Shown: positions 1 through 64,000, counted from the stretch's first letter. The stretch is DNA of 64,000 nt from Alkalispirochaeta sp. (GCA_965601925.1 OZ271854.1:640001-704000), one strand, 5' to 3'. Program-made: numbers and translations. The notes: a model not told the origin generated them from the sequence alone.

Positions 1-26
1 TTCGCAACTTCTCAGACCGCCTCGCG

Positions 27-701
27 ATGCACGACGCTCTACCGTCGATCGCCCTCTCACAACGGGGGGCAAATAGGATCGCCGAGCGGATCGCGACACT
101 CGAGTACGAGCTCGCTCGAGCTCGCGTACTGCGCGCCCACGCCGACGTAGCGACCGAGAAGAAGGCGGAATGGCTCGATACACTGCTCGGGACGGCGCAC
201 AAGGTGCTGGGCGAGCTCCTTTCCGATCAGCCGCGGGGCGCCGGCTCGCTCGAGGCGGGGGAGATCCGCGATCGAGGGGCAGCCGCATTCGACGTCGCGA
301 TTCACGGATACGCCGTGTTTCGGTTCGACGAACTCTGCTCGATTGCCGACGTCGCGTCGGTCCCGGTGTTCAGCCCGACGGCATTTCTGGAGGGATTCGT
401 TCCTGCGCTCTGCGCACACACCCTCATGCTGAACAAACGACATTCCGGGATGCGCAACACCGAACCCGCCATACGTCTGTTTGTCGCCGGCGGCTCGGTC
501 GTGATCGAGTCGGTCGGAGATATGCCCCCTCCCGGTGCGAGTGCCGCCGTGACCGGCGGCGCGACGGGAGATCCGCTCGATCCGCTGCGTCCCAAGCTTC
601 GCGTGATTACCGAGCTCGAGGACATCTTTGCGACGTTAAGCGGCTTTCACCGCGCCGAGACCCGTACGGCCCGGGAATGGATACGGTACGAACATGATTG
701 A
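27..701 (+). CDS. Hypothetical protein, probably 5'-truncated by the window edge
   Basis: Frame is open back to the window start; stop overlaps the ptsI-like start, suggesting an operon; no recognisable motif. Confidence 0.55.
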   Translation: MHDALPSIALSQRGANRIAERIATLEYELARARVLRAHADVATEKKAEWLDTLLGTAHKVLGELLSDQPRGAGSLEAGEIRDRGAAAFDVAIHGYAVFRFDELCSIADVASVPVFSPTAFLEGFVPALCAHTLMLNKRHSGMRNTEPAIRLFVAGGSVVIESVGDMPPPGASAAVTGGATGDPLDPLRPKLRVITELEDIFATLSGFHRAETRTAREWIRYEHD

Positions 702-2691
702 CTACACCGACGGACTGCACACGACCACCATCGTGACGCTCGCCGCTCGCGAACTCCTCGGCAACCCGCGGTACGTGCGCATCGAGAGCCTGAGCGAGCG
801 GTGGCTCGTCGAAAGCCACCCCGACGCACCGCCGGACCGCGTCGACACGGAGACGGTGCGCGGGGAGCGCCACGATGAGACGTGGCGCATCGATTGGTCT
901 CACGGCGAGACGGGTGAACCGGGCGTACCGGTCGATCGCGAGCGCATTCGGGCCGTCTTTGCCCGGCTCATCGACACGCACGCCGACCCCGCATTTTCGC
1001 TTCGGGGGCTGCAGACGCACCGTGAGGCATCGCCGAGCTATTCCGGCGCACCGTTAAGCCCCGGCGTAGTGGCGGCGGTACCGACGAAAATCGACACGTG
1101 GGAACTCGATTCGATCCTCGCGTCGACCGAGTTACGACGCGAGATCGCCGAAGGCGAAATCGTCGCCGCCTCGCGCCTCGTGACGACCGAGATTCGCTCC
1201 CTCGCGGAGCGCTCGGCGAGCCGGGATGCCGCCGCGGTACTGGAGGCCCAAGCACTCCTGCTCGAGTCGTCGTCGTTCATCGGGGCGATCACGAGCAGCG
1301 TACGCGACGGCCAGTCTTTCAGCCTTTCGGTATCCTCGACCGTTAATCGCCTACGCGATCGGATTCGCGGCGTCGGCTCCTCGCTGGTGCTCGAAAAGAT
1401 TCAAGATATCGAGGATCTGGCGATGCGGCTCTCCCTCGCCGTACTGGGCACGAGCAGCACCTCCGTGAACGTGGCGGGGCGCATCGTATGCATCGACCAA
1501 CCGCAACCGTCGACGCTCTTTCAACTGACGAATGCGGGCGCCGCCGGTATTGCACTGTTCGACGCGACGGCAACGTCCCACCTCGCGATCATCGCTTCGT
1601 CTCTGCCGGTTCCGACCGTCCTGTTCGAAGGAAACGCGCCGACGCAGTTTGCCGCGGGGCCGTATACACTCGACGCGGAGTCGGGTGCGTTTTACGCCGG
1701 AACCGAGGCGTCCGGTACGAAGATATCCCTTCCACCGGCACTCGAGCTGGCCGGTGGACTGTCGCTGACCGATACCTCCATCATCGATCGCCCGGCGCTG
1801 CTTGCGAACGTGAGCGCGGAGCAGGATGCGGCCATCGCCGCCGCGGACGCGGAAGGCATCGGCCTGTACCGTACGGAACTTGCCTGGGAGTTGGTCGGAC
1901 GCATCCCCGCGGAGGACGAACAGTGTGCAACGTATCGCACCGTGTTCGCTTCGTTCGCAGGTAAGCCCATCACCGTCAGAACGGCCGATATCGGTGGCGA
2001 CAAGCCGATAGACGAAACTCTCTCCGACGCGGAGGATAACCCGTTTCTCGGCGTGCGGGGCATTCGATTCTCCCTGGCCCAGCGCGAGCTGTTTCGACGC
2101 CAGTTGCGGGCGATATTGCGCGCCGGAGTCGGATACGATGTGCGCGTTATGCTCCCGATGGTGACCACACCGTCGGAAATCGAGACGGCGCGCGAGGAGC
2201 TCGCTATTGCGGCGCTCGAGTTGGAACACGACGGCGTCGAACATCTGCGGACTCCCAAGCTCGGCATTATGATCGAAACGCCGGCGGCGGCGATCTATGC
2301 CGAGGAGTTGGCCCGTCGCGTCGATTTCTTTTCGATCGGTACCAACGACTTGGTCATGTATCTCATGGCGGTTGATCGCACGAATCAGGCCGTATCGTCA
2401 CTCTATCGCACCTTTCATCCGGTGATCCTCAGAACTCTCGATACGGTGGCAAAGGCGGCACATAGCGCATCCATACACGTATCGGTCTGCGGTCAGGCGG
2501 CCGCCGATCCGCACTTTTTGCCCTTCCTCGTCGGTATCGGCATCGATGCGGTAAGCGTCGCCCCCGGGAGTCTTCGTCGCACTCGCGACATCATCGCCCG
2601 TCTCTCACCCGCTCTATGCCGCGGATTCGCGGACCGCCTGCTGTCCGGCGAATCGTTGGCGGCCGTGTTGTCCGAGGTCGGGGACCGATAG
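694..2691 (+). CDS. ptsI: Phosphoenolpyruvate-protein phosphotransferase (PTS Enzyme I-like) with ~110 aa N-terminal extension
   Basis: TSHLAI phospho-His motif, GIGLYRTE, RTADIGGDK, EDNPFLGVRGIR, MIETP, DFFSIGTNDL, VCGQAA. Confidence 0.9.
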   Translation: MIDYTDGLHTTTIVTLAARELLGNPRYVRIESLSERWLVESHPDAPPDRVDTETVRGERHDETWRIDWSHGETGEPGVPVDRERIRAVFARLIDTHADPAFSLRGLQTHREASPSYSGAPLSPGVVAAVPTKIDTWELDSILASTELRREIAEGEIVAASRLVTTEIRSLAERSASRDAAAVLEAQALLLESSSFIGAITSSVRDGQSFSLSVSSTVNRLRDRIRGVGSSLVLEKIQDIEDLAMRLSLAVLGTSSTSVNVAGRIVCIDQPQPSTLFQLTNAGAAGIALFDATATSHLAIIASSLPVPTVLFEGNAPTQFAAGPYTLDAESGAFYAGTEASGTKISLPPALELAGGLSLTDTSIIDRPALLANVSAEQDAAIAAADAEGIGLYRTELAWELVGRIPAEDEQCATYRTVFASFAGKPITVRTADIGGDKPIDETLSDAEDNPFLGVRGIRFSLAQRELFRRQLRAILRAGVGYDVRVMLPMVTTPSEIETAREELAIAALELEHDGVEHLRTPKLGIMIETPAAAIYAEELARRVDFFSIGTNDLVMYLMAVDRTNQAVSSLYRTFHPVILRTLDTVAKAAHSASIHVSVCGQAAADPHFLPFLVGIGIDAVSVAPGSLRRTRDIIARLSPALCRGFADRLLSGESLAAVLSEVGDR

Positions 2692-2790
2692 ACTTCCGAA
2701 ACGGCCGGCGAAATAAGACTATATGCTCCGCAGCTGAGACCTCCGCGCCTCCGGTGGAGCATTGAGCGTTGATTCCCGGCGGCGACGGTC

Positions 2791-3435
2791 CTAATAAGGA
2801 TCGGGAGCGTCGGCACCCCACAGTTGCCGGAGTCGCGCGTCGCGACCGCAGCCGGTGCGGTAGGTACGATATCGAACCGGGTTCTTGAGGTAGTAGTCCT
2901 GATGAAACTCCTCGGCCACATAAAACGGACGCGCCGATAAGATCTCGGTGACGACCGGAGCACGCAGCCTCCCCGACTCGTCGAGGGCGTCTCTGCTCGA
3001 CTCCGCCGACCGCTGTTGTTGGGCATCGGCGTAAAACACCGCGGTGCGATAACTCGATCCGCGATCGCAAAATTGACCACCGGCGTCGAGGGGATCGATG
3101 TTGACCCAAAAGACGTCGAGCAACTCCTCGTAGCTCACGACGCCGGGCTCGTAGACGATTAGGACCGCCTCGTAGTGCCCCGTATTGCCGCGAGTCACCT
3201 GACGATACGTAGGATTGGCGACGATGCCGCCGGTATATCCGGAGATCGTCGCAACGACGCCGTCGACCGAGTCGTAGGGGTGCTCCATGCACCAGAAACA
3301 ACCTCCGGCAAACACCGCCACCGCTTGATCGTCTTCCAACGTGGAAAAATCGAATGCCGGCTGTTGAGCCGCAATCGACATGGAAAGAACGAGGGAGAAG
3401 AGGACGATACTGTGAAAAGAAACCACGGTTTTCAT
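2791..3435 (-). CDS. msrA: Peptide-methionine (S)-S-oxide reductase MsrA with signal peptide
   Basis: FAGGCFWCME, SGYTGG, GHYEAV, GQFCDRGSSYR, AEEFHQDYY; hydrophobic N-terminus; ATG at 3435. Confidence 0.95.
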   Translation of the reverse strand: MKTVVSFHSIVLFSLVLSMSIAAQQPAFDFSTLEDDQAVAVFAGGCFWCMEHPYDSVDGVVATISGYTGGIVANPTYRQVTRGNTGHYEAVLIVYEPGVVSYEELLDVFWVNIDPLDAGGQFCDRGSSYRTAVFYADAQQQRSAESSRDALDESGRLRAPVVTEILSARPFYVAEEFHQDYYLKNPVRYRTYRTGCGRDARLRQLWGADAPDPY

Positions 3436-3476
3436 GTGATAAAGATAGCCATAGACCGTCGAGACGGGGAGGAACC

Positions 3477-4436
3477 ATGCAGAAATCGTATATCGAGCGA
3501 CGGCGGATCGCAACGTCGCGGAACGTCTACGGCGGTCTCCTCGTTCTGATGTTGACGACTCTCTCGCCGACGGTCGCGTGGGCCGTGGATGTCCGCAACG
3601 AGATTCTCATACCGGCCCAGGGATACGTCGGGGCCGCCTACTGCCACGGAGGCTTCGCGGCGCCGTGCTTCGACTGCAGCGGCTTCGTCTCGCACTTATA
3701 CAGCCCGCACGTTCCCGGACTTCCGAGAATTTCCAACGATATGGCGCGCTTCGGGACACCGGTCGAGCGCTCGGATCTTCGTCCGGGAGACCTCGTCTTC
3801 TTCGTCACCGGAAGCCGCTCCGGGGTCGTAACGCACGTCGCGGTGTATATGGGCAACGATTCGATCATTCACGCAATATCGGACGGCCCGAATCGCGGTG
3901 TGTCGATCACGCCGTTGAGCGCTCGGTACTGGCGCACGCGGTATCACAGTGCACGCCGGGTCGTCCAATCGGCGCCCCCGGCGGCGTCCGGGGAGCACAC
4001 CGATCGCTCCATCCGTTTTGCCGACGGTGCGTACACGGGCGAGCTCCGGGACGGCGTGCCGCACGGCGAGGGACGAATCGTTCTGAACAACGGCGACGAG
4101 TACGCGGGTTCGTTCGAAGAGGGAGCGTTTCACGGCCGAGGCGTCTATCGTTGGGCTTCGGGCGAGCGCTACGAGGGCTCATTTCGCGCCGGCTCGATGC
4201 ACGGCGAAGGGGTGTTCGTCCGCGCCGACGGCCGGACGGTCGCCGGACAGTGGCGCGACGGCGCGTTGCAGCCCGAAGCGACCGCCGCGGCGCCGCCACA
4301 GCAGATCGAACGGCGCACGTATACGGAAACCGCGACCTCTCCGTGGGATACTTGGGACGGTATCGTCGAAGGCGACTTTCGCGCGTGGCTCCGGCAGCAG
4401 GAGGCCGAGTTTGAGGAGTGGAAGCGCAATAACTAA
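3477..4436 (+). CDS. Secreted NlpC/P60 peptidoglycan endopeptidase with C-terminal MORN repeats
   Basis: FDCSGF...LRPGDLVFF...HVAVY...IIHA catalytic motifs; three YxGxx..G..HGxG MORN repeats; GGAGG RBS before ATG 3477. Confidence 0.88.
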   Translation: MQKSYIERRRIATSRNVYGGLLVLMLTTLSPTVAWAVDVRNEILIPAQGYVGAAYCHGGFAAPCFDCSGFVSHLYSPHVPGLPRISNDMARFGTPVERSDLRPGDLVFFVTGSRSGVVTHVAVYMGNDSIIHAISDGPNRGVSITPLSARYWRTRYHSARRVVQSAPPAASGEHTDRSIRFADGAYTGELRDGVPHGEGRIVLNNGDEYAGSFEEGAFHGRGVYRWASGERYEGSFRAGSMHGEGVFVRADGRTVAGQWRDGALQPEATAAAPPQQIERRTYTETATSPWDTWDGIVEGDFRAWLRQQEAEFEEWKRNN

Positions 4437-4819
4437 CGGCGGAGATCGAGGGCGCGAAAGACGTGCGGTAACGATGCGGGATCGTCCGACACAAAAAGTA
4501 TCTCGCCGTCGGTCGCGATGAGTACGACGGCAAAATCGCTGTCGGCGAGACCGAGCTGGTGCGCGACCGCTTCCACATTGTAGATCGCAGGATCGACGTC
4601 GATCGCGACCACGTTGCGCGCGACGACACGATTCCATTCCGTAGAGAGGGCCAGGTTAAAGGAAAACACGCGCGGATCGTCGGTATCGGAAGAGAACACG
4701 ACGAGTACGTTCGATTCTCCCCGATATTGCTCCAGATCGAGAGCTTGACCGTACAAGACGGCGGTCGGAGCGAGGACGACGAGCATCGCAAGCCGGCGAA
4801 TCGTTACACGTACCGTCAT
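4433..4819 (-). CDS. DUF4174-like exported thioredoxin-fold protein
   Basis: Signal peptide, L..YRGESNVLVVF, FAVVLIATDG pattern typical of DUF4174. Confidence 0.65.
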   Translation of the reverse strand: MTVRVTIRRLAMLVVLAPTAVLYGQALDLEQYRGESNVLVVFSSDTDDPRVFSFNLALSTEWNRVVARNVVAIDVDPAIYNVEAVAHQLGLADSDFAVVLIATDGEILFVSDDPASLPHVFRALDLRR

Positions 4820-4967
4820 GGCACCACAGCGTACCCGCCGCCCGGGGTTTGAGCAAGACGCGTCGTCGGCACCGGAATGACGAACATGAGTGTGCGCATG
4901 CAGCCGTCGAAGGCGTTCCGGTAGTACCTTTGACCGATCCAAGCTAATCATCCAGGAGGTGTAGTCA

Positions 4968-6416
4968 ATGGTACCGATTACGGTGGCCCGAGGAGACGGG
5001 ATTGGACCCGAAATCATGGATGCGTCGTTGCGCATTCTGCAGGAGGCCGGAGCTGATATCGAGATAGAAGAGGTAATGGTCGGTGAGAAGGTATACCTTT
5101 CCGGTAATACATCCGGCATCGAGCCGGCGTTTTGGGATTCCATCCGTCGAACAAAGGTATTCTACAAGGCGCCGTTGACGACTCCTCAGGGAGGCGGTTA
5201 CAAAAGCATCAACGTCACTACACGTAAGACGCTATCGCTCTATGCGAACGTTCGTCCCGCGCGATCACTGCATCCCTTCGTCGAGACCAAACATCCCAAA
5301 CAGGACCTCGTAGTGATCCGTGAAAACGAGGAAGACCTCTACGCGGGAATAGAGCATCGGCAAACCGACGAGGTCTATCAGTGCCTCAAGCTCATATCGC
5401 GACCCGGAAGCGAGCGCATCATCCGCTACGCCTTTGAGTACGCCAGAGCCAATAACCGCCAAAAGGTCACCTGTTTTACCAAAGACAATATCATGAAGCT
5501 CACCGACGGACTCTTTCACGACGTCTTCGACGAGGTCGCCGCCGAGTACCCCGACGTTGAAAACGAGCACTGGATCGTCGATATCGGCGCGGCGAAGATG
5601 GCCGACGCACCGGAGAACTTCGACGTACTGGTCCTCCCCAACCTCTACGGAGACGTTCTCTCCGACGTCGCAGCCCAGATCGCGGGTTCCGTCGGCATGG
5701 CCGGCAGCGCCAACATCGGCGAGCACGCGGCGATGTTCGAGGCGATTCACGGAAGCGCGCCGCGCCGGGCGGGTCAGAATCTCGCCAATCCGTCGGGACT
5801 GCTGCAGGGCGGCATCATGATGTTGGTACACATCGGACAAAGCGAGGCCGCCGAACGCGTCCACAACGCGTGGTTGCGCACGATCGAGGAGGGAATTCAC
5901 ACCTACGACATCTATCGCGAGGGAGTGAGCAAACAAAAGGTCGGCACCAAGGAGTTTGCCGATGCGGTGATCGAACGCCTCGGGAAGAAACCGGAGACGT
6001 TGCAGGCGGTAAGCTACGCCGGGAGCGCCGGCGTGCCCGCAGCGACGTCGGCATCAAAACGTAAGCCGGCGGAGCGAATTCTCAAAGGTGCGGACATCTT
6101 TCTCTCCTGGGACGAGGCCGACCGAAGTCCGGAGGTGCTCGGAGAGACGCTGAGCAAAGCAAGCGACGACCGCATCAAACTCACAATGATCACCAACCGC
6201 GGCCTCAAAGTATGGCCTAAGGGGGCGCCGGAGACCTTCTGCACCGACCACTGGCGGTGTCGCTTCGAGGGCGCAACCGATGCGGTCCAACTGAAGCCCC
6301 AAGACATCGTCGACGCGCAGCAGCGGGTACTGCAAAACGGGTTCGACATCATAAAGACGGAGAATCTGTACACATTCGACGGTGTTCCCGGATACTCGTT
6401 GGGCCAGGGGCAATAG
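4968..6416 (+). CDS. icd: NADP-dependent isocitrate dehydrogenase (type with C-terminal extension)
   Basis: GDGIGPEI, KAPLTTP, RENEEDLYAGIE, NLYGDVLSD, FEAIHGSAP; C-terminal TFCTDHWRCRF and YSLGQGQ; AGGAGG RBS. Confidence 0.96.
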   Translation: MVPITVARGDGIGPEIMDASLRILQEAGADIEIEEVMVGEKVYLSGNTSGIEPAFWDSIRRTKVFYKAPLTTPQGGGYKSINVTTRKTLSLYANVRPARSLHPFVETKHPKQDLVVIRENEEDLYAGIEHRQTDEVYQCLKLISRPGSERIIRYAFEYARANNRQKVTCFTKDNIMKLTDGLFHDVFDEVAAEYPDVENEHWIVDIGAAKMADAPENFDVLVLPNLYGDVLSDVAAQIAGSVGMAGSANIGEHAAMFEAIHGSAPRRAGQNLANPSGLLQGGIMMLVHIGQSEAAERVHNAWLRTIEEGIHTYDIYREGVSKQKVGTKEFADAVIERLGKKPETLQAVSYAGSAGVPAATSASKRKPAERILKGADIFLSWDEADRSPEVLGETLSKASDDRIKLTMITNRGLKVWPKGAPETFCTDHWRCRFEGATDAVQLKPQDIVDAQQRVLQNGFDIIKTENLYTFDGVPGYSLGQGQ

Positions 6417-6433
6417 CTCGCAATCTATCACAT

Positions 6434-6463
6434 CGACCGAGGACGCCCCGGCGTTCTCGGTCG
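6434..6463. terminator. GC-rich hairpin between convergent genes (possible terminator)
   Basis: CGACCGAGGACGCC-CC-GGCGTTCTCGGTCG inverted repeat after the icd stop; no U-tract. Confidence 0.4.
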
Positions 6464-6527
6464 CACCTCACCTTCGGACACGCACCGTGTACGATTTCCA
6501 CGATCGGTAGGCGGAAGCCGGCGCTCG

Positions 6528-8096
6528 TCAGCGCAGCAACCGCCCGCCGAACCGCTTAATAACGTACTCGGTCACCTCGCTCATTGTATCGATCGAGCGC
6601 GACGAGTTTCCCGATCTGACGAAAAACCGTTCGACCGGCGGCGCACCCTTTGCGGCAATTCGGGTGTACAGCGGGACTCGTCCCTTGCGGACGTCCAACC
6701 GACAGATCTCCCGACCGTCGATGACGGGAAAGCGAATTCGGATACGATCGGCGGCAAAGGCGGTACCGTAGTGCGACGAGATGAGGTTACGCAGATGGAG
6801 CTCGAAATAGTCTTTTCCCTCGTCCTTGAGACAGCCGTAATCGGCGTCTAACCCCGCGATCTGGCCGTCGTCGGACACACCGATGAGAATCGTTCCGCCG
6901 CGATGGTTGTTAAAGGCCGCGATCGATTTAATGATCACCAACTCGAGATCCTTGTTGGGCCTCTTTTCGCGATGATCCCAGCGGAGTGACGCTTTTAACT
7001 CCAGCGACGCGGACTCGCCGCCGGCGATGCGCGCCTTGAGCTTCTCCTCGTCGGTAGCTTGGTCGATACGCGTCATGAAGTCCCGCACCAACAGAATCGA
7101 CAGGAGCGCGACGGCGCCGAATACGAGGGCGCCGACGAGTTGAAAGGGGAAATAGAGTCGTGCGATCCATAAGGCGTCTTCGGGAATGACCGTACCGACG
7201 AGAATGTCGGCGCGTCCTACGTTGAGGGTTCGCGAGTCCGTGCGCCAGGTGCGCCCCCCGTACTGGAACAGCACGTCACGAGAGAGTGCGGATACGCCGT
7301 CGGTCCGTTCGCCCAACGCCTCGGCGAGTAGGTCCGCCTCATCGCCGAAACGGATCGGCGGGCGCGCGAAGCCGGACTCGTCGAACGGTTCTGCGGTACC
7401 GGCGACCTCATCAATCGAAAAGATAAGATACTCGCCCTGGGGCAAAAGGAGAAAGACCGCCGCGTCGGAGACGCCCTCAAGCGGCTCCAGCCAGTGAGCC
7501 ATCGTGGCAAGGGGCAGGTCAAGCCACAGGTGGATCGTCGAGTCGGTCGATCGCGCACCGATCTCGGCCTCGATCGTCACTCCCGTGACGTCTTTGTCGA
7601 GGAGCGTGTACGGACTGCTGATACGAAATCGGACGCGCGATCGGATCTCCTCCACGGTAGCGATCGGCGAGTCCCACAACCGTAGGTACTCGATATCGGC
7701 GCGCCTGCGACGAGCGATCAAGGAGTCTCCGTGCTCCACGGTCGTCTCGTACCATTCATAGGTCTCGAGCGTATCGTCGAGTCGGAAGACCAACTCGCGT
7801 TCGGCATCGTCGGCTATTGAGATCGCCGAGACCGAGCCCATCGACGCAAGACTATGGAAGAGCGTGTCGGCGTAGGCGGCGGGATCACCCAACGAATCGA
7901 TGGCGCCGATCTCGACCCACAACGACGCCGAGGAGATAAATTGAAACAAGGGAGAGAAATACCCGTCGACGACCCTGAGAAAGCGCGTGGAAAGAGTGTC
8001 GACGATCGCTTCGTTGAGTCGTTCGCGAATCATCGTACTGCCGACGGCCAGAAATACGAGCGCCGCGAGCGCGGCGGACAGTAAGAGAATGGTCAA
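6528..8096 (-). CDS. Two-TM protein with large extracytoplasmic (Cache-like) domain and C-terminal Schlafen/AlbA_2 domain; start uncertain (TTG 8096, ATA 8180 or TTG 8303)
   Basis: TM1 LTILLLSAALAALVFLAV, TM2 FQLVGALVFGAVALLSILLV, then GESASLELKAS...SIAAFNNHRGGTILIGVSDDG...FFVRSGNSS. Confidence 0.85.
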   Translation of the reverse strand: MTILLLSAALAALVFLAVGSTMIRERLNEAIVDTLSTRFLRVVDGYFSPLFQFISSASLWVEIGAIDSLGDPAAYADTLFHSLASMGSVSAISIADDAERELVFRLDDTLETYEWYETTVEHGDSLIARRRRADIEYLRLWDSPIATVEEIRSRVRFRISSPYTLLDKDVTGVTIEAEIGARSTDSTIHLWLDLPLATMAHWLEPLEGVSDAAVFLLLPQGEYLIFSIDEVAGTAEPFDESGFARPPIRFGDEADLLAEALGERTDGVSALSRDVLFQYGGRTWRTDSRTLNVGRADILVGTVIPEDALWIARLYFPFQLVGALVFGAVALLSILLVRDFMTRIDQATDEEKLKARIAGGESASLELKASLRWDHREKRPNKDLELVIIKSIAAFNNHRGGTILIGVSDDGQIAGLDADYGCLKDEGKDYFELHLRNLISSHYGTAFAADRIRIRFPVIDGREICRLDVRKGRVPLYTRIAAKGAPPVERFFVRSGNSSRSIDTMSEVTEYVIKRFGGRLLR

Positions 8097-8333
8097 ACGA
8101 CGAACGAACTGTCGTACTTGATCCGAACGATCGGGTTTCCATTCGATCCGGTATAAACTGATCTGCGCCTCCCGCGTTATTGCGGTACCATACCCTCGCC
8201 GTTCGGACCGTATCAACCCGCCGAGCCCGAGGAAAAAGAGCAATAAACGGAATGAGCCGTGCGGTGAGAAATGCGTACACTCGGAGTACGTTGCGGCGCG
8301 CAACGATACGTATCAAAAAACGGGAGGATACGG

Positions 8334-9185
8334 ATGAAACACGCGGAAACGCCCCATCACTTTCGGCTCGCCGAACGCTGCATCGCGTATCTCGACGGCC
8401 ATAAACGGGAAAAGGTCGATATGAAAACGCTCTCGCAACACGTCGGCGTCTCGGAGTTTCACCTCAATCGACTCTTCTCCGAGTGGGTCGGCATTACGCC
8501 GGATAGATTCATGCGATACCTCAAAAAGGAGGTCGTTCTGTCCCACTTGGCGCAAACGCCCCTACTTGATATCGCTCTGGATGTCGGATTCGCAAGCCCA
8601 AGCCGAGTACACGAACTGATGGTGACCTATGAGGCGATGTCGCCGGGAGAGCTGCGCCTGCAGGGTCGCGGCAGTGTAATCCGCCACGCCTTCGCCGAGA
8701 CGCCGTTCGGGCGGGGATTCATCGCCGCAACCGATCGCGGGATTTTGGTGCTTCGCTTTGCCGAGGAGACCGACGCAGACCCCGTAGGCGACCTCTCCCG
8801 CGATTTTCCGCACGCGGACATGCGAGAGGATACGGCCACCGGCGACGTCCTTCGAGACCTGTTCACCACCGGCGGCGGCACATCGCGGCGTCTCCATCTC
8901 CTTTTGCGGGGAACGAACTTTCAGGTCCGAGTATGGGAGGCGCTGCTCACCCTACCCTTCGGTACCGTAGCCTCGTACGGGGACATTGCACGCGCAATCG
9001 GCAAACCGTCGGCCTCTCGCGCGGTCGGGCGGGCGGTGGGAGCAAACAAGATCGCCTACCTCATCCCGTGCCACCGCATTATTCACAAAGTTGGGACGAC
9101 CGGCGAATATCAATGGGGGATCTACCGCAAAAAGGCGCTGCTGGCGTGGGAGGCGGCGACGGTTGATCGGGGTCGCGATCGCTGA
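8334..9185 (+). CDS. ada: AraC-HTH / methylated-DNA-protein-cysteine methyltransferase (Ada-like, no N-terminal Zn domain)
   Basis: HLNRLFSEWVGITP HTH; GTNFQVRVWEAL, SYGDIA, RAVGRAVGAN, IPCHRII; GGAGG RBS. Confidence 0.9.
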   Translation: MKHAETPHHFRLAERCIAYLDGHKREKVDMKTLSQHVGVSEFHLNRLFSEWVGITPDRFMRYLKKEVVLSHLAQTPLLDIALDVGFASPSRVHELMVTYEAMSPGELRLQGRGSVIRHAFAETPFGRGFIAATDRGILVLRFAEETDADPVGDLSRDFPHADMREDTATGDVLRDLFTTGGGTSRRLHLLLRGTNFQVRVWEALLTLPFGTVASYGDIARAIGKPSASRAVGRAVGANKIAYLIPCHRIIHKVGTTGEYQWGIYRKKALLAWEAATVDRGRDR

Positions 9186-9273
9186 GTGTCGCTGCGGCGA
9201 GGCCGCGATGATCGAGAGGGGGAGGGCCGCGGGCCGCTCCCCCTTCAAAAGCCGGTGTCGGTATATTAAGACG

Positions 9274-10122
9274 ATGATTCGCGTATGCACCGCATGGGCG
9301 GTACTGCTCGGCACGATGTCACTCCCGCATACGGCGGAGACGCAGCAACCGCCGCTCATCGTCGGCACGTTTAACGTTCACTACATCAGCGACGATCAGG
9401 GGAACTTTGCGTGGGAGGTGCGAAGGGACGCGGTGGCGCGCTCGATTCGTGACGGCGCACCCGATATCATCGCATTTCAAGAGATGGAAACGTTCGAGGG
9501 CGGGCACTACAACGAGCGGAATGTGCAACTCGAGTTCTTACGCGATCGATTTCCCGAGTACGCCTTCGGTGCGGTGGGCGAGCCCGCCGAGTATCCCTCG
9601 ACTCAGCCGGTGATGTACCGCCGCGATCGTTTCGACCTTCTCGATCAGGGGTTCTTTTTCTTCTCCGCTACGCCCGATATGATCTACTCGAGATCGTGGG
9701 ACGGGCGTTTTCCGGCGTTCGCGTCGTGGGCGCGCCTGTACGATCGCCTACGGAGCGAGCGGTTCTATATCTATAACATTCACTTCGACCACGGCAGCAG
9801 GCGCAACCGTCTTATGGCCGCGGCGTTGACCGTAGAGCGCATCGCCGACCGTACCCATCCCGAGGATGCAGTACTCGTGGTAGGAGATTTCAACGCTCCC
9901 CGTTCCTTCCGCCCGGTACGTATCGTCGCCGAGGCGGGGTTTCGCGTCGCGCGCTCCCGCGGAAGTACGGTGCATTTTAACCGTGGCGTCAACGTCGTAC
10001 CGGCGATCGATCACATCCTCTACTCCGAACCGTTCCGCTTCCGAAGCGCGACGATAATACGGGAACGCTACGACGGCGTGTGGCCGTCCGATCACTATCC
10101 GGTGTTCGTCACCTTCGAATGA
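9274..10122 (+). CDS. Exported endonuclease/exonuclease/phosphatase (EEP) family protein
   Basis: TFNVH, DIIAFQE, NIHFDH, GDFN, IDHI, SDHYPV; signal-like N-terminus. Confidence 0.88.
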   Translation: MIRVCTAWAVLLGTMSLPHTAETQQPPLIVGTFNVHYISDDQGNFAWEVRRDAVARSIRDGAPDIIAFQEMETFEGGHYNERNVQLEFLRDRFPEYAFGAVGEPAEYPSTQPVMYRRDRFDLLDQGFFFFSATPDMIYSRSWDGRFPAFASWARLYDRLRSERFYIYNIHFDHGSRRNRLMAAALTVERIADRTHPEDAVLVVGDFNAPRSFRPVRIVAEAGFRVARSRGSTVHFNRGVNVVPAIDHILYSEPFRFRSATIIRERYDGVWPSDHYPVFVTFE

Positions 10123-11398
10123 GTGACGCTATCGATCGCGCCGAGCCGCCTGAGCGTGCGGCCGCCGTATGTGCAGTCGGTGAGGGAATGTGAATCGCGA
10201 TACCGGCGCCGTGGCACCCGGTGGGCGCCGAAACGCTCCCGTGAAGTTGGTCGACCAACGCATCGACCAGGTATCCGCCGTGGGCCGAGACGCGTTGTGC
10301 GAATGCATACGCCCGGCTCTCGTCCGCTTTCCCGCAAAACGTGAGGGTCGCGTCGGACTTCGAAGCGGAAAATGTAAGCGAGCAACGGCCGGGTCTCTCG
10401 GCCTCACGGTGTACTACGCGCCATGTGCGTAGAACCTCGTCCACGAGGAGTGCAATCGGGCCGGCGGCGTCGAAACCGATCCGCACGCCGCGGGCCTCCA
10501 CCGAACACCATTGATGGGCGCCGAACCGACCGTCCGTTGCGAGGGAGTGATCCCTGATCGTCGTAAGGAGTTCCTCGCCGTCCACCGTGGCGGCGTCGTC
10601 ATTTCCGTGGAGTAACTCGTGGGCGACGGCCAGGCAGTACACGCGCGACCGAAAGGTCTCGAGAGTCGTTCGTGCGTCGACCTCGCCGTCGGACTCGAGG
10701 TTGAGGAGGCTTGCCAGGAGTTGCAGGTTGTTCTTGACGCGATGGTGCAGCTCGCCCAGCAATCCCGCCTGTAGCTCGAGATGAAACCGCAGTAGTTCGT
10801 TTGCATCGCGGACCTCGGCGTGGCGACGAAGAAGCGCAAGATGATAGGCGCGCTGCCGTGCGAACGACGCCTCGAGCCGCGTTACGAGAAAATCCGTAGC
10901 GAGCGCCAACACAGAGGATACAGCGAGAAAGTTCGTCATATGAACGGTCCACTCGACGACCGAGATAGACCATGCGAGGAGATCGCGAGAGAGCGCCCAC
11001 CCCAACACCACCGTGGCGGCGACAACTGCCGCGATGGTAACGAGAGCACCGGTACGACCCAAGAGGAGCGCACTGAAGGCGACGGCGGCGAAGAGCCACA
11101 CAATCCCCCCGCCATGCGGCCCTAACTGCACCAAAAGAAGCGTCGCGAGGACGAACGCGATTAGGATAACGCCGGCGACACGGATCATGTACGGTATGCG
11201 CTTGCCGATCCACAACACGAAAATCAACACATAGGCGGCCAGATCGATCCAAAATACGAGCCATAGGGACGCGGAGAACGAGAGCGCCAGGCTGGGGATC
11301 AAGGCGATAAGCGCCGCAACGAGGGCGATTCGCAAGCAGTAGGTGAGCAGCCGGTTACGCCAGGCATTAACGAGGGTTAGATCCGTCGTGAACGACAT
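10109..11398 (-). CDS. Multi-TM sensor histidine kinase (HisKA_2 type), no adjacent response regulator
   Basis: Several TM segments, ELHHRVKNNLQLLASLL H-box, degenerate HATPase region. Confidence 0.8.
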   Translation of the reverse strand: MSFTTDLTLVNAWRNRLLTYCLRIALVAALIALIPSLALSFSASLWLVFWIDLAAYVLIFVLWIGKRIPYMIRVAGVILIAFVLATLLLVQLGPHGGGIVWLFAAVAFSALLLGRTGALVTIAAVVAATVVLGWALSRDLLAWSISVVEWTVHMTNFLAVSSVLALATDFLVTRLEASFARQRAYHLALLRRHAEVRDANELLRFHLELQAGLLGELHHRVKNNLQLLASLLNLESDGEVDARTTLETFRSRVYCLAVAHELLHGNDDAATVDGEELLTTIRDHSLATDGRFGAHQWCSVEARGVRIGFDAAGPIALLVDEVLRTWRVVHREAERPGRCSLTFSASKSDATLTFCGKADESRAYAFAQRVSAHGGYLVDALVDQLHGSVSAPTGCHGAGIAIHIPSPTAHTAAARSGGSARSIASLIRR

Positions 11399-11531
11399 GC
11401 TTCCAACTCAGTGTATCGCACCCGGGTGCGAGAAACACTTCTTATAACGCCGAAACCGCGACGGCGCGAGGGAGACGCGAGGTCGATGCAAATGTAACGC
11501 GGCTCACCGCTATCGATTCGGTCGTTAGTCG

Positions 11532-12584
11532 TTACCGGCGGGACGCGGCGGCCGCAATCCCCTTATCTACACGATCCGCGATCGCCTGCCGCTTTTCCGG
11601 AGAGCCGAGCACACCGGCCGCGGCGTTTCGTTGCCACTCCGCTACATCGTCCGCGGTAAATCCGAACTGCCGCGTCACGCGAAAAAACTCGTCGGTGTAG
11701 GTCGTCGCGAACATCGGGGGATCGTCGGAATTGACGGTGACGACGAGTCCGCTCTCCACCAGACGCGGCAACGGATGCTCCGCCAACGACGGTACGACGC
11801 CGAGACACACGTTGCTGGACGGACACACCTCGAGAAGAATGCGCCGGGAACGCAGATACTCGACCAGCTCGGGATCCTCCAGACAGCGTACACCGTGACC
11901 GATACGCACGGCGCCCAGCTCCTCGAGGGCGCCCCAAATGCTCGCGGGCCCGTCGGTCTCGCCGGCGTGGATTACGGCGGGCACTCCGGCACGTCCGGTG
12001 ATATCAAACGCCGCCTTGAACATCTCGGGTGGAAACCCGATCTCGTAACCACCGAGCCCCATCGCCACGATCGTCTCCCCCCAACTACCCGCAAGCCACT
12101 CGGCAACGAGGACTCCCTCCTCGGGCGTGCCGGTATCGCGCGGGATATCGACGATAACGCCGAAGGAGACGTCCAACTCCCGCTCCGCCCACGCACGCGC
12201 GCGATCGAGCGCTGCGAGTTGTGCGTCAAAGGCGATGTCGTAGTTCTGATAATGGGTGAGAGCGGTAAACGTGAACTCGGTATAGACGATATTTTGAGCC
12301 GCCTGGCCCTTAATGAAGTCCTTTGCGAGCAGTTCGATATCGTCCGCCGAACGAATGCACTTGGACGAGGTGTGATAAACGTCGGCAAAGTGCGGAAAGT
12401 CCTTGAACGTGTACCACCTCGCAATCGCCTCCGGTGTATCCACCGGCAGCGCTACACCGTTTCGCCGAGCAAGCTCGAGCAGCGTCTCGGGAGGTATACT
12501 CCCCTCTAAGTGAACGTGCAACTCGACTTTGGGAATCTCTCGAATGAAGGAATCCAACTGCTGTTGTGTACGTACCGCGTCCAT
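11532..12584 (-). CDS. add: Adenosine/adenine deaminase
   Basis: PKVELHVHLEGS, HAGET, RIGHG, EVCPSSN, NSDDP. Confidence 0.93.
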   Translation of the reverse strand: MDAVRTQQQLDSFIREIPKVELHVHLEGSIPPETLLELARRNGVALPVDTPEAIARWYTFKDFPHFADVYHTSSKCIRSADDIELLAKDFIKGQAAQNIVYTEFTFTALTHYQNYDIAFDAQLAALDRARAWAERELDVSFGVIVDIPRDTGTPEEGVLVAEWLAGSWGETIVAMGLGGYEIGFPPEMFKAAFDITGRAGVPAVIHAGETDGPASIWGALEELGAVRIGHGVRCLEDPELVEYLRSRRILLEVCPSSNVCLGVVPSLAEHPLPRLVESGLVVTVNSDDPPMFATTYTDEFFRVTRQFGFTADDVAEWQRNAAAGVLGSPEKRQAIADRVDKGIAAAASRR

Positions 12585-12691
12585 GTACCACCATCATACG
12601 ACGCGGAGGTACCTCGAGCAAAGATATGCTATGCGAACACGCCCGCCGCCGATACACGCGACATGCGCCGCGTCTCCGGCGCAACCGTCGT

Positions 12692-13147
12692 TCACCGCAG
12701 CGTCAGGATGTAGTCCCAACACGCTGCCGAGACGGGCATGATCGATAGCCGATTACCGCGCCGTACAAGCGGCATCTCGGCGAGCGCCTCTTCATGGTCT
12801 TTGAGCGTATCGAGAGTAATCATAGCGTCAAACTTCTCGACAAACTCGACGTCGACGCGAAACCAGCGCGGGTTATCGGGATCGCTCTTCGCGTCGTAGT
12901 GCTTGTCCTCGGGATCGAACGCCGCAGAGTCGGGGTACGCGTCGGTGACGATTTTCATGATGCCGACGATGCCCGGCGGCTTGCTGTTGGAGTGGTAGAA
13001 AAACGCCAAATCGCCGACGCGCATGTCGTCGCGAATCATGTTACGAACCTGGTAGTTTCGAATGCCGTCCCACGGCTCAACCCCAACGCGCTGCAGATCA
13101 TCGATGCCGAACTCATCGGGTTCGGACTTCATCAGCCAATACGCCAT
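12692..13147 (-). CDS. EVE domain protein
   Basis: YWLMKSEP, WDGIRNYQVRN, GDLAFFYHS, RLSIMPV. Confidence 0.93.
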   Translation of the reverse strand: MAYWLMKSEPDEFGIDDLQRVGVEPWDGIRNYQVRNMIRDDMRVGDLAFFYHSNSKPPGIVGIMKIVTDAYPDSAAFDPEDKHYDAKSDPDNPRWFRVDVEFVEKFDAMITLDTLKDHEEALAEMPLVRRGNRLSIMPVSAACWDYILTLR

Positions 13148-13354
13148 ACACTTCCTCATATGCCCGGCGAAAACCGAGCCGTGCTTTTCCGCCAGAAGGT
13201 ACACGAATCGGACCGAAAACGACAATTACACGAAACGAGGGAGGCGGTCCGGACGCACCCGCGGTGCCGGCCGGGATGTTCTCCGTCATACCGGCCCGCC
13301 GATTCCGCCGCGGAGCCGCTCCGGATGCGCCATTCGGTGTAGTATGACGGCACA

Positions 13355-13385
13355 GGAAACCGCGCGGCGGTTCTCTCGTCGTAAT
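13355..13385 (+). promoter_or_regulatory. Putative ECF-sigma promoter (autoregulatory) upstream of the sigZ-like gene
   Basis: GGAAAC-N16-CGTCGTAAT; matches the generic ECF AAC/CGT pattern and the motif upstream of arsM. Confidence 0.6.
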
Positions 13386-13400
13386 GAATGAGGACAACGA

Positions 13401-14012
13401 ATGGAAGAGCTGTATCGAGAACTACACGACGCCGTGTTTCGGTACGTACGCCGACATATTGACTCGGACGAGACTGCCGAAGACATAACTCACGACATCT
13501 TTCTTAAGCTTCTTATCGCATTTCGCGACGGCGACGCGATTCGGAATGCCGGAGCGTTTCTCTTTCGCGCCGCAAAACACCGTATCATCGATTACTATCG
13601 TACCCGACGAGTCGGAGAACCGTACACGGAGATCGGCGACGACGTTGACGATCGTCGTCGCGACGAGATTGGTAGGATCGAGATTGCAAGCTGGATGCGC
13701 GGCACGATCGCAGCGTTGAGTGAGCCGTATCGCACCACTCTATTGATGACCGATATCGACCGCCTCCCGTACGGCGAGGTCGCACGCCGCCTCGATCTCA
13801 CGCCCTCGGGGGTGAAAAGCCGCGTCCGGCGCGGACGAGCGATGATGCGAGAGCGTCTTCTGGCGTGTTGTCGCTTTGTGTTCGACGCGAGAGGCCGCGT
13901 CGTGGACTACGAGTCCATTGCGTGGAGAGCCCGAAGGGGACGCCGCGAGTGCGCAGCGGAAGGAACGACACCGACCATCCGTGAATCGTGTGGGTGCAAC
14001 ACGTCTCAATGA
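13401..14012 (+). CDS. sigZ: ECF sigma-70 factor, SigZ-like, with Cys-rich C-terminal tail
   Basis: AEDITHDIFLK, IIDYYR, GVKSRVRRGR regions 2 and 4; ACCRFVFDARGRVVDY SigZ-type motif; tail with C and CGC. Confidence 0.85.
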   Translation: MEELYRELHDAVFRYVRRHIDSDETAEDITHDIFLKLLIAFRDGDAIRNAGAFLFRAAKHRIIDYYRTRRVGEPYTEIGDDVDDRRRDEIGRIEIASWMRGTIAALSEPYRTTLLMTDIDRLPYGEVARRLDLTPSGVKSRVRRGRAMMRERLLACCRFVFDARGRVVDYESIAWRARRGRRECAAEGTTPTIRESCGCNTSQ

Positions 14013-14384
14013 GAGACGTGACGCCGGATCACCTTCGATGAAGATCAACACATAGGTACCGGCGAATAGACCGTTGCGCGCAAAGACAGATTGAGTCACG
14101 GGACCGCAGTCGTCAGGATCGACGGGGGCGAAATCGACCGTGAGAGGAAGTTCATCGGCGAGAGCCGGTTTCGGCCGAAACCGCGACCTATCGCGGGCCG
14201 ATTACGCACGAACGGGTAGCGAATGCCGATCCGGCGGCGGCGCCTCGATTTACACGGACGCAGTGCATAAACCTCAAGGAATACACGCCGATCTATAATG
14301 AGGAACGTGCCGATCGACCGTCGGCGTGAGGCCGATACGCACGAATGGTCGGATATAGGCGCGCAGGACACTATCGTGAGCGTT

Positions 14385-15176
14385 ATGAAACTGTTGAGCC
14401 CGATCCGGCGTATCATTCGTCGATACGTCGAGATTCACGGATCACTTTTGACGAAAGGCTTGAGCTTCAGCCTCATCGTCGGAACCGTTCCCCTTCTCTT
14501 CACGCTCTTTTTAGCCGGTTCCATCCTCGTGACTCCGGAGATCGTAACGCTCTTGGAGGGGGAGCTTCTAAACTTTTTGCCCGAAGGGATACGTCGTGGG
14601 TTTCTCGCCGGAATCGAGCGGTACTCCCGTAACCCGGGCTCCCTGTCTCTGTTCACCGTCGCCTTTTTTCTCTTGGCGGTAAACAACCTCTTTTTCGACC
14701 TCTATCGTACGCTCGCAGTCGGCATCGGTTGCCGCTGGTCGCCCAAACGAGGTCGCATTGCCGCGGTGGCCGCCGGCGCGCTGCTTCTGGCCCTGCTGTA
14801 CGTCGCTGCGCTCGCCTCCGCGGCCGCGGAGCTCATAGGTCGGATCTATCCCCTTCCGACGAGGTTGATCACCTTCGGAAGTCGGTCCTTTTCGGCCCTC
14901 GTTGCCACCGGCGCCTTCTTTGCCATCTTTCGCGCCGCCGCCGGGCGACCGCTCAAGAGGGGACGCACCATAGCCATCTCGCTGGGAGCGGCGATCGTGT
15001 GGCGCGTTCTGTTTACCGCCGGCGGCGCAACGGTACGCGTCGCCGGCTCGCGCTTCGTCGCCTACGGTGTGATGGCGTGGGCGGTCGTATTTCTCACCTT
15101 CATGCGTCTTATGGCGGAGATCCTGCTCTTTTCCGCAATTCTCATACGCGAGTTCGCCGTGTCCGACGACACATAA
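14385..15176 (+). CDS. YihY/BrkB-family membrane protein
   Basis: About six TM helices; GLSFSLIVGTVPLL and AYGVMAWAVVFL resemble YihY signatures. Confidence 0.7.
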   Translation: MKLLSPIRRIIRRYVEIHGSLLTKGLSFSLIVGTVPLLFTLFLAGSILVTPEIVTLLEGELLNFLPEGIRRGFLAGIERYSRNPGSLSLFTVAFFLLAVNNLFFDLYRTLAVGIGCRWSPKRGRIAAVAAGALLLALLYVAALASAAAELIGRIYPLPTRLITFGSRSFSALVATGAFFAIFRAAAGRPLKRGRTIAISLGAAIVWRVLFTAGGATVRVAGSRFVAYGVMAWAVVFLTFMRLMAEILLFSAILIREFAVSDDT

Positions 15177-15280
15177 CCGTCCCGCACCTCGATCATCCCC
15201 TGCCGGCGACCTGTCTATCGAACATGCGGTCGCCGACGGGCCTACGCGTGCGGTCGCCCGCCGGACCGCGCGGGCCGAGC

Positions 15281-16084
15281 TTACGCAGGCGGTTTGTGCC
15301 CGCGAATGGTCGCCGATGCGACGGGATAGTTCGGCTTGTCGATGCTCTTCCACGACACATTCGAGCCGCCGATCTCCACGCCGGCCTCCTCAAAGCCGGC
15401 TACCCTGAGCATGTCGACGACCGACTCTTCGGTCTCCGCTCCACTCACGCACGATCCGTACAACGCCATGTCGGAGCGCTCTGCGTCGGTCATCGGTCGT
15501 AACGCGATGATATCGGAGATCGCTAGCCGTCCTCCCGGCTTCAGTACGCGAAACACCTCGGCAAACACCCTCCCCTTCTCGGGCGAGAGATTGACCACGC
15601 AATTCGAAATCACGACGTCCACGCTGTTATCGGAGAGTGGAAGCGCCTCGATCTCCCCGAGAACGAACGCGACGTTCTCGACCCCGCCGATACGCGCGTT
15701 ACGGCGAGCTTTCTCGACCATCTCCGGTGTCATGTCCACACCGATTACGCGTCCCGCCGGACCGACGGTGCGCGCCGCGAGAAAGACGTCGACGCCGGCA
15801 CCGCTTCCCAAATCGAGCACCGTCTCGCCGGGCGCCAACTCGGCGACGAGAGTCGGATTCCCGCATCCGAGGCCCAGATCGGCCCCTTTCGGGAGCGTGC
15901 GTATCTGATCAGCGGTATATCCTCCGCCGCACTGCGTCGAGGCACCCTCCTCGGAGGAAGATCCGCAACAAGAGACGGTCTCGCCCACCGTTTCGCAACA
16001 CGATCGGTCGTCCTCGGACTCGACGACGACCGATCGATATCGATCTCGCACGGTCGAGCGTACAGCCTTTGGTGAAACGTTCAT
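15281..16084 (-). CDS. arsM: Arsenite S-adenosylmethionine methyltransferase
   Basis: GLGCGNP, LDLGSGAGVD, GVDMTPEM, ISNCVVNLSP, GSCVSGA; N-terminal CC pairs; AAGGAG RBS. Confidence 0.9.
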   Translation of the reverse strand: MNVSPKAVRSTVRDRYRSVVVESEDDRSCCETVGETVSCCGSSSEEGASTQCGGGYTADQIRTLPKGADLGLGCGNPTLVAELAPGETVLDLGSGAGVDVFLAARTVGPAGRVIGVDMTPEMVEKARRNARIGGVENVAFVLGEIEALPLSDNSVDVVISNCVVNLSPEKGRVFAEVFRVLKPGGRLAISDIIALRPMTDAERSDMALYGSCVSGAETEESVVDMLRVAGFEEAGVEIGGSNVSWKSIDKPNYPVASATIRGHKPPA

Positions 16085-16116
16085 ACTCCACTCCTTTGTA
16101 GCGATAGTTGCATACC

Positions 16117-16148
16117 ATTACAGACGACGAGGCGGAGTGACGGTTTCA
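16117..16148 (-). promoter_or_regulatory. Putative ECF-sigma promoter upstream of arsM
   Basis: Minus strand TGAAAC-N16-CGTCTGTAAT, same architecture as 13355-13385. Confidence 0.6.
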
Positions 16149-16179
16149 CGGTGCGGGTGCACCCACGGTACGGCCGAGA

Positions 16180-16890
16180 CTAAAAGGGAAAGCCGAACAC
16201 CGGTCCCAATCCTACGGTGAACAACCAAAACCCATACACGCCGTGGAGCAGGCATAGCGACAAGAACCGTCGTGAACGCAGCCAATGGAGGGAGAAGACG
16301 TATCCACCGGCAAAGGTAAGGGCGTAGACGATCGGATGGTGCAGGATCGCATGGGCGATCGAGAACGAGACGGCGTTCAAGAGTAGCGCGAGCCATCGTC
16401 GGTCTCCCCACAGCACGCGATATCGGTCGAAAAAGACCACGCGAAACAGCGCCTCCTGCGGCGCAACCGAGCCCACGGTGTAGATGAACCAAAACAGGAG
16501 CCACCGACGCGGCGCTTCCCGGGGAGCGCTAAAGAGCAAATCGGGCCGAATCAGCGCGATCATTACTGCAGAGACGACGGCAAAGGCGAGAAACGTGATG
16601 CTGATAGCTGCGAAATCGGGCGGCAGACGACGCCGCACCCCCGACTCGGAGCGTTTGGTGCGGCCGACACGCCCGCCGCGCGACGTTTTGCGCGAGCGTC
16701 GTGCACGTATACCGACGACGGCGATCCAGACGATCGCGACCAAAAACGCCGGAACGTACCATCGGGGCCTCAAACCGGCAAGCGGGAGGGCCGGGATAAG
16801 CACATAAATGATAATGAACTCGACGGTTAGAGCGATGCGGCGGGCTGCGCGCGCTTCGTTGGTTCGAGACGCGTGTACATTATCGTTCAC
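16180..16890 (-). CDS. CPBP (CAAX/Abi) family intramembrane metalloprotease
   Basis: PQEALFR, FSIAH, LLHG motifs in multiple TM helices; GTG start approximate. Confidence 0.8.
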   Translation of the reverse strand: MNDNVHASRTNEARAARRIALTVEFIIIYVLIPALPLAGLRPRWYVPAFLVAIVWIAVVGIRARRSRKTSRGGRVGRTKRSESGVRRRLPPDFAAISITFLAFAVVSAVMIALIRPDLLFSAPREAPRRWLLFWFIYTVGSVAPQEALFRVVFFDRYRVLWGDRRWLALLLNAVSFSIAHAILHHPIVYALTFAGGYVFSLHWLRSRRFLSLCLLHGVYGFWLFTVGLGPVFGFPF

Positions 16891-16941
16891 GGTGTGGTAC
16901 CGCCTCTCTCGCGTCACAGTAGGAGTGCCATATGCGGTCCA

Positions 16942-16980
16942 TTGACTACCTCTCAAAATTAGTTGTATTGTAAAATATAT
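16942..16980 (+). promoter_or_regulatory. Sigma70-like promoter in an AT-rich patch upstream of the ABC operon
   Basis: TTGACT-N18-TATTGT followed by AAAATATAT. Confidence 0.4.
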
Positions 16981-17028
16981 CGTAAAGACGACGGTCGAGG
17001 GGCAGACCGTAACAATGGCTACGCAACA

Positions 17029-17847
17029 GTGAAAGCAAAAACAACCCGATACAACCTGCCCGCCGGCGTAAAGCGTCTTACACCGTCTACGAACTTCATC
17101 ATCGGAAGTGCCGTTGTTTCGGCGCTCATAGCGGTGTGGTGGATCATAGCGGCGCTCGAAGTTGTTCCGCGCCTGTTCGTCCCCCATCCGATGGAAGTCG
17201 TACGCGCTTTTCTCGATATTTTGATGTACGGCTATCGCGGCGGAACGCTTCTCTTTCACCTTCGTTCGAGTCTGTGGCGCGTCTTCGCAGGGTTTGCCCT
17301 CGCCGTTGTTACGGCGGTCCCCATCGGGTTATGGATGGGCCACAACCGCTTCATCTATGCCGCCTTCGATCCGATTCTACAGTTCTATCGCCCCCTGCCG
17401 CCGTTGGCCTACTACACGGTACTCATCCTGTGGCTCGGCATAGACAATGAGTCCAAGATTGCACTGCTCTATCTCGCCGCATTTCCACCGTTGGCGATCA
17501 GCGCCTCATCGGCGGTACGGAGTGTGTCCGAGGAGAAGCTCCACGCAGCGCGTTCCCTCGGCGCCGACGAGATGCAGGTGATGTGGCACGTCATCTTTCC
17601 GGCGTGTCTACCCCAGATTCTTACCGGCATGCGCGTGAGCGTCGGGTTCACCTACACCACGCTCGTCGCTTCGGAGATCGTCGCGGCTCAGTCGGGTATC
17701 GGCTGGATGGTGCTGGACGCGAGCAACTTCCTCAGGAGTGACGTCATATTCATGGGTATATTCGTAATGGGCATCACCGGGGTCCTGTTGGACCGTGGGA
17801 TCGTCCTTATCGAACGACGGCTGGTGCCGTGGAAAGGGAGAGAATAA
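17029..17847 (+). CDS. tauC: Taurine/sulfonate-type ABC transporter permease
   Basis: RPLPPLAYYTVLILWLGIDNESK, AARSLGA EAA loop, TTLVASEIVAAQSGIGWMV. Confidence 0.85.
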   Translation: MKAKTTRYNLPAGVKRLTPSTNFIIGSAVVSALIAVWWIIAALEVVPRLFVPHPMEVVRAFLDILMYGYRGGTLLFHLRSSLWRVFAGFALAVVTAVPIGLWMGHNRFIYAAFDPILQFYRPLPPLAYYTVLILWLGIDNESKIALLYLAAFPPLAISASSAVRSVSEEKLHAARSLGADEMQVMWHVIFPACLPQILTGMRVSVGFTYTTLVASEIVAAQSGIGWMVLDASNFLRSDVIFMGIFVMGITGVLLDRGIVLIERRLVPWKGRE

Positions 17848-18878
17848 TGCAACGAAAAGTCATCGCGACGATAGTCGCTGTGTGGATCGCGGCGGTAGCG
17901 GCCGCTCCGCTCATGGCCGGAGGCGGTCAAGAGGCCGACTCGGGAATGCCCGAGGAGATCGTCATCGGGTTTCAGGCGATACCGAATGCGGAGATCATCG
18001 CCAAGAACCTCGGCTGGCACGAGGAGGCGCTGGGGATTCCGATCCGTTGGGTGCAGATCGACTCCGGACGCGACTTGAATACGGCGATCGCCGCCGGCGG
18101 CATGGATCTGGGCTTGGGCGGCTCGAGCACGACGGTCGCCGCGATCGCCCAAGGCGTGCCCGGCCAAGTGTTCTGGATCTACGACATCATAGGTGAGAAC
18201 GAGGCGTTGGTGGTCCGCGAGGACTCCGATATCCGCGAGGTCGCCGATCTCGTCGGCCGGCGCGTTGCGGCACCCTTCGGGGCGACGACGCACTATCATC
18301 TCTTGGCGGCGTTTCAGGAGTTCGGCGTAGATCCGGCGACGGTTGAGATCTTCGACATGCAGCCCCCGGAGATGCTCGCGGCGTGGCAGCGGGGAGATAT
18401 CGATGCCGGGTTCGTATGGGAGCCGACCCTCGCCCAAATGCTCGAGTTCGACGGGCGCGTCCTGATATCCAGCGGGGAGCTTGCCTCTCGCGGATACGTA
18501 ACCGGCGATATCGGTCTCGTGCGTACCGCCTTTGCGGAACGCTATCCCGAGGTGGTTTCGACCTATCTCGCGACGCTCCACCGCGCCGTTCAGTTCTACA
18601 GAACCAACCCCGATGAGGCCGCAGAGGCGGTGGCGCGTGAGTTCGGTATCGAGGTCGAAGAGGCGGCCAGGCAAATGGCGAGCCTCGTATGGGTAGACGG
18701 CGAGGAACAGCTCGGCGAGGAGTATCTGGGTACGCCCGGCGCAATCGGCAATCTCGCCGACGTATTCGTGGCGACGGGGCAATTTCTCTTCGAGCAGGGA
18801 ACCATCACAAGCGCCCCCTCGCGAGCGGTATTCGAAGAGGCGATCAATCCACAGTATCTCGAGGAGGCGCTTCAATAG
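17847..18878 (+). CDS. tauA: Taurine/sulfonate-type ABC transporter substrate-binding protein
   Basis: IGENEALVVR, VAAPFGATTHYHLL, AAWQRGDIDAGFVWEP; signal peptide followed by AGGGQE. Confidence 0.85.
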   Translation: MQRKVIATIVAVWIAAVAAAPLMAGGGQEADSGMPEEIVIGFQAIPNAEIIAKNLGWHEEALGIPIRWVQIDSGRDLNTAIAAGGMDLGLGGSSTTVAAIAQGVPGQVFWIYDIIGENEALVVREDSDIREVADLVGRRVAAPFGATTHYHLLAAFQEFGVDPATVEIFDMQPPEMLAAWQRGDIDAGFVWEPTLAQMLEFDGRVLISSGELASRGYVTGDIGLVRTAFAERYPEVVSTYLATLHRAVQFYRTNPDEAAEAVAREFGIEVEEAARQMASLVWVDGEEQLGEEYLGTPGAIGNLADVFVATGQFLFEQGTITSAPSRAVFEEAINPQYLEEALQ

Positions 18879-19651
18879 CCCCTCCGCTTATCTCATTTCG
18901 CGACGCCTCGGTCGTCTTCCCTACCCGGGGAGGCGGCGTCGAGGCGCTCAAAAACATCAATCTCGAGGTACAGCCGGGAGATTTTGTGTGCGTGGTGGGG
19001 CCGTCGGGAAGCGGCAAGACGACGCTCCTGCGCCTCATTGCCGGCTTTCTCACACCGACGGGGGGCGACGTCCGCTTTCAGGGAAGCGCCATACGCGAAC
19101 CGGGGTGGGAACGCGGCGTCGTATTCCAGAGCGCGTCGCTGTATCCGTGGCTCTCGGTCTATCGCAACGTGGAGTTCGGTCCCCGGATGCGCGGCATGGC
19201 AAAGGGTGAACGCCGCGAGTCGGTCGAACGCTATCTGCGGATGGTGAAGCTGTGGGACTATCGCCATCGCCACCCGCACGAGCTCTCCGGCGGCATGCGT
19301 CAGCGCGTCGCAATCGCGCGAGTGCTCGCCAACGAGCCGCAAGTGCTCCTCATGGATGAACCGCTGGGCGCTTTGGACGCCCTGACGCGCGAGCACTTGC
19401 AAGAGGAGCTTCTGGAAATCTGGCGCTCGACGGGAAAGACCGTCGTATTAGTGACTCACAGCGTAGAGGAGGCGGTTTTTCTTGCGACCCATATCGTGGT
19501 GCTCTCCTCGCAGCCCGGTACCATTCTGGCGACGGTGTGTCCGCCCTTCAGCCGCTCCGAGACGGCCGGCCGCGGGCGCGCCATCAAGTCCGACGCGGCC
19601 TTCGTCACGCTTCGCGAAGAGGTGCTCCAGCATATCTGGACGTCTCACTGA
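18875..19651 (+). CDS. tauB: Taurine/nitrate/sulfonate ABC ATP-binding protein (probable ATA start)
   Basis: GPSGSGKT, LSGGMRQR, LLMDEP, VTHSVEEA; GAGGAGG lies 7 nt before ATA 18875. Confidence 0.88.
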   Translation: MAPPLISFRDASVVFPTRGGGVEALKNINLEVQPGDFVCVVGPSGSGKTTLLRLIAGFLTPTGGDVRFQGSAIREPGWERGVVFQSASLYPWLSVYRNVEFGPRMRGMAKGERRESVERYLRMVKLWDYRHRHPHELSGGMRQRVAIARVLANEPQVLLMDEPLGALDALTREHLQEELLEIWRSTGKTVVLVTHSVEEAVFLATHIVVLSSQPGTILATVCPPFSRSETAGRGRAIKSDAAFVTLREEVLQHIWTSH

Positions 19652-19689
19652 GGCGTCCGCTCCTTCGCCACGCACGCTGCGTTGACCTA

Positions 19690-20358
19690 TCAAGAAGCCG
19701 GTTGCGAGAAAACGAGTAGCGGCATCGCACTACGAACCAGCGCTTCCACGTCGTCAATTACGTCCCCGGACAGCCACTGATCCTTTGACAAGTTCCGTCT
19801 CACGAGCAGGCTTCTCAAACGGATGTAATCCGCATGACGATGTCCGTCATGACGTGAGTATCCACGCGGCATAGCTGCGAGCGCATCACCGCGATCCACC
19901 GCAAGACCGGCTTCGTTAAGCGAGCGCAATACGAGGTCGAACGCGCCGGCCCGTTCAATGATCGCATCCCGGATCGGCGTGAGTTGCCGGGGCGAGAGTC
20001 GGTGAAAACCGGTCGATGCAAATCCCCCTTTCACGTCGATCTGCAGGTAAAGCAGCCCGGCCTCGTTCGATTTTTTACCGGACGGGCTCATCAAGCCGTT
20101 TACATGGGTATTGTACGGCGTCTTGTCTTTTGAGAAACGTACATCGCGATGAATGCGATACATAGATTGTCGACCGCCCCGTAGCGGATAGTCGGCATCC
20201 CCCAGTCTATCGTTCAACGCATCGATCACCCGTACGAACGGGATTTCTAAGAGGCTCCTGAACGCGTCCTTGTTTGAGGCGAACCACTCACGGTTATTGT
20301 TGTTCTCCAAGTCCTTCAGAAAAACAAAACTCTCCTCAGAGAATCCCAGTGTCTTCAT
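19690..20358 (-). CDS. DUF2461 (TIGR02453) family protein
   Basis: FLKDLENNNNREWF, YRIHRDVRFSKDKTPY. Confidence 0.88.
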   Translation of the reverse strand: MKTLGFSEESFVFLKDLENNNNREWFASNKDAFRSLLEIPFVRVIDALNDRLGDADYPLRGGRQSMYRIHRDVRFSKDKTPYNTHVNGLMSPSGKKSNEAGLLYLQIDVKGGFASTGFHRLSPRQLTPIRDAIIERAGAFDLVLRSLNEAGLAVDRGDALAAMPRGYSRHDGHRHADYIRLRSLLVRRNLSKDQWLSGDVIDDVEALVRSAMPLLVFSQPAS

Positions 20359-20489
20359 CTACAATCCTTTTGAGCCACGGACGTTCTCTGCGGGCTCTCG
20401 CGTTGAACCTGTTGAGTTCGACCGATGGAGGTGCGTCGATCGCGCACCGACGCACCGTCCCGAGAGACTCTCGGCGAAATCGCGGATGC

Positions 20490-21248
20490 TCAGAACATCC
20501 CATTGTCATGCACCATCTCGGTCGGGATCTCCTGTACCGTATCCCAATGTTCCACGATCCTTCCGTCGGCGACGCGAAAGAGGTCATAGAACACATGCGG
20601 TGTACCGGCGATGCGCCCCTCGCTCTGAAGAAGAACGAAGTTGCCCTCGGCTATCGAACGATGGGTCTTGATTAGCTCGAAGGGAATAGTATTTTCTTGG
20701 ATATGGTCGAGGAAACCCATCAACCCTTCCGCACCATCCGCAATGCCGGGATTGTGTTGGTGATAGGTTTCGCCCAGATACTCTCCGAGCCTCTCCGTCC
20801 TTCCGTCGATCAAGATCTCTTGGTAGAAATCGACGACCAGTTTTCTGTTCTGCTCGGTCCGATCGAGATCGGTGATTTCGGTCGGCCCATCGATCATCGA
20901 TCGGCCGGACACCGTCGTATCCGGTGGTTCTTGGATTCCGTCCCAATGCTCCACGGCCACACCGTCCCGAAATGCGAACACATCGAATGCAGCGGATTCG
21001 CCCACGCCGGTATGGCGTCCGTGAACGGCGACGACATCTCCATCGGCGATTATGCGCACGGGCTCGACCGTGAAACTCCCGCCCTCGGACTGCAGGTGCT
21101 TCACCATGCCGATCAGCCCCTCGCGGCCGTCGGGGACCCGTGGATTGTGCTGCTTGTAGTCCTCGGCGACGATGTGTTCAAGAAAGTCGGTGTCTCCGCC
21201 GGCGATACCTCTTACCAGTATGTCAACGGCGTTCTGTCGGTTGTTCAT
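20490..21248 (-). CDS. Tandem SnoaL/NTF2-like domain protein
   Basis: Two repeats of Y.QHNP...DG.EG and D.F...DG..VEHWD; ends HDNGMF. Confidence 0.85.
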   Translation of the reverse strand: MNNRQNAVDILVRGIAGGDTDFLEHIVAEDYKQHNPRVPDGREGLIGMVKHLQSEGGSFTVEPVRIIADGDVVAVHGRHTGVGESAAFDVFAFRDGVAVEHWDGIQEPPDTTVSGRSMIDGPTEITDLDRTEQNRKLVVDFYQEILIDGRTERLGEYLGETYHQHNPGIADGAEGLMGFLDHIQENTIPFELIKTHRSIAEGNFVLLQSEGRIAGTPHVFYDLFRVADGRIVEHWDTVQEIPTEMVHDNGMF

Positions 21249-21272
21249 ATGATGGCGCCTCCTGTATCGATA

Positions 21273-21296
21273 AGTAACTTAGTTACTATTAGTAAC
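21273..21296. promoter_or_regulatory. Overlapping palindromes, candidate HxlR-family operator
   Basis: AGTAACTTAGTTACT (21273-21287) and GTTACTATTAGTAAC (21282-21296) in the divergent intergenic region. Confidence 0.55.
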
Positions 21297-21340
21297 AACA
21301 TCCAAGAGAAATTGCAAGCAGACTCGGAAAGGTCACAACC

Positions 21341-21733
21341 ATGAGCAAGCGTACTCCGCCGAACATCGCTCCCGACGAGTTCTATGACACCGCGTGCTGC
21401 CCTATACGAGGCGTCCTGGCCCACATCGGGGACAAGTGGAGCCTGCTCGTCATCACCCATCTTGGTTTCGGGCGGCATCGGTTTTCCGAGTTGTTGAACG
21501 CCCTACCGGACATCTCGCAGCGAATGCTCACTCAGACGCTCCGTAAGCTGGAGCGTGAAGGGTTGGTATCCCGAACGGTCAACCCGACTACGCCTCCTCG
21601 CGTCGATTACGCGCTCACCGACCTCGGGCGGTCGCTGGTCGATCCGCTCACCACACTGTCGCGTTGGGCGAAATCGAGAAAAGCGGAGATCGAGGGAGCA
21701 CGGGCGGCGTTCGACCGCAGGTCCGAGGAGTGA
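21341..21733 (+). CDS. HxlR/DUF24 winged-helix regulator
   Basis: CCPIRGVLAHIGDKWSLL, RFSEL, ISQRMLTQTLRKLE, PPRVDYALT. Confidence 0.92.
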   Translation: MSKRTPPNIAPDEFYDTACCPIRGVLAHIGDKWSLLVITHLGFGRHRFSELLNALPDISQRMLTQTLRKLEREGLVSRTVNPTTPPRVDYALTDLGRSLVDPLTTLSRWAKSRKAEIEGARAAFDRRSEE

Positions 21734-21804
21734 GCGATCGTTCCACTGTACGCCTGCAGGTCACCCGCACGGTATGCCGCCGTCACCGTCCGGGCGGCAA
21801 AGAG

Positions 21805-22263
21805 GTGGATAGAGTGTCGGAAGATATAGCGATCGACTCACATGGTCCCCATCGGGGAGATACGGTAGATCCGAATGAAATCGGAACGATCTACTTCGGT
21901 ACGCGGATTGAAAACATGGTCATGCTCGACCGCGACGGCATTAGTCGACCGATCAGTGTATTCGACGACCTCCCGCGAAGTTCCCGAAATCGCACGAACG
22001 TCACCGCCGTCATCCCGAAACGGTTCGCCCGCTCCCTTCGTCGACCGCCGGTCGACAAGAAAATCGACGGTATTCCGCAGGAGTACTACTCGTTGGCGCT
22101 ACACCCGTTCATCGCCGCAATTGAACCGGACATGATAGCGGGCTGGATCGTCGGTCCGGAAACGGTAGCCGTGATTCAGAAGGAGATGGACTCCGGTACG
22201 CTGTCACCGCGATCAATATGGGACGTGACATCACTCCGACCGATGCAACCGTCCGAGGCGTAA
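21805..22263 (+). CDS. Hypothetical protein (start approximate)
   Basis: ORF with protein-like composition filling the gap; no motif recognised. Confidence 0.45.
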   Translation: MDRVSEDIAIDSHGPHRGDTVDPNEIGTIYFGTRIENMVMLDRDGISRPISVFDDLPRSSRNRTNVTAVIPKRFARSLRRPPVDKKIDGIPQEYYSLALHPFIAAIEPDMIAGWIVGPETVAVIQKEMDSGTLSPRSIWDVTSLRPMQPSEA

Positions 22264-22444
22264 GCACCCGAGTCCGGCGGTACCGGAGACGCGAAACGCG
22301 GACAGGTCCGGTCCACCGTCGCAACACCATATAACAGGTGCGCCGCGCCGATCGTCCACCGCTCCGCTTCCGGCAGCATCGTGCAGGCCGGCCGGACGGT
22401 ATGCCGCTTTCGAATAACTCGTCCGTTTGGCGGATCATTTTTAG

Positions 22445-22491
22445 TTGACACGGCAACTTTTTCGCATCATATTAGTATCCATGGAAACTAA
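22445..22491 (+). promoter_or_regulatory. Sigma70 promoter plus palindromic MarR-type operator over the start codon
   Basis: TTGACA-N17-CATATT; near-perfect palindrome TTAGTATCCATGGAAACTAA (22472-22491) containing the ATG. Confidence 0.7.
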
Positions 22492-22951
22492 ATCGAGTTT
22501 GGGCGGATCGTACGCCGGTAAGAGTCAATCGGCCCCGTTGATAATCGGCAAATTGTTGAACATCGGCGGCATGCTCCAACGCCACGGCAACAGACTTCTC
22601 AAATCGTTCGGCCTGAATCAGCAACAGTTCTCAGTTCTCTATGAGATCGCGAAAGCTCATAACGTCAACCAAACCACCATGGTCAACCGCCTCGCTCTGG
22701 AAAAAGCTCATGTATCCAAAGTTGTCAAGAAGCTGAATCAGATGGGTCTGGTCGCAATCAAGACGTCGGCGGAAGACCGCCGCTCGACGTGGTTGGAGCC
22801 GACCTCAACGGGCGATCGGCTGATAGGCGAATGTATGACGGTGTTCGAGCAATGGAATGAGAAATGGATCGAAGCATTCGATCAAGAAGAGCTGGATTCG
22901 ATGGTCAACCATCTGACACAGCTACAATCCGTCTTCAGGGAAAACACGTAG
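22481..22951 (+). CDS. MarR family transcriptional regulator
   Basis: FGLNQQQFSVL, VSKVVKKL..MGLV, EDRRS. Confidence 0.88.
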   Translation: METKSSLGGSYAGKSQSAPLIIGKLLNIGGMLQRHGNRLLKSFGLNQQQFSVLYEIAKAHNVNQTTMVNRLALEKAHVSKVVKKLNQMGLVAIKTSAEDRRSTWLEPTSTGDRLIGECMTVFEQWNEKWIEAFDQEELDSMVNHLTQLQSVFRENT

Positions 22952-22971
22952 ATCGACAAGGAGATCGCACG

Positions 22972-23367
22972 ATGGAACGAAGAATCATTAACCCATGGAC
23001 CTGGCAGGATCAGTTTGGCTTCGTTCAGGCGAACGAGGTCACCGACGCGGAACGCACCCTATTTACCGCGGGTATCGTATCGGTTGATCAAGACGGGAAC
23101 CTCCTTCACCCCGGCGATATGGAGAGACAGATCGATCAAACACTCGACAACATGGAAACGTTGGTTCGGCAGGCCGGTTTTCAGCTTTCGGATGTCGTCC
23201 GATTCACCTACTACACAACGGACGTTGAAGCATTCGCGAGCGCCGGACACGTGCTGGGCACACGCCTGGCCGACGCGGCCTGTCGGCCCGCGACCTCTTT
23301 GATTGGTGTCGCCGCGCTATTCCATCCGGACTGCGTCGTTGAGATCGAAGCGGTCGCGTCACGTTAG
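22972..23367 (+). CDS. RidA/YjgF family protein
   Basis: INPWTWQDQFGF, PATSLIGVAALF, VEIEAVA; AAGGAG RBS. Confidence 0.9.
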   Translation: MERRIINPWTWQDQFGFVQANEVTDAERTLFTAGIVSVDQDGNLLHPGDMERQIDQTLDNMETLVRQAGFQLSDVVRFTYYTTDVEAFASAGHVLGTRLADAACRPATSLIGVAALFHPDCVVEIEAVASR

Positions 23368-23478
23368 TCGGACGGCAAATCCCGGGTGGTTGGAGTAACA
23401 CGCGTACACGGCGGCCCCGTGTGGCCGGGACCGGTCGGACCGATATAACTCTGGGTGAAAGTGAGCGGCACTGCTATA

Positions 23479-23799
23479 ATGAGACATGCGAGGGCTTCCG
23501 TGTACACAGCAATGATGCAATACCGACGCCTACCGGAACGGCTCGAGAAGAGGTGCGCAACGCGGCTACGGGAAGGGCTGGATATCGCGCGCGGACACGA
23601 CGGATTCGTGCGGATGAAGCGCTACTCTCGCCCCACCGACGAGGTGCTCGCGATCGGCCGGTGGAAATCCCGCGACCACGCCGAAGCGTGCCTCAAGACC
23701 GGGGGCTTCCGGAGACATCTTCACCGACTGAGCGGTATGACGACCGAATCGTCGACTCCCGTTCGCGGGGAGCTCCGGAGTTTCGCCTCTGCCGTGTAG
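23479..23799 (+). CDS. Antibiotic-biosynthesis-monooxygenase (ABM)-like small protein
   Basis: ARGHDGFVR...VLAIGRWKSRDHAEA pattern; start 23479 or GTG 23500. Confidence 0.5.
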   Translation: MRHARASVYTAMMQYRRLPERLEKRCATRLREGLDIARGHDGFVRMKRYSRPTDEVLAIGRWKSRDHAEACLKTGGFRRHLHRLSGMTTESSTPVRGELRSFASAV

Positions 23800-23844
23800 T
23801 CTGCGGCGGCTCGTCGCGGCCGGACGCCCAAGAAGGACACCACA

Positions 23845-26800
23845 ATGAACAACACCGACTCCCCAGCGCTGAACCGAGCAATGACCGAGGAACTTGTCGT
23901 CGCGGTCAAACGCGTCATAACGTCGGAGGATCACCGGCGCCGTGCAAGAACACTGGCGAAGATGGTGCTCGGTGCGCGGCCGACCGGACGCGACGGAGCG
24001 TTCGCGCGGGTCCGGTTCGGCATCTGGATGCCTGGGATAGCAGACGGGAAACTCGCCGATCGTCTCGAAGATATCCGGCTCGAGATTTTCCGCTTCGCGG
24101 ACCCGTTCGACTTCGCAGAGTTACCGTCGGGGACGAGCGTTTCCAAGGAGGCGTACGTCGCGGCCGTCAGGCTCGAGGCGGTCGGCGACTACCTGGTCGG
24201 TGAAGTCGACGGCGTCGTGGCCGGCGATCGCACGACCCTCGGCGACCTCTACTGGCTGCGCTATGACGACGGCGAACGACGTCACATCATTCGCGACCCC
24301 CTTGCGGCGTCGCTGCCCTTCGGAATCTACGCGCCCGCGGAGGTATTCGACGTCACGACGATGCTCGCCGGCCGCCGCGATATGGAGTACTTCCGCACCC
24401 ATAACGCACGACAATTCTCCGACGGCACCTATCGCGCACACGACGTTGGAATGCATCTCGAAATTCACACCGAGACGGCCACGAGCGAGCGGACGTTTGC
24501 GGCCCTTACCGAACGCTACCGGCGGATCGGAGAATCGATCCAAGAGGCTCTGGACGCCGGCGAGGAGCCGTACGCTCGTCTTAGCCCGGCCGACCGGATG
24601 TTCGTCGGGTTCGACTCGGTCGAGCTGACGCCCGAAGTACCGCCGGCGGAGCGCGAAGGGGTCGCCGAACGCTCGGGTGAGTTCTTTCGGATTTCCGACG
24701 GCGTCGATACGGCGCCGTCGGACGCCGAGGCCGGTGCGATAACGATCGCTCTCTCCCGCCCGGACATCTCCAACTGGGGGTACGATACGCCGATCCTGGG
24801 GTCGGCGGCGGTCAATCCGTCGGTCCTGCGCACCGTGCGGCCGAACGAGTTTCTCGAGTTCGTCGAGACGCTCCACACCATGCCGTACCGGCCGATCCAG
24901 CTGTGCATCGACTCGGTCCTCGGGCACTGCGACTTCCAGGGCGCCCGTCTCCTTCAGACCTTCGAGCGGGTTTCGACCGATCACGACGACCTCCAACATG
25001 TGAACAGCGCGTACCTGCGCGGAGCTAACATGTACGGACGGGATATCGATTTCGGGCGGCCCGAAGTACAGGCGTTGCTCTTGGAGCTGTTGGAACGGAA
25101 GCTCGCGTACGGGTTCGACGCCGTAAGGGTCGACGGCGCGCAAGACTTCGTCGCCGATCGCGATCCGGTCTCGGGGATGCGCATCCAGAACGACGCCTTC
25201 CTGAATGAAATGGCCAACATCGTCGTCGACATCAACGGAATCCGACGCCGTCCCGACTTCAATCTCGAAGACGGTAGGCCGTGGCCCGACGACATCAACT
25301 GGCTCTACAACTCGAAGTACCTCGACCACACGATAGAACGTACCCTTCCGTTCGGCGACCGGGTCAAACAGTGGAGCCCGATTATCTTCGCCCACAACGT
25401 GCACGGGAAGTTCAAGTGGTTCTTCTCCAAGTGGGATCGGTTCGTCGAGGTGTTTCGCTACGGCGCGCACTGGATTACCGGCAACAGCAACCACGATAAC
25501 GCCCGCTATTTCTATCGCATGACCAAGATGACACCCGCATCCGAGTACCGCACCGGCGACGCGTTCGAGAACTATTACAACGATGAGCTGGGTGCGACGA
25601 TGCGGGAGGTGGCGCACAACGCGCTGGACCACGGGGCGCTCACGGCGCTGACGCTCGGCTTCCTGCCGGGGCACCCGATGTTCATGCTCAACGTCCTGTT
25701 TCATACGCCGTGGACGTTCATGCGCGATATCGATCGGACCTACGACGTCAAAATCGCCGCCGAAGAGGGTTCGCGCTATTTCACCTGGTACGTCGACGAG
25801 ACCCTGTACCGCAAAGAGGGGTTTTACACGCGTCTCAAGGCGCTCGGGTTCACGACCGTTCGCTCCCTCGTGGCGCCGCCGGCGGAGAAGGCGCGTCACC
25901 CCGGGTTTGCCGATCGGCTGGATCAGCTCCGATCGGAGGTGAAGACCGAAGCGCTCGCCGCTCGATATCTCTTCGACGATCCGGAAGAGGGTGGAGGCTA
26001 CGGAGATGCGCTGGCGCTCGAACACGCCCTTGAACGGCTCCGCGCCGCCGGAGAGACCAACGCGCATTGGAGCGCGATGGCCTGCCGGATCGCCGGCGAC
26101 CCCCGCGCGTCGGAACATCGAGTCGCGGCCGCGCGCGCGCTGTTCGACAAGAGCCTGACGTGGCTGATGCGGCGCATTCCACGCGTCGGCGCCGCGCGCG
26201 CCGCCGTCCTGACTCGAATGGTCGAGAAACTGAAGGTACTGGCAAGCTGCAGCGATCGTGAGCTCGCGTTGTTAATTGAGGACGCCGACTGCATCGACGA
26301 CTACAACCCCGCACGTTGGTCGACCGACGCCGAACTCGTTCGCGAGGCGCCCAGAGCGATGCGCGACGATCGCGACATGATCGCGAGCGGGATGCTCTCC
26401 AAGTACGCCCGCGCCTTCATGTTGGATGCGCGCGACGCCGCAACGATCACCGCCTTCGAGGACGATGTCGACGATGCCGGGTCGGCGTACCGTCTCGCGC
26501 TACGCGCATTTCGCAGCCGACATCGCTGGCTCGCGGCAAACCCGAGCAACGACGTACGTCGCGACTATTTTGCCCGCAAGCTCCTGCCGAACGGCGCCAA
26601 GGACACCGGAGATTGGGGCGACACCGGCGACATCGTCAACTGCAACACGATCTACTACGGATGGCGCACCAGCCCCGATAATCGCGAGCAGGTGTTTGCG
26701 ATCGCAAACATGGAGGGTTCACCGGTCGACGTGTGTCCGCTCTCTCTGTTTATGAACTTCTCCGGCGAATGGACCGTCGCGATCGCCTCCCCGTCGATGA

Positions 26801-26940
26801 AACCCCTCCCCGACCGGTTCGACCGCTCCTCCGTTATCGAAAACTTTCGAAACGGCGAGGCGTTGATCCTCGTTCGGAGCGTCGACGGCGCGGGTCACGA
26901 CCCCGACGTGGTCTCGGACGATCGGGATATCGTCGATTGA
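23845..26940 (+). CDS. gghA: Glucosylglycerol hydrolase GghA-like (alpha-amylase-fold) protein
   Basis: DPLAASLPFGIYAPAE, NWGYDTPILGSAAVNPS.L...RP.E..EF.ETLH, YLRGANMYG, RVDGAQDF, EDGRPWP, recalled from the cyanobacterial GghA (Slr1670) family. Confidence 0.78.
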   Translation: MNNTDSPALNRAMTEELVVAVKRVITSEDHRRRARTLAKMVLGARPTGRDGAFARVRFGIWMPGIADGKLADRLEDIRLEIFRFADPFDFAELPSGTSVSKEAYVAAVRLEAVGDYLVGEVDGVVAGDRTTLGDLYWLRYDDGERRHIIRDPLAASLPFGIYAPAEVFDVTTMLAGRRDMEYFRTHNARQFSDGTYRAHDVGMHLEIHTETATSERTFAALTERYRRIGESIQEALDAGEEPYARLSPADRMFVGFDSVELTPEVPPAEREGVAERSGEFFRISDGVDTAPSDAEAGAITIALSRPDISNWGYDTPILGSAAVNPSVLRTVRPNEFLEFVETLHTMPYRPIQLCIDSVLGHCDFQGARLLQTFERVSTDHDDLQHVNSAYLRGANMYGRDIDFGRPEVQALLLELLERKLAYGFDAVRVDGAQDFVADRDPVSGMRIQNDAFLNEMANIVVDINGIRRRPDFNLEDGRPWPDDINWLYNSKYLDHTIERTLPFGDRVKQWSPIIFAHNVHGKFKWFFSKWDRFVEVFRYGAHWITGNSNHDNARYFYRMTKMTPASEYRTGDAFENYYNDELGATMREVAHNALDHGALTALTLGFLPGHPMFMLNVLFHTPWTFMRDIDRTYDVKIAAEEGSRYFTWYVDETLYRKEGFYTRLKALGFTTVRSLVAPPAEKARHPGFADRLDQLRSEVKTEALAARYLFDDPEEGGGYGDALALEHALERLRAAGETNAHWSAMACRIAGDPRASEHRVAAARALFDKSLTWLMRRIPRVGAARAAVLTRMVEKLKVLASCSDRELALLIEDADCIDDYNPARWSTDAELVREAPRAMRDDRDMIASGMLSKYARAFMLDARDAATITAFEDDVDDAGSAYRLALRAFRSRHRWLAANPSNDVRRDYFARKLLPNGAKDTGDWGDTGDIVNCNTIYYGWRTSPDNREQVFAIANMEGSPVDVCPLSLFMNFSGEWTVAIASPSMKPLPDRFDRSSVIENFRNGEALILVRSVDGAGHDPDVVSDDRDIVD

Positions 26941-27209
26941 TGAGTAGTCAAGCCCTCTAACGTTTTTCTGCTTGGTCGGTATTACCGCGGGCGCCGACAC
27001 CTTTGTGTCTATTCCGGTCGATCTCGATCCTGCTGCGCCGGAGAAGTCGAGCGGCAGGCGGCGCCTGCGTTCCGTCGAGAGCCCGGGGTATCGCTTCGTA
27101 GAGACGCAGCGCTCTATGGTGCGTTTGGAAGGGGCGATACCGTTCGCCCTCGGCCTATCATTCGATACGACTGACCGGCGACTCCGCCGACGAAATCGCG
27201 AGATTTAGC

Positions 27210-27269
27210 TTGACAAGTCACCGGTAAGTGACATATCGTACAAATCAAGAAGTCACCACTTAGTGACAT
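27210..27269 (+). promoter_or_regulatory. Promoter with two tandem TetR-type operators
   Basis: TTGACA 27210-27215; AAGTCACcggtaaGTGACAT (27215-27234) and AAGTCACcacttaGTGACAT (27250-27269). Confidence 0.75.
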
Positions 27270-27282
27270 TACAGGAGTACGC

Positions 27283-27906
27283 ATGAAGGATAGATCGGCG
27301 ACGAAGGAACGAATACTGGAAACCGTAGGGCGGATGCTCGCGCGGGGCCGGTTCCGGGACATCGGGATCAACGCCGTGGCTCGCGAGGCGGGAGTAGACA
27401 AGGTGTTAATCTACCGCTACTTCGGCGGACTGAGCGAGCTGCTGGACGCCTATGCCGAGTCAACGACCTTTTGGCCGAGTTCGGAGGAGCTTCTGCAGGG
27501 GGCGTCGACGGAGCCGTCCGACGCCGATGAGGCCGCGGGCCTTACCATCACCGTGCTCCGCAACCATTTGCGGCGGCTGCGGCGGCTGGCGGTAACCCAG
27601 GACATCATGCGGATGGAGCTGATCGAACGAAACGAGCTCACCGACAAGCTGGCCCACGCTCGGGAGGAGCAAGGGTTGCAGTTGTTGCAACGGATGGGGA
27701 AGGCCGTGGATGAGGAATGGGACGTGGCGGCGTTCGGCGCGCTGCTCCACGCGGGAATCAGCTATCTGATCCTGCGCTCGGGAACGGCATCGAATTACAT
27801 GGGTGTCGATCTCGGCTCCGAAGCCGGATGGAAGCGGCTGGAGGCGGCGATCGAGCCCGCGGTTAGGGGGTACTGGAAATGGAAAAGAGAAGACGTCGAC
27901 GAATAA
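27283..27906 (+). CDS. TetR/AcrR family regulator
   Basis: GINAVAREAGVDKVLIYRYFGG HTH; AGGAG RBS. Confidence 0.92.
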   Translation: MKDRSATKERILETVGRMLARGRFRDIGINAVAREAGVDKVLIYRYFGGLSELLDAYAESTTFWPSSEELLQGASTEPSDADEAAGLTITVLRNHLRRLRRLAVTQDIMRMELIERNELTDKLAHAREEQGLQLLQRMGKAVDEEWDVAAFGALLHAGISYLILRSGTASNYMGVDLGSEAGWKRLEAAIEPAVRGYWKWKREDVDE

Positions 27907-28490
27907 CACTCGTGGTAGTTTGGATCGCGCTGGTGATACCTGTGCAGCCGTTCGCTCAGGATAGCGAATCTCGCGGTCCAGAGCCGCGGATCTCTGAGGC
28001 TGTGGGTTTCACCTTCGACCTACTCCCTCCGGTCATGAGTGCAGCTGCGGGCGAGATCGGTCTATCGGGTCAAGCGTGGTACGCCCGGGAGCATGTGCGG
28101 TTTCGCCTCGTGGGCGCCGGACTCCGCTTTCCCGACGCCGTGTTGGGAACCGATGATTTCCGTTCCTACCGCACAAACGTCATGGCGCTGATCACCGATT
28201 ACACCTTTGGCAAACGGCACAACGGACCGTGGATCGGTGCCGGTCTGGAACTTTGGATGAGCACGATCGAACACGAGGCGACCGGCGTCGAGACGAGCTG
28301 GAACAGCTTGGTCGCAACGGTGGGCGGTGGCTACATCTGGCGGCTTCATCCCCGCCTCTACCTGGAACCGTGGGGAGCCCTCCATGTGGCCACGAGGTCC
28401 GAAACGGTAGAGATCGGGAGCGATCGGTTTGAGCCGAGACGGGTGAGCGGTGAAGTCTCACTCAAAGTCGGATGGATCTACGATTTCTGA
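27879..28490 (+). CDS. Exported probable beta-barrel outer-membrane protein
   Basis: Signal peptide, alternating amphipathic strands, GGGYIW, C-terminal KVGWIYDF. Confidence 0.65.
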   Translation: MEKRRRRRITLVVVWIALVIPVQPFAQDSESRGPEPRISEAVGFTFDLLPPVMSAAAGEIGLSGQAWYAREHVRFRLVGAGLRFPDAVLGTDDFRSYRTNVMALITDYTFGKRHNGPWIGAGLELWMSTIEHEATGVETSWNSLVATVGGGYIWRLHPRLYLEPWGALHVATRSETVEIGSDRFEPRRVSGEVSLKVGWIYDF

Positions 28491-28509
28491 TATGAGAAGG
28501 AGAGACGAG

Positions 28510-29295
28510 ATGAAAATGAAACGCATATACCTCGGCGCGGCCCTTGTGGCTCTCTCGGCCGCGGCGGCTTGGGCGGGCGGATCAAAAGAAGAAACGGTTC
28601 GGACCGGAAGCCACGGTGGAGACACTCTTGTCCTCCGAGTGACCCCGGGGGAGCACTACCTTCACGATCTGAAGGTTTCCTGGTGGCTTACCGTACGTAA
28701 CGCACCGCAAATGGCGGTTTGGATGGAGACGCTCGAGGGCGAGTACATTCGCACGCTCTACGTCACCGACCGCGCCGCAACGCAAAACTGGCGGGCGGCC
28801 CCACTGGATGGTGTGGCGGCTGGAGATATCCGCCGGCCGTCTGCACTCCCCGTCTGGCGGCATCGCGCACGCCTCGCCGGCGACGCGACGGTGGAGTCTT
28901 CAGACCCCTTCGAGACCCCGAGCATCGACATCGATGCGGTATCCGCCGCCACGACGAAGAGGGCGCTCATCCTACACGCAACCATGGACCTGCCAGCCGG
29001 CCCCTGTGTCGTTATGCTCGAAGTCAATAGCTCCACCGACTTTAACGATGCGTATCCGCAAGACGTCGAACCGGGGGCCTCCGGCTACTCCGGCGGCCCC
29101 TGGGGAAGCGGACAACCCGCCCTTATTTACGCGGCCGTCGTGGAACCGGTAGCCGCAGGGGCTGTCGAGCTGGAACTCATAGGCCACTCGAGCCCCGATG
29201 GATCGGACGGCGACGTTCGGTCGGGTGTCGCCGACGTAACCACGGCGACGAGTATCCTCGAACGGGTGACGATTGAGGTTGTGGCCGGAACGTGA
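28510..29295 (+). CDS. Exported DUF2271-like protein
   Basis: Signal followed by AGGSKEE; PQMAVWME...GEYIRTLYVT, ALPVW, DAVSAAT. Confidence 0.65.
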   Translation: MKMKRIYLGAALVALSAAAAWAGGSKEETVRTGSHGGDTLVLRVTPGEHYLHDLKVSWWLTVRNAPQMAVWMETLEGEYIRTLYVTDRAATQNWRAAPLDGVAAGDIRRPSALPVWRHRARLAGDATVESSDPFETPSIDIDAVSAATTKRALILHATMDLPAGPCVVMLEVNSSTDFNDAYPQDVEPGASGYSGGPWGSGQPALIYAAVVEPVAAGAVELELIGHSSPDGSDGDVRSGVADVTTATSILERVTIEVVAGT

Positions 29296-29371
29296 TCAGA
29301 GTCCATTAGCATGTCGGCGGGACAATCGCTTTCGGCAGAGATACTCCGGAGAAGAGTAGCGACATCTTCCG

Positions 29372-29725
29372 TTAGCTGCGGCGACGTGCCGTTCCTGATG
29401 CCGAGCCGGAAACGATACCGCGCCGGGTCGGCTCATCGGATCTCGGCACGTGGATTGTGCCGTCGCTCTTGAGAACTCGGTACGTCTCCTCGGAAACTAC
29501 TATTCTGCCCGGCGCATCACGTTTCCGGGGCGCGACGTCGGTTTTGCCGTTCGTTAACCGTCCGGGACCACTCGTGTCGCCGCCTTGCACGATGCGTGCC
29601 GTATGTCGTCGTCGAGGGCGGTTGTTGTGTATGCGTGCTCGGACCGTCAGCGACAGAGCTATCAACGCGAGGGATGCAATGAGTAACTCCGGCCGAACTA
29701 TCACCCGAAGAATCGTCCTCACCAC
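29372..29725 (-). CDS. Small membrane-anchored hypothetical protein
   Basis: Hydrophobic N-terminal helix and basic tail; fills an intergenic gap. Confidence 0.4.
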   Translation of the reverse strand: MVRTILRVIVRPELLIASLALIALSLTVRARIHNNRPRRRHTARIVQGGDTSGPGRLTNGKTDVAPRKRDAPGRIVVSEETYRVLKSDGTIHVPRSDEPTRRGIVSGSASGTARRRS

Positions 29726-30059
29726 CGTGGGGAGAGGTTACAAGAAATGTACTCCGGTCGCAACGGATCAACCTCTTCCCGGTCGGGGGCGCGGGGATCA
29801 ACGTCCGGCGGCACAGGGCCGGTACGACGAAGCACCTCTCAACGAGCTCGAAGAACGGCGAAAGTCGCGGCGCGCTACCGTTGTCCATTTGAGAACTGAT
29901 ACACGATTGAAAGGGGCGAATTTCGGGCTGTAGGAGGGCCAAGCGGCCGAACCACGCACCGGCGGGAAGACTACCCTCGGTACGAGGCGGATTCGATTTC
30001 ATACCGGCGCCGCCGGGAGACGCGTTCTTGACCATCGGCCTCTCTCGCCGTACAACGGA

Positions 30060-30629
30060 ATGATGGAATCACGCACACACGTTGCCACGATCGGTATCGT
30101 GACGGTGTCCGATCGCGCCTCCCGGGACGAGTACGGGGATCGGAGCGGTCCCGCGATCGAGCAGTGGCTGGAGCACACATTGGCGACACCGTGGCGGCGG
30201 GAGTATCGCCTGGTGAGCGACGATCAAACCCTTATCGAAGGAGTACTTACGGAGTTAATCGACGAGAAGGGGTGCTCGCTGGTACTGACCACCGGAGGGA
30301 CCGGCCCCGCACCGCGCGATGTGACGCCCGAGGCGGTGCGGTCGGTTTGTACGCGTATGCTCCCCGGCTTCGGCGAACAGATGCGTCGCGCGTCACTCGA
30401 GTCGGTTCCCACGGCGATTCTTTCCCGACAGGAGGCCGGTGTGCGCGATGCGTGTCTGATCATCTCCCTACCGGGGCATCCCGCGGCGATCGCGGAGTGC
30501 CTGGACGCCGTATTCGCCGCAGTGCCGTACGCGATAGACCTCGTCGGCGGAGCGTGGATCGATACCAAACGCGAGCGTATCGTATCCTTTCGTCCGGCCC
30601 ACGCGCGACGGCCGGAAGCGGCTGATTGA
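30060..30629 (+). CDS. mog: Molybdopterin adenylyltransferase
   Basis: TVSDRAS, TTGGTGPAPRDVTPEA, PGFGEQMR, TAILSRQ. Confidence 0.95.
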   Translation: MMESRTHVATIGIVTVSDRASRDEYGDRSGPAIEQWLEHTLATPWRREYRLVSDDQTLIEGVLTELIDEKGCSLVLTTGGTGPAPRDVTPEAVRSVCTRMLPGFGEQMRRASLESVPTAILSRQEAGVRDACLIISLPGHPAAIAECLDAVFAAVPYAIDLVGGAWIDTKRERIVSFRPAHARRPEAAD

Positions 30630-30664
30630 CACCGGCGCGGTGAGGTAGCGTGCCGTCGGCGCTT

Positions 30665-31120
30665 CTACCGATTGACCTTCCATCGGTGTGTGTCGCCGTC
30701 GAGGATCTCCTTTCCGTAGATCGGCACGTCGCGCTTGATCTCTTCCAGAATCTCCTCGCAGAGACGAAACGCCTCTTTCCGATGGCCGGTACCGACGACG
30801 ATGACGATCGGGCACTCGCCTACCTCTACGCGGCCCAGGGCGTGTTCTACGTGTACTCGGAGGAATCCGCCTCCGACGGAGCCCGCACGATTCCGTACGA
30901 TCTCCCTCATGCGCTCCTCGGCCATCTCACGGTGGGCGGAAAACTCGATCGCCGCGACCGACCCGTCCGGCGTCGCATCACGCCGTACGACACCTGAAAA
31001 CGTCACGACGGCTCCGATCCTCCCGTCGCTCGCAAACACTGTGCTCACCGCCGCCGGGCGGGCGGCGTCCAGCGGCCCGTCGTGCACCATCTCGTCGGGT
31101 TCGATTACTACGTTGCTCAT
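30665..31120 (-). CDS. moaE: Molybdopterin synthase catalytic subunit
   Basis: GAVVTFSGVVR, HRKEAF, IKRDVPIYGKE. Confidence 0.92.
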   Translation of the reverse strand: MSNVVIEPDEMVHDGPLDAARPAAVSTVFASDGRIGAVVTFSGVVRRDATPDGSVAAIEFSAHREMAEERMREIVRNRAGSVGGGFLRVHVEHALGRVEVGECPIVIVVGTGHRKEAFRLCEEILEEIKRDVPIYGKEILDGDTHRWKVNR

Positions 31121-31148
31121 AAGGACTCCTGAATGTGTACCGCGCGCG

Positions 31149-31385
31149 TCATCCGCCGGAAAAGGGCGGCAACAGCGAAATCTCGGCGGCGTGTTCGACA
31201 GAGCCGCCGGCAGAAATCATGGTGCGATCCACGGCGATTTGAAAGGTGCGATTCCCGAGCGCCGGCAGATGAGAGCGCAGCTCGGCCTCCAGATTCTCCT
31301 TTGACGCGGGTAGCGACACCTCGACATCGAGTGAGGTGGGAAACAGATCGGTGAGGGGGCCGAAAAAACGCACCGTTACCGTCAT
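31149..31385 (-). CDS. moaD: Sulfur carrier MoaD/ThiS (copy 1)
   Basis: VTVRFFGPL...LLPPFSGG C-terminal GG; overlaps the thiF stop. Confidence 0.9.
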   Translation of the reverse strand: MTVTVRFFGPLTDLFPTSLDVEVSLPASKENLEAELRSHLPALGNRTFQIAVDRTMISAGGSVEHAAEISLLPPFSGG

Positions 31386-32119
31386 GCGAGCTCCACCCGA
31401 TCGGTTCGCATCGTTTTTCCATCGTAGAGCAGCAGCGACGAGCAGAGCGGCGTCTCGTGCGGGTCCGCACACCAGTGCAAAAACTCGCCGGTCTGAAAAG
31501 CGGCGACCGCCGCAACGGTGTGAACCAAAATGGGCTTGGGCCCCCCCGGTATCTCGGCGTACTCGGGTCCGAACACGCGCGCATATCCACCGCGGCCCGG
31601 CAACAGCGTCGTCACCTGGCCGTACCACCCCTCTACGCCGCCATGAAAAACGGGGCACCCGATGCGATGATGAAGCGCGTCGAGCCCCTCGCGGGCGGCA
31701 AAGGAGTCGAGGCAATCGAAGACCACCACCTCCGATCGATCGGCGTCGCCCAACGGGACTCCTGCGGCGTCGACCGGTACGGCGTCTTGAACGGCCGTTA
31801 CGTCCAACTGAGGATTGATTGCACGCAGGCGCTCGGCCGCGGCGAGCACTTTGGGGCGTCCCACGTCACCCTCGGCATACAAAACCTGCCGATTGAGATC
31901 GGGCTCGTCCAGGAGGGCGGGGTCCCATATCTCGATGTGCAGCGCCCCCAACCTCGATAACACCTGGAGTACGTGAGACCCGAGCCCCCCCGCACCGGCA
32001 ACGACGATGCGTGCGGCGCACATTCGCTCCCACGCTGCGTCGCTCAAAAGCGGGCGATGTCTGCTATAGCGCGGCGTGATTTCGCCGCAAAGTGGTTTAT
32101 CCGTCGTTGACGGCTGCAT
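31382..32119 (-). CDS. moeB: ThiF/MoeB E1-like adenylyltransferase (copy 1)
   Basis: GAGGLGS, DLNRQ, GRPK, DCLDSFAAR; no CxxC Zn motifs. Confidence 0.88.
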   Translation of the reverse strand: MQPSTTDKPLCGEITPRYSRHRPLLSDAAWERMCAARIVVAGAGGLGSHVLQVLSRLGALHIEIWDPALLDEPDLNRQVLYAEGDVGRPKVLAAAERLRAINPQLDVTAVQDAVPVDAAGVPLGDADRSEVVVFDCLDSFAAREGLDALHHRIGCPVFHGGVEGWYGQVTTLLPGRGGYARVFGPEYAEIPGGPKPILVHTVAAVAAFQTGEFLHWCADPHETPLCSSLLLYDGKTMRTDRVELA

Positions 32120-32351
32120 GGGGCGCCTCCTGAGCACGAAAGTACGTAACGCCGGGCGCCCGACAAGAAGCCTGAAAGACAAGCTCGCCGATCGACGTTC
32201 CCCGGTGTATCATTCACTGTGCGCTTTGCGCGATGCCCCCATATCACCGTCTTGCGTCTCTATACCGCAATGACGATCATGCGTCGTACAGTGTATCGCC
32301 GCCGCGGCGATTCGGCAAATACCCCACGAACTCGCGTCGGTGACCGTCAGC

Positions 32352-33152
32352 CTATACGGCGACCTCAATAACGCGATTATCGGCCGATAACGCGTCCAAT
32401 ACTACCAATCTTGCCCGGGTCGGCACCTCAGGATTCACCAGCCACCGTAGGAGTTCCGCGACCTGCGTCGCGGCGACGATCGCAACCGAATGGGGCATGA
32501 CCGGCTTCGGGGCCGCCTCGGTCCGCGCAAAGTCGTCGCCGAACACGGCGGCATATCCCACCTCGGGAGGGCGTAACACGACAACCTGGCCGTAATATCC
32601 GGTCACACCCCCGTGGACGATTATGCGCGGAATATCCGTAGTATGATCGGGCGCCGGCGTGTGGAGATTCGTCTCAGAAATCGAACTCACCGTTTTATCG
32701 GCCGTGTAATTCCAGCTCGCCACCGCAGCCGACTCCAGCGCACCCCGTGCCGCAAAGGAGTCCAGACAGTCGAAACAGATATCAACACCGTCTATGCGGC
32801 GACCCAACGCCGAATCGGGGGTTACCGCCTCCGCGACGCCCTCGATATGAGCGCCGGGAACGATCGTCCTCAGACGCTCGACGGCCGCCTCGACTTTGAG
32901 CCGTCCGAGATCGGCGTGCACGTACAGACTCTGACGATTGAGATCCGGCTCGTCCAAGACCCCCGGGTCCCAGATTTCCAGATGGTTCACCCCGAGGCGC
33001 ACGATCAGATCCAATACGTGGGAGCCGAGCCCTCCGGCGCCGGCGACCACGATCCGGGCTCCTCGGATGATCGCCCACTGCGTGTCGGAGAGAAGAGGTC
33101 GATGCCGGACAAAGAGCGCATCGGCTCCGAGCGCCGGTTCGCCCACGTTCAC
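32352..33152 (-). CDS. moeB: ThiF/MoeB E1-like adenylyltransferase (copy 2)
   Basis: Same motifs as copy 1, plus an insertion of about 25 aa. Confidence 0.88.
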   Translation of the reverse strand: MNVGEPALGADALFVRHRPLLSDTQWAIIRGARIVVAGAGGLGSHVLDLIVRLGVNHLEIWDPGVLDEPDLNRQSLYVHADLGRLKVEAAVERLRTIVPGAHIEGVAEAVTPDSALGRRIDGVDICFDCLDSFAARGALESAAVASWNYTADKTVSSISETNLHTPAPDHTTDIPRIIVHGGVTGYYGQVVVLRPPEVGYAAVFGDDFARTEAAPKPVMPHSVAIVAATQVAELLRWLVNPEVPTRARLVVLDALSADNRVIEVAV

Positions 33153-33445
33153 CCGCCTCCGGCCGGTGGGAAGACGCTGAACACTTCGCCGGCGACCGGC
33201 GTATTCAGCCCTTGGGCATGAATGACATTGTGACCGTCAATGAGGAGCATCGTGCCGGGACGAATGCTGTCGTCTACGTCCAAAAGCTTGGTCCGGATGT
33301 CCAACGCATGCCCTTTTGCGCGCGTGTATTCCTGGATCCAATCGATAAGCTCGCCGGCGGTGATCTCCGGTCCGTCGTAATCGATTTCGCGTATGTCGAG
33401 CTGCAATTGCAATGTCGCAAAGAGCTTGATCTTGATGTACGGCAC
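33149..33445 (-). CDS. moaD: AOR-associated MoaD/SAMP-like ubiquitin-fold protein (copy 2)
   Basis: IKIKLFATL...MLLIDGHNV...VFPPAGGG. Confidence 0.88.
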   Translation of the reverse strand: MPYIKIKLFATLQLQLDIREIDYDGPEITAGELIDWIQEYTRAKGHALDIRTKLLDVDDSIRPGTMLLIDGHNVIHAQGLNTPVAGEVFSVFPPAGGG

Positions 33446-33572
33446 CGTCGCTCCTTTGAATCCACGGGCCGGGAGGGCCCGGTCCGTGCCTCATGTTCCG
33501 ATATCCGGCGGCGCGCACCACGCGATGCGAGAGGGGGATATCCTCCCTCCACATGGGCGCCCGCCGATCCCT

Positions 33573-35372
33573 CTACAGGCTCAACTCGGCCAGTTTCTCC
33601 TTGGTCGGCCGGCCCGTTGCGTCCCAGCCCCGGAGGCTGTAGAACTCGGGCAACATCTCCGGTAGTCGGTGCACCTGGCCTTTGTTGGGTCCCTCTTTCG
33701 CCGGCTCCTCGAAGAAACGCTTGGGAAGCGTATCCTCTTTGGGGTCGATTCCGGCGTCGAGGTTAAACTGGCGTTCCATGTTCCAGATACGTTCGCCGAC
33801 CTTGAGCATATCCTCTATCGTCAGATCGAATCCCGTGGCGCCGTTGATGAGCCCGTTGTAATCCGGAGCGCCGAGGGAGAAGGAGGTGAACAGACACAGC
33901 CCGGAGGAGTCGATGACACCGGTCAGATCCTGAAAGGCGATGACCCACTGCGGCTTGCCTTTCACGTCCTGGGGATCGATCTTCTCCGGCGCGCCGAGAA
34001 TCTCCGGTGAGATGAGGTAGGCGCGAACGTGGTCGGCGCCGCGGTTGCCGACGGCATACTCCAGACCGTGTCCTTGGACACCGCGCGGATCGTAGGCGGC
34101 GAGCTCCTGCTTCTTGATCGTCATCGAGAGCTCGGGATGGCCGTATCCGGTGGCGAAACGAAACGATCCGTCGGCCAGCTTGTCGCCGATCCCCTCGCGA
34201 TACCCCATCTGCTTGAGGTAGTACAGAAGCGATTCGGTGCTTCCGAAGTAGGGCTCCGGCCCCTTCTGGAGATCGTCTTTGGGGATAAATCCCTTCTCGT
34301 AGAGCTCCATCATGCAGGAGAGTGTAACGCCGGCGGAGATGGTATCCATTCCCAGATCGTTACACGTGAAGTTGGCGTCGCAGATGGCGTTGAGGTCGTC
34401 GATGCCCATCATGGCGCCGAAGGCCCATCCCGTCTCGTACTCCGGGCCCTCTCCACGTCGCCCGCTGGGGGTCTCGACGTCCCGCGCGCACCGTATCGGG
34501 CACATGTAACATCCGGTGTTACGGACCAAGTAGCCTTTCTCCACCAAGGCTTCGCCGGAGACCAGTTCGGTACCTTCGAACATGACGTCCTGGGCGTTGC
34601 GGGTCGGATACATCCCGTTTTGGTTGATGATATTGTCCAGCACCTTGGTTCCCAACGTGGGGAGCCCCTCGCCGGTAATGGCACCCTCTTTGAGCTTCTT
34701 GAGGTCCGCTTTGACCGCCGCCTTAAAGTCGTCCTCTTTGGCGATCGGCGAGTTTTTGTTACCCCACGTTACGACGGCCTTGAGATTCTTACTCCCCATG
34801 ACGGCGCCTACACCGCTGCGACCGGCCGCGCGATGCACCTCGTTCATGATCGAGGCGATCAGCACCAGCTTCTCTCCCGCCGGACCGATGCACGCCACCG
34901 ACGCGCGCTTTTGGCCGCTCTCCTCGGTGAGGATCTTGGTCGTCTCTTCAACGCGCTTACCCCATACGTGGGAGGCGTCCTTGATCTCGACGGTCTCCTC
35001 GTTCACGACGAGATACACCGGCTTGTCGGCCTTTCCCTCGAAGATTACGATGTCGTAACCGGCCTTTTTGAGATAGGCGCCGAAGACGCCGCCGGAGTTG
35101 CTCGAGGCGATCGTCCCGGTGAGAGGACTCTTGGTGACTACCATGTACCGACCGCCGGTGGGCGCACCGGTATTGGTCAGCGGACCGGTGGCGAAGATGA
35201 GTTTGTTGTCCGCCGAGAGCGCATCGACCTTCGGATCGATTTCATCGATGAGAATGCGTGAACCCAACCCACGCCCGCCGATATACAGCTTGGCGAGGTC
35301 CATCGGCGTCTCTTCGGTCGTGATGGAACCGGACGTCAAATTGACTCGGAGCATCTTACCCATGTACGACAT
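33573..35372 (-). CDS. aor: Tungsten-dependent aldehyde:ferredoxin oxidoreductase
   Basis: GGRGLG, KSPLTG, AAGRSGVGAVMGSKNLKA, CYMCPIRC, EGPEYET, GLCLF; AGGAGG RBS; adjacent to tup genes. Confidence 0.95.
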   Translation of the reverse strand: MSYMGKMLRVNLTSGSITTEETPMDLAKLYIGGRGLGSRILIDEIDPKVDALSADNKLIFATGPLTNTGAPTGGRYMVVTKSPLTGTIASSNSGGVFGAYLKKAGYDIVIFEGKADKPVYLVVNEETVEIKDASHVWGKRVEETTKILTEESGQKRASVACIGPAGEKLVLIASIMNEVHRAAGRSGVGAVMGSKNLKAVVTWGNKNSPIAKEDDFKAAVKADLKKLKEGAITGEGLPTLGTKVLDNIINQNGMYPTRNAQDVMFEGTELVSGEALVEKGYLVRNTGCYMCPIRCARDVETPSGRRGEGPEYETGWAFGAMMGIDDLNAICDANFTCNDLGMDTISAGVTLSCMMELYEKGFIPKDDLQKGPEPYFGSTESLLYYLKQMGYREGIGDKLADGSFRFATGYGHPELSMTIKKQELAAYDPRGVQGHGLEYAVGNRGADHVRAYLISPEILGAPEKIDPQDVKGKPQWVIAFQDLTGVIDSSGLCLFTSFSLGAPDYNGLINGATGFDLTIEDMLKVGERIWNMERQFNLDAGIDPKEDTLPKRFFEEPAKEGPNKGQVHRLPEMLPEFYSLRGWDATGRPTKEKLAELSL

Positions 35373-35400
35373 TGCGTACCTCCTAGAGATTTGTGTGCTG

Positions 35401-35500
35401 TCCTCTTTTCCAAGCGCGGGAGGCGTCGGCGTTTCCACCGACACCCATTGGCCGTCGTCCGTAGTCGTGATGCGACCGTAGCACGTGCGGCTCAGAGGGG
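35401..35500 (-). ncRNA. Moco RNA motif, P3-less (tungsten cofactor, Tuco/Wco) riboswitch candidate
   Basis: CCUCUGAGCCG...CUACGG...CUACGG...CGGCC-AAU-GGGUGUCGGUG-GAAA-CGCCGACGCCUCCCGCGCUUGGAAAAGAGG: P1 CCUCU/AGAGG, GNRA-capped P4, conserved CCUCCCG..UGGAAA end. Confidence 0.85.
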
Positions 35501-35508
35501 TTGAATTT

Positions 35509-35575
35509 ATTTTCAATCACGGTCGGACGGATGTCAAGTTTTTCTTGACGAACCGCTTATGGTGGGAGAATAATG
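35509..35575. promoter_or_regulatory. Back-to-back sigma70 promoters for aor (-) and tupA (+)
   Basis: Minus strand TTGACA (35537-35532)-N17-GAAAAT; plus strand TTGACG (35545) followed by an AT-rich -10 region. Confidence 0.55.
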
Positions 35576-35662
35576 ATCCTATTATAGAAAACAAACGGGT
35601 TGTGTCCACATCGCGCGCGTAACCGCGATGCGTGCATACCCGCCCCCTCGGAGGACAACAGC

Positions 35663-36520
35663 ATGAAGCGTTTCGTATTCTTCCTCGGGCTCTGCATACT
35701 CGCCGTCGCCACGCTTACCGCGGCAGGCCGGAGAGAATCGACCTCGGAAATGCCGTCCGCACTCGCCGAGGCGCAGGCCGACCGCGTTCGACTCGCAACG
35801 ACGACGAGCACCGAGAACTCGGGCCTCCTCGACTCGATTCTGCCGGTCTTCACCGAGATGTACGGTATCGCCGTCGACGTGGTAGCCGTCGGCACCGGAG
35901 CGGCACTGGAGTTAGGGCGTAACGGTGATGCGGACGTCGTTATGGTGCACGCCCGTAGTTTAGAGGATCAATTCGTCGTCGCCGGATACGGTGTAAACCG
36001 TCGCGACATTATGTACAACGACTTCATTATCCTGGGTCCGGCCGACGATCCGGCCGGTATCGCCGACGCCGCGAGCGTGTCGGATGCCATGTCCCGGATC
36101 GCCGCCGCGGAGGTCGTGTTCATTTCCCGGGGCGACAACTCGGGTACGCACAACAGGGAACTCCAACTCTGGGAAACGGCCGGCATCGCGCCGGCGGGCC
36201 GCTGGTATCGAGAAGTGGGTCAGGGAATGGGGGCGGTTATCGCCATAGCCGACGAGGAGGAGGCGTATACCCTCGCCGATCGCGGTACCTTCCTCTCATT
36301 TCGTGGTGATATCGCCCTCGAGGTGCTCACGGAGGGCGATCAGGCGCTCTTTAACCCCTACGGAATCATTGCGGTCAATCCCGCTCTCCACGAACGCGCG
36401 AACTACATCGGCGCGATGGCGTTGATCGCCTTCCTTACTTCGCCTGAGGGACAGTCGCGTATCGGGGCGTTCCGCGTAGAGGGCGAGGCGCTGTTTACGC
36501 CGAATACCGCCGGATTCTGA
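35663..36520 (+). CDS. tupA: Tungstate ABC transporter substrate-binding protein
   Basis: LATTTSTENSGLL (TTTS motif), GTGAAL, FISRGDNSGTH, YTLADRGT. Confidence 0.93.
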   Translation: MKRFVFFLGLCILAVATLTAAGRRESTSEMPSALAEAQADRVRLATTTSTENSGLLDSILPVFTEMYGIAVDVVAVGTGAALELGRNGDADVVMVHARSLEDQFVVAGYGVNRRDIMYNDFIILGPADDPAGIADAASVSDAMSRIAAAEVVFISRGDNSGTHNRELQLWETAGIAPAGRWYREVGQGMGAVIAIADEEEAYTLADRGTFLSFRGDIALEVLTEGDQALFNPYGIIAVNPALHERANYIGAMALIAFLTSPEGQSRIGAFRVEGEALFTPNTAGF

Positions 36521-36557
36521 CTCCGATGAAATCGTTACGGATAGTGTACGCACCAGG

Positions 36558-37277
36558 ATGGAAGGTCCTCTCGTCGTAGCGCTTCGACTCATCGCCGCGG
36601 CGGACGCGGAGCTCATCGGCATCACGTGGCGGTCGGTACGGATAGCCCTCAGCTCGACCGTCCTCGCGGCGATTGTCGGGCTTCCCGCAGCGGGCTTTCT
36701 CGCTCTCACGCGCTTTCCGGGTCGTCGCTTCATACTCATCGTGAGCAACGCATTAATGGCCCTGCCTACCGTCGTGGTGGCGCTGGCGGTGTACGGCATC
36801 ATCTCGCGGAGCGGCCCCCTCGGCTATCTGGATCTTCTCTTCACTCCCGGGGCGATCATTGTGGGCCAGACGATTCTTCTCCTGCCGATCGTCGTCAGCC
36901 TCTCGACCGCGGCACTCGCTCACGCCGATCCCCGGTTGCAGGAGACCGCGATTTCGCTCGGGGCCGGCCCGGCGCGCCGACTACTCACCGTGGTGCGTGA
37001 GACCTCTCCTGCGATCTCGGCGGCGGTGCTCTCGGGATTCGGTCGCGCGATCGGCGAGGTCGGCGTATCGATGATGTTGGGTGGCAACATCCGCCATTAT
37101 ACGCGTACCATGACGACGGCCATCGCGCTGGAGACGAATCGCGGCGCATTCGACCTGGCGATCGCCCTGGGAATCATCTTGGTCGTGATCGCCCTGGGGG
37201 TAAACGGGGGGCTGCGCGCGCTGACGGAACTCGGAAGGAGTCGATATCGCCGGTCGGCGAGGGAGAAGGGTCGGTGA
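36558..37277 (+). CDS. tupB: Tungstate ABC transporter permease
   Basis: SRSGPLG, FGRAIGEVG..MMLGGNI..YTRTMTTAI. Confidence 0.93.
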   Translation: MEGPLVVALRLIAAADAELIGITWRSVRIALSSTVLAAIVGLPAAGFLALTRFPGRRFILIVSNALMALPTVVVALAVYGIISRSGPLGYLDLLFTPGAIIVGQTILLLPIVVSLSTAALAHADPRLQETAISLGAGPARRLLTVVRETSPAISAAVLSGFGRAIGEVGVSMMLGGNIRHYTRTMTTAIALETNRGAFDLAIALGIILVVIALGVNGGLRALTELGRSRYRRSAREKGR

Positions 37278-38308
37278 TTGAAATACGCAACGTGCGCGTT
37301 CGGTACCCCGAAAGTACTCGAGACGTCGTGAGCGACTGGACCCTGCGCTTCAACGCGGGCGACGTCGTCGTGCTATTCGGTCCCAACGGCAGCGGAAAGA
37401 CGACGGGCCTCAAAGCGATCGCCGGCATTTTGCGGCCGGAGACGATCGAGTCGAACATCGGATGCGAGGAGTGTGCCTATGTTCATCAGGATCCGTTGAT
37501 GTTTCACCGACGCGTGTACGCCAACATCGCCTACGGTCTCTCCACGACGGGCGTGGCAAGAAACGAGGTCGCCGAGCGGGTGCGCATCGCAGCCCGGCGG
37601 TGTAGCGTAGAGGACATCCTATCGCAACGCGCCACCCAACTCTCCGGCGGTCAACGACAGCGAGTAGCGATCGCACGCGCGCTCATTCTTGCGCGGACCG
37701 TGTTACTGCTGGACGAGCCGACGGCCAATCTGGACGGCCGGTCGCGGGATATCGTAGCGGACATCATCCGCGAAGAGTCGGCGGCGGGTCGGAGTGTGGT
37801 CCTGGCGAGTCACGACAGGGACTTCGCATATGAGGTGGGCGAGCGCTTCTACACGATGACCGACGGAGTGCTCAAATCGAGCGCCATCAATCTTATCCGC
37901 GGCACGACGGCGGTCGATGAGGACGGGCTGACCGCGGTGGAGGCGAGTCCGACGGCTCGCCTCTTCGGTAGAGCCGTGAACCCGATCGCCCTACGCGAAC
38001 CGGCGCGGGCGATCTTTCGACCCGAGGACGTGGTCCTTTCAAAGACGAACGTCACCTCGAGCGCGCTCAACGACATACCGGTGACGGTGGCTCACGTCGA
38101 GTCGCGCGGCGAGGGGAGCGCCCTCGTAGAGGTGATGCACCGCGAGGTCGAATCCGTACGGTTTTCCGCGATGATCTCCTATCGCTCGTTGCGTAGGCTC
38201 GAGATACGTCCCGGCGCAGAGCTCTTCGCCGCGATAAAGGCCTCGTCGATCACCGTTTACGCCGATTCCCGGCGCGTGTCGCCCCATGTAGAAGAGGAGA
38301 ACGGATGA
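37274..38308 (+). CDS. tupC: Tungstate ABC ATP-binding protein with C-terminal TOBE domain
   Basis: GPNGSGKT, LSGGQRQR, LLDEPT; SSALN...AAIKASSI TOBE. Confidence 0.88.
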   Translation: MIEIRNVRVRYPESTRDVVSDWTLRFNAGDVVVLFGPNGSGKTTGLKAIAGILRPETIESNIGCEECAYVHQDPLMFHRRVYANIAYGLSTTGVARNEVAERVRIAARRCSVEDILSQRATQLSGGQRQRVAIARALILARTVLLLDEPTANLDGRSRDIVADIIREESAAGRSVVLASHDRDFAYEVGERFYTMTDGVLKSSAINLIRGTTAVDEDGLTAVEASPTARLFGRAVNPIALREPARAIFRPEDVVLSKTNVTSSALNDIPVTVAHVESRGEGSALVEVMHREVESVRFSAMISYRSLRRLEIRPGAELFAAIKASSITVYADSRRVSPHVEEENG

Positions 38309-39573
38309 GCAAACCGAATACCTTTCTGGAACCCGAGGAGGCGTATCGCATCGTTATGGAGGCGGTATCGCCTTTAGAGACGGAGACCGTAGCCCTTTCC
38401 GAAGCGGCCGGACGCGTCCTATCGGAACCGGTCGTCGCACGGCTGGATCAACCGCGATTTCGAAAGGCGGCGGTAGACGGCTACGGCGTGCGCCCCGATC
38501 AGGGGGTGCGGCCCTTCACGGTGGTCGGCACGATCGCCGCCGGTGACGAGGTCGATCCCGACGCCCCGTCCGAACTGGAGGCCGACCAGGGCCTACGCAT
38601 CATGACCGGTGCCGTCGTACCGGCCGGTATCGAACGAATCATCCGCTTCGAGTATGCCGAGGAGGTGCCTCCGAACGCGGCAGACGGAGAGAGCCTTGCG
38701 CCACGTGCTCGTGTCGCGATCCCCGAACAACCGACAAACATCGCGCTCCCGGGAGAAAACATCCGTGCCGGAGAGCCGCTATTGGGCCCTCGACGACTCA
38801 CCGCCTCGGATGTGGGCATTTTGGCGAGCCAGGGGCACGGGCGCGTTCCCGTCGTGCGCCGTCCCGAAGTGGCGATCTTTTCTACCGGGAGCGAGCTCTA
38901 CTCGCCGACGGAGGAGATCCTCCCGCCGTGGGCCATTTATGACAGCAACGGCTATCAACTCGCCGCCCTCGCGAAGTCGAATCTTGCGTCGGTGCACAAC
39001 TATGGTATACTAAAAGACAAGCAAGCATTCATTACGAGAGCGATTCGCGATGCCGTGGAGAAGTCCGACGTCGTCATCGTTTCCGGCGGCGTCTCTATGG
39101 GCGACCTCGATTACGTTCCCGCCGCACTGGCCGACATCGGCGCAACGCGCCTGTTTCACGGACTTGCCATGAAGCCCGGCAAGCCGACCTTATTCGCTAC
39201 ACTCGGAGAGAAGCTGCTGTTCGGACTACCGGGAAATCCGGTCTCTACCATGGCGCAGTTTGAACTCTTTATCGCGCCCGCCCTGCACGCGCTGCAGGGA
39301 CTCGACTATCGCCCGCGCGAAGGACGCTTTCCTTTGGCGTCTCCATACACGCGAGCCAAAGCGGACCGGCACGAGTTACGGCCGGGGTACTACCGCGATG
39401 GACTGGTTCACCAGATTACCTATCAAGGCTCGGGACATCTGAGCGCTCTCGCATCGGCCGATCTCATATTCAGGATCGATCGCGGTGTCGAGACGCTATC
39501 TGAGGGAGACATGGTGTATGCGCGATTCATTCGGCCGGACGATCGACTATCTTCGAATCTCGGTAACCGATAA
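38305..39573 (+). CDS. moeA: Molybdopterin metal insertase
   Basis: AVDGYG, RIMTGA, STGSEL, SGGVSMGDLD, MKPGKP, GLPGNPVS. Confidence 0.93.
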   Translation: MSKPNTFLEPEEAYRIVMEAVSPLETETVALSEAAGRVLSEPVVARLDQPRFRKAAVDGYGVRPDQGVRPFTVVGTIAAGDEVDPDAPSELEADQGLRIMTGAVVPAGIERIIRFEYAEEVPPNAADGESLAPRARVAIPEQPTNIALPGENIRAGEPLLGPRRLTASDVGILASQGHGRVPVVRRPEVAIFSTGSELYSPTEEILPPWAIYDSNGYQLAALAKSNLASVHNYGILKDKQAFITRAIRDAVEKSDVVIVSGGVSMGDLDYVPAALADIGATRLFHGLAMKPGKPTLFATLGEKLLFGLPGNPVSTMAQFELFIAPALHALQGLDYRPREGRFPLASPYTRAKADRHELRPGYYRDGLVHQITYQGSGHLSALASADLIFRIDRGVETLSEGDMVYARFIRPDDRLSSNLGNR

Positions 39574-40321
39574 GTGTAACCAACGGTGCCGTTACTGCAT
39601 GCCCGCCTCGGGAATCGTGCATCGCCGCCACGACGAAGTGATGAGGATCGAGGAGTATCTCGCCGTCGTCGCCACGGCGGCGACGTTGGGCATCACGAAA
39701 GTTCGACTCACCGGCGGAGAGCCGTTGGTGCGGCACGGTATCGTGGAGTTGGTGGAGGGTATCGCCGGGGTCCCCGGCATCGAGATCGTAGCCATGACGA
39801 CCAACGGAACGCTCCTTGCCTCCATGGCTCGACCGTTGTATGAGGCCGGGTTGACGCATCTGAACATCTCCATCGACACGATGGATCCCGAGCGCTACTC
39901 CATTATCACGCGCGGAGGTCGTCTCGAACACGCGATCGCGGGTGCTCTGGCGGCGCGCGACATCGGGTTCGAGCGCATCAAAATCAACGTCGTCGCCGGG
40001 ACGCATTGGGTCGACTCCCCTGACCGCGTCGCCCTCGAGACGTTCTGTCGGCGCAACGGTTTCACGCTACAACGGATCGCGGAGTATGACCTTACCGCTC
40101 GCAAACAAGACACACGTACCTTCGAGCGCCCCCTCCCGTGCGGTACGTGCAATCGTATACGGCTGCTCTCTACCGGCCGTTTGAAGCCGTGCCTCCACTC
40201 GGATCAGGAGATTCCCGTGGATTTCAACGACATTGCCGAGTCGCTCAAACGCGCCGCGCTCGCCAAACCGAAACGCGGAACGGCGTGTACCAATCGCGGT
40301 ATGGTCGAGATAGGAGGATGA
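39518..40321 (+). CDS. moaA: GTP 3',8-cyclase (radical SAM), compact form
   Basis: YLRISVTDKCNQRCRYCMP, TGGEPL, CGTCNRIRL...KPCL, C-terminal IGG. Confidence 0.93.
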   Translation: MRDSFGRTIDYLRISVTDKCNQRCRYCMPASGIVHRRHDEVMRIEEYLAVVATAATLGITKVRLTGGEPLVRHGIVELVEGIAGVPGIEIVAMTTNGTLLASMARPLYEAGLTHLNISIDTMDPERYSIITRGGRLEHAIAGALAARDIGFERIKINVVAGTHWVDSPDRVALETFCRRNGFTLQRIAEYDLTARKQDTRTFERPLPCGTCNRIRLLSTGRLKPCLHSDQEIPVDFNDIAESLKRAALAKPKRGTACTNRGMVEIGG

Positions 40322-40800
40322 CGATGGATCATGATCGTCGCCTCACACATGTCGACGCCGAGGGTACGGCGCGCATGGTCGACGTATCGTCGAAGCCGGC
40401 GGTCGTACGCACGGCAAAGGCGGCGGGATTCATACGACTCGCGCCGGCTACGGTGGGGCTCATCCGCGAAAACGGCGTCGCGAAGGGCGATGTACTCACG
40501 GTCGCGAAGATCGCCGGCGTCATGGGAGGGAAGCGTACCGCGGACCTGATTCCATTGTGCCACACGATCGAGATCGATCATATCGATGTACAGTTGAACC
40601 TCACGACCGACGGAGTGACGATCGAGGCGACGGCGCGCTGCACCGGGAAAACGGGGATCGAGATGGAGGCACTCGCGGCGGTAAGTGTCGCCGCGCTGAC
40701 GGTATACGATATGTGCAAGGCAGTCGACCGTACGATGGAGATCGGTGCGGTACGGCTTATCGAGAAGACGAAACGTGCGAAGGGGGACGAACGCGCGTAG
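40318..40800 (+). CDS. moaC: Cyclic pyranopterin monophosphate synthase
   Basis: LTHVD...MVDVS, LIPLCH, TGIEMEAL, YDMCKAVD. Confidence 0.95.
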   Translation: MTMDHDRRLTHVDAEGTARMVDVSSKPAVVRTAKAAGFIRLAPATVGLIRENGVAKGDVLTVAKIAGVMGGKRTADLIPLCHTIEIDHIDVQLNLTTDGVTIEATARCTGKTGIEMEALAAVSVAALTVYDMCKAVDRTMEIGAVRLIEKTKRAKGDERA

Positions 40801-40872
40801 AATCGACGGAAAGATCGGACCGCGCGCCCGACTACGATACGCGACCGGGCGCACACGGCGGTTTGGGAGAGA

Positions 40873-41082
40873 TCAGTCGGTGGCGACCATCACATTGCTC
40901 GCCTTGACTACCGCGTAGGCGGTCGTTCCCGCCTTGAGGCCCAGCGACTCGGCACTCGACTTCGTAATGATGGCGGTAACCTCGACACCGGGAGCTACTT
41001 CGATCACAACTTCGGAGTTGACCGCTCCGTGATTGACCGCCTTTACCGTTCCCTTGAGCTGGTTGCGAGCACTGATGTTCAT
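40873..41082 (-). CDS. mop: Molbindin / Mop (single TOBE) molybdate-tungstate binding protein
   Basis: MNISARNQLKG...AIITKSS...VVKASNVM; AGGAGG RBS. Confidence 0.92.
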   Translation of the reverse strand: MNISARNQLKGTVKAVNHGAVNSEVVIEVAPGVEVTAIITKSSAESLGLKAGTTAYAVVKASNVMVATD

Positions 41083-41100
41083 GTGGAACCTCCTGAATTA

Positions 41101-41124
41101 TGAAATATATCGGGGTACATAATG
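41101..41124. promoter_or_regulatory. ModE-box-like operator between mop and the mobB-like gene
   Basis: Minus strand CATTATGTA-N6-TATATTTCA resembles the ModE consensus CGTTATATA-N6-TATATAACG. Confidence 0.5.
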
Positions 41125-41147
41125 AAGAACATTGGTAGGATTAGGCA

Positions 41148-41702
41148 ATGATTATATCGATTGTCGGATATGCGAAATCGGGGAAAACGTCGTTTGCCGA
41201 ACGCTTGGTCCGTGAGGCCGCCTCCCGTGCGCTACGGGTCGCGGCGATCAAGACCGGGCGTTCCTCCCACGGCGGTGCCGAACACGCGTCGACGGGCGTC
41301 CTTGCGTATCGCGATAGCGAGCGACTGCACGGAGCGGGCGCCGAGTTGACGCTATTCTGGTCCGAGCAAGGGTGTGCGGTCACCGGAGGAGCGCTCGGCG
41401 CCTTCCATCCGACGCCGTTACCGGACCGGGACACCTTCTATCGATCCTGGCGTTCGCTTCTTCCTCTCGAGGTGCGGCGTGTGCTGGAGGAGACATCGCT
41501 TGTGGTTATCGAGGGGCGCCCCGTTTCGGGAGCCGAGGTCGTGCAGATGCGCAAACGATCCGCACCCGAGGCGGAGGCCTTAAAGTATCCCATCTCGGCG
41601 GGCCATACGGTGGTCACCGATCCGCACGATTTTCCACGCCTTATCGCCGCATTGCTTTCGCCGCTGGTGCACAAGGAACATCTGAATGCCGGGACGACAT
41701 AA
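41148..41702 (+). CDS. mobB: MobB-like P-loop protein (divergent)
   Basis: IISIVGYAKSGKTS, VAAIK, DSERL..AGA, VVIEG. Confidence 0.7.
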   Translation: MIISIVGYAKSGKTSFAERLVREAASRALRVAAIKTGRSSHGGAEHASTGVLAYRDSERLHGAGAELTLFWSEQGCAVTGGALGAFHPTPLPDRDTFYRSWRSLLPLEVRRVLEETSLVVIEGRPVSGAEVVQMRKRSAPEAEALKYPISAGHTVVTDPHDFPRLIAALLSPLVHKEHLNAGTT

Positions 41703-41922
41703 CAAGGGACGCACCGTCTCTCCTCGCGAGATTCAACTTCTGGTCGATGGTGAAGAGATAACGCTCAACGGCTACGTACAGGACGTATTTCAGGAGACGA
41801 TTCTCGCGCTCGTCCGCACCCTCGGCACCTGCAACGAGGCGTCTTCGATCGCGATTACCATCGCGCCCGACGGGTCGCCGGACGCCGCTGCGATTAGGCG
41901 CGCATCACCGGAACGTGGGTAG
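41686..41922 (+). CDS. Small protein resembling the C-terminal appendage of long MobB proteins
   Basis: LLVDGEEITLNGYVQDVFQETILALVRTL; overlaps the mobB stop. Confidence 0.6.
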   Translation: MPGRHNKGRTVSPREIQLLVDGEEITLNGYVQDVFQETILALVRTLGTCNEASSIAITIAPDGSPDAAAIRRASPERG

Positions 41923-43146
41923 TATCTCGCTCGCCTTCCCGTGACGGACGACCACGTTCCGCGGGATCGCTCCGTAGAGATGCGGGTACGTTTCGCCGAG
42001 CGTATCGCCGGCCTCGACGCGGAGCAGGGTATCTACCGCCGCACGATCGATCTCCAAGAGCACCGGATCGGGCGTATCGGGAAAGTGACGGCGTATGACG
42101 GCGGGAATCTGGTGGGCAAAGCTGCAATGGACAAAACCCTCGCGGTCGAACGCTGCGGGACGGTATCCGACATGCGAGGCGTTCCATTCGTCGTCGGTAA
42201 CCACGTGGTAGATCCGCCGCGGGAGAGGACCCACGAGTTCGTCCCACCCATCGGCATCGAGCGCTATCAGACCGGTCGGCGGGAGACGTAGGGCGAGGCG
42301 TCGCCATCGATCGTCGCCGGCGCGTTCGATCGATTCGAGCTGCCGCCGCGCGCCGGCGATATCGCCGGCTCCCGCGTTCGCCATCGCCTCCCAAAAGGCG
42401 AGCTCCACGCGATCGGGGGCCAGTCGGCGAGCGTCGCGGTAGTGCTCACGGGCCGCTTTACGCTCATCCCGCGCCAACGCCGCGTCGCCGTCGTCGATGT
42501 GACGATATGCGGCGTGGAGGTTCAGGAGTCGCTCCAACTCGCCGAGGGGGTCGGGATGGTCGTCGACCCGCACATCGAGCGGCATCGCCTGCACGATATC
42601 GGCCCGAGGCGTCGTCGATACCACGGTCATTGACGCTGACTGACGCCCTCGAATATCCCCCCCGACTCCTTCGGCGGCCTTAAGCGCCGCGAGTAGTCGC
42701 TCCGGCAACGGACCGTTCGTCTTGCTCCACGCTTCGACCATCGCCTCGGGAACTCCGGTCCGATCCATCATATTCGCTTGTACGGAATAGCCGTTGCCGC
42801 GTACGTGCCCCGCTTCGGCGATGCATCGCTCGCCGGTATGCGTCGCCGAGACGCCGTCGGGAGTGATGAGCGCGACCTGTCTCACCGCCGGTGCGTCGTC
42901 GGCGGCCAACAACTCGTCGAGCGCAACAGGCGCCGGACGCCCCTCCTCGAGCAGCTCCAACCCTCGCGGACCGAAGTTCGGATTGACGACCGACTGCGTC
43001 GCAACGACCCCGACGCCGGCACGCGCCCACACCACGATCGAGCCTACCGCAAAGGCGTGCGACTGCACCGCTCCACCCATCAGCCCTCGCTCCTCGTCGA
43101 TCCCGACAATTGAGTACGTCGTTACCAATCTCTCGTTACGCCGCAT
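41905..43146 (-). CDS. DUF1028 (Ntn-hydrolase-like) + TPR-like + DUF952 fusion protein
   Basis: TYSIVG, GVVATQS, HTG..C, GGDIRGRQSA, RVDDHPDP; then IYHVV...EGFVHCS...YPHLYG. Confidence 0.82.
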   Translation of the reverse strand: MRRNERLVTTYSIVGIDEERGLMGGAVQSHAFAVGSIVVWARAGVGVVATQSVVNPNFGPRGLELLEEGRPAPVALDELLAADDAPAVRQVALITPDGVSATHTGERCIAEAGHVRGNGYSVQANMMDRTGVPEAMVEAWSKTNGPLPERLLAALKAAEGVGGDIRGRQSASMTVVSTTPRADIVQAMPLDVRVDDHPDPLGELERLLNLHAAYRHIDDGDAALARDERKAAREHYRDARRLAPDRVELAFWEAMANAGAGDIAGARRQLESIERAGDDRWRRLALRLPPTGLIALDADGWDELVGPLPRRIYHVVTDDEWNASHVGYRPAAFDREGFVHCSFAHQIPAVIRRHFPDTPDPVLLEIDRAAVDTLLRVEAGDTLGETYPHLYGAIPRNVVVRHGKASEILPTFR

Positions 43147-43242
43147 TGCTTCAGTATCGTGAGAGAGCCGCTCTGTGCCAAGGGTACCGTCGTCCGACGA
43201 AACACCCTTGTACGGAACGCCTCAGGCCGCTACTCTTAGGCT

Positions 43243-43719
43243 ATGAAACGGACGATTCTACTAAGTGTCTGGTACATTGCGTTGTTGATGATTCCGTTGC
43301 TGCACTCGGCGGCACAAAGTCCGTCGGCACAGGCGGCGACCATTACGACGCCGGATCGGACGAGTACGGACCCGAGCCGAACATTGATTCTCTTTTACAG
43401 CGACGCGTGTCCCCATTGCCACAATCAAATACGGTGGATGGCTGGGATCGAGGACGATTTTCCCGAGATCGAGTTCTTACGCTACGAGATCGAGGTCACT
43501 GATAACCGCGTGAATCAGGCGTATTTCTCGGCGATGATGGATGTGTACGACTCCAACACAACCGGATGGCCGCGCACCGTTATCGGGGATCGCGTCTTCA
43601 TCGGATTCGCCGACGATGACGGGGATCTGGTGTACAACGACCAGTATCGGGCGTGGATCGGGTATCGCAACCAGTTATACCAAGCCCTGGCGGAGCTACG
43701 CGACGCGATAGAGAGCTGA
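43243..43719 (+). CDS. Exported thioredoxin/glutaredoxin-like protein
   Basis: Signal peptide, FYSDACPHC, GWPRTVIGDRVFIGF. Confidence 0.8.
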   Translation: MKRTILLSVWYIALLMIPLLHSAAQSPSAQAATITTPDRTSTDPSRTLILFYSDACPHCHNQIRWMAGIEDDFPEIEFLRYEIEVTDNRVNQAYFSAMMDVYDSNTTGWPRTVIGDRVFIGFADDDGDLVYNDQYRAWIGYRNQLYQALAELRDAIES

Positions 43720-43798
43720 ACGCACCTTCATACGCCGCGGATCGACGACGCACTGCATAATAAAAGCGCGTCATACGACACAACGGGTAAGGTCGACC

Positions 43799-44095
43799 AT
43801 GAATCACAAAGATGAAGTCATAACATTCAAAGTAGATGGGACGCTGGCGGAGCAGCTACGCCTCATGCCGAACCGTTCGGAGTTCATCCGCCAGGCCGTA
43901 CTCCAGGCGCTGCAGTTGGAGTGTCCGCTCTGTCACGGCACCGGTACGCTCACCCCCAATCAGATGCGGCACTGGGAAGCGTTTTCGAAGCATCACCACG
44001 TCGTGTCCTGCGACGTGTGCGGCGAAAGCCATATCACGTGTGAGGACCAGTCGGAGAAGGAGCCGGCGGAGGACCGGACCGTCCACCAACGGTGA
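43799..44095 (+). CDS. Ribbon-helix-helix (CopG-like) regulator with Cys/His-rich C-terminal domain
   Basis: VITFKVD...NRSEFIRQAV (RHH); CPLCHG, HHH, CDVC, HITC. Confidence 0.8.
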   Translation: MNHKDEVITFKVDGTLAEQLRLMPNRSEFIRQAVLQALQLECPLCHGTGTLTPNQMRHWEAFSKHHHVVSCDVCGESHITCEDQSEKEPAEDRTVHQR

Positions 44096-44104
44096 CGCGC
44101 CCCG

Positions 44105-44947
44105 TCACGACTCGGCGCGCCTGCGGGAGTCCGCACTCCGTCTCAGGGTGTCGCCAGCCCACAACACAACGAAGACGATCGTGAGGGTCAGCACGATCGA
44201 CGCCCCCGATGCGGCGTCCCAATAGTAGGACGCGTAGAACCCGACGACGGTAGCCCCGACGGACAAGACGACGGAAACCGCGATGATACGCGACATTCGA
44301 CGCGATACCATCGACGCTGCCGCGCCGGGTGTCACCAGAAGTGCCAGGACCAGCACCACTCCCACCGTTTGAATAGCCACTACGGTGGTGAGGGCGAGGA
44401 GCAGCAGCAGTCCGTATCGCAGCAGATCGGGCGACAGGCCGATTGCGACGGCGTGGGACGGATCAAAGGAGGTCACCAGCAACTCCTTGAAACCGATCGC
44501 CACGGCGAGGACGACGACGGTGACCACGACGCTCATGACGATCAAGTCCGACCGTGAGACGCCGAGGATGTTGCCGAAGAGGATATGACTCAAGTCCTGG
44601 AAGCTCACCATTCTACTCAGAAGAAATATCCCGAGAGCAAAGAAGCCGGCAAACACTACGCCGATCGCCGAATCCTCCTTGAGGCTACCCCGACGGGAGA
44701 AGAGGCCGATACCGAAAACGGCGACGATCGCCGCGCCGAGGGCACCGAGAAAGAGGCTGATGCCCGCCGCGTACGCCACGACGATACCCGGCAGGATTGC
44801 GTGCGCCATAGCGTCACCGACGAAGGCCATGCCGCGCCACACGACAAAGGCGCTCAGCGTCGCGCAAGCGACGGCGGCCAAGATACCCGCCGCGAGACCG
44901 CGCACCACAAACGAAAAACTGAGCGGTTCGATCAACCATTCAATCAC
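44105..44947 (-). CDS. Zn/Mn-type metal ABC transporter permease
   Basis: GDAMAHAILPG, EDSAIG, LFGNILGV, QTVGVVLV (ABC-3 family). Confidence 0.9.
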   Translation of the reverse strand: MIEWLIEPLSFSFVVRGLAAGILAAVACATLSAFVVWRGMAFVGDAMAHAILPGIVVAYAAGISLFLGALGAAIVAVFGIGLFSRRGSLKEDSAIGVVFAGFFALGIFLLSRMVSFQDLSHILFGNILGVSRSDLIVMSVVVTVVVLAVAIGFKELLVTSFDPSHAVAIGLSPDLLRYGLLLLLALTTVVAIQTVGVVLVLALLVTPGAAASMVSRRMSRIIAVSVVLSVGATVVGFYASYYWDAASGASIVLTLTIVFVVLWAGDTLRRSADSRRRAES

Positions 44948-45746
44948 GCCGCCCCCCCTCAAGACGATCGCCGTGAAACTCGAATCCGTACGCCCGCGCG
45001 ATCGTCTCGGGCGTCAGCACCTCTCGAACGGGCCCGTCGGCTATGATGCGGCGGTCGAGGAAGACGGCGCGATTGAAGTGTATCGAAAGGATCCCCAGAT
45101 CGTGAGTACTCACGATTACCGCCTTTCCCTCCCCGGTTAACCGTTCGAGGGTATGAAAGATCAGCTCCTGAGTCGAGATATCAACGTGGTTGAGCGGCTC
45201 ATCGAGAAGCATGAGGTCCGCATCGTGGGCGAGTGTACGGGCGAGCATAACCCGCTGTTGTTGTCCACCGGAGAGCTCACCCACTTGCCGATCGGCAAGG
45301 GAGGTGATCTCCATCGTCTCGAGAGCTCCTTGCACCCGGTCGTAGTCTTCACTCTTGGGCCTCTTGAACCAGCCGAGATGTACGTACCGTCCCATCATGA
45401 CGACGTGCCTGACCGTCACCGGAAAGCGCCAATCGACCGTAGTGCGTTGGGGAACGATCGACACGCGGTGCAAACATTGGTGAGCGGGATTTCCGTACAC
45501 CCGGACCGATCCGCGGGTGCACGTTTCCAGACCGAGCACGAGCTTGAGCAGAGTCGACTTCCCCGCGCCGTTGGGGCCCACCAAGGCGACGCGGTCGCCG
45601 GGGTGTATCGTGAGATCGACCGCGTCGAGGACGTCGTTGGGAAGCGACGGATATCGAAAGGAGACCGCACGGACATCGAGAGCGGGCTCCCCGTGAATCG
45701 CCGGGATGTGGCACGTCCCTCCATACTGTAACGCTCTCAAAAGCAC
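44940..45746 (-). CDS. Zn/Mn-type metal ABC transporter ATP-binding protein
   Basis: GPNGAGKST, VDWRFPVTV, LSGGQQQR, LDEP, STHDL. Confidence 0.9.
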   Translation of the reverse strand: MLLRALQYGGTCHIPAIHGEPALDVRAVSFRYPSLPNDVLDAVDLTIHPGDRVALVGPNGAGKSTLLKLVLGLETCTRGSVRVYGNPAHQCLHRVSIVPQRTTVDWRFPVTVRHVVMMGRYVHLGWFKRPKSEDYDRVQGALETMEITSLADRQVGELSGGQQQRVMLARTLAHDADLMLLDEPLNHVDISTQELIFHTLERLTGEGKAVIVSTHDLGILSIHFNRAVFLDRRIIADGPVREVLTPETIARAYGFEFHGDRLEGGRRD

Positions 45747-45974
45747 CGTCGTATCACTCGCCTTGTCGAAGTTATCGAGCCGCGTCTATGCATCACCGGC
45801 GGCCCGCCGTTGCGGGGAACAGTCTACACCGTTAGGCACTGCGATGATACGGATTATCCGGGACAATGAGTGATTGATGGGCGAAAACTCCCGCCGATAC
45901 GCCGTCGGCTGCGGCCCACGTCGTGGAGTGAATCGCGCGTGTCGCATAACCGGCGGCAAAAACGCCGCCGACCG

Positions 45975-48056
45975 TTAGACGGTGAACTCACTCACCGACG
46001 CCTCGATCTCCTTGACGCCGCTTATTGTCAGCGACGACTCTCCCTGTACCTGTCGGACATTCCGGGTGATATCGCCGACGCGGGAATGAATCGTTTCGGT
46101 AATACCGACGATCTCCTCGAAGGCGGCCTCAAGGGCGTGAATCGCGGAGTTGACGACCTCGCGGCCCGTATTGAGATCAAGAGATTTCTCACGAACCTGG
46201 GTCGTGGTGTCTCGCATGCCGCTTACGGCGTCGAGAATCTCGTGCGAACCGGAGCGCTGCTCGGCCAACGCCGTGCCCAACGTCGCCACCGATTGCTCCA
46301 CCGTATTGAGCTGCTCCACGACCTGTGAGAAGGCGTGTTCCGCCGATTCGCTGGCGGAGACGACCTTGGCGATTCCGCCCATGATCGCCGCCAGGGAGAC
46401 GCCGATACGCCGTGAGTTTTCGGCGGTCTGCTCCGCAAGCAGGCGTATCTCCTCCGCGACAACGGAGAAACCGCGCCCCGCGTCTCCCGCGTGCGCCGCC
46501 TCAATGGCCGCGTTCATGGCGAGGAGGTTTGTCTGCGAGGCGACCTTGGAGACGATCCGATTGGCCTCGGTCAACGTATCCGAGGTGGATGCGATCTCCT
46601 GCACGAGCGTCACGACGGTGTGAACCTTGTCCGCCCCGATTCGGGAGACGCTTTGGAGCTCACCGGTCGAGGCGGTCGTCTGCTCGGCGGTACGAGAGAT
46701 CGAGTCGATGCCGGCGGACATCTCTTCGATGGAGGCGGACGCCTCCTCGACGATCGCCGCTTGAGTCTGGATCGCCTCATCAAGGTTTCGAATACTCTCG
46801 ACCATATTGTGCGTCGCCGTCGACGCCTCGCCGACCGCGCCTTGCTGGGCACCGACACGTTTTACGACCGCCTCGATGTCGTCGTTAATCGCGTCCAATG
46901 CCGTCATATTGGCCTCCGTGACGGCCATAAGTGTATCCCCGCGCTCCCTCGCGGTGTTGGTACGGCCCCTGATGCCGGCGACCATCGTGCGTAACCGATC
47001 GGTGACGTCCAAGAGGCGATGGTATATCGAAACCAGTTCGTCATTCCCCTTCATACGATCGGCGCCGGTCAGATCGCCCTGCCCGATCGCATCCACCAGC
47101 GTCGCCATGCGGAGGGTTAGCGTCCTCATTTTTCGGCCGAGTATCCAAATCAACAGCCCGGCGGATACGCCTGCCACGATCGCGTAGCCGACGACGGTAA
47201 CGATCCGTATCTCGTCGCGGAGCTCGAAGAACTGGCGTGTATCCATGGTCAGCGCGACGGCCCAGGGGAGAATATTGAGCCACGTGAATGCGGCATTCTT
47301 ATCGGTATCGCGAAATCGGTACTCGATCATGCCCGCGCCGTCCCCTCGCTGTGCAAGCATAAGGCGTGCAAACGACTCAGAGCTGAAGTCCGTCAGAATC
47401 AGCTCTTCGTCGGGATGGGCTAATATGACGCCGCGGTCGTCAATGAGATAGAAATAGCCGGTCTCTCCCACCGTCGCCGAACGCAAGAACTCTGAAGAAA
47501 AACGCGACATATCGAAGGCGACGCCCACCACACCGACGGTTGTACCCCCTGCGGATACCGGAACCGATACCATCGCAACGGTGTGGTCGGACACCTCCGA
47601 GCGTGCGGGATACGAATCGATAAAAAAACGCATTCCCCGGTCGAGAATGGCGCTCGTGAAAGCCGCCGACGAGAGGTCGCGATCGACGGACGCCGGAACC
47701 GCCGCCGCGACGGACATGCCGGCGCCGTCGACGAGCAGGACGTTCTCTACGAGCGTATTTTGCGCGAGGACTTGTTGCGCCACCTGACTCGCCGCAAAGG
47801 CGTCGCCCCCCGCCAGGGCCGTGGCGACGACGGGGTTGATCGCCAAGGATTGGGCCAGTTGGCGCATGGCGGTCAGAAGACTGGTGATCTGAAGCCGCAT
47901 CGAGCGCGTCTGCTGAAGCATGAAATCCGACTGGCCCTCGATCGTTCGCGCCGTCACCACACGATCGACAAAGAGATAGAGCCCGACAAAACTGGGGATG
48001 AGCACCGCCAGCAACAACCCCGTGAGGATCACGCTGAGACGTCTTGCACGCTTCAT
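45975..48056 (-). CDS. Methyl-accepting chemotaxis protein with dCache domain
   Basis: TM-Cache (GYFYLIDDRGVILAHP)-[37 protein letters not shown]. Confidence 0.93.
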   Translation of the reverse strand: MKRARRLSVILTGLLLAVLIPSFVGLYLFVDRVVTARTIEGQSDFMLQQTRSMRLQITSLLTAMRQLAQSLAINPVVATALAGGDAFAASQVAQQVLAQNTLVENVLLVDGAGMSVAAAVPASVDRDLSSAAFTSAILDRGMRFFIDSYPARSEVSDHTVAMVSVPVSAGGTTVGVVGVAFDMSRFSSEFLRSATVGETGYFYLIDDRGVILAHPDEELILTDFSSESFARLMLAQRGDGAGMIEYRFRDTDKNAAFTWLNILPWAVALTMDTRQFFELRDEIRIVTVVGYAIVAGVSAGLLIWILGRKMRTLTLRMATLVDAIGQGDLTGADRMKGNDELVSIYHRLLDVTDRLRTMVAGIRGRTNTARERGDTLMAVTEANMTALDAINDDIEAVVKRVGAQQGAVGEASTATHNMVESIRNLDEAIQTQAAIVEEASASIEEMSAGIDSISRTAEQTTASTGELQSVSRIGADKVHTVVTLVQEIASTSDTLTEANRIVSKVASQTNLLAMNAAIEAAHAGDAGRGFSVVAEEIRLLAEQTAENSRRIGVSLAAIMGGIAKVVSASESAEHAFSQVVEQLNTVEQSVATLGTALAEQRSGSHEILDAVSGMRDTTTQVREKSLDLNTGREVVNSAIHALEAAFEEIVGITETIHSRVGDITRNVRQVQGESSLTISGVKEIEASVSEFTV

Positions 48057-48284
48057 GGGGCGATTATATCCGAAGTACCGGAAACGAAAAGGGCCGGCGC
48101 GTTTGGCCCGTACGGCTCTATCGGAACGACCGATCCCCCGGGTCATCCGTCGATGGAGCCTCGACCCGAAAGGGCGTCTCCCCTTCTTCGCAGGCACGCT
48201 GCGCATCGCCATCGCCTTGACGCCCGTTGATCTCCGCCGGTAGCCTATCACTGCTCGGTTTGACCCATAATTATGGAGGGATTG

Positions 48285-50396
48285 ATGAATTCGGCTACTG
48301 TACGAGGGCGACTTGAGTTAAAAATTCTCATTCCTGTCTTACTCGTCATCGCAGTCAGCATGGCGGCGCTCGGCGTTCTGAGCTTCCGGGAAACGCGTAT
48401 CAGACTAGAAAGCGATGTCGTTCCGGACTTTGTACGGGCGATCGCCGGTGACGCGAAGGGGTCGGTGGAGGCGACGATCGCGAGGGCGATCGAGACGAGT
48501 TTTGTCCTTTCCGAGGACGCGACGATCATCGAATGGATTCGTCAGGGCGAGCCCGAAGGGCTACTGCAGGATCTTATCCTCTCACGACTCGACCAACTCA
48601 CGGTGACGCAGGACTATTTCACGACCTTTCTCGTGAGCGAACGGACCAACAATTACTGGGCGGACGACTTCCGACTTCTCGAGGTCGTCAGCCGCGGCGA
48701 TCCGGACGACGGCTGGTTCTTCGAAGCTCTTGCCATGCCGAGTGACTACGTTCTCAATCTCGACTACAACCGGGAACTCGGAAACACCTTCTTGTTCGTA
48801 AACGTGCCGATCGAAATAGACGGTCGGCGGGCGGGAGTGACCGGGGTCGGCCTCGACGTCTCCTCGGTTGTGCCGACCGAGACGATCGTCGCGGGCGGAG
48901 AGCTCTTTCTGGTATCTTCCGAGGGCTCCATCCTTGCCGCCGCCGATCCGACCTTTGCCGGTCGGGCAATCGCCGAGCTCATACCGGAGGTCTCCACGGA
49001 CGTGATCGTCTCGGAGGAGGCCATCCACACCGCCAGAATCGCCGAGGACGGCGCCGCCGACAGCGACATATTCGCATCGGCCCGACAAATACTCGACAGC
49101 CCGTACTATCTCGTCGCCACTATGCCGACGTCGCTTCTGGACCGGACGCTGTTCGGCATACGAAACGTGACGCTCGTCATTGCGTTAATTGCGACGCTCG
49201 CGGCGATATTGATCCTACGCTTCCTCATTCGCTCTTCGGTGCGGGGCGTCATCGAGGTATCACGTCAACTGGGGGAGATCGCCTCCGGCGAGGCGGATCT
49301 GTCCAAGAAGCTCGTCGTTCGGAGCGGAAACGAGGTCGGCGTGCTCGCCCGTCGTTTCAACGGTTTTGTGACGACGCTGGCCGATTTGGTACAGAGTGTC
49401 ATGGACGACACAACCGCGCTTACCAACGAACGGGATGCTGCGGCGACCGGCGCAACCGAGACCGCCGCCTCGGTCCGGCAGATTACCGCCAACATCACCA
49501 CCGTTTCCGGCTCGGTAGACCGCCTGCACGCCTCAATCGAGGAGACGGTACAGCGTCTCGATCGCATCACCGAAGCGATCGGGTCGATGGAACGGCAGAT
49601 CAACACCCAAGTGAGCGCTATCGAGGAGACCTCGGCATCGGTCGAACAGATGAACGCCCAGTCCGAAAGTATCCGCGCGACGGCGCATAGGCGGGCCGGC
49701 GAGGCGGAGGAGCTGACCGTGGCGGTGGGGCGCAGCTCGGGCCACTTAGAGGATCTGTCCCGAAAGGCGCAGGAGCTTGCCCACCGGACCGACCAAATGC
49801 TCGAAGCGACCAATGTGATAAACGGTATCGCGGCGCAGACGAATCTCCTCTCGATGAACGCCGCCATCGAGGCGGCCCACGCCGGCGAAGCGGGGCGCGG
49901 ATTTTCCGTAGTAGCCGAAGAGATACGAAAACTCGCCGAGACCTCCGCATCGAACTCCAAAGTGATCCAGGAGAGTCTGCGGGGAAGCGTCGACATGATC
50001 CGCGAGATCAACGATTCGTCGGTGACGATGCAACAGACATTCGGCTCGGTCACCAACACCACGAAGAGCACACGCGACGCCTTTGCCGAGATCGAGAGCA
50101 CCGTCTCCGAACTTTCGGTCGGGATGAGTGAGATTACTACGGCTGTGGTGTCGATCCGCGACGCCATTCTCTCGATCGATGAGCAATCCAAGCAGGTAAG
50201 CGCGCTCACCGGCGAGATCATCGAGCTCAATCGGACCAATAACACGATCGGGTCGGAAGTACAGGGAGCGATACGCGAAATCACCAATGATACGCAGCAG
50301 ATTGACGACGCCGTCGCCGGGCTCAACACGATCCTGGGAGAACTCGACAAGCGCGTCAACGGAATCTGCGACAAAGTGAGCCGGTTCCGTACCTAA
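48285..50396 (+). CDS. Methyl-accepting chemotaxis protein with periplasmic Cache-like domain
   Basis: Two TMs, HAMP, QTNLLSMNAAIEAAHAGEAGRGFSVVAEEIRKLAE; GGAGG RBS. Confidence 0.93.
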   Translation: MNSATVRGRLELKILIPVLLVIAVSMAALGVLSFRETRIRLESDVVPDFVRAIAGDAKGSVEATIARAIETSFVLSEDATIIEWIRQGEPEGLLQDLILSRLDQLTVTQDYFTTFLVSERTNNYWADDFRLLEVVSRGDPDDGWFFEALAMPSDYVLNLDYNRELGNTFLFVNVPIEIDGRRAGVTGVGLDVSSVVPTETIVAGGELFLVSSEGSILAAADPTFAGRAIAELIPEVSTDVIVSEEAIHTARIAEDGAADSDIFASARQILDSPYYLVATMPTSLLDRTLFGIRNVTLVIALIATLAAILILRFLIRSSVRGVIEVSRQLGEIASGEADLSKKLVVRSGNEVGVLARRFNGFVTTLADLVQSVMDDTTALTNERDAAATGATETAASVRQITANITTVSGSVDRLHASIEETVQRLDRITEAIGSMERQINTQVSAIEETSASVEQMNAQSESIRATAHRRAGEAEELTVAVGRSSGHLEDLSRKAQELAHRTDQMLEATNVINGIAAQTNLLSMNAAIEAAHAGEAGRGFSVVAEEIRKLAETSASNSKVIQESLRGSVDMIREINDSSVTMQQTFGSVTNTTKSTRDAFAEIESTVSELSVGMSEITTAVVSIRDAILSIDEQSKQVSALTGEIIELNRTNNTIGSEVQGAIREITNDTQQIDDAVAGLNTILGELDKRVNGICDKVSRFRT

Positions 50397-50434
50397 GCGC
50401 GGTGCAGGAGCGTCGCGATGACGTCGGCGGTGCG

Positions 50435-51757
50435 CTATCCGCGCTTCCGAAACGCTCCGGGCGTCGATCCGGTCTCGCGACGAAAGGCGAGAGTGAGGTG
50501 GCTTTGGTCGACGAACCCTGAGAGTTCGGCGATGTCACCGATGGAGAGGCGAGTGCCGATCAAGAGATCTTGCGCACGTCGCACCCGAGTGCGTCGAACG
50601 TAGCCGGAGAAGGTCTCGCCCATCTCGCGCGAAAACACGCGACTGAGATACCCGGCTGAGACGCCGACAAGCCCCGCCGCGGCCGTGAGACTGATGCGGC
50701 CGCGGTAGGAGTCCTCCACATAGTCCAGGACGCGACGGAGCATCGTCGTGTGGACCGTACCGGCGGGAAGACGGAGTACCGAACCGGTGAATCCGCGCAC
50801 GATACGCGCCATCCAATGCGCGACATCGTTGATATCCTCGAGCCCGTTCAACTCATCGAGGGCGCGATAGTTGAATCCGAAGACGCGATTGGCGTCGGCC
50901 CCGCGGGCGATGACGATACGGGAGAGAAGGATCACAATCTCGCGAGCGCGAATCTTGATGCGCTCCAGATCGGCACCGAGGGTGAAAAACACGTGCCCCA
51001 ATAACTCGTTGAGAAGCGCCTGGGCGCGCTCCCCCTCCCCGGAGCGTATCGCATCCAAGAGCGCCGCTTCGGTTTCTAGCGGGTAGGTCGGAATTCCCGC
51101 TTGGAGCCCCCGCTCGCGACGATACTCTTTAAGCTCCTGAATGTACTCGTTGATCCGCGACTCTCGTTCGAGGCGCTCCGGTCGCGAATCTGTCGCCGGC
51201 GCATCCGTGAGACTGAGAGAAGCGCGATACAGTTGTCGCGAGAGGGCCTCCACTCGGGCGGCGCCGACGAGGGGAATCGCCGCATACATCTCCCGCAGAC
51301 TCGCTTCTTGTGCACGAGCCACACTCTCCGACCGTCGTCGTAGAGGCGCCAGGACATCACCCTCGAAGGTGGCGTCTCCTTCGGCGACGCGCACCGGACC
51401 GCCCACGAGGGTAGCGACGATTCGCGCCCCGGAACGGATCGGCACGACCCAGTGCATGAGGTTACTCCGACAGAGAAATATCTGTCTGCCACCGACGTTG
51501 TCGGCCTGTTCGGCCCGATGGGCATGGTCCACCGCCAGGAGACGGCGATCGGGAATCGCCCCGGCGGCCAAACGACACATCCAGCACGGGTAGTCGCGCA
51601 ACCGCACCGGGTAGAGCACCTCACCGTGCGGATCGACGAGACTACACGGAACGGCGGTCGCAACGGCGGTCTCCCGCGCAACGGAGATCGCGTCGCTTAG
51701 GGAAAATGACCGATCCCGGCGTCCGAGTTCTCCGGTTTCGGTACGATCTTGTGTCAT
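50435..51757 (-). CDS. AraC family regulator with PocR-like ligand-binding domain
   Basis: PCWMC...IFLCRSNLMHWVVPI...LVGGPV PocR pattern; C-terminal YLSRVF...GFVDQSH..F...G.TP. Confidence 0.85.
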   Translation of the reverse strand: MTQDRTETGELGRRDRSFSLSDAISVARETAVATAVPCSLVDPHGEVLYPVRLRDYPCWMCRLAAGAIPDRRLLAVDHAHRAEQADNVGGRQIFLCRSNLMHWVVPIRSGARIVATLVGGPVRVAEGDATFEGDVLAPLRRRSESVARAQEASLREMYAAIPLVGAARVEALSRQLYRASLSLTDAPATDSRPERLERESRINEYIQELKEYRRERGLQAGIPTYPLETEAALLDAIRSGEGERAQALLNELLGHVFFTLGADLERIKIRAREIVILLSRIVIARGADANRVFGFNYRALDELNGLEDINDVAHWMARIVRGFTGSVLRLPAGTVHTTMLRRVLDYVEDSYRGRISLTAAAGLVGVSAGYLSRVFSREMGETFSGYVRRTRVRRAQDLLIGTRLSIGDIAELSGFVDQSHLTLAFRRETGSTPGAFRKRG

Positions 51758-51820
51758 GAAAATACCATTTCGAGCAAAATCATTATAGCATGATTTCCAA
51801 ACTGGGCCGACAATACCGCC

Positions 51821-52582
51821 ATGCGGTACAAGGTCATCGCGTGCAGTGTGTTCTCTCGCGAAATCGCCATGATCGGCGCTCATTCTGATTCGATCGTCGA
51901 TACCGTGTGGATCCGTCAAGGTTTGCATAACTATCCCGATCTACTGCGGGCGGAAATCCAACGCGAAATAGACCGCGCCGAAGAGGAGGATGAAGGTCTC
52001 GATCGCATCACGCACCCGCCGGAGGGATACGCGGCGATCATCCTCGGCTTCGGCCTCTGCTCCGGAGCCGTCGCCGGACTTCGCGCTCGCCGCCTCCCGT
52101 TGGTGATCCCCCGCAGTCACGACTGCATCGCCATTCTGCTCGGTTCGCACCGTCGCTACACGGGGGAGTTCGCCGCGAATCCCGGGACCTACTGGTTCAG
52201 TCCCGGATGGATCGAGCACTCGACGTTTCCCTGCGGCGCCCAATGCTCGCTCCTGAAGACGCGCCTTGCCGAGCGGTACGGCGAGGACAATGCGGCATAC
52301 TTGGTGCAACTGGAGCGCGACGCCCTCCAATCGTACTCACGCGCGGCACTCATCTGTTGGCCGCAGCTCGACCGCGACCGCTATCACCGACGAGTTGAGG
52401 AGGTCGCCCGCGACTTCGGCTGGCAGTCGGCTACGATTTCGGGCGACAAGGGCCTCCTCGAACGCCTCCTCGCAGGGCAATGGAACTCCGAGGAGGTACT
52501 CGTGTGCCCCGTCGGGAGCACGCCGGAGATGGGAGGCGAAGAGGTGATTCGCTGCGGAGAGGGGACGGTCTCCGATGGCTGA
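51821..52582 (+). CDS. DUF1638 domain protein
   Basis: IACSVF.RE, GLHNYP, LGFGLCSG, PRSHDCIAILLGS, PGTYWFSPGW. Confidence 0.88.
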   Translation: MRYKVIACSVFSREIAMIGAHSDSIVDTVWIRQGLHNYPDLLRAEIQREIDRAEEEDEGLDRITHPPEGYAAIILGFGLCSGAVAGLRARRLPLVIPRSHDCIAILLGSHRRYTGEFAANPGTYWFSPGWIEHSTFPCGAQCSLLKTRLAERYGEDNAAYLVQLERDALQSYSRAALICWPQLDRDRYHRRVEEVARDFGWQSATISGDKGLLERLLAGQWNSEEVLVCPVGSTPEMGGEEVIRCGEGTVSDG

Positions 52583-54185
52583 GGCTACTCGCGGTCGAGG
52601 CGAGGTAACGATAGCGCCGGGAGAGAGTCGCCCCGGCGCAACGGTGCTCGAAGCGCTCGTCGATAACGGGCATGCAGTCCCTCCCGCCCCTTGCGGCGGC
52701 CGAGGGCGCTGCGGTAAGTGCGTCGTAACGATCCCCGATACGCCACCGGAGCCGAGCGACGCAGATACGCGTTTTTTGTCACGTCGGGATCTCGCCGTCG
52801 GCGACCGCTTAGCGTGCGTTTGCCCGGCCGCCGGAGTAACGCGTGTGATCGTGCCGCATCAATACCGAAAAGCGCTTCCAAAGAGCGCCGTCCCGACCTT
52901 CACGACCCCGCCGACGGTCTGGCGACGAGCGCGGAACGAGGGCGCGTACGCGGTAGCGGTCGACATCGGAACGACCACCGTCGCCGTGTATCTCTTCGAT
53001 ACGGCAGCGGGGAACGTGGTTGATGCGGCGGCGGCGATCAATCGTCAAACGGTATACGGCGCCGACATTGTGAGTCGCATCACCTATAGCGAGGAGGGCG
53101 CCGTAGCCCTGGGACGACTCTCAAGGGCGATCAGGGTGCAGCTGGCCGCGATGATCGAGACGCTGTGCGCCGCTCACGGGATCGATACGCGAGAGCTCGG
53201 CACCGCCGCGGTTACGGGCAATACGACGATGCTTCACCTTCTCGCGGGTGTGAGTCCGGCGGGCATGGGACGCGCTCCCTTTCAACCCGCGTTCGTCGCC
53301 CTCAGAGAGGTACGCCCCACCGATCTCGGCCTTCCCCTCGTCGGGACGGTCTTTCTACTGCCCTCGCAGACGGCGTACGTCGGAGCCGATATCGTGAGCG
53401 CCGCAGTCGCGGCCGACATGGATCGCAGCGAGCACACGACCCTCCTTGCCGACATCGGCACCAATGGAGAGCTCGCCCTCGGCCACGCCGGCAAGATCTA
53501 CACGTGCGCGACTGCAGCCGGCCCCGCGTTTGAGGGCGCCTCCATCGGCGCGGGGGTGGGCGGCGTCGCCGGCGCGATCGTATCGTGGCGTCGAGAGGGA
53601 GAGCGGTTCGCCTACGACACGATCGGTGACGAGCCGGTCGTCGGTATATGCGGCGCCGGCCTTCTGGACATTATCGCGACGCTCTTGGTGGACGGCGTCG
53701 TAGACGAGACGGGGCGTATCGCCCGCAGGGAGGATGTTGAGGCGTTCGGAGACGAAGGAGCCCGCACGGCGTGGCGAGACCGACTCGAAGGCGACGGGAC
53801 ACTACGCATCGGCGGACACTATCGGTTGACTCAGCATGATGTGAGAGAGGTGCAGCTCGCCACCGCGGCGATCGCCGCAGGCATCGACGTACTGTGCGCC
53901 GAAGTCGGCATCGCTCCCGCGGCGATAGAGCGTGTCGTGCTCACCGGAGGGTTCGGAAACCATCTGAGCGTCGGGAGCGCCGTCGCAATAGGACTTCTGC
54001 CGGCGTTGCCGCGCGATCGATTCGTCACCATCGACAACGCCGCCGGACGCGGGGCGGTGGAAGTGCTGCGCCGGGAGGGCACGCTGGAGCGACTCGTCGA
54101 GCTCTCGGCGACGGCACGCTACATAGCGTTAAGCGGCCACGCGCTCTTTCAGAAGCGTTACATCGAACACATGATTTTTCCTTGA
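52575..54185 (+). CDS. Reductive activator of corrinoid proteins (RACo; 2Fe-2S + ASKHA/DUF4445)
   Basis: CGGRGRCGKC...RLAC; DIGTTT, YGADIVSRI, GNTTM, DIGTNGE, AAGPAFEG. Confidence 0.9.
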   Translation: MAEATRGRGEVTIAPGESRPGATVLEALVDNGHAVPPAPCGGRGRCGKCVVTIPDTPPEPSDADTRFLSRRDLAVGDRLACVCPAAGVTRVIVPHQYRKALPKSAVPTFTTPPTVWRRARNEGAYAVAVDIGTTTVAVYLFDTAAGNVVDAAAAINRQTVYGADIVSRITYSEEGAVALGRLSRAIRVQLAAMIETLCAAHGIDTRELGTAAVTGNTTMLHLLAGVSPAGMGRAPFQPAFVALREVRPTDLGLPLVGTVFLLPSQTAYVGADIVSAAVAADMDRSEHTTLLADIGTNGELALGHAGKIYTCATAAGPAFEGASIGAGVGGVAGAIVSWRREGERFAYDTIGDEPVVGICGAGLLDIIATLLVDGVVDETGRIARREDVEAFGDEGARTAWRDRLEGDGTLRIGGHYRLTQHDVREVQLATAAIAAGIDVLCAEVGIAPAAIERVVLTGGFGNHLSVGSAVAIGLLPALPRDRFVTIDNAAGRGAVEVLRREGTLERLVELSATARYIALSGHALFQKRYIEHMIFP

Positions 54186-54195
54186 GGAGGAGACT

Positions 54196-54834
54196 ATGAG
54201 TATCGCAGCGATCTCGGAGGCGTTGCAGAGGGGTAAGGCAAAGGACGTGGAGACGCTCGTGCGGGAACAGATCGATGCCGGCGTCCCGGCGAAGGAAATT
54301 CTGGAGGGCGGCCTGATGGCGGGTATGGATGTCGTAGGTCGCCGCTTCAAGGCCAACGAAATCTACGTACCGGAGGTGTTGATCGCGGCCCGGGCCATGA
54401 CGGCCGGCATCACATTGCTCAAGCCGTTGTTGATCGAGGAGGCGGTTCAAGCGCGGGGCACGATCGTCATCGGTACGGTCAAAGGAGACCTCCATGACAT
54501 CGGCAAGAATCTCGTGAAGATGATGATGGAGGGCAAGGGCTTCAATGTCGTCGATCTCGGGACCGATGTTTCGGCCGATACGTTCGTCGCCGCGGCCACG
54601 GAGCATGACGCCGATATTATCTGTTGCTCCGCGCTCCTTACGACCACGATGATGGAGATGAAGAGCGTCGTGGCCGGGGTGGAAACGGCGGGGTTGCGCG
54701 ACGCAATCAAGATTATGGTGGGGGGTGCACCGATCACGCAAGAGTACGCCGATACGATCGGTGCCGACGCCTATTCACCGGACGCGGCCAGCGCCGCGGA
54801 AAGGGCGCTCGAGCTGGTCGACGCGGCGTCGTAG
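54196..54834 (+). CDS. Methyltransferase-associated corrinoid protein (MttC/MtaC-like)
   Basis: GTVKGDLHDIGKNLV (DxHxxG), SALLTTTM, VGGAP. Confidence 0.93.
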   Translation: MSIAAISEALQRGKAKDVETLVREQIDAGVPAKEILEGGLMAGMDVVGRRFKANEIYVPEVLIAARAMTAGITLLKPLLIEEAVQARGTIVIGTVKGDLHDIGKNLVKMMMEGKGFNVVDLGTDVSADTFVAAATEHDADIICCSALLTTTMMEMKSVVAGVETAGLRDAIKIMVGGAPITQEYADTIGADAYSPDAASAAERALELVDAAS

Positions 54835-54930
54835 GAGGCGCGATCGCGGCGGAGGTTCGGCGCCGAGTCTCTACCGCGCCGTGAAGTCACATAACGAAGC
54901 GCCACATTCAATCTCACACGGAGGAACACG

Positions 54931-56277
54931 ATGACGGGAAGGGAACGCATTTTCAATACGTTCGACCACACACCGGTGGACTGCGTACCGTGGGTACCTT
55001 TTGCGGGCGTTCACGCGGGCAAGCTCATCGGCGAAAGCGCGCGCGCGGTCTACACCGACCGAGCGCTCCTGATACGTTCGCTCGAGGAGGCGCATCGCCT
55101 GTATCGCCCCGACGGATTGCCGATCATGTTCGATCTACAGATCGAGGCGGAGATTTTGGGGTGCGATCTACTGTGGAGCGAGGACGCACCACCGACGGTC
55201 ATATCGCATCCTTTGGAGGATGACGACGATATTCCGGCCGTGCTCCCGAAGGCGGAAGACGGCCGCCTCTCGATGGCTCTTGCGGCGACACGCCACATGA
55301 AAAAACGCATCGGCGGTGAGACGGCGCTGTACGGACTCTTCTGCGGCCCCTTCACTCTTGCCTCTCACCTGCGCGGCACCGCCATCTTCATGGATATGTT
55401 CGACGATCCGGACTACGTCCATCGCCTTCTGTCCTATACCACCGACGTGTGCGAGGTGATGGTCGGCCACTACGTCGATGCGGGCGCCGACGTGTTGGCC
55501 GCGGTAGACCCTTTGGTCTCGCAGATATCGCCGGACCACTTCGCCGAGTTCCTCGCATCCCCGTTTCGTCGCGTCTTCTCGTCGATTCGCGACCGCGGCG
55601 CCAAGTCGTCGTTTTTCGTGTGCGGCGACGCGACACGCAACATCGAGGTGATGTGCGGGACGCATCCGGACGGCATCTCGGTCGACGAGAACATCAACTT
55701 ACCCGAAGCAAAAAAGATCACCGACGCCCACGACATCGTCATCGGCGGCAATATTCCTCTCGCGTCGGTGATGCTATTCGGTAACCAGCAGGACTGTATG
55801 AAGGTGGTAATCGACGAGTTGGACTCGGTTGATCACACCAATTTGATCGTGAGTCCCGGCTGCGACATGCCGTACGACGTTGCGATCGAAAACGCGGTGG
55901 CGTGCGAACAGGCGGTTCATCAGACCGAGCAATCCCGAAGGCTCGTTGCGAACTACACACAAGAGCTCCCCGACATCGCCGTCGCCATCCCCGACTACGG
56001 CGCCCTCTCCCGTCCATTCGTCGAGGTGTTTACCATCGACTCCGACACGTGTGCAGCGTGTACGTACATGTTCCGTTCCGCAATGACCGCCAAGGAGCGT
56101 TACGGAGACGGTATCGATGTGGTGGAATACAAAGCGACCCGGATCGAAAACATCGTGCGTCTCAAGAAGATGGGAGTCAAGCAGTTGCCGAGCATCTATA
56201 TTAACGGCCGCCTCGCATTCGAGTCGATTATTCCGGGACCCAACGCGCTGGACGCGGCGATCGACGCGGTACGATGA
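54931..56277 (+). CDS. UroD-fold (MtaA/CmuA-like) methyltransferase with C-terminal thioredoxin-like domain
   Basis: FDLQIEAE.LGC, GPFTLA..LRG, GGNIP, SPGCDMP; C-terminal TCAAC...LPSIYING. Confidence 0.85.
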   Translation: MTGRERIFNTFDHTPVDCVPWVPFAGVHAGKLIGESARAVYTDRALLIRSLEEAHRLYRPDGLPIMFDLQIEAEILGCDLLWSEDAPPTVISHPLEDDDDIPAVLPKAEDGRLSMALAATRHMKKRIGGETALYGLFCGPFTLASHLRGTAIFMDMFDDPDYVHRLLSYTTDVCEVMVGHYVDAGADVLAAVDPLVSQISPDHFAEFLASPFRRVFSSIRDRGAKSSFFVCGDATRNIEVMCGTHPDGISVDENINLPEAKKITDAHDIVIGGNIPLASVMLFGNQQDCMKVVIDELDSVDHTNLIVSPGCDMPYDVAIENAVACEQAVHQTEQSRRLVANYTQELPDIAVAIPDYGALSRPFVEVFTIDSDTCAACTYMFRSAMTAKERYGDGIDVVEYKATRIENIVRLKKMGVKQLPSIYINGRLAFESIIPGPNALDAAIDAVR

Positions 56278-57530
56278 GGAAGACACCGACGCGGCAAGGG
56301 GACAGGGGGTCTCGCCTCGCCGCGAAACGAGATACAGACCCCCTGCCGATCGTACACTTCGTAGGTGGATTTCTGGGTAGCGGGAAAACGACCTCAATCG
56401 TCGGTGCGTGTCGTCGCCTCGCGGCCCGAGGCGTTCGCACCGCCATCGTCACCAACGACCAGGGACGCCGACAGGTAGACGAAGCCTTTGCCCGTTCGGC
56501 GGGCGTACCGGCGGTCGGCGTGAGTGACGGATGCCTCTGCTGTCGCTACGACGACTTCGAGACGCGCCTTTTCGATGTGGCACACGAGGCGCGGCCGGAA
56601 GTGATTTTTGCCGAATCGGTGGGTTCGTGCGCCGATATCGTCGCGACGGTCGTGAAGCCCTTTGCGGCGTTTCGCGCAGCCCACCGACCTCGGGGGGTGC
56701 TCAGCAGCTTCGTCGACATTCGCTTGGTCGAGGCGCGCCTCTCGGGCGTGCGCCTGCCGTTCAGCGACAATGTGTTGTACATCTTCGACAAGCAGTTGGA
56801 GGAGGCGGACCTCATCGTGGTGAACAAGCGCGACCGATACGACCTCGACAGAGGGGAGGCGGTACGAACGCTGGTCCGAGAACGCTATCCGGAGAGCACG
56901 GTGCTGCTCCAGAGCGCCTTTGAGGAGTCGGATCTGGAACGTTGGCTTACCGCTCTCGATGAGGGCGTCGACACCCACGAGACCGTCACCGCTCACAAAG
57001 GCGGCCGCCGGCTATCGCCCGCGGAGGTCAAAAAGCCGGCGATGCGCGCCGCATCGAGCCGCACGCCGTTCGCGCTCGACTACGAGCGATATGCAGCCGG
57101 TGAACGGGAAATGGCGTGGCTCGATGAGGAGATCGCAATCGACGCACCGGTGCCCCTCGGGGCGGTATCGGCGTTCTTCTCCGCCCTGGTGGGGCTAACT
57201 CGCGACGGTGGGGCGACGATTGCCCACATCAAATGCCACGTCACGGCGGCGGCCACACATTACAAACTGAGTTGGACGGTCGGGGATGAGTTCACGGAGC
57301 ACCGCGGCGAGGCTCCGCGAACGGTCGACAGGGAGACGATGGGGACGGAAGAACTGGTCGCGCCGATACGCGTAACGGTGAACGTTCGCGCCGTCGCCGC
57401 GCCGCATACGCTTGAAGCCGCAGTCGACGGCGCCGTAGCGGTCTTTACCGACGCCGGAATCGCCGCACGTTCGGAGGGACGCGACGTCTTCCGCCCGGGA
57501 TATCCCGAGCCTGTGCATCGTATGACGTAG
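56274..57530 (+). CDS. CobW/G3E-family P-loop GTPase metallochaperone
   Basis: GGFLGSGKTT, TNDQG, GCLCC, ESVGSCAD, NKRD, HIKC. Confidence 0.88.
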   Translation: MRKTPTRQGDRGSRLAAKRDTDPLPIVHFVGGFLGSGKTTSIVGACRRLAARGVRTAIVTNDQGRRQVDEAFARSAGVPAVGVSDGCLCCRYDDFETRLFDVAHEARPEVIFAESVGSCADIVATVVKPFAAFRAAHRPRGVLSSFVDIRLVEARLSGVRLPFSDNVLYIFDKQLEEADLIVVNKRDRYDLDRGEAVRTLVRERYPESTVLLQSAFEESDLERWLTALDEGVDTHETVTAHKGGRRLSPAEVKKPAMRAASSRTPFALDYERYAAGEREMAWLDEEIAIDAPVPLGAVSAFFSALVGLTRDGGATIAHIKCHVTAAATHYKLSWTVGDEFTEHRGEAPRTVDRETMGTEELVAPIRVTVNVRAVAAPHTLEAAVDGAVAVFTDAGIAARSEGRDVFRPGYPEPVHRMT

Positions 57531-57561
57531 CATAGGCACCGTTGCGTCGGCCGTCGCGGGC

Positions 57562-57954
57562 TCAAACGTCCGTAAACGCCGCCCTTCTTCCAAATGATCC
57601 CGGCACCGGAGCGTCGCACCAACACGACGAGCATCCGTCGGTATGCAGATACAACGTGATCGGTTCTCCTGGATCGACGGCATCGAGATACGCGAATGAT
57701 CGATTGAGGCGTTGCGCGGCGGCCTCGTCGAGATCGCCGATCAGAAACAGCTGCCGGTTGCGCAGAACCGGGTCATTATAGTCAATCTCCGGTTCCAAGA
57801 AGCCTTCCAAGTATAACTGCTCTACCGCCGCCGCAACGGTTTGCGTCGTAATGTCTATGGAACTCATACCGTCGTTCGACGTGCATCCACCCAAGACGGC
57901 CGTCGCAAGGACGGCGACTACGGGCCGAATAACTCGGTATACCACTCCTATCAT
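57562..57954 (-). pseudogene. Truncated ClpP-like lipoprotein (N-terminal part only)
   Basis: Lipobox VLGGC; LRNRQLFLIGDLD...AYLDAVDPGEPITLYLHTDG aligns by eye to the ClpP N-terminus and stops before the catalytic Ser. Confidence 0.6.
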
Positions 57955-58104
57955 CCTTTCCGACGGCACCACTCGTCCTGTGAACAGACGCGGCGTCACC
58001 ATGCCATACGAAGATCGGCGCATTACAGTAGCATTCATTTCAACAATAAAAGAATACTATTTTCTATTTGTTATACCGATCGAACGTCTCACTTCATACG
58101 CTAC

Positions 58105-59466
58105 TCACGGTCGTACCGCAATCCGCTCCGGAACGTCCAGCTCGATCCTACGGAGCCACATTCCGGACCGTAGCATCAAGAACCCGACCGTGGCCGTTAC
58201 GATGTTGGAGATGAACATGGCGTACCAAATGCCGTCGGGGCCCAATCCGACGCGCCACGCCAGGAGCATGGCCAAAGGAACGCGCAAACCCCACAGGCGA
58301 ATAATGTTGAGCACCATGATCGGCCGGGTGACGCCGCCGCCCTGGAAGGCGCCGTTGATGACCGTAAAGAGGGTAAACGGTACCACAGAGACCGATACGA
58401 TGCGAAAAAGGGTCGCCCCATGCACCGCGACCTCCGGATCGTCGACGAAGAAGCGCACGACCGAGTTTCCGAAGAAGAAGGTAAGCGTCATCGCCGGGAC
58501 GATAAATGCCAACATGGCCGACACGCTCACGCGGACCGCACGGCGGGCGGCATCCGTCGATCCGGCACCCAACTCCTGGCCCACCAACGCGGCGGTCGCT
58601 CTGGACAGGCCGATCGCCGGCATATTGAATACACCGATGACGCGGTTCCCGACTCCGAAGGCGGCCACAACGGCGACGCCGAATCCGTTCACCACCCCCT
58701 GCAGAACCGTGAAGCCCAGCGCTGCTACCGCCTGACCCGTAGCGAGGGGGAAGCCGATGGAAAGAAGACGTCGCCACGCGCGGCGGTCGGGGCGAAGATC
58801 CGACGGGTGCACGGTGACGTCGTTCCGCCGACGGAGAAGCATCACGACAATCGCCGCGGCTGAGACGGCTCGACTGATGAGCGTTGCCGTGGCCGCACCG
58901 GCTACTCCGAGGGCCGGTATGGGGCCGAGCCCGAATATGAACACGGGATCCAATACCGCGTTGAGCGCCACCGTGGCCAGTTGGACCCGCAACGGCGTTA
59001 CCGAATCGCCGACGCCCTGCAACACCCCTTGCAGGACAAAGAAGAAAAACATGAACGGAGAGGCGGCGAAGATGATCTGCATATAGACTCGCGTCTCTCC
59101 GAGCACGGCGGTGGGGACGCGCAACAGCCACAGAAGGGGACCGATCGCCGCCAGCCCGACGACACACACAACGAGTCCCGTGGCGGTGACCAACCCGACC
59201 GTTTGGGCGGCGAAAAAGTCGACCTCACGACGGCGTCCCGCCCCATGCGCCTGAGACACAAGGGTTGTACCGGCCTGAGAAAAGGCCATTCCGAAGACGC
59301 TTAGAAAGAAGACGACATTAAACGCAATGGAGGGAGCCGATACCGCCTCGGCGCTGAGGCGCCCCAGAAACCACGCATCCACCAGGCTATAGGCGACCTG
59401 CAACAGGTTGGTGAGCATAATAGGTACTGCCAAGCGGAGCAGGCGGGATACGGTTCGAGTGGTCAC
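58105..59466 (-). CDS. MATE family efflux transporter (start approximate)
   Basis: LAVPIMLTNLLQ..YSLVD, GDSVTP, NAVLDP.FIFG, GVAGAATATLIS, GQELGAG. Confidence 0.9.
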   Translation of the reverse strand: MTTRTVSRLLRLAVPIMLTNLLQVAYSLVDAWFLGRLSAEAVSAPSIAFNVVFFLSVFGMAFSQAGTTLVSQAHGAGRRREVDFFAAQTVGLVTATGLVVCVVGLAAIGPLLWLLRVPTAVLGETRVYMQIIFAASPFMFFFFVLQGVLQGVGDSVTPLRVQLATVALNAVLDPVFIFGLGPIPALGVAGAATATLISRAVSAAAIVVMLLRRRNDVTVHPSDLRPDRRAWRRLLSIGFPLATGQAVAALGFTVLQGVVNGFGVAVVAAFGVGNRVIGVFNMPAIGLSRATAALVGQELGAGSTDAARRAVRVSVSAMLAFIVPAMTLTFFFGNSVVRFFVDDPEVAVHGATLFRIVSVSVVPFTLFTVINGAFQGGGVTRPIMVLNIIRLWGLRVPLAMLLAWRVGLGPDGIWYAMFISNIVTATVGFLMLRSGMWLRRIELDVPERIAVRP

Positions 59467-59748
59467 GATATGACAATGTACTTCAAATAGATCGAAGACC
59501 GCCACATGACACGAACACCGCTCCGTTTGATGAACGCACGGCCCGTTGACGAAGCATCCTTGCGGCACGGCGTCTCACAGTGTCCAAACGAGGACGGCAA
59601 ACCTACGACATAACCCTTCGACCTTCCGCTAAACGCGGTGCCGATCGTCGGCGTTGTAGCGGGATCCGCCGAGAATCTTTCGCACCGTACTACGCTCAAT
59701 CGCGGGACCGGCGGGTCTGAGGATGCTCCTTGTCGTATAGCCTCGGGT

Positions 59749-60285
59749 CTACCAAAACCGACCGCGACTGCGATCGTCCCCACGAGATCGGCCGCCCCGC
59801 AATACATCGAAGAGCGAGTACAAGACGACGCAAACCGGCAACACGACGAGGAGCACAACGCCGAGCAACACCTCGGCTCGATTCCACGGAATGTGCCGTA
59901 TCAACACCGCCTCGGCGGGATCGTCGGGATTGTAGTAGACCGGTACGCGCTCGCCGGCGCCCAGACCGAAGCGATCCCCATAGGTTCCCGCCCGCTCAGC
60001 GGAGCGATACACCCAGTCGAACACGGCGATCCGCGTCGACTCGTATAGCCGTCCGTCGATCTCATAGTGGTACAACGCAAAAAGCCGAAAGCGTTCTCCC
60101 GGCGCACGACTATCGCCGGGCTCGCCGGCACGCACCGCCGCGAACTCCTCAATGAGACCGAGCGTCGCCGGCCATTCCAGCGTCTCGGTGTGGCGTGACA
60201 AAATCAACACCGCCGATAACACGAAGAACGTCGCCGTGAGCGTTCTCAGTCCGAATCGAATCAGGGCCCTGCCCACTCTTTTCAT
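59749..60285 (-). CDS. DUF3592 family membrane protein
   Basis: TM, WPATLG, YHYEIDGRLY, VPVYYNPDDPAEAVL, TM. Confidence 0.78.
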   Translation of the reverse strand: MKRVGRALIRFGLRTLTATFFVLSAVLILSRHTETLEWPATLGLIEEFAAVRAGEPGDSRAPGERFRLFALYHYEIDGRLYESTRIAVFDWVYRSAERAGTYGDRFGLGAGERVPVYYNPDDPAEAVLIRHIPWNRAEVLLGVVLLVVLPVCVVLYSLFDVLRGGRSRGDDRSRGRFW

Positions 60286-60458
60286 GCGTTATCTATCCTT
60301 CGCCCCCGGCCGTGCCGATCGGTTTGCCGACGTCCCCGACGAAACTCCCGTACTGTCGCACATAATCGACACGAAGCGCGACCCCCGGACCCGTGCGACG
60401 ATCAGCGGCGCTGCAAACACCCTTGATATGGAGCGCTTTGCCCCGCATACTTCAATTG

Positions 60459-61454
60459 GTGAACGTCTCATCTCGGAGCCGCTTGGACCGCATTGCTAAG
60501 CTGAGTATAACCGTTGCGTTCCTCGGCATCGCGGTACAACTCTACCGTCTGTTTATCGAGCTCTCCCGATTCCGGGCCTTTGCGGCGACGGTGGTCAGTC
60601 TCTCGCTGGAGGCACTTCCGTTTCTCATTCTCGGTTCGGTGGCCGCGGCGGCGGTACGAGTCTTTGCTCCCGGCGACGCGCTGCGACGGATCGCCCGACG
60701 CATGGGTCCGGCCGGTATTCCGATCGCCGCGCTGACCGGCATCGTCGCTCCGGTGTGTGAATGCGCCATCGTCCCCACCGTGGCCGGACTACGCGACCGA
60801 GGGCTGCCCCTCCCCTACGCGGTTACGGTCCTTACGGCGGTACCCCTCTTTAATCCGATCGTGTTAGCCTCAACGATCGCGGCATTTCCCGGTCGTCCCG
60901 AGCTCGTTGCGGCACGATTCGGCGGAGGATTCGCCGTTGCGATCCTCACCGGGTTGGTGTTCTATGTAGTCGAGACGGCGCGGGGTGGCAATGCAGCGGA
61001 CGCCGCTCCGGTCGACCCAATTACGAAGTCGGTTCGGATACCGCTCTCGCGCCGTATAGCGGCCCTCGCGGGCGACGCGCTGGATGAGTTTCTGGAAGTC
61101 ACGCGATACTTCATGGTAGGAGTGCTTCTGTCCTCCCTCGTTCAGGTGATGGTTCCGGTTGATTTTTTCGCGACCCTTGGGTCCTCCGCGCTCTTGGCCG
61201 GGTTGGCGATGATCGCGTTGGCCTTCATCCTGTCGGTCTGCAGCGAGGCCGATGCTTTCATCGCCAAGGCTTTTTTGCCGCTCCTGCCCGCCTCGTCGGT
61301 GATCGCTTTCCTCGTTTTCGGACCGATGTTGGATCTCAAGAACACGGCAATGCTTCACCGCGTCATGACCGGACGCCACATTCTCACGCTTGCCGCCGCA
61401 CTGACGACCTTCGTTATTGCGTTGGTATTTGTATTGGAGGCGCTATGGGCGTAA
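60459..61454 (+). CDS. DUF318 (YcgR/ArsP-like) permease
   Basis: LEALPFLILG, PVCECAIVP, SVCSEADAF, FLVFGPMLDLKN. Confidence 0.88.
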   Translation: MNVSSRSRLDRIAKLSITVAFLGIAVQLYRLFIELSRFRAFAATVVSLSLEALPFLILGSVAAAAVRVFAPGDALRRIARRMGPAGIPIAALTGIVAPVCECAIVPTVAGLRDRGLPLPYAVTVLTAVPLFNPIVLASTIAAFPGRPELVAARFGGGFAVAILTGLVFYVVETARGGNAADAAPVDPITKSVRIPLSRRIAALAGDALDEFLEVTRYFMVGVLLSSLVQVMVPVDFFATLGSSALLAGLAMIALAFILSVCSEADAFIAKAFLPLLPASSVIAFLVFGPMLDLKNTAMLHRVMTGRHILTLAAALTTFVIALVFVLEALWA

Positions 61455-62362
61455 AACGTATAATCCTGCCGATCGCGGTTACTCTCACGGCGCTCGCGAT
61501 CTTCGGCATCCTCGTCGCGGCTACCGCAAACGGTACGGTGCGCACGATACTCAACCCGCGTATTCTTCCTCGAACGCTCGCAGGCGCGGGCGCACTGCTT
61601 ATACTCGCTGTTTGGCGCCTGTGGCGCGCGATATCGTCACCCGACGCGTGCCACGCGGAAGACGATCATTCCCATGTGCATCAACACTCCCACGGATCGT
61701 CCGTGTTTCGTCGAATCTGGCCGCTGGTGTTGCCCCTCACGCTCCTACCCGCCTCGACGAGTCACCGTTCGGTCGACTATAGCTCGATTCGACTCTTCAC
61801 CGCCGGCGGCGCCGGCATCGCTTCGTCGGACACCCCCGTCGTGCCGCCCCCCGGAGACGAGTTGTGGGTGGACGAGCCCAATACCGCACTCCTCGACGCG
61901 GTCGCCGAGGTCACCGGACTAGCGTCTACGACGGATGAACGCGTCGCCGAGCTCGACGCTTTGGCCCGGTCCTCGGGGATCATCGCCATCGAGGAGGAGA
62001 ACTTCTCGCGGCGTATCGATCTATTGTGGGATGCGCCGGACCGCTTTGTCGGTCGCACCGTCGAGCTCACCGGGTTTGTGTATCGCAGGCCCGACTGGCC
62101 TATGGATACCTTCGTGGTTGCGCGTCTCTCGATCTGGTGTTGCGTCGCCGACGCCGCCGTCGTGGGACTCCTCGTACAGGTGCCGGATGTACACTCCGCG
62201 CCGCCGGACGGCACGTGGATCGATATTCGCGGCGCGGTCGCGCGACGTGACGAGTTCAGGGCGGAGCCGTTGGCGATGGAACATGTGCCCGAGCTGACCG
62301 ATGTTACGTGGACGGTTGTCGATCCTCCCGAATTCGAGTACGTATTTCCCATAGGGTGGTAG
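61445..62362 (+). CDS. TIGR03943/DUF1980 (YcgQ-like) membrane protein
   Basis: His-rich loop CHAEDDHSHVHQHSH; GFVYR, RLSIWCCVADA. Confidence 0.85.
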   Translation: MGVKRIILPIAVTLTALAIFGILVAATANGTVRTILNPRILPRTLAGAGALLILAVWRLWRAISSPDACHAEDDHSHVHQHSHGSSVFRRIWPLVLPLTLLPASTSHRSVDYSSIRLFTAGGAGIASSDTPVVPPPGDELWVDEPNTALLDAVAEVTGLASTTDERVAELDALARSSGIIAIEEENFSRRIDLLWDAPDRFVGRTVELTGFVYRRPDWPMDTFVVARLSIWCCVADAAVVGLLVQVPDVHSAPPDGTWIDIRGAVARRDEFRAEPLAMEHVPELTDVTWTVVDPPEFEYVFPIGW

Positions 62363-62387
62363 AGATTCGCGCCGCAAAGGGGGTGTT

Positions 62388-62885
62388 GTGATCGGTACTA
62401 TAGGAGCGACGGTCGCCGGCTCCGTTTTGATTCTTGCCGCGGTGGTGGGTTGCGTAGTCCCGGTGATTCCGGGACCGATTCTGGCGGCGGCGGCGTTATA
62501 CGTGTTATCGCTCGCCGCAGGGTGGTCCGTCTTTTCATGGCCCGTCTTGATCGGGTGGACCGTCGCGGCAGCGGCCGTACAGATTCTCGACAACATCTTA
62601 CCGGCCCGTGCAGCCGGTCGCGCGGGCGCGGGTCCGGGCGGTGTGTGGGGGAGCGTGGTCGGCATGCTCGCCGGGACGATTCTCTTTCCACCGTTCGGCG
62701 TCTTCATCGGCGCGTTCGTCGGTGCGTGGGTGGGCGAGATACTCTTTCATCGCGAGAACGAAGAGCCCCTGAAGGCGGCTTTCGCGGTCTTTCGCGGTAC
62801 CTTGGGAGCAATCGTTCTCAAACTTGCGGTAACCGGAGCGATCGGATTCGTATTCGTACGCGGCGCCGTCCGCCTCTTTGCATAG
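62388..62885 (+). CDS. DUF456 family membrane protein
   Basis: GCVVPVIPG, GVWGSVVG, GAFVGAWVGE. Confidence 0.85.
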   Translation: MIGTIGATVAGSVLILAAVVGCVVPVIPGPILAAAALYVLSLAAGWSVFSWPVLIGWTVAAAAVQILDNILPARAAGRAGAGPGGVWGSVVGMLAGTILFPPFGVFIGAFVGAWVGEILFHRENEEPLKAAFAVFRGTLGAIVLKLAVTGAIGFVFVRGAVRLFA

Positions 62886-62917
62886 TGTACCGACCGTAGT
62901 GCGGTACGAAGCGGCGC

Positions 62918-64000
62918 CTATGCGTCCTCTTCATCGGCGGCCGATATCACGAAGGTACTCACGCGACCGGCGAGTTCCTCCGCCTCTCGAGTCAGCGAAG
63001 CGACAAGAGCCTGTACGCGATCGATTTCCTCGCCTGAGCTGTGCGCCTGGCGATTGATGCGATCGCTCTCTCTGCGCACCTCGCCCGCAAGCGACTCCAT
63101 GGAAGACAACGACGTGCGCACTTGCTGCGCCTCCTCGTCGGCGGACTGTACGCTTGTGCGCGTCGCCTCTGAGGACTCGCGAAGAGTATGCAGCCGACCG
63201 GCCAACTCACGATGTTGAGCCTCCAAACGATCGGTGTCGGCGGCGATCGTCTCCAGTGCACCGCTTACCCGTCCGATCTCCTCTTCGAACCGCACGAAGG
63301 TATCGCTCGTCTCGCTACTGATCTGCGACGCCTGCCGAATCATGACCACCAAGTCCTTCAGAACCGTAGCGATGTTGTGAGAGCTGTCTCCCGCTTCGGT
63401 CGAGAGCTTACGGATTTCATCGGCCACGACCGCGAAGCCCTTCCCCGCCTCGCCGGCGTGGGACGCCTCGATCGCGGCGTTCATAGCGAGGAGATTGGTC
63501 TGCTCGGCTATGCTCTGGATGAGATCGATGAAGTCGTTGATCCCCTCGACCCGGGCGGCGGTATCACCCATGAGCGTGCTGCTACGCCCGGCACTCTCGC
63601 TTGAGGTACGCGTCGCCTCCTGCAGTGCAGCCGAAGCGCTGCGCGCCTCGTGCGCTCGCTCTAAGCTTCCGGCAAGCGTCTTTTCCATATCGGCAAGGGA
63701 CTCAACGAGCCCGTCGATGGTGACGTCCTCGGTCTCGACGCGTTCGGCGAGAACATGCACGTGTTCGGCAATGCCGCCGACTCTTCGTGTCGACTCCTCT
63801 ACGTGATCGCCGAGATGGCCGATCTCTTCGGCGATGGCGCCGGTATCGACGCCGATCGACCGAAAGGACTCGAGTGCGCCGTCGGCAAACTGCTTCAGCT
63901 GATGGCCCGCCTCGACCGTGCGAGCCGTCCCTTGCGTAATGCCGTCGATCACGTGGCCGAACTGACCGAGCAAGGAGTCGACCGCAGCGGCGATGCGCCC
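62918..64000 (-). CDS. Methyl-accepting chemotaxis protein, C-terminal part (runs off the window)
   Basis: [34 protein letters not shown]. Confidence 0.9.

Follow-up and report, generated by a model that had tools for sequence, protein, structure and literature searches.

The locus considered here was read in Alkalispirochaeta sp. (GCA_965601925.1 OZ271854.1:640001-704000), in a stretch of 64,000 nt referred to below as the window. It holds a gene for an ECF sigma factor with a Cys-containing tail and a convergent arsM gene, each preceded by a predicted ECF-type promoter (Table 1).

Table 1. Genes, predicted promoters and protein features of the sigma-arsM locus, in window coordinates
Feature	Position	Strand	Description
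EVE-domain gene	12692..13147	-	Pfam PF01878; divergent from the sigma gene; bystander
Predicted ECF promoter of the sigma gene	13355..13385	+	GGAAAC+16+CGTCGTAAT; -35 GGAAAC, 16-nt spacer, -10 CGTC
SigZ-like (ECF238/old ECF24-type) ECF sigma gene	13401..14012	+	203 aa; Pfam Sigma70_r2 and r4_2; no adjacent anti-sigma
Cys156-Cys157	13866..13871	+	End of the last sigma-4 helix (AlphaFold), followed by a predicted beta-hairpin, residues 157-172
Tail with C184, C197, C199	13950..13997	+	Low-confidence, pLDDT 45-59
YihY/BrkB-family membrane protein gene	14385..15176	+	Pfam PF03631; between sigma and arsM; longest ORF from 14298
arsM, arsenite S-adenosylmethionine methyltransferase	15281..16084	-	267 aa; PRK11873
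Predicted ECF promoter of arsM	16148..16117	-	TGAAAC+16+CGTCTGTAAT; -35 TGAAAC, 16-nt spacer, -10 CGTC
CAAX protease-like (Rce1) gene	16180..16890	-	Pfam PF02517; 5' of arsM

The arsM product passes the PRK11873 cut-off (316.9 bits against 263), and its PDB matches are arsenite methyltransferases. Cysteines C74, C162 and C212, which we take to correspond to the catalytic cysteines of CmArsM, are invariant in all five sequences aligned. The sigma and arsM matches of six relatives (G001, G007, G010, G014, G039 and G040) lie only 38-115 nt apart, so the YihY/BrkB gene is apparently an insertion specific to this lineage. The CAAX protease-like gene probably lies outside the sigma regulon; a gene resembling it, compared by eye, precedes the sigma gene in G010. 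No anti-sigma factor was detected among the seven neighbour genes scanned for families, no Rfam family matched within positions 12500-17200, and the plasmid search returned no match.

The sigma factor and its cysteine tail

The sigma protein belongs to the ECF (group 4) sigma factors, with matches to PF04542 and PF08281 and a TIGR02937 score of 75.6 against a cut-off of 42.9. Its AlphaFold model (mean pLDDT 86) retrieved ECFs at the top of a Foldseek search, and these were generic ECFs only. The best families are two SigZ models, TIGR02959 (114.9, cut-off 168.65) and PRK09637 (116.9, cut-off 212), and the protein is thus SigZ-like but not SigZ by the curated cut-off test. SigZ of Bacillus subtilis resembles it in these best-scoring models and has no anti-sigma factor; two C-terminal cysteines of the Bacillus protein, which differs in that the sigma described here falls below both SigZ cut-offs, are noted in PMC7826278. 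The ECF238 group as defined in the same paper (old ECF24, SigZ, plus ECF44; Casas-Pastor et al. 2021), of whose members Spirochaetes make up 0.49%, is likewise characterized by a short Cys-containing C-terminal extension; its members lack an anti-sigma factor, and activation by metal has been proposed for them.

The original prediction of a vicinal CC, a distal Cys and a CGC in the tail agrees with the protein, which carries C156, C157, C184, C197 and C199. Conservation singles out a part of this set. The Cys-Cys pair is invariant in all 150 relatives and in 21/21 sequences of a smaller alignment, and one distal Cys column is invariant in the latter and kept in at least 90% of the 150, whereas C184 is not conserved among the 21 sequences, nor is the exact CGC conserved; the conserved tail thus consists of CC and one distal Cys only. 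The pair is also invariant in the inspected SigZ members with non-arsenic neighbours. As in ECF238, the C terminus is extended by some 20 aa or more and carries cysteines; the CxC of the linker between sigma2 and sigma4, typical of CorE-like (old ECF44) proteins, is absent, the first Cys being residue 156. The best label is a SigZ-like sigma factor, probably of ECF238.

Linkage of sigma to arsM and the predicted promoters

Thirteen of the 99 genomes of the same order carry this type of sigma factor. Ten of them (G000, G001, G005, G007, G010, G014, G039, G040, G750 and G754) form a subtype with the recognition helix V-K-[STV]-R-[VL]-[HR]-R-G-R, and in nine of these arsM is convergent to the sigma gene within about 2 kb, usually abutting it; the exception is G005, where the neighbouring genes look by eye like molybdenum-cofactor genes and the 78% complete genome yielded no arsM. 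The other three members of the order are canonical SigZ, followed by arsM in G002 and G799 and by a Cys-rich peptide in G801. In a phylum-wide sample of 401 genomes six exceed the SigZ cut-off, and arsM is adjacent in two of the six; two inspected by eye, G226 and G180, show no ars neighbours. SigZ matches were obtained in 26 of 301 Chloroflexota genomes, and arsM adjoins in 16 of the 26, many of these linked loci being close kin and not independent. The pairing recurs in single loci of Acidimicrobiia and Dehalococcoidia; it was not seen in an Opitutaceae locus. An arsM peptide pattern was detected in 18 of 80 metagenome SigZ loci, which is a lower bound, as many of these loci are shorter than 2 kb, and one is probably a duplicate of G087. 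SigZ genes with no arsenic neighbours occur in G005, G226, G180, G801, ten of the 26 Chloroflexota genomes and locus L061, where a PAP2 gene stands behind the family promoter. Two loci were dropped from the counts: L063, in which the sigma gene is frameshifted, and G414, in which the neighbour of arsM is a different Cys-tailed ECF with no CC.

The two motifs of the window, predicted originally with the same 16-nt spacing, are exact matches, ending 15 nt before the sigma start codon (ATG at 13401) and 32 nt before that of arsM (ATG at 16084). The core GAAAC-N16-CGTC has 121 matches in the genome, and spacers of 10-24 nt give 80-133; the window has four against 1.38 expected, a number reached in 5 of 100 shuffles. 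The core is therefore not significant alone, and its count was discarded as evidence. An extended form with GTAAT matches just these two sites, a form defined after the fact. The significance of the motif comes from its conservation in orthologous loci. It had been foreseen that background frequency together with lack of conservation in orthologues would speak against the motif; the first holds, and the second does not.

Ten sites align as GNAAC-N16-CGT with no internal gaps. Within the order, GNAACY-N14-TCGTY occurs directly 5' of arsM in 9/9 loci linked to the sigma gene, compared with 0 of 18 loci in which arsM is unlinked; in three of these 18 a match occurs downstream of the gene. G000, G010 and G014 each possess a second, unlinked arsM-like gene that lacks the motif, which provides a control within the same genome. 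Canonical SigZ loci have TGCG(T/A)C-N16-CGTC in place of the GNAAC type: this sequence precedes arsM in 14 of 15 linked Chloroflexota loci compared with 0 of 7 unlinked ones, and is present in 51 of the 80 metagenome SigZ loci. The control is weakened by those unlinked arsM genes that occupy a distal position in an operon. The motif thus behaves as the promoter type of this sigma family, found 5' of arsM when the sigma gene adjoins, and the scan of SigZ-homologue neighbourhoods for motifs upstream of ars genes, which had been proposed as a check, recovers it before linked arsM. By sequence comparison, the predicted promoter shared by the two genes is kept in related bacteria.

As GNAACY-N14-TCGTY was derived from most of the linked sites, held-out tests matter. 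A profile was built from eight sites of other genomes, with this genome excluded. On the window it ranks the arsM site first of 23 matches (E 0.15) and the sigma site fourth (E 1.9), which is weak alone; on the held-out genome G754 the two unseen sites are the best matches, with E 0.002 and 0.006. Coincidental matches in DNA rich in GC, with which the 121 core matches and the equal counts for other spacers would agree, are accordingly an extremely unlikely origin of the two motifs: position, strand and spacer are kept before all nine linked arsM genes while the flanks otherwise differ, and the aligned sites, the held-out G754 sites and the linked-versus-unlinked control largely refute this explanation.

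The -35 box changes together with the recognition helix of the sigma factor. Position -32 is A in 10/10 sigmas with His or Arg aligned to residue 143 (nine members of the subtype plus G381, a canonical protein otherwise, with an intermediate -35 box TGCGAC) and T in 5/5 sigmas with Gln, a covariation that amounts to about two independent changes. In the SigW-DNA structure His174 contacts the template bases at -32/-33 (PMC6713349), and residue 143 was equated with it by the K-T-R-x-H-R spacing given in that paper, not by alignment. The rule of the same paper for -34, which pairs Gly/Ser with C, fails here: the sigma has Gly/Ser, but A is found at -34, and the -35 box GAAAC differs in this from the SigZ promoter, with C at -34. 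As a tentative reading, the helix and the -35 box may both have been re-tuned in this spirochaete lineage. The contribution of the locus lies in the comparison of linked with unlinked arsM and in a GAAAC variant that tracks the recognition helix.

The same data bear on whether the promoter might be read by another, SigW- or SigE-like ECF, with the SigZ-like gene as a passenger. The GAAAC/CGT elements resemble the SigW consensus (PMC6713349), and the genome has seven further ECF-sized sigma matches over the cut-off, making cross-talk possible; nevertheless, the motif precedes arsM only when the sigma gene adjoins, and the -35 box changes with the recognition helix of this very sigma, so that we regard such a reader as very unlikely. 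Gene linkage, a promoter found at linked arsM only, the covariation of -32 with the helix and the invariant Cys-Cys pair together give good support to sigma-driven arsM transcription, and the adjoining sigma factor very probably reads the arsM promoter.

A wider regulon in this genome was considered and rejected. The whole-genome profile search missed both sites at E<=10; of its two matches, one falls by eye at the beginning of a gene and the other within coding sequence. A stricter pattern matches the arsM site and two other sites in this genome, and GNAACY-N14-TCGTY has no match in the fetched ArsR, arsP and second-arsM regions (L112-L118). The regulon thus seems to comprise two promoters, given the weak sensitivity of these searches.

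Self-activation of the sigma gene, the other part of the original prediction, is less uniform. The motif precedes the sigma gene here and in relatives, yet in just four of the ten subtype members, with a 16-nt spacer in G000, G750 and G754 and a 15-nt spacer in G040; it is missing in the other six. In 10 of 15 linked Chloroflexota loci the promoter precedes both sigZ and arsM. Taken together, these counts make the layout recurrent, not universal, and at the present locus they suggest that the sigma factor is probably autoregulated. According to the supplement of PMC7826278, ECF238 is not autoregulated and lacks a conserved promoter; unlike that description, the loci compared here show a conserved predicted promoter, arsM as apparent target and frequent putative autoregulation.

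Candidate signal and relation to ArsR control

Sequence comparison establishes the gene pairing, the promoter specificity of linked arsM and the invariance of the cysteines. The best explanation of the whole, which we hold to about even confidence, would be a one-component arsenic switch. The sigma factor would be made at a low level with no anti-sigma factor; trivalent arsenic (arsenite or a methylated product) would bind Cys156-Cys157 and the distal tail Cys and make it competent; RNA polymerase with this sigma would then start at the two (T/G)GAAAC-N16-CGTC promoters. The ArsM produced would methylate As(III), and additional sigma would provide positive feedback. That the sigma is activated directly by a trivalent arsenical is, by analogy, an evenly balanced proposition.

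The analogy has two sources. CorE and CorE2 of Myxococcus xanthus are ECFs with no anti-sigma factor, and their Cys tails have been proposed as sensors of a thiophilic ion. They switch on nearby detoxification genes, CorE is autoregulated, and both show that a related sigma can be activated through a tail of this kind (PMC4937300). CorE responds to Cu, and CorE2, with a domain of six Cys in 28 residues and an essential CxC in the linker (the linker CxC of CorE is treated in PMC4937300 and PMC8999054), to Cd and Zn. Unlike them, the sigma factor described here combines CC with a distal Cys, lacks the CxC of the linker and has an arsenic gene as predicted target. A vicinal CC with a third Cys is found in ArsR repressors, which control ars genes: AfArsR (Cys95-Cys96-Cys102) and SpArsR are considered in PMC11868830, where CC plus a third Cys forms the three-coordinate As(III) site of AfArsR and CgArsR, and two Cys of SpArsR suffice for MAs(III). 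ArsR, however, is a winged-helix repressor released by arsenic, whereas the sigma factor would be an activator as the promoter-recognition subunit; the likeness lies in the Cys pattern only, with no homology.

The claim that this control operates without ArsR is true of the locus and not of the genome. No ArsR-type HTH_5 domain matches in the window (genome positions 640001-704000), and the locus lacks the arsR gene of an ArsR-controlled ars operon. Elsewhere in the genome an ArsR with a CVC motif heads a thioredoxin-arsP pair, and an ArsR ending in TCC is followed by a second arsM-like gene scoring below the cut-off; acr3 was not found in the genome. A match to ArsP_1 within the window (about 60570-61440) has a different partner and is not linked to the motif. 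In G001, G039 and G040 the sigma-arsM pair resides inside ArsR-led clusters with arsC, ArsR-family genes being within about 3.5 kb, and the clusters of G001 and G039 also have acr3 and arsP; despite these clusters, all three genomes keep the sigma-type promoter directly before arsM. The sigma system is thus parallel to ArsR and sometimes under it, with no genome-wide replacement.

These three loci speak for a different arrangement, in which the sigma factor transcribes arsM but is active whenever present. Its amount would be set by an upstream regulator such as ArsR, while its cysteines would be redox-sensitive or serve a structural role, for instance by holding Zn. In an ArsR-led arsR-arsC-arsC-acr3 operon of G039 the acr3 stop codon and the sigma start overlap, and G581 and G676 have HTH_5 matches 1-2 kb 5' of sigZ. 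On the other hand, HTH_5 matches are missing from the window, from the contigs that carry the sigma gene in G007, G010 and G014, and, at E<=1e-7, from the surroundings of 14 of the 16 linked Chloroflexota loci; a sigma factor that is always active and activates itself would lock on, and the region 5' of the sigma gene gave no sigma-70-like site. We therefore consider an always-active sigma unlikely and retain direct arsenical sensing as the preferred reading.

The activation signal of SigZ has been called a long-standing enigma (PMC7826278). The string "arsen" is absent from the main text and the examined part of the supplement of this paper, whose Table S2 may carry further context data. Our literature search, with most subscription journals outside it, found no paper linking SigZ or another ECF sigma to arsenic or arsM, and the sections covered of PMC12194929, PMC2700814, PMC12655853, PMC3091736 and PMC11653729 contain no such SigZ-arsenic link. 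Control of arsenic genes in the papers cited is exerted by ArsR repressors, including that of arsM in an anaerobe (PMC11653729), and a sigma factor turning on arsM would represent a different logic. If SigZ-type sigma factors in general act as such switches, they would amount to a second mode of arsenic control, a positive one alongside ArsR, and would provide SigZ with its signal; the locus offers a defined predicted promoter, a predicted target and a candidate ligand. Sigma control of arsM would also bear on when anaerobes methylate arsenic, and could furnish a new part for arsenic biosensors.

The targets of the family promoter help to narrow the signal. Of the 51 metagenome promoters, 25 were picked by hand, mainly from loci in which the initial arsM pattern gave no match; by eye, the next gene looks like arsM in seven cases, DUF2703 in six, ArsP_1 in four, a small Cys-rich protein in two, and another or unnamed gene in six. 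Pfam confirmed one DUF2703 and one ArsP_1 target, and the peptide pattern confirmed three arsM. If the sigma factor instead sensed a different soft metal (Cu, Cd, Zn, Hg or Sb) or thiol stress in general, such as oxidation, and arsM belonged to a set of targets that protect thiols, the promoters found before Cys-rich peptides, the PAP2 gene and unnamed genes would be accounted for. The commonest targets in the sample argue in the opposite direction, as does the absence of the CorE linker CxC, and we know of no use of ArsM against Cu or Cd; this makes such a broader sensor rather improbable, even though the characterized relatives sense Cu or Cd/Zn and a single Cys switches their specificity (PMC4937300). 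With arsM, the ArsP_1 permease and DUF2703, which occurs in an As-induced ars cluster of Rhodococcus (PMC6514093), as predicted targets, arsenic appears favoured as the common theme. As a wider and tentative suggestion, SigZ-type sigma factors might be direct intracellular sensors of As(III) or MAs(III) through CC and a distal Cys, activating arsM/arsP regulons across several phyla.

Second arsM-like gene and candidate arsM regulators

The second arsM-like gene of the genome carrying the window scored 238 bits and did not reach the PRK11873 cut-off of 263. It is preceded by an ArsR-family gene whose product has a TCC ending, and another ArsR-family gene is divergent at the same locus. The N-terminal CC and the sigma motif GNAAC-N16-CGT are both missing from this gene. 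At locus L090, another kind of sigma factor is associated with arsM: the gene is followed by that of a Cys-tailed ECF sigma factor that, unlike the SigZ-like type, lacks the CC pair. By eye, several unlinked arsM genes (loci L039, L043, L044 and L090) have ahead of them a small gene whose AbrB-like product contains a CC motif and may be a third kind of arsM regulator.

SigZ promoters with other downstream genes

In an Opitutaceae genome lacking arsM, a canonical SigZ promoter precedes a gene for a PAP2-family phosphatase. In G801, one precedes the coding sequence of a small metallothionein-like peptide, about 62 aa long, that contains several Cys, including CC pairs. The canonical site near the second SigZ-like gene of G001 is directed away from it. 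A SigZ-like gene at locus L063 is split by a frameshift; the SigZ-family promoter is still present ahead of the gene upstream of it.

Other genes in the window

Genes of a taurine/sulfonate-type ABC transporter run divergently from the CAAX gene and are accompanied by a sigma-70-like site. An ArsP_1-family permease gene is followed by one for a membrane protein that contains a His-rich stretch and a WCC motif; the two are presumably a YcgR/YcgQ-like zinc-related pair not connected with arsenic.

Coordinates of the features
Location	Position	Feature
Window	16942-16971	sigma-70-like site
Window	16963-19651	ABC transporter genes
Window	about 60460-62360	permease and membrane protein
G000	about 1162280-1164215 (L115 2783-4716)	second arsM-like gene with ArsR-family genes
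G414:C15 (L090)	about 63635-65200	arsM, ECF sigma
G801 (L260)	about 1420-1220 (-)	SigZ promoter and peptide
L061	6674-7636	SigZ promoter and PAP2 phosphatase
G001:C16 (L029)	7885-7910	TGCGWC-N16-CGTC
L063	5947-6500	split SigZ-like gene
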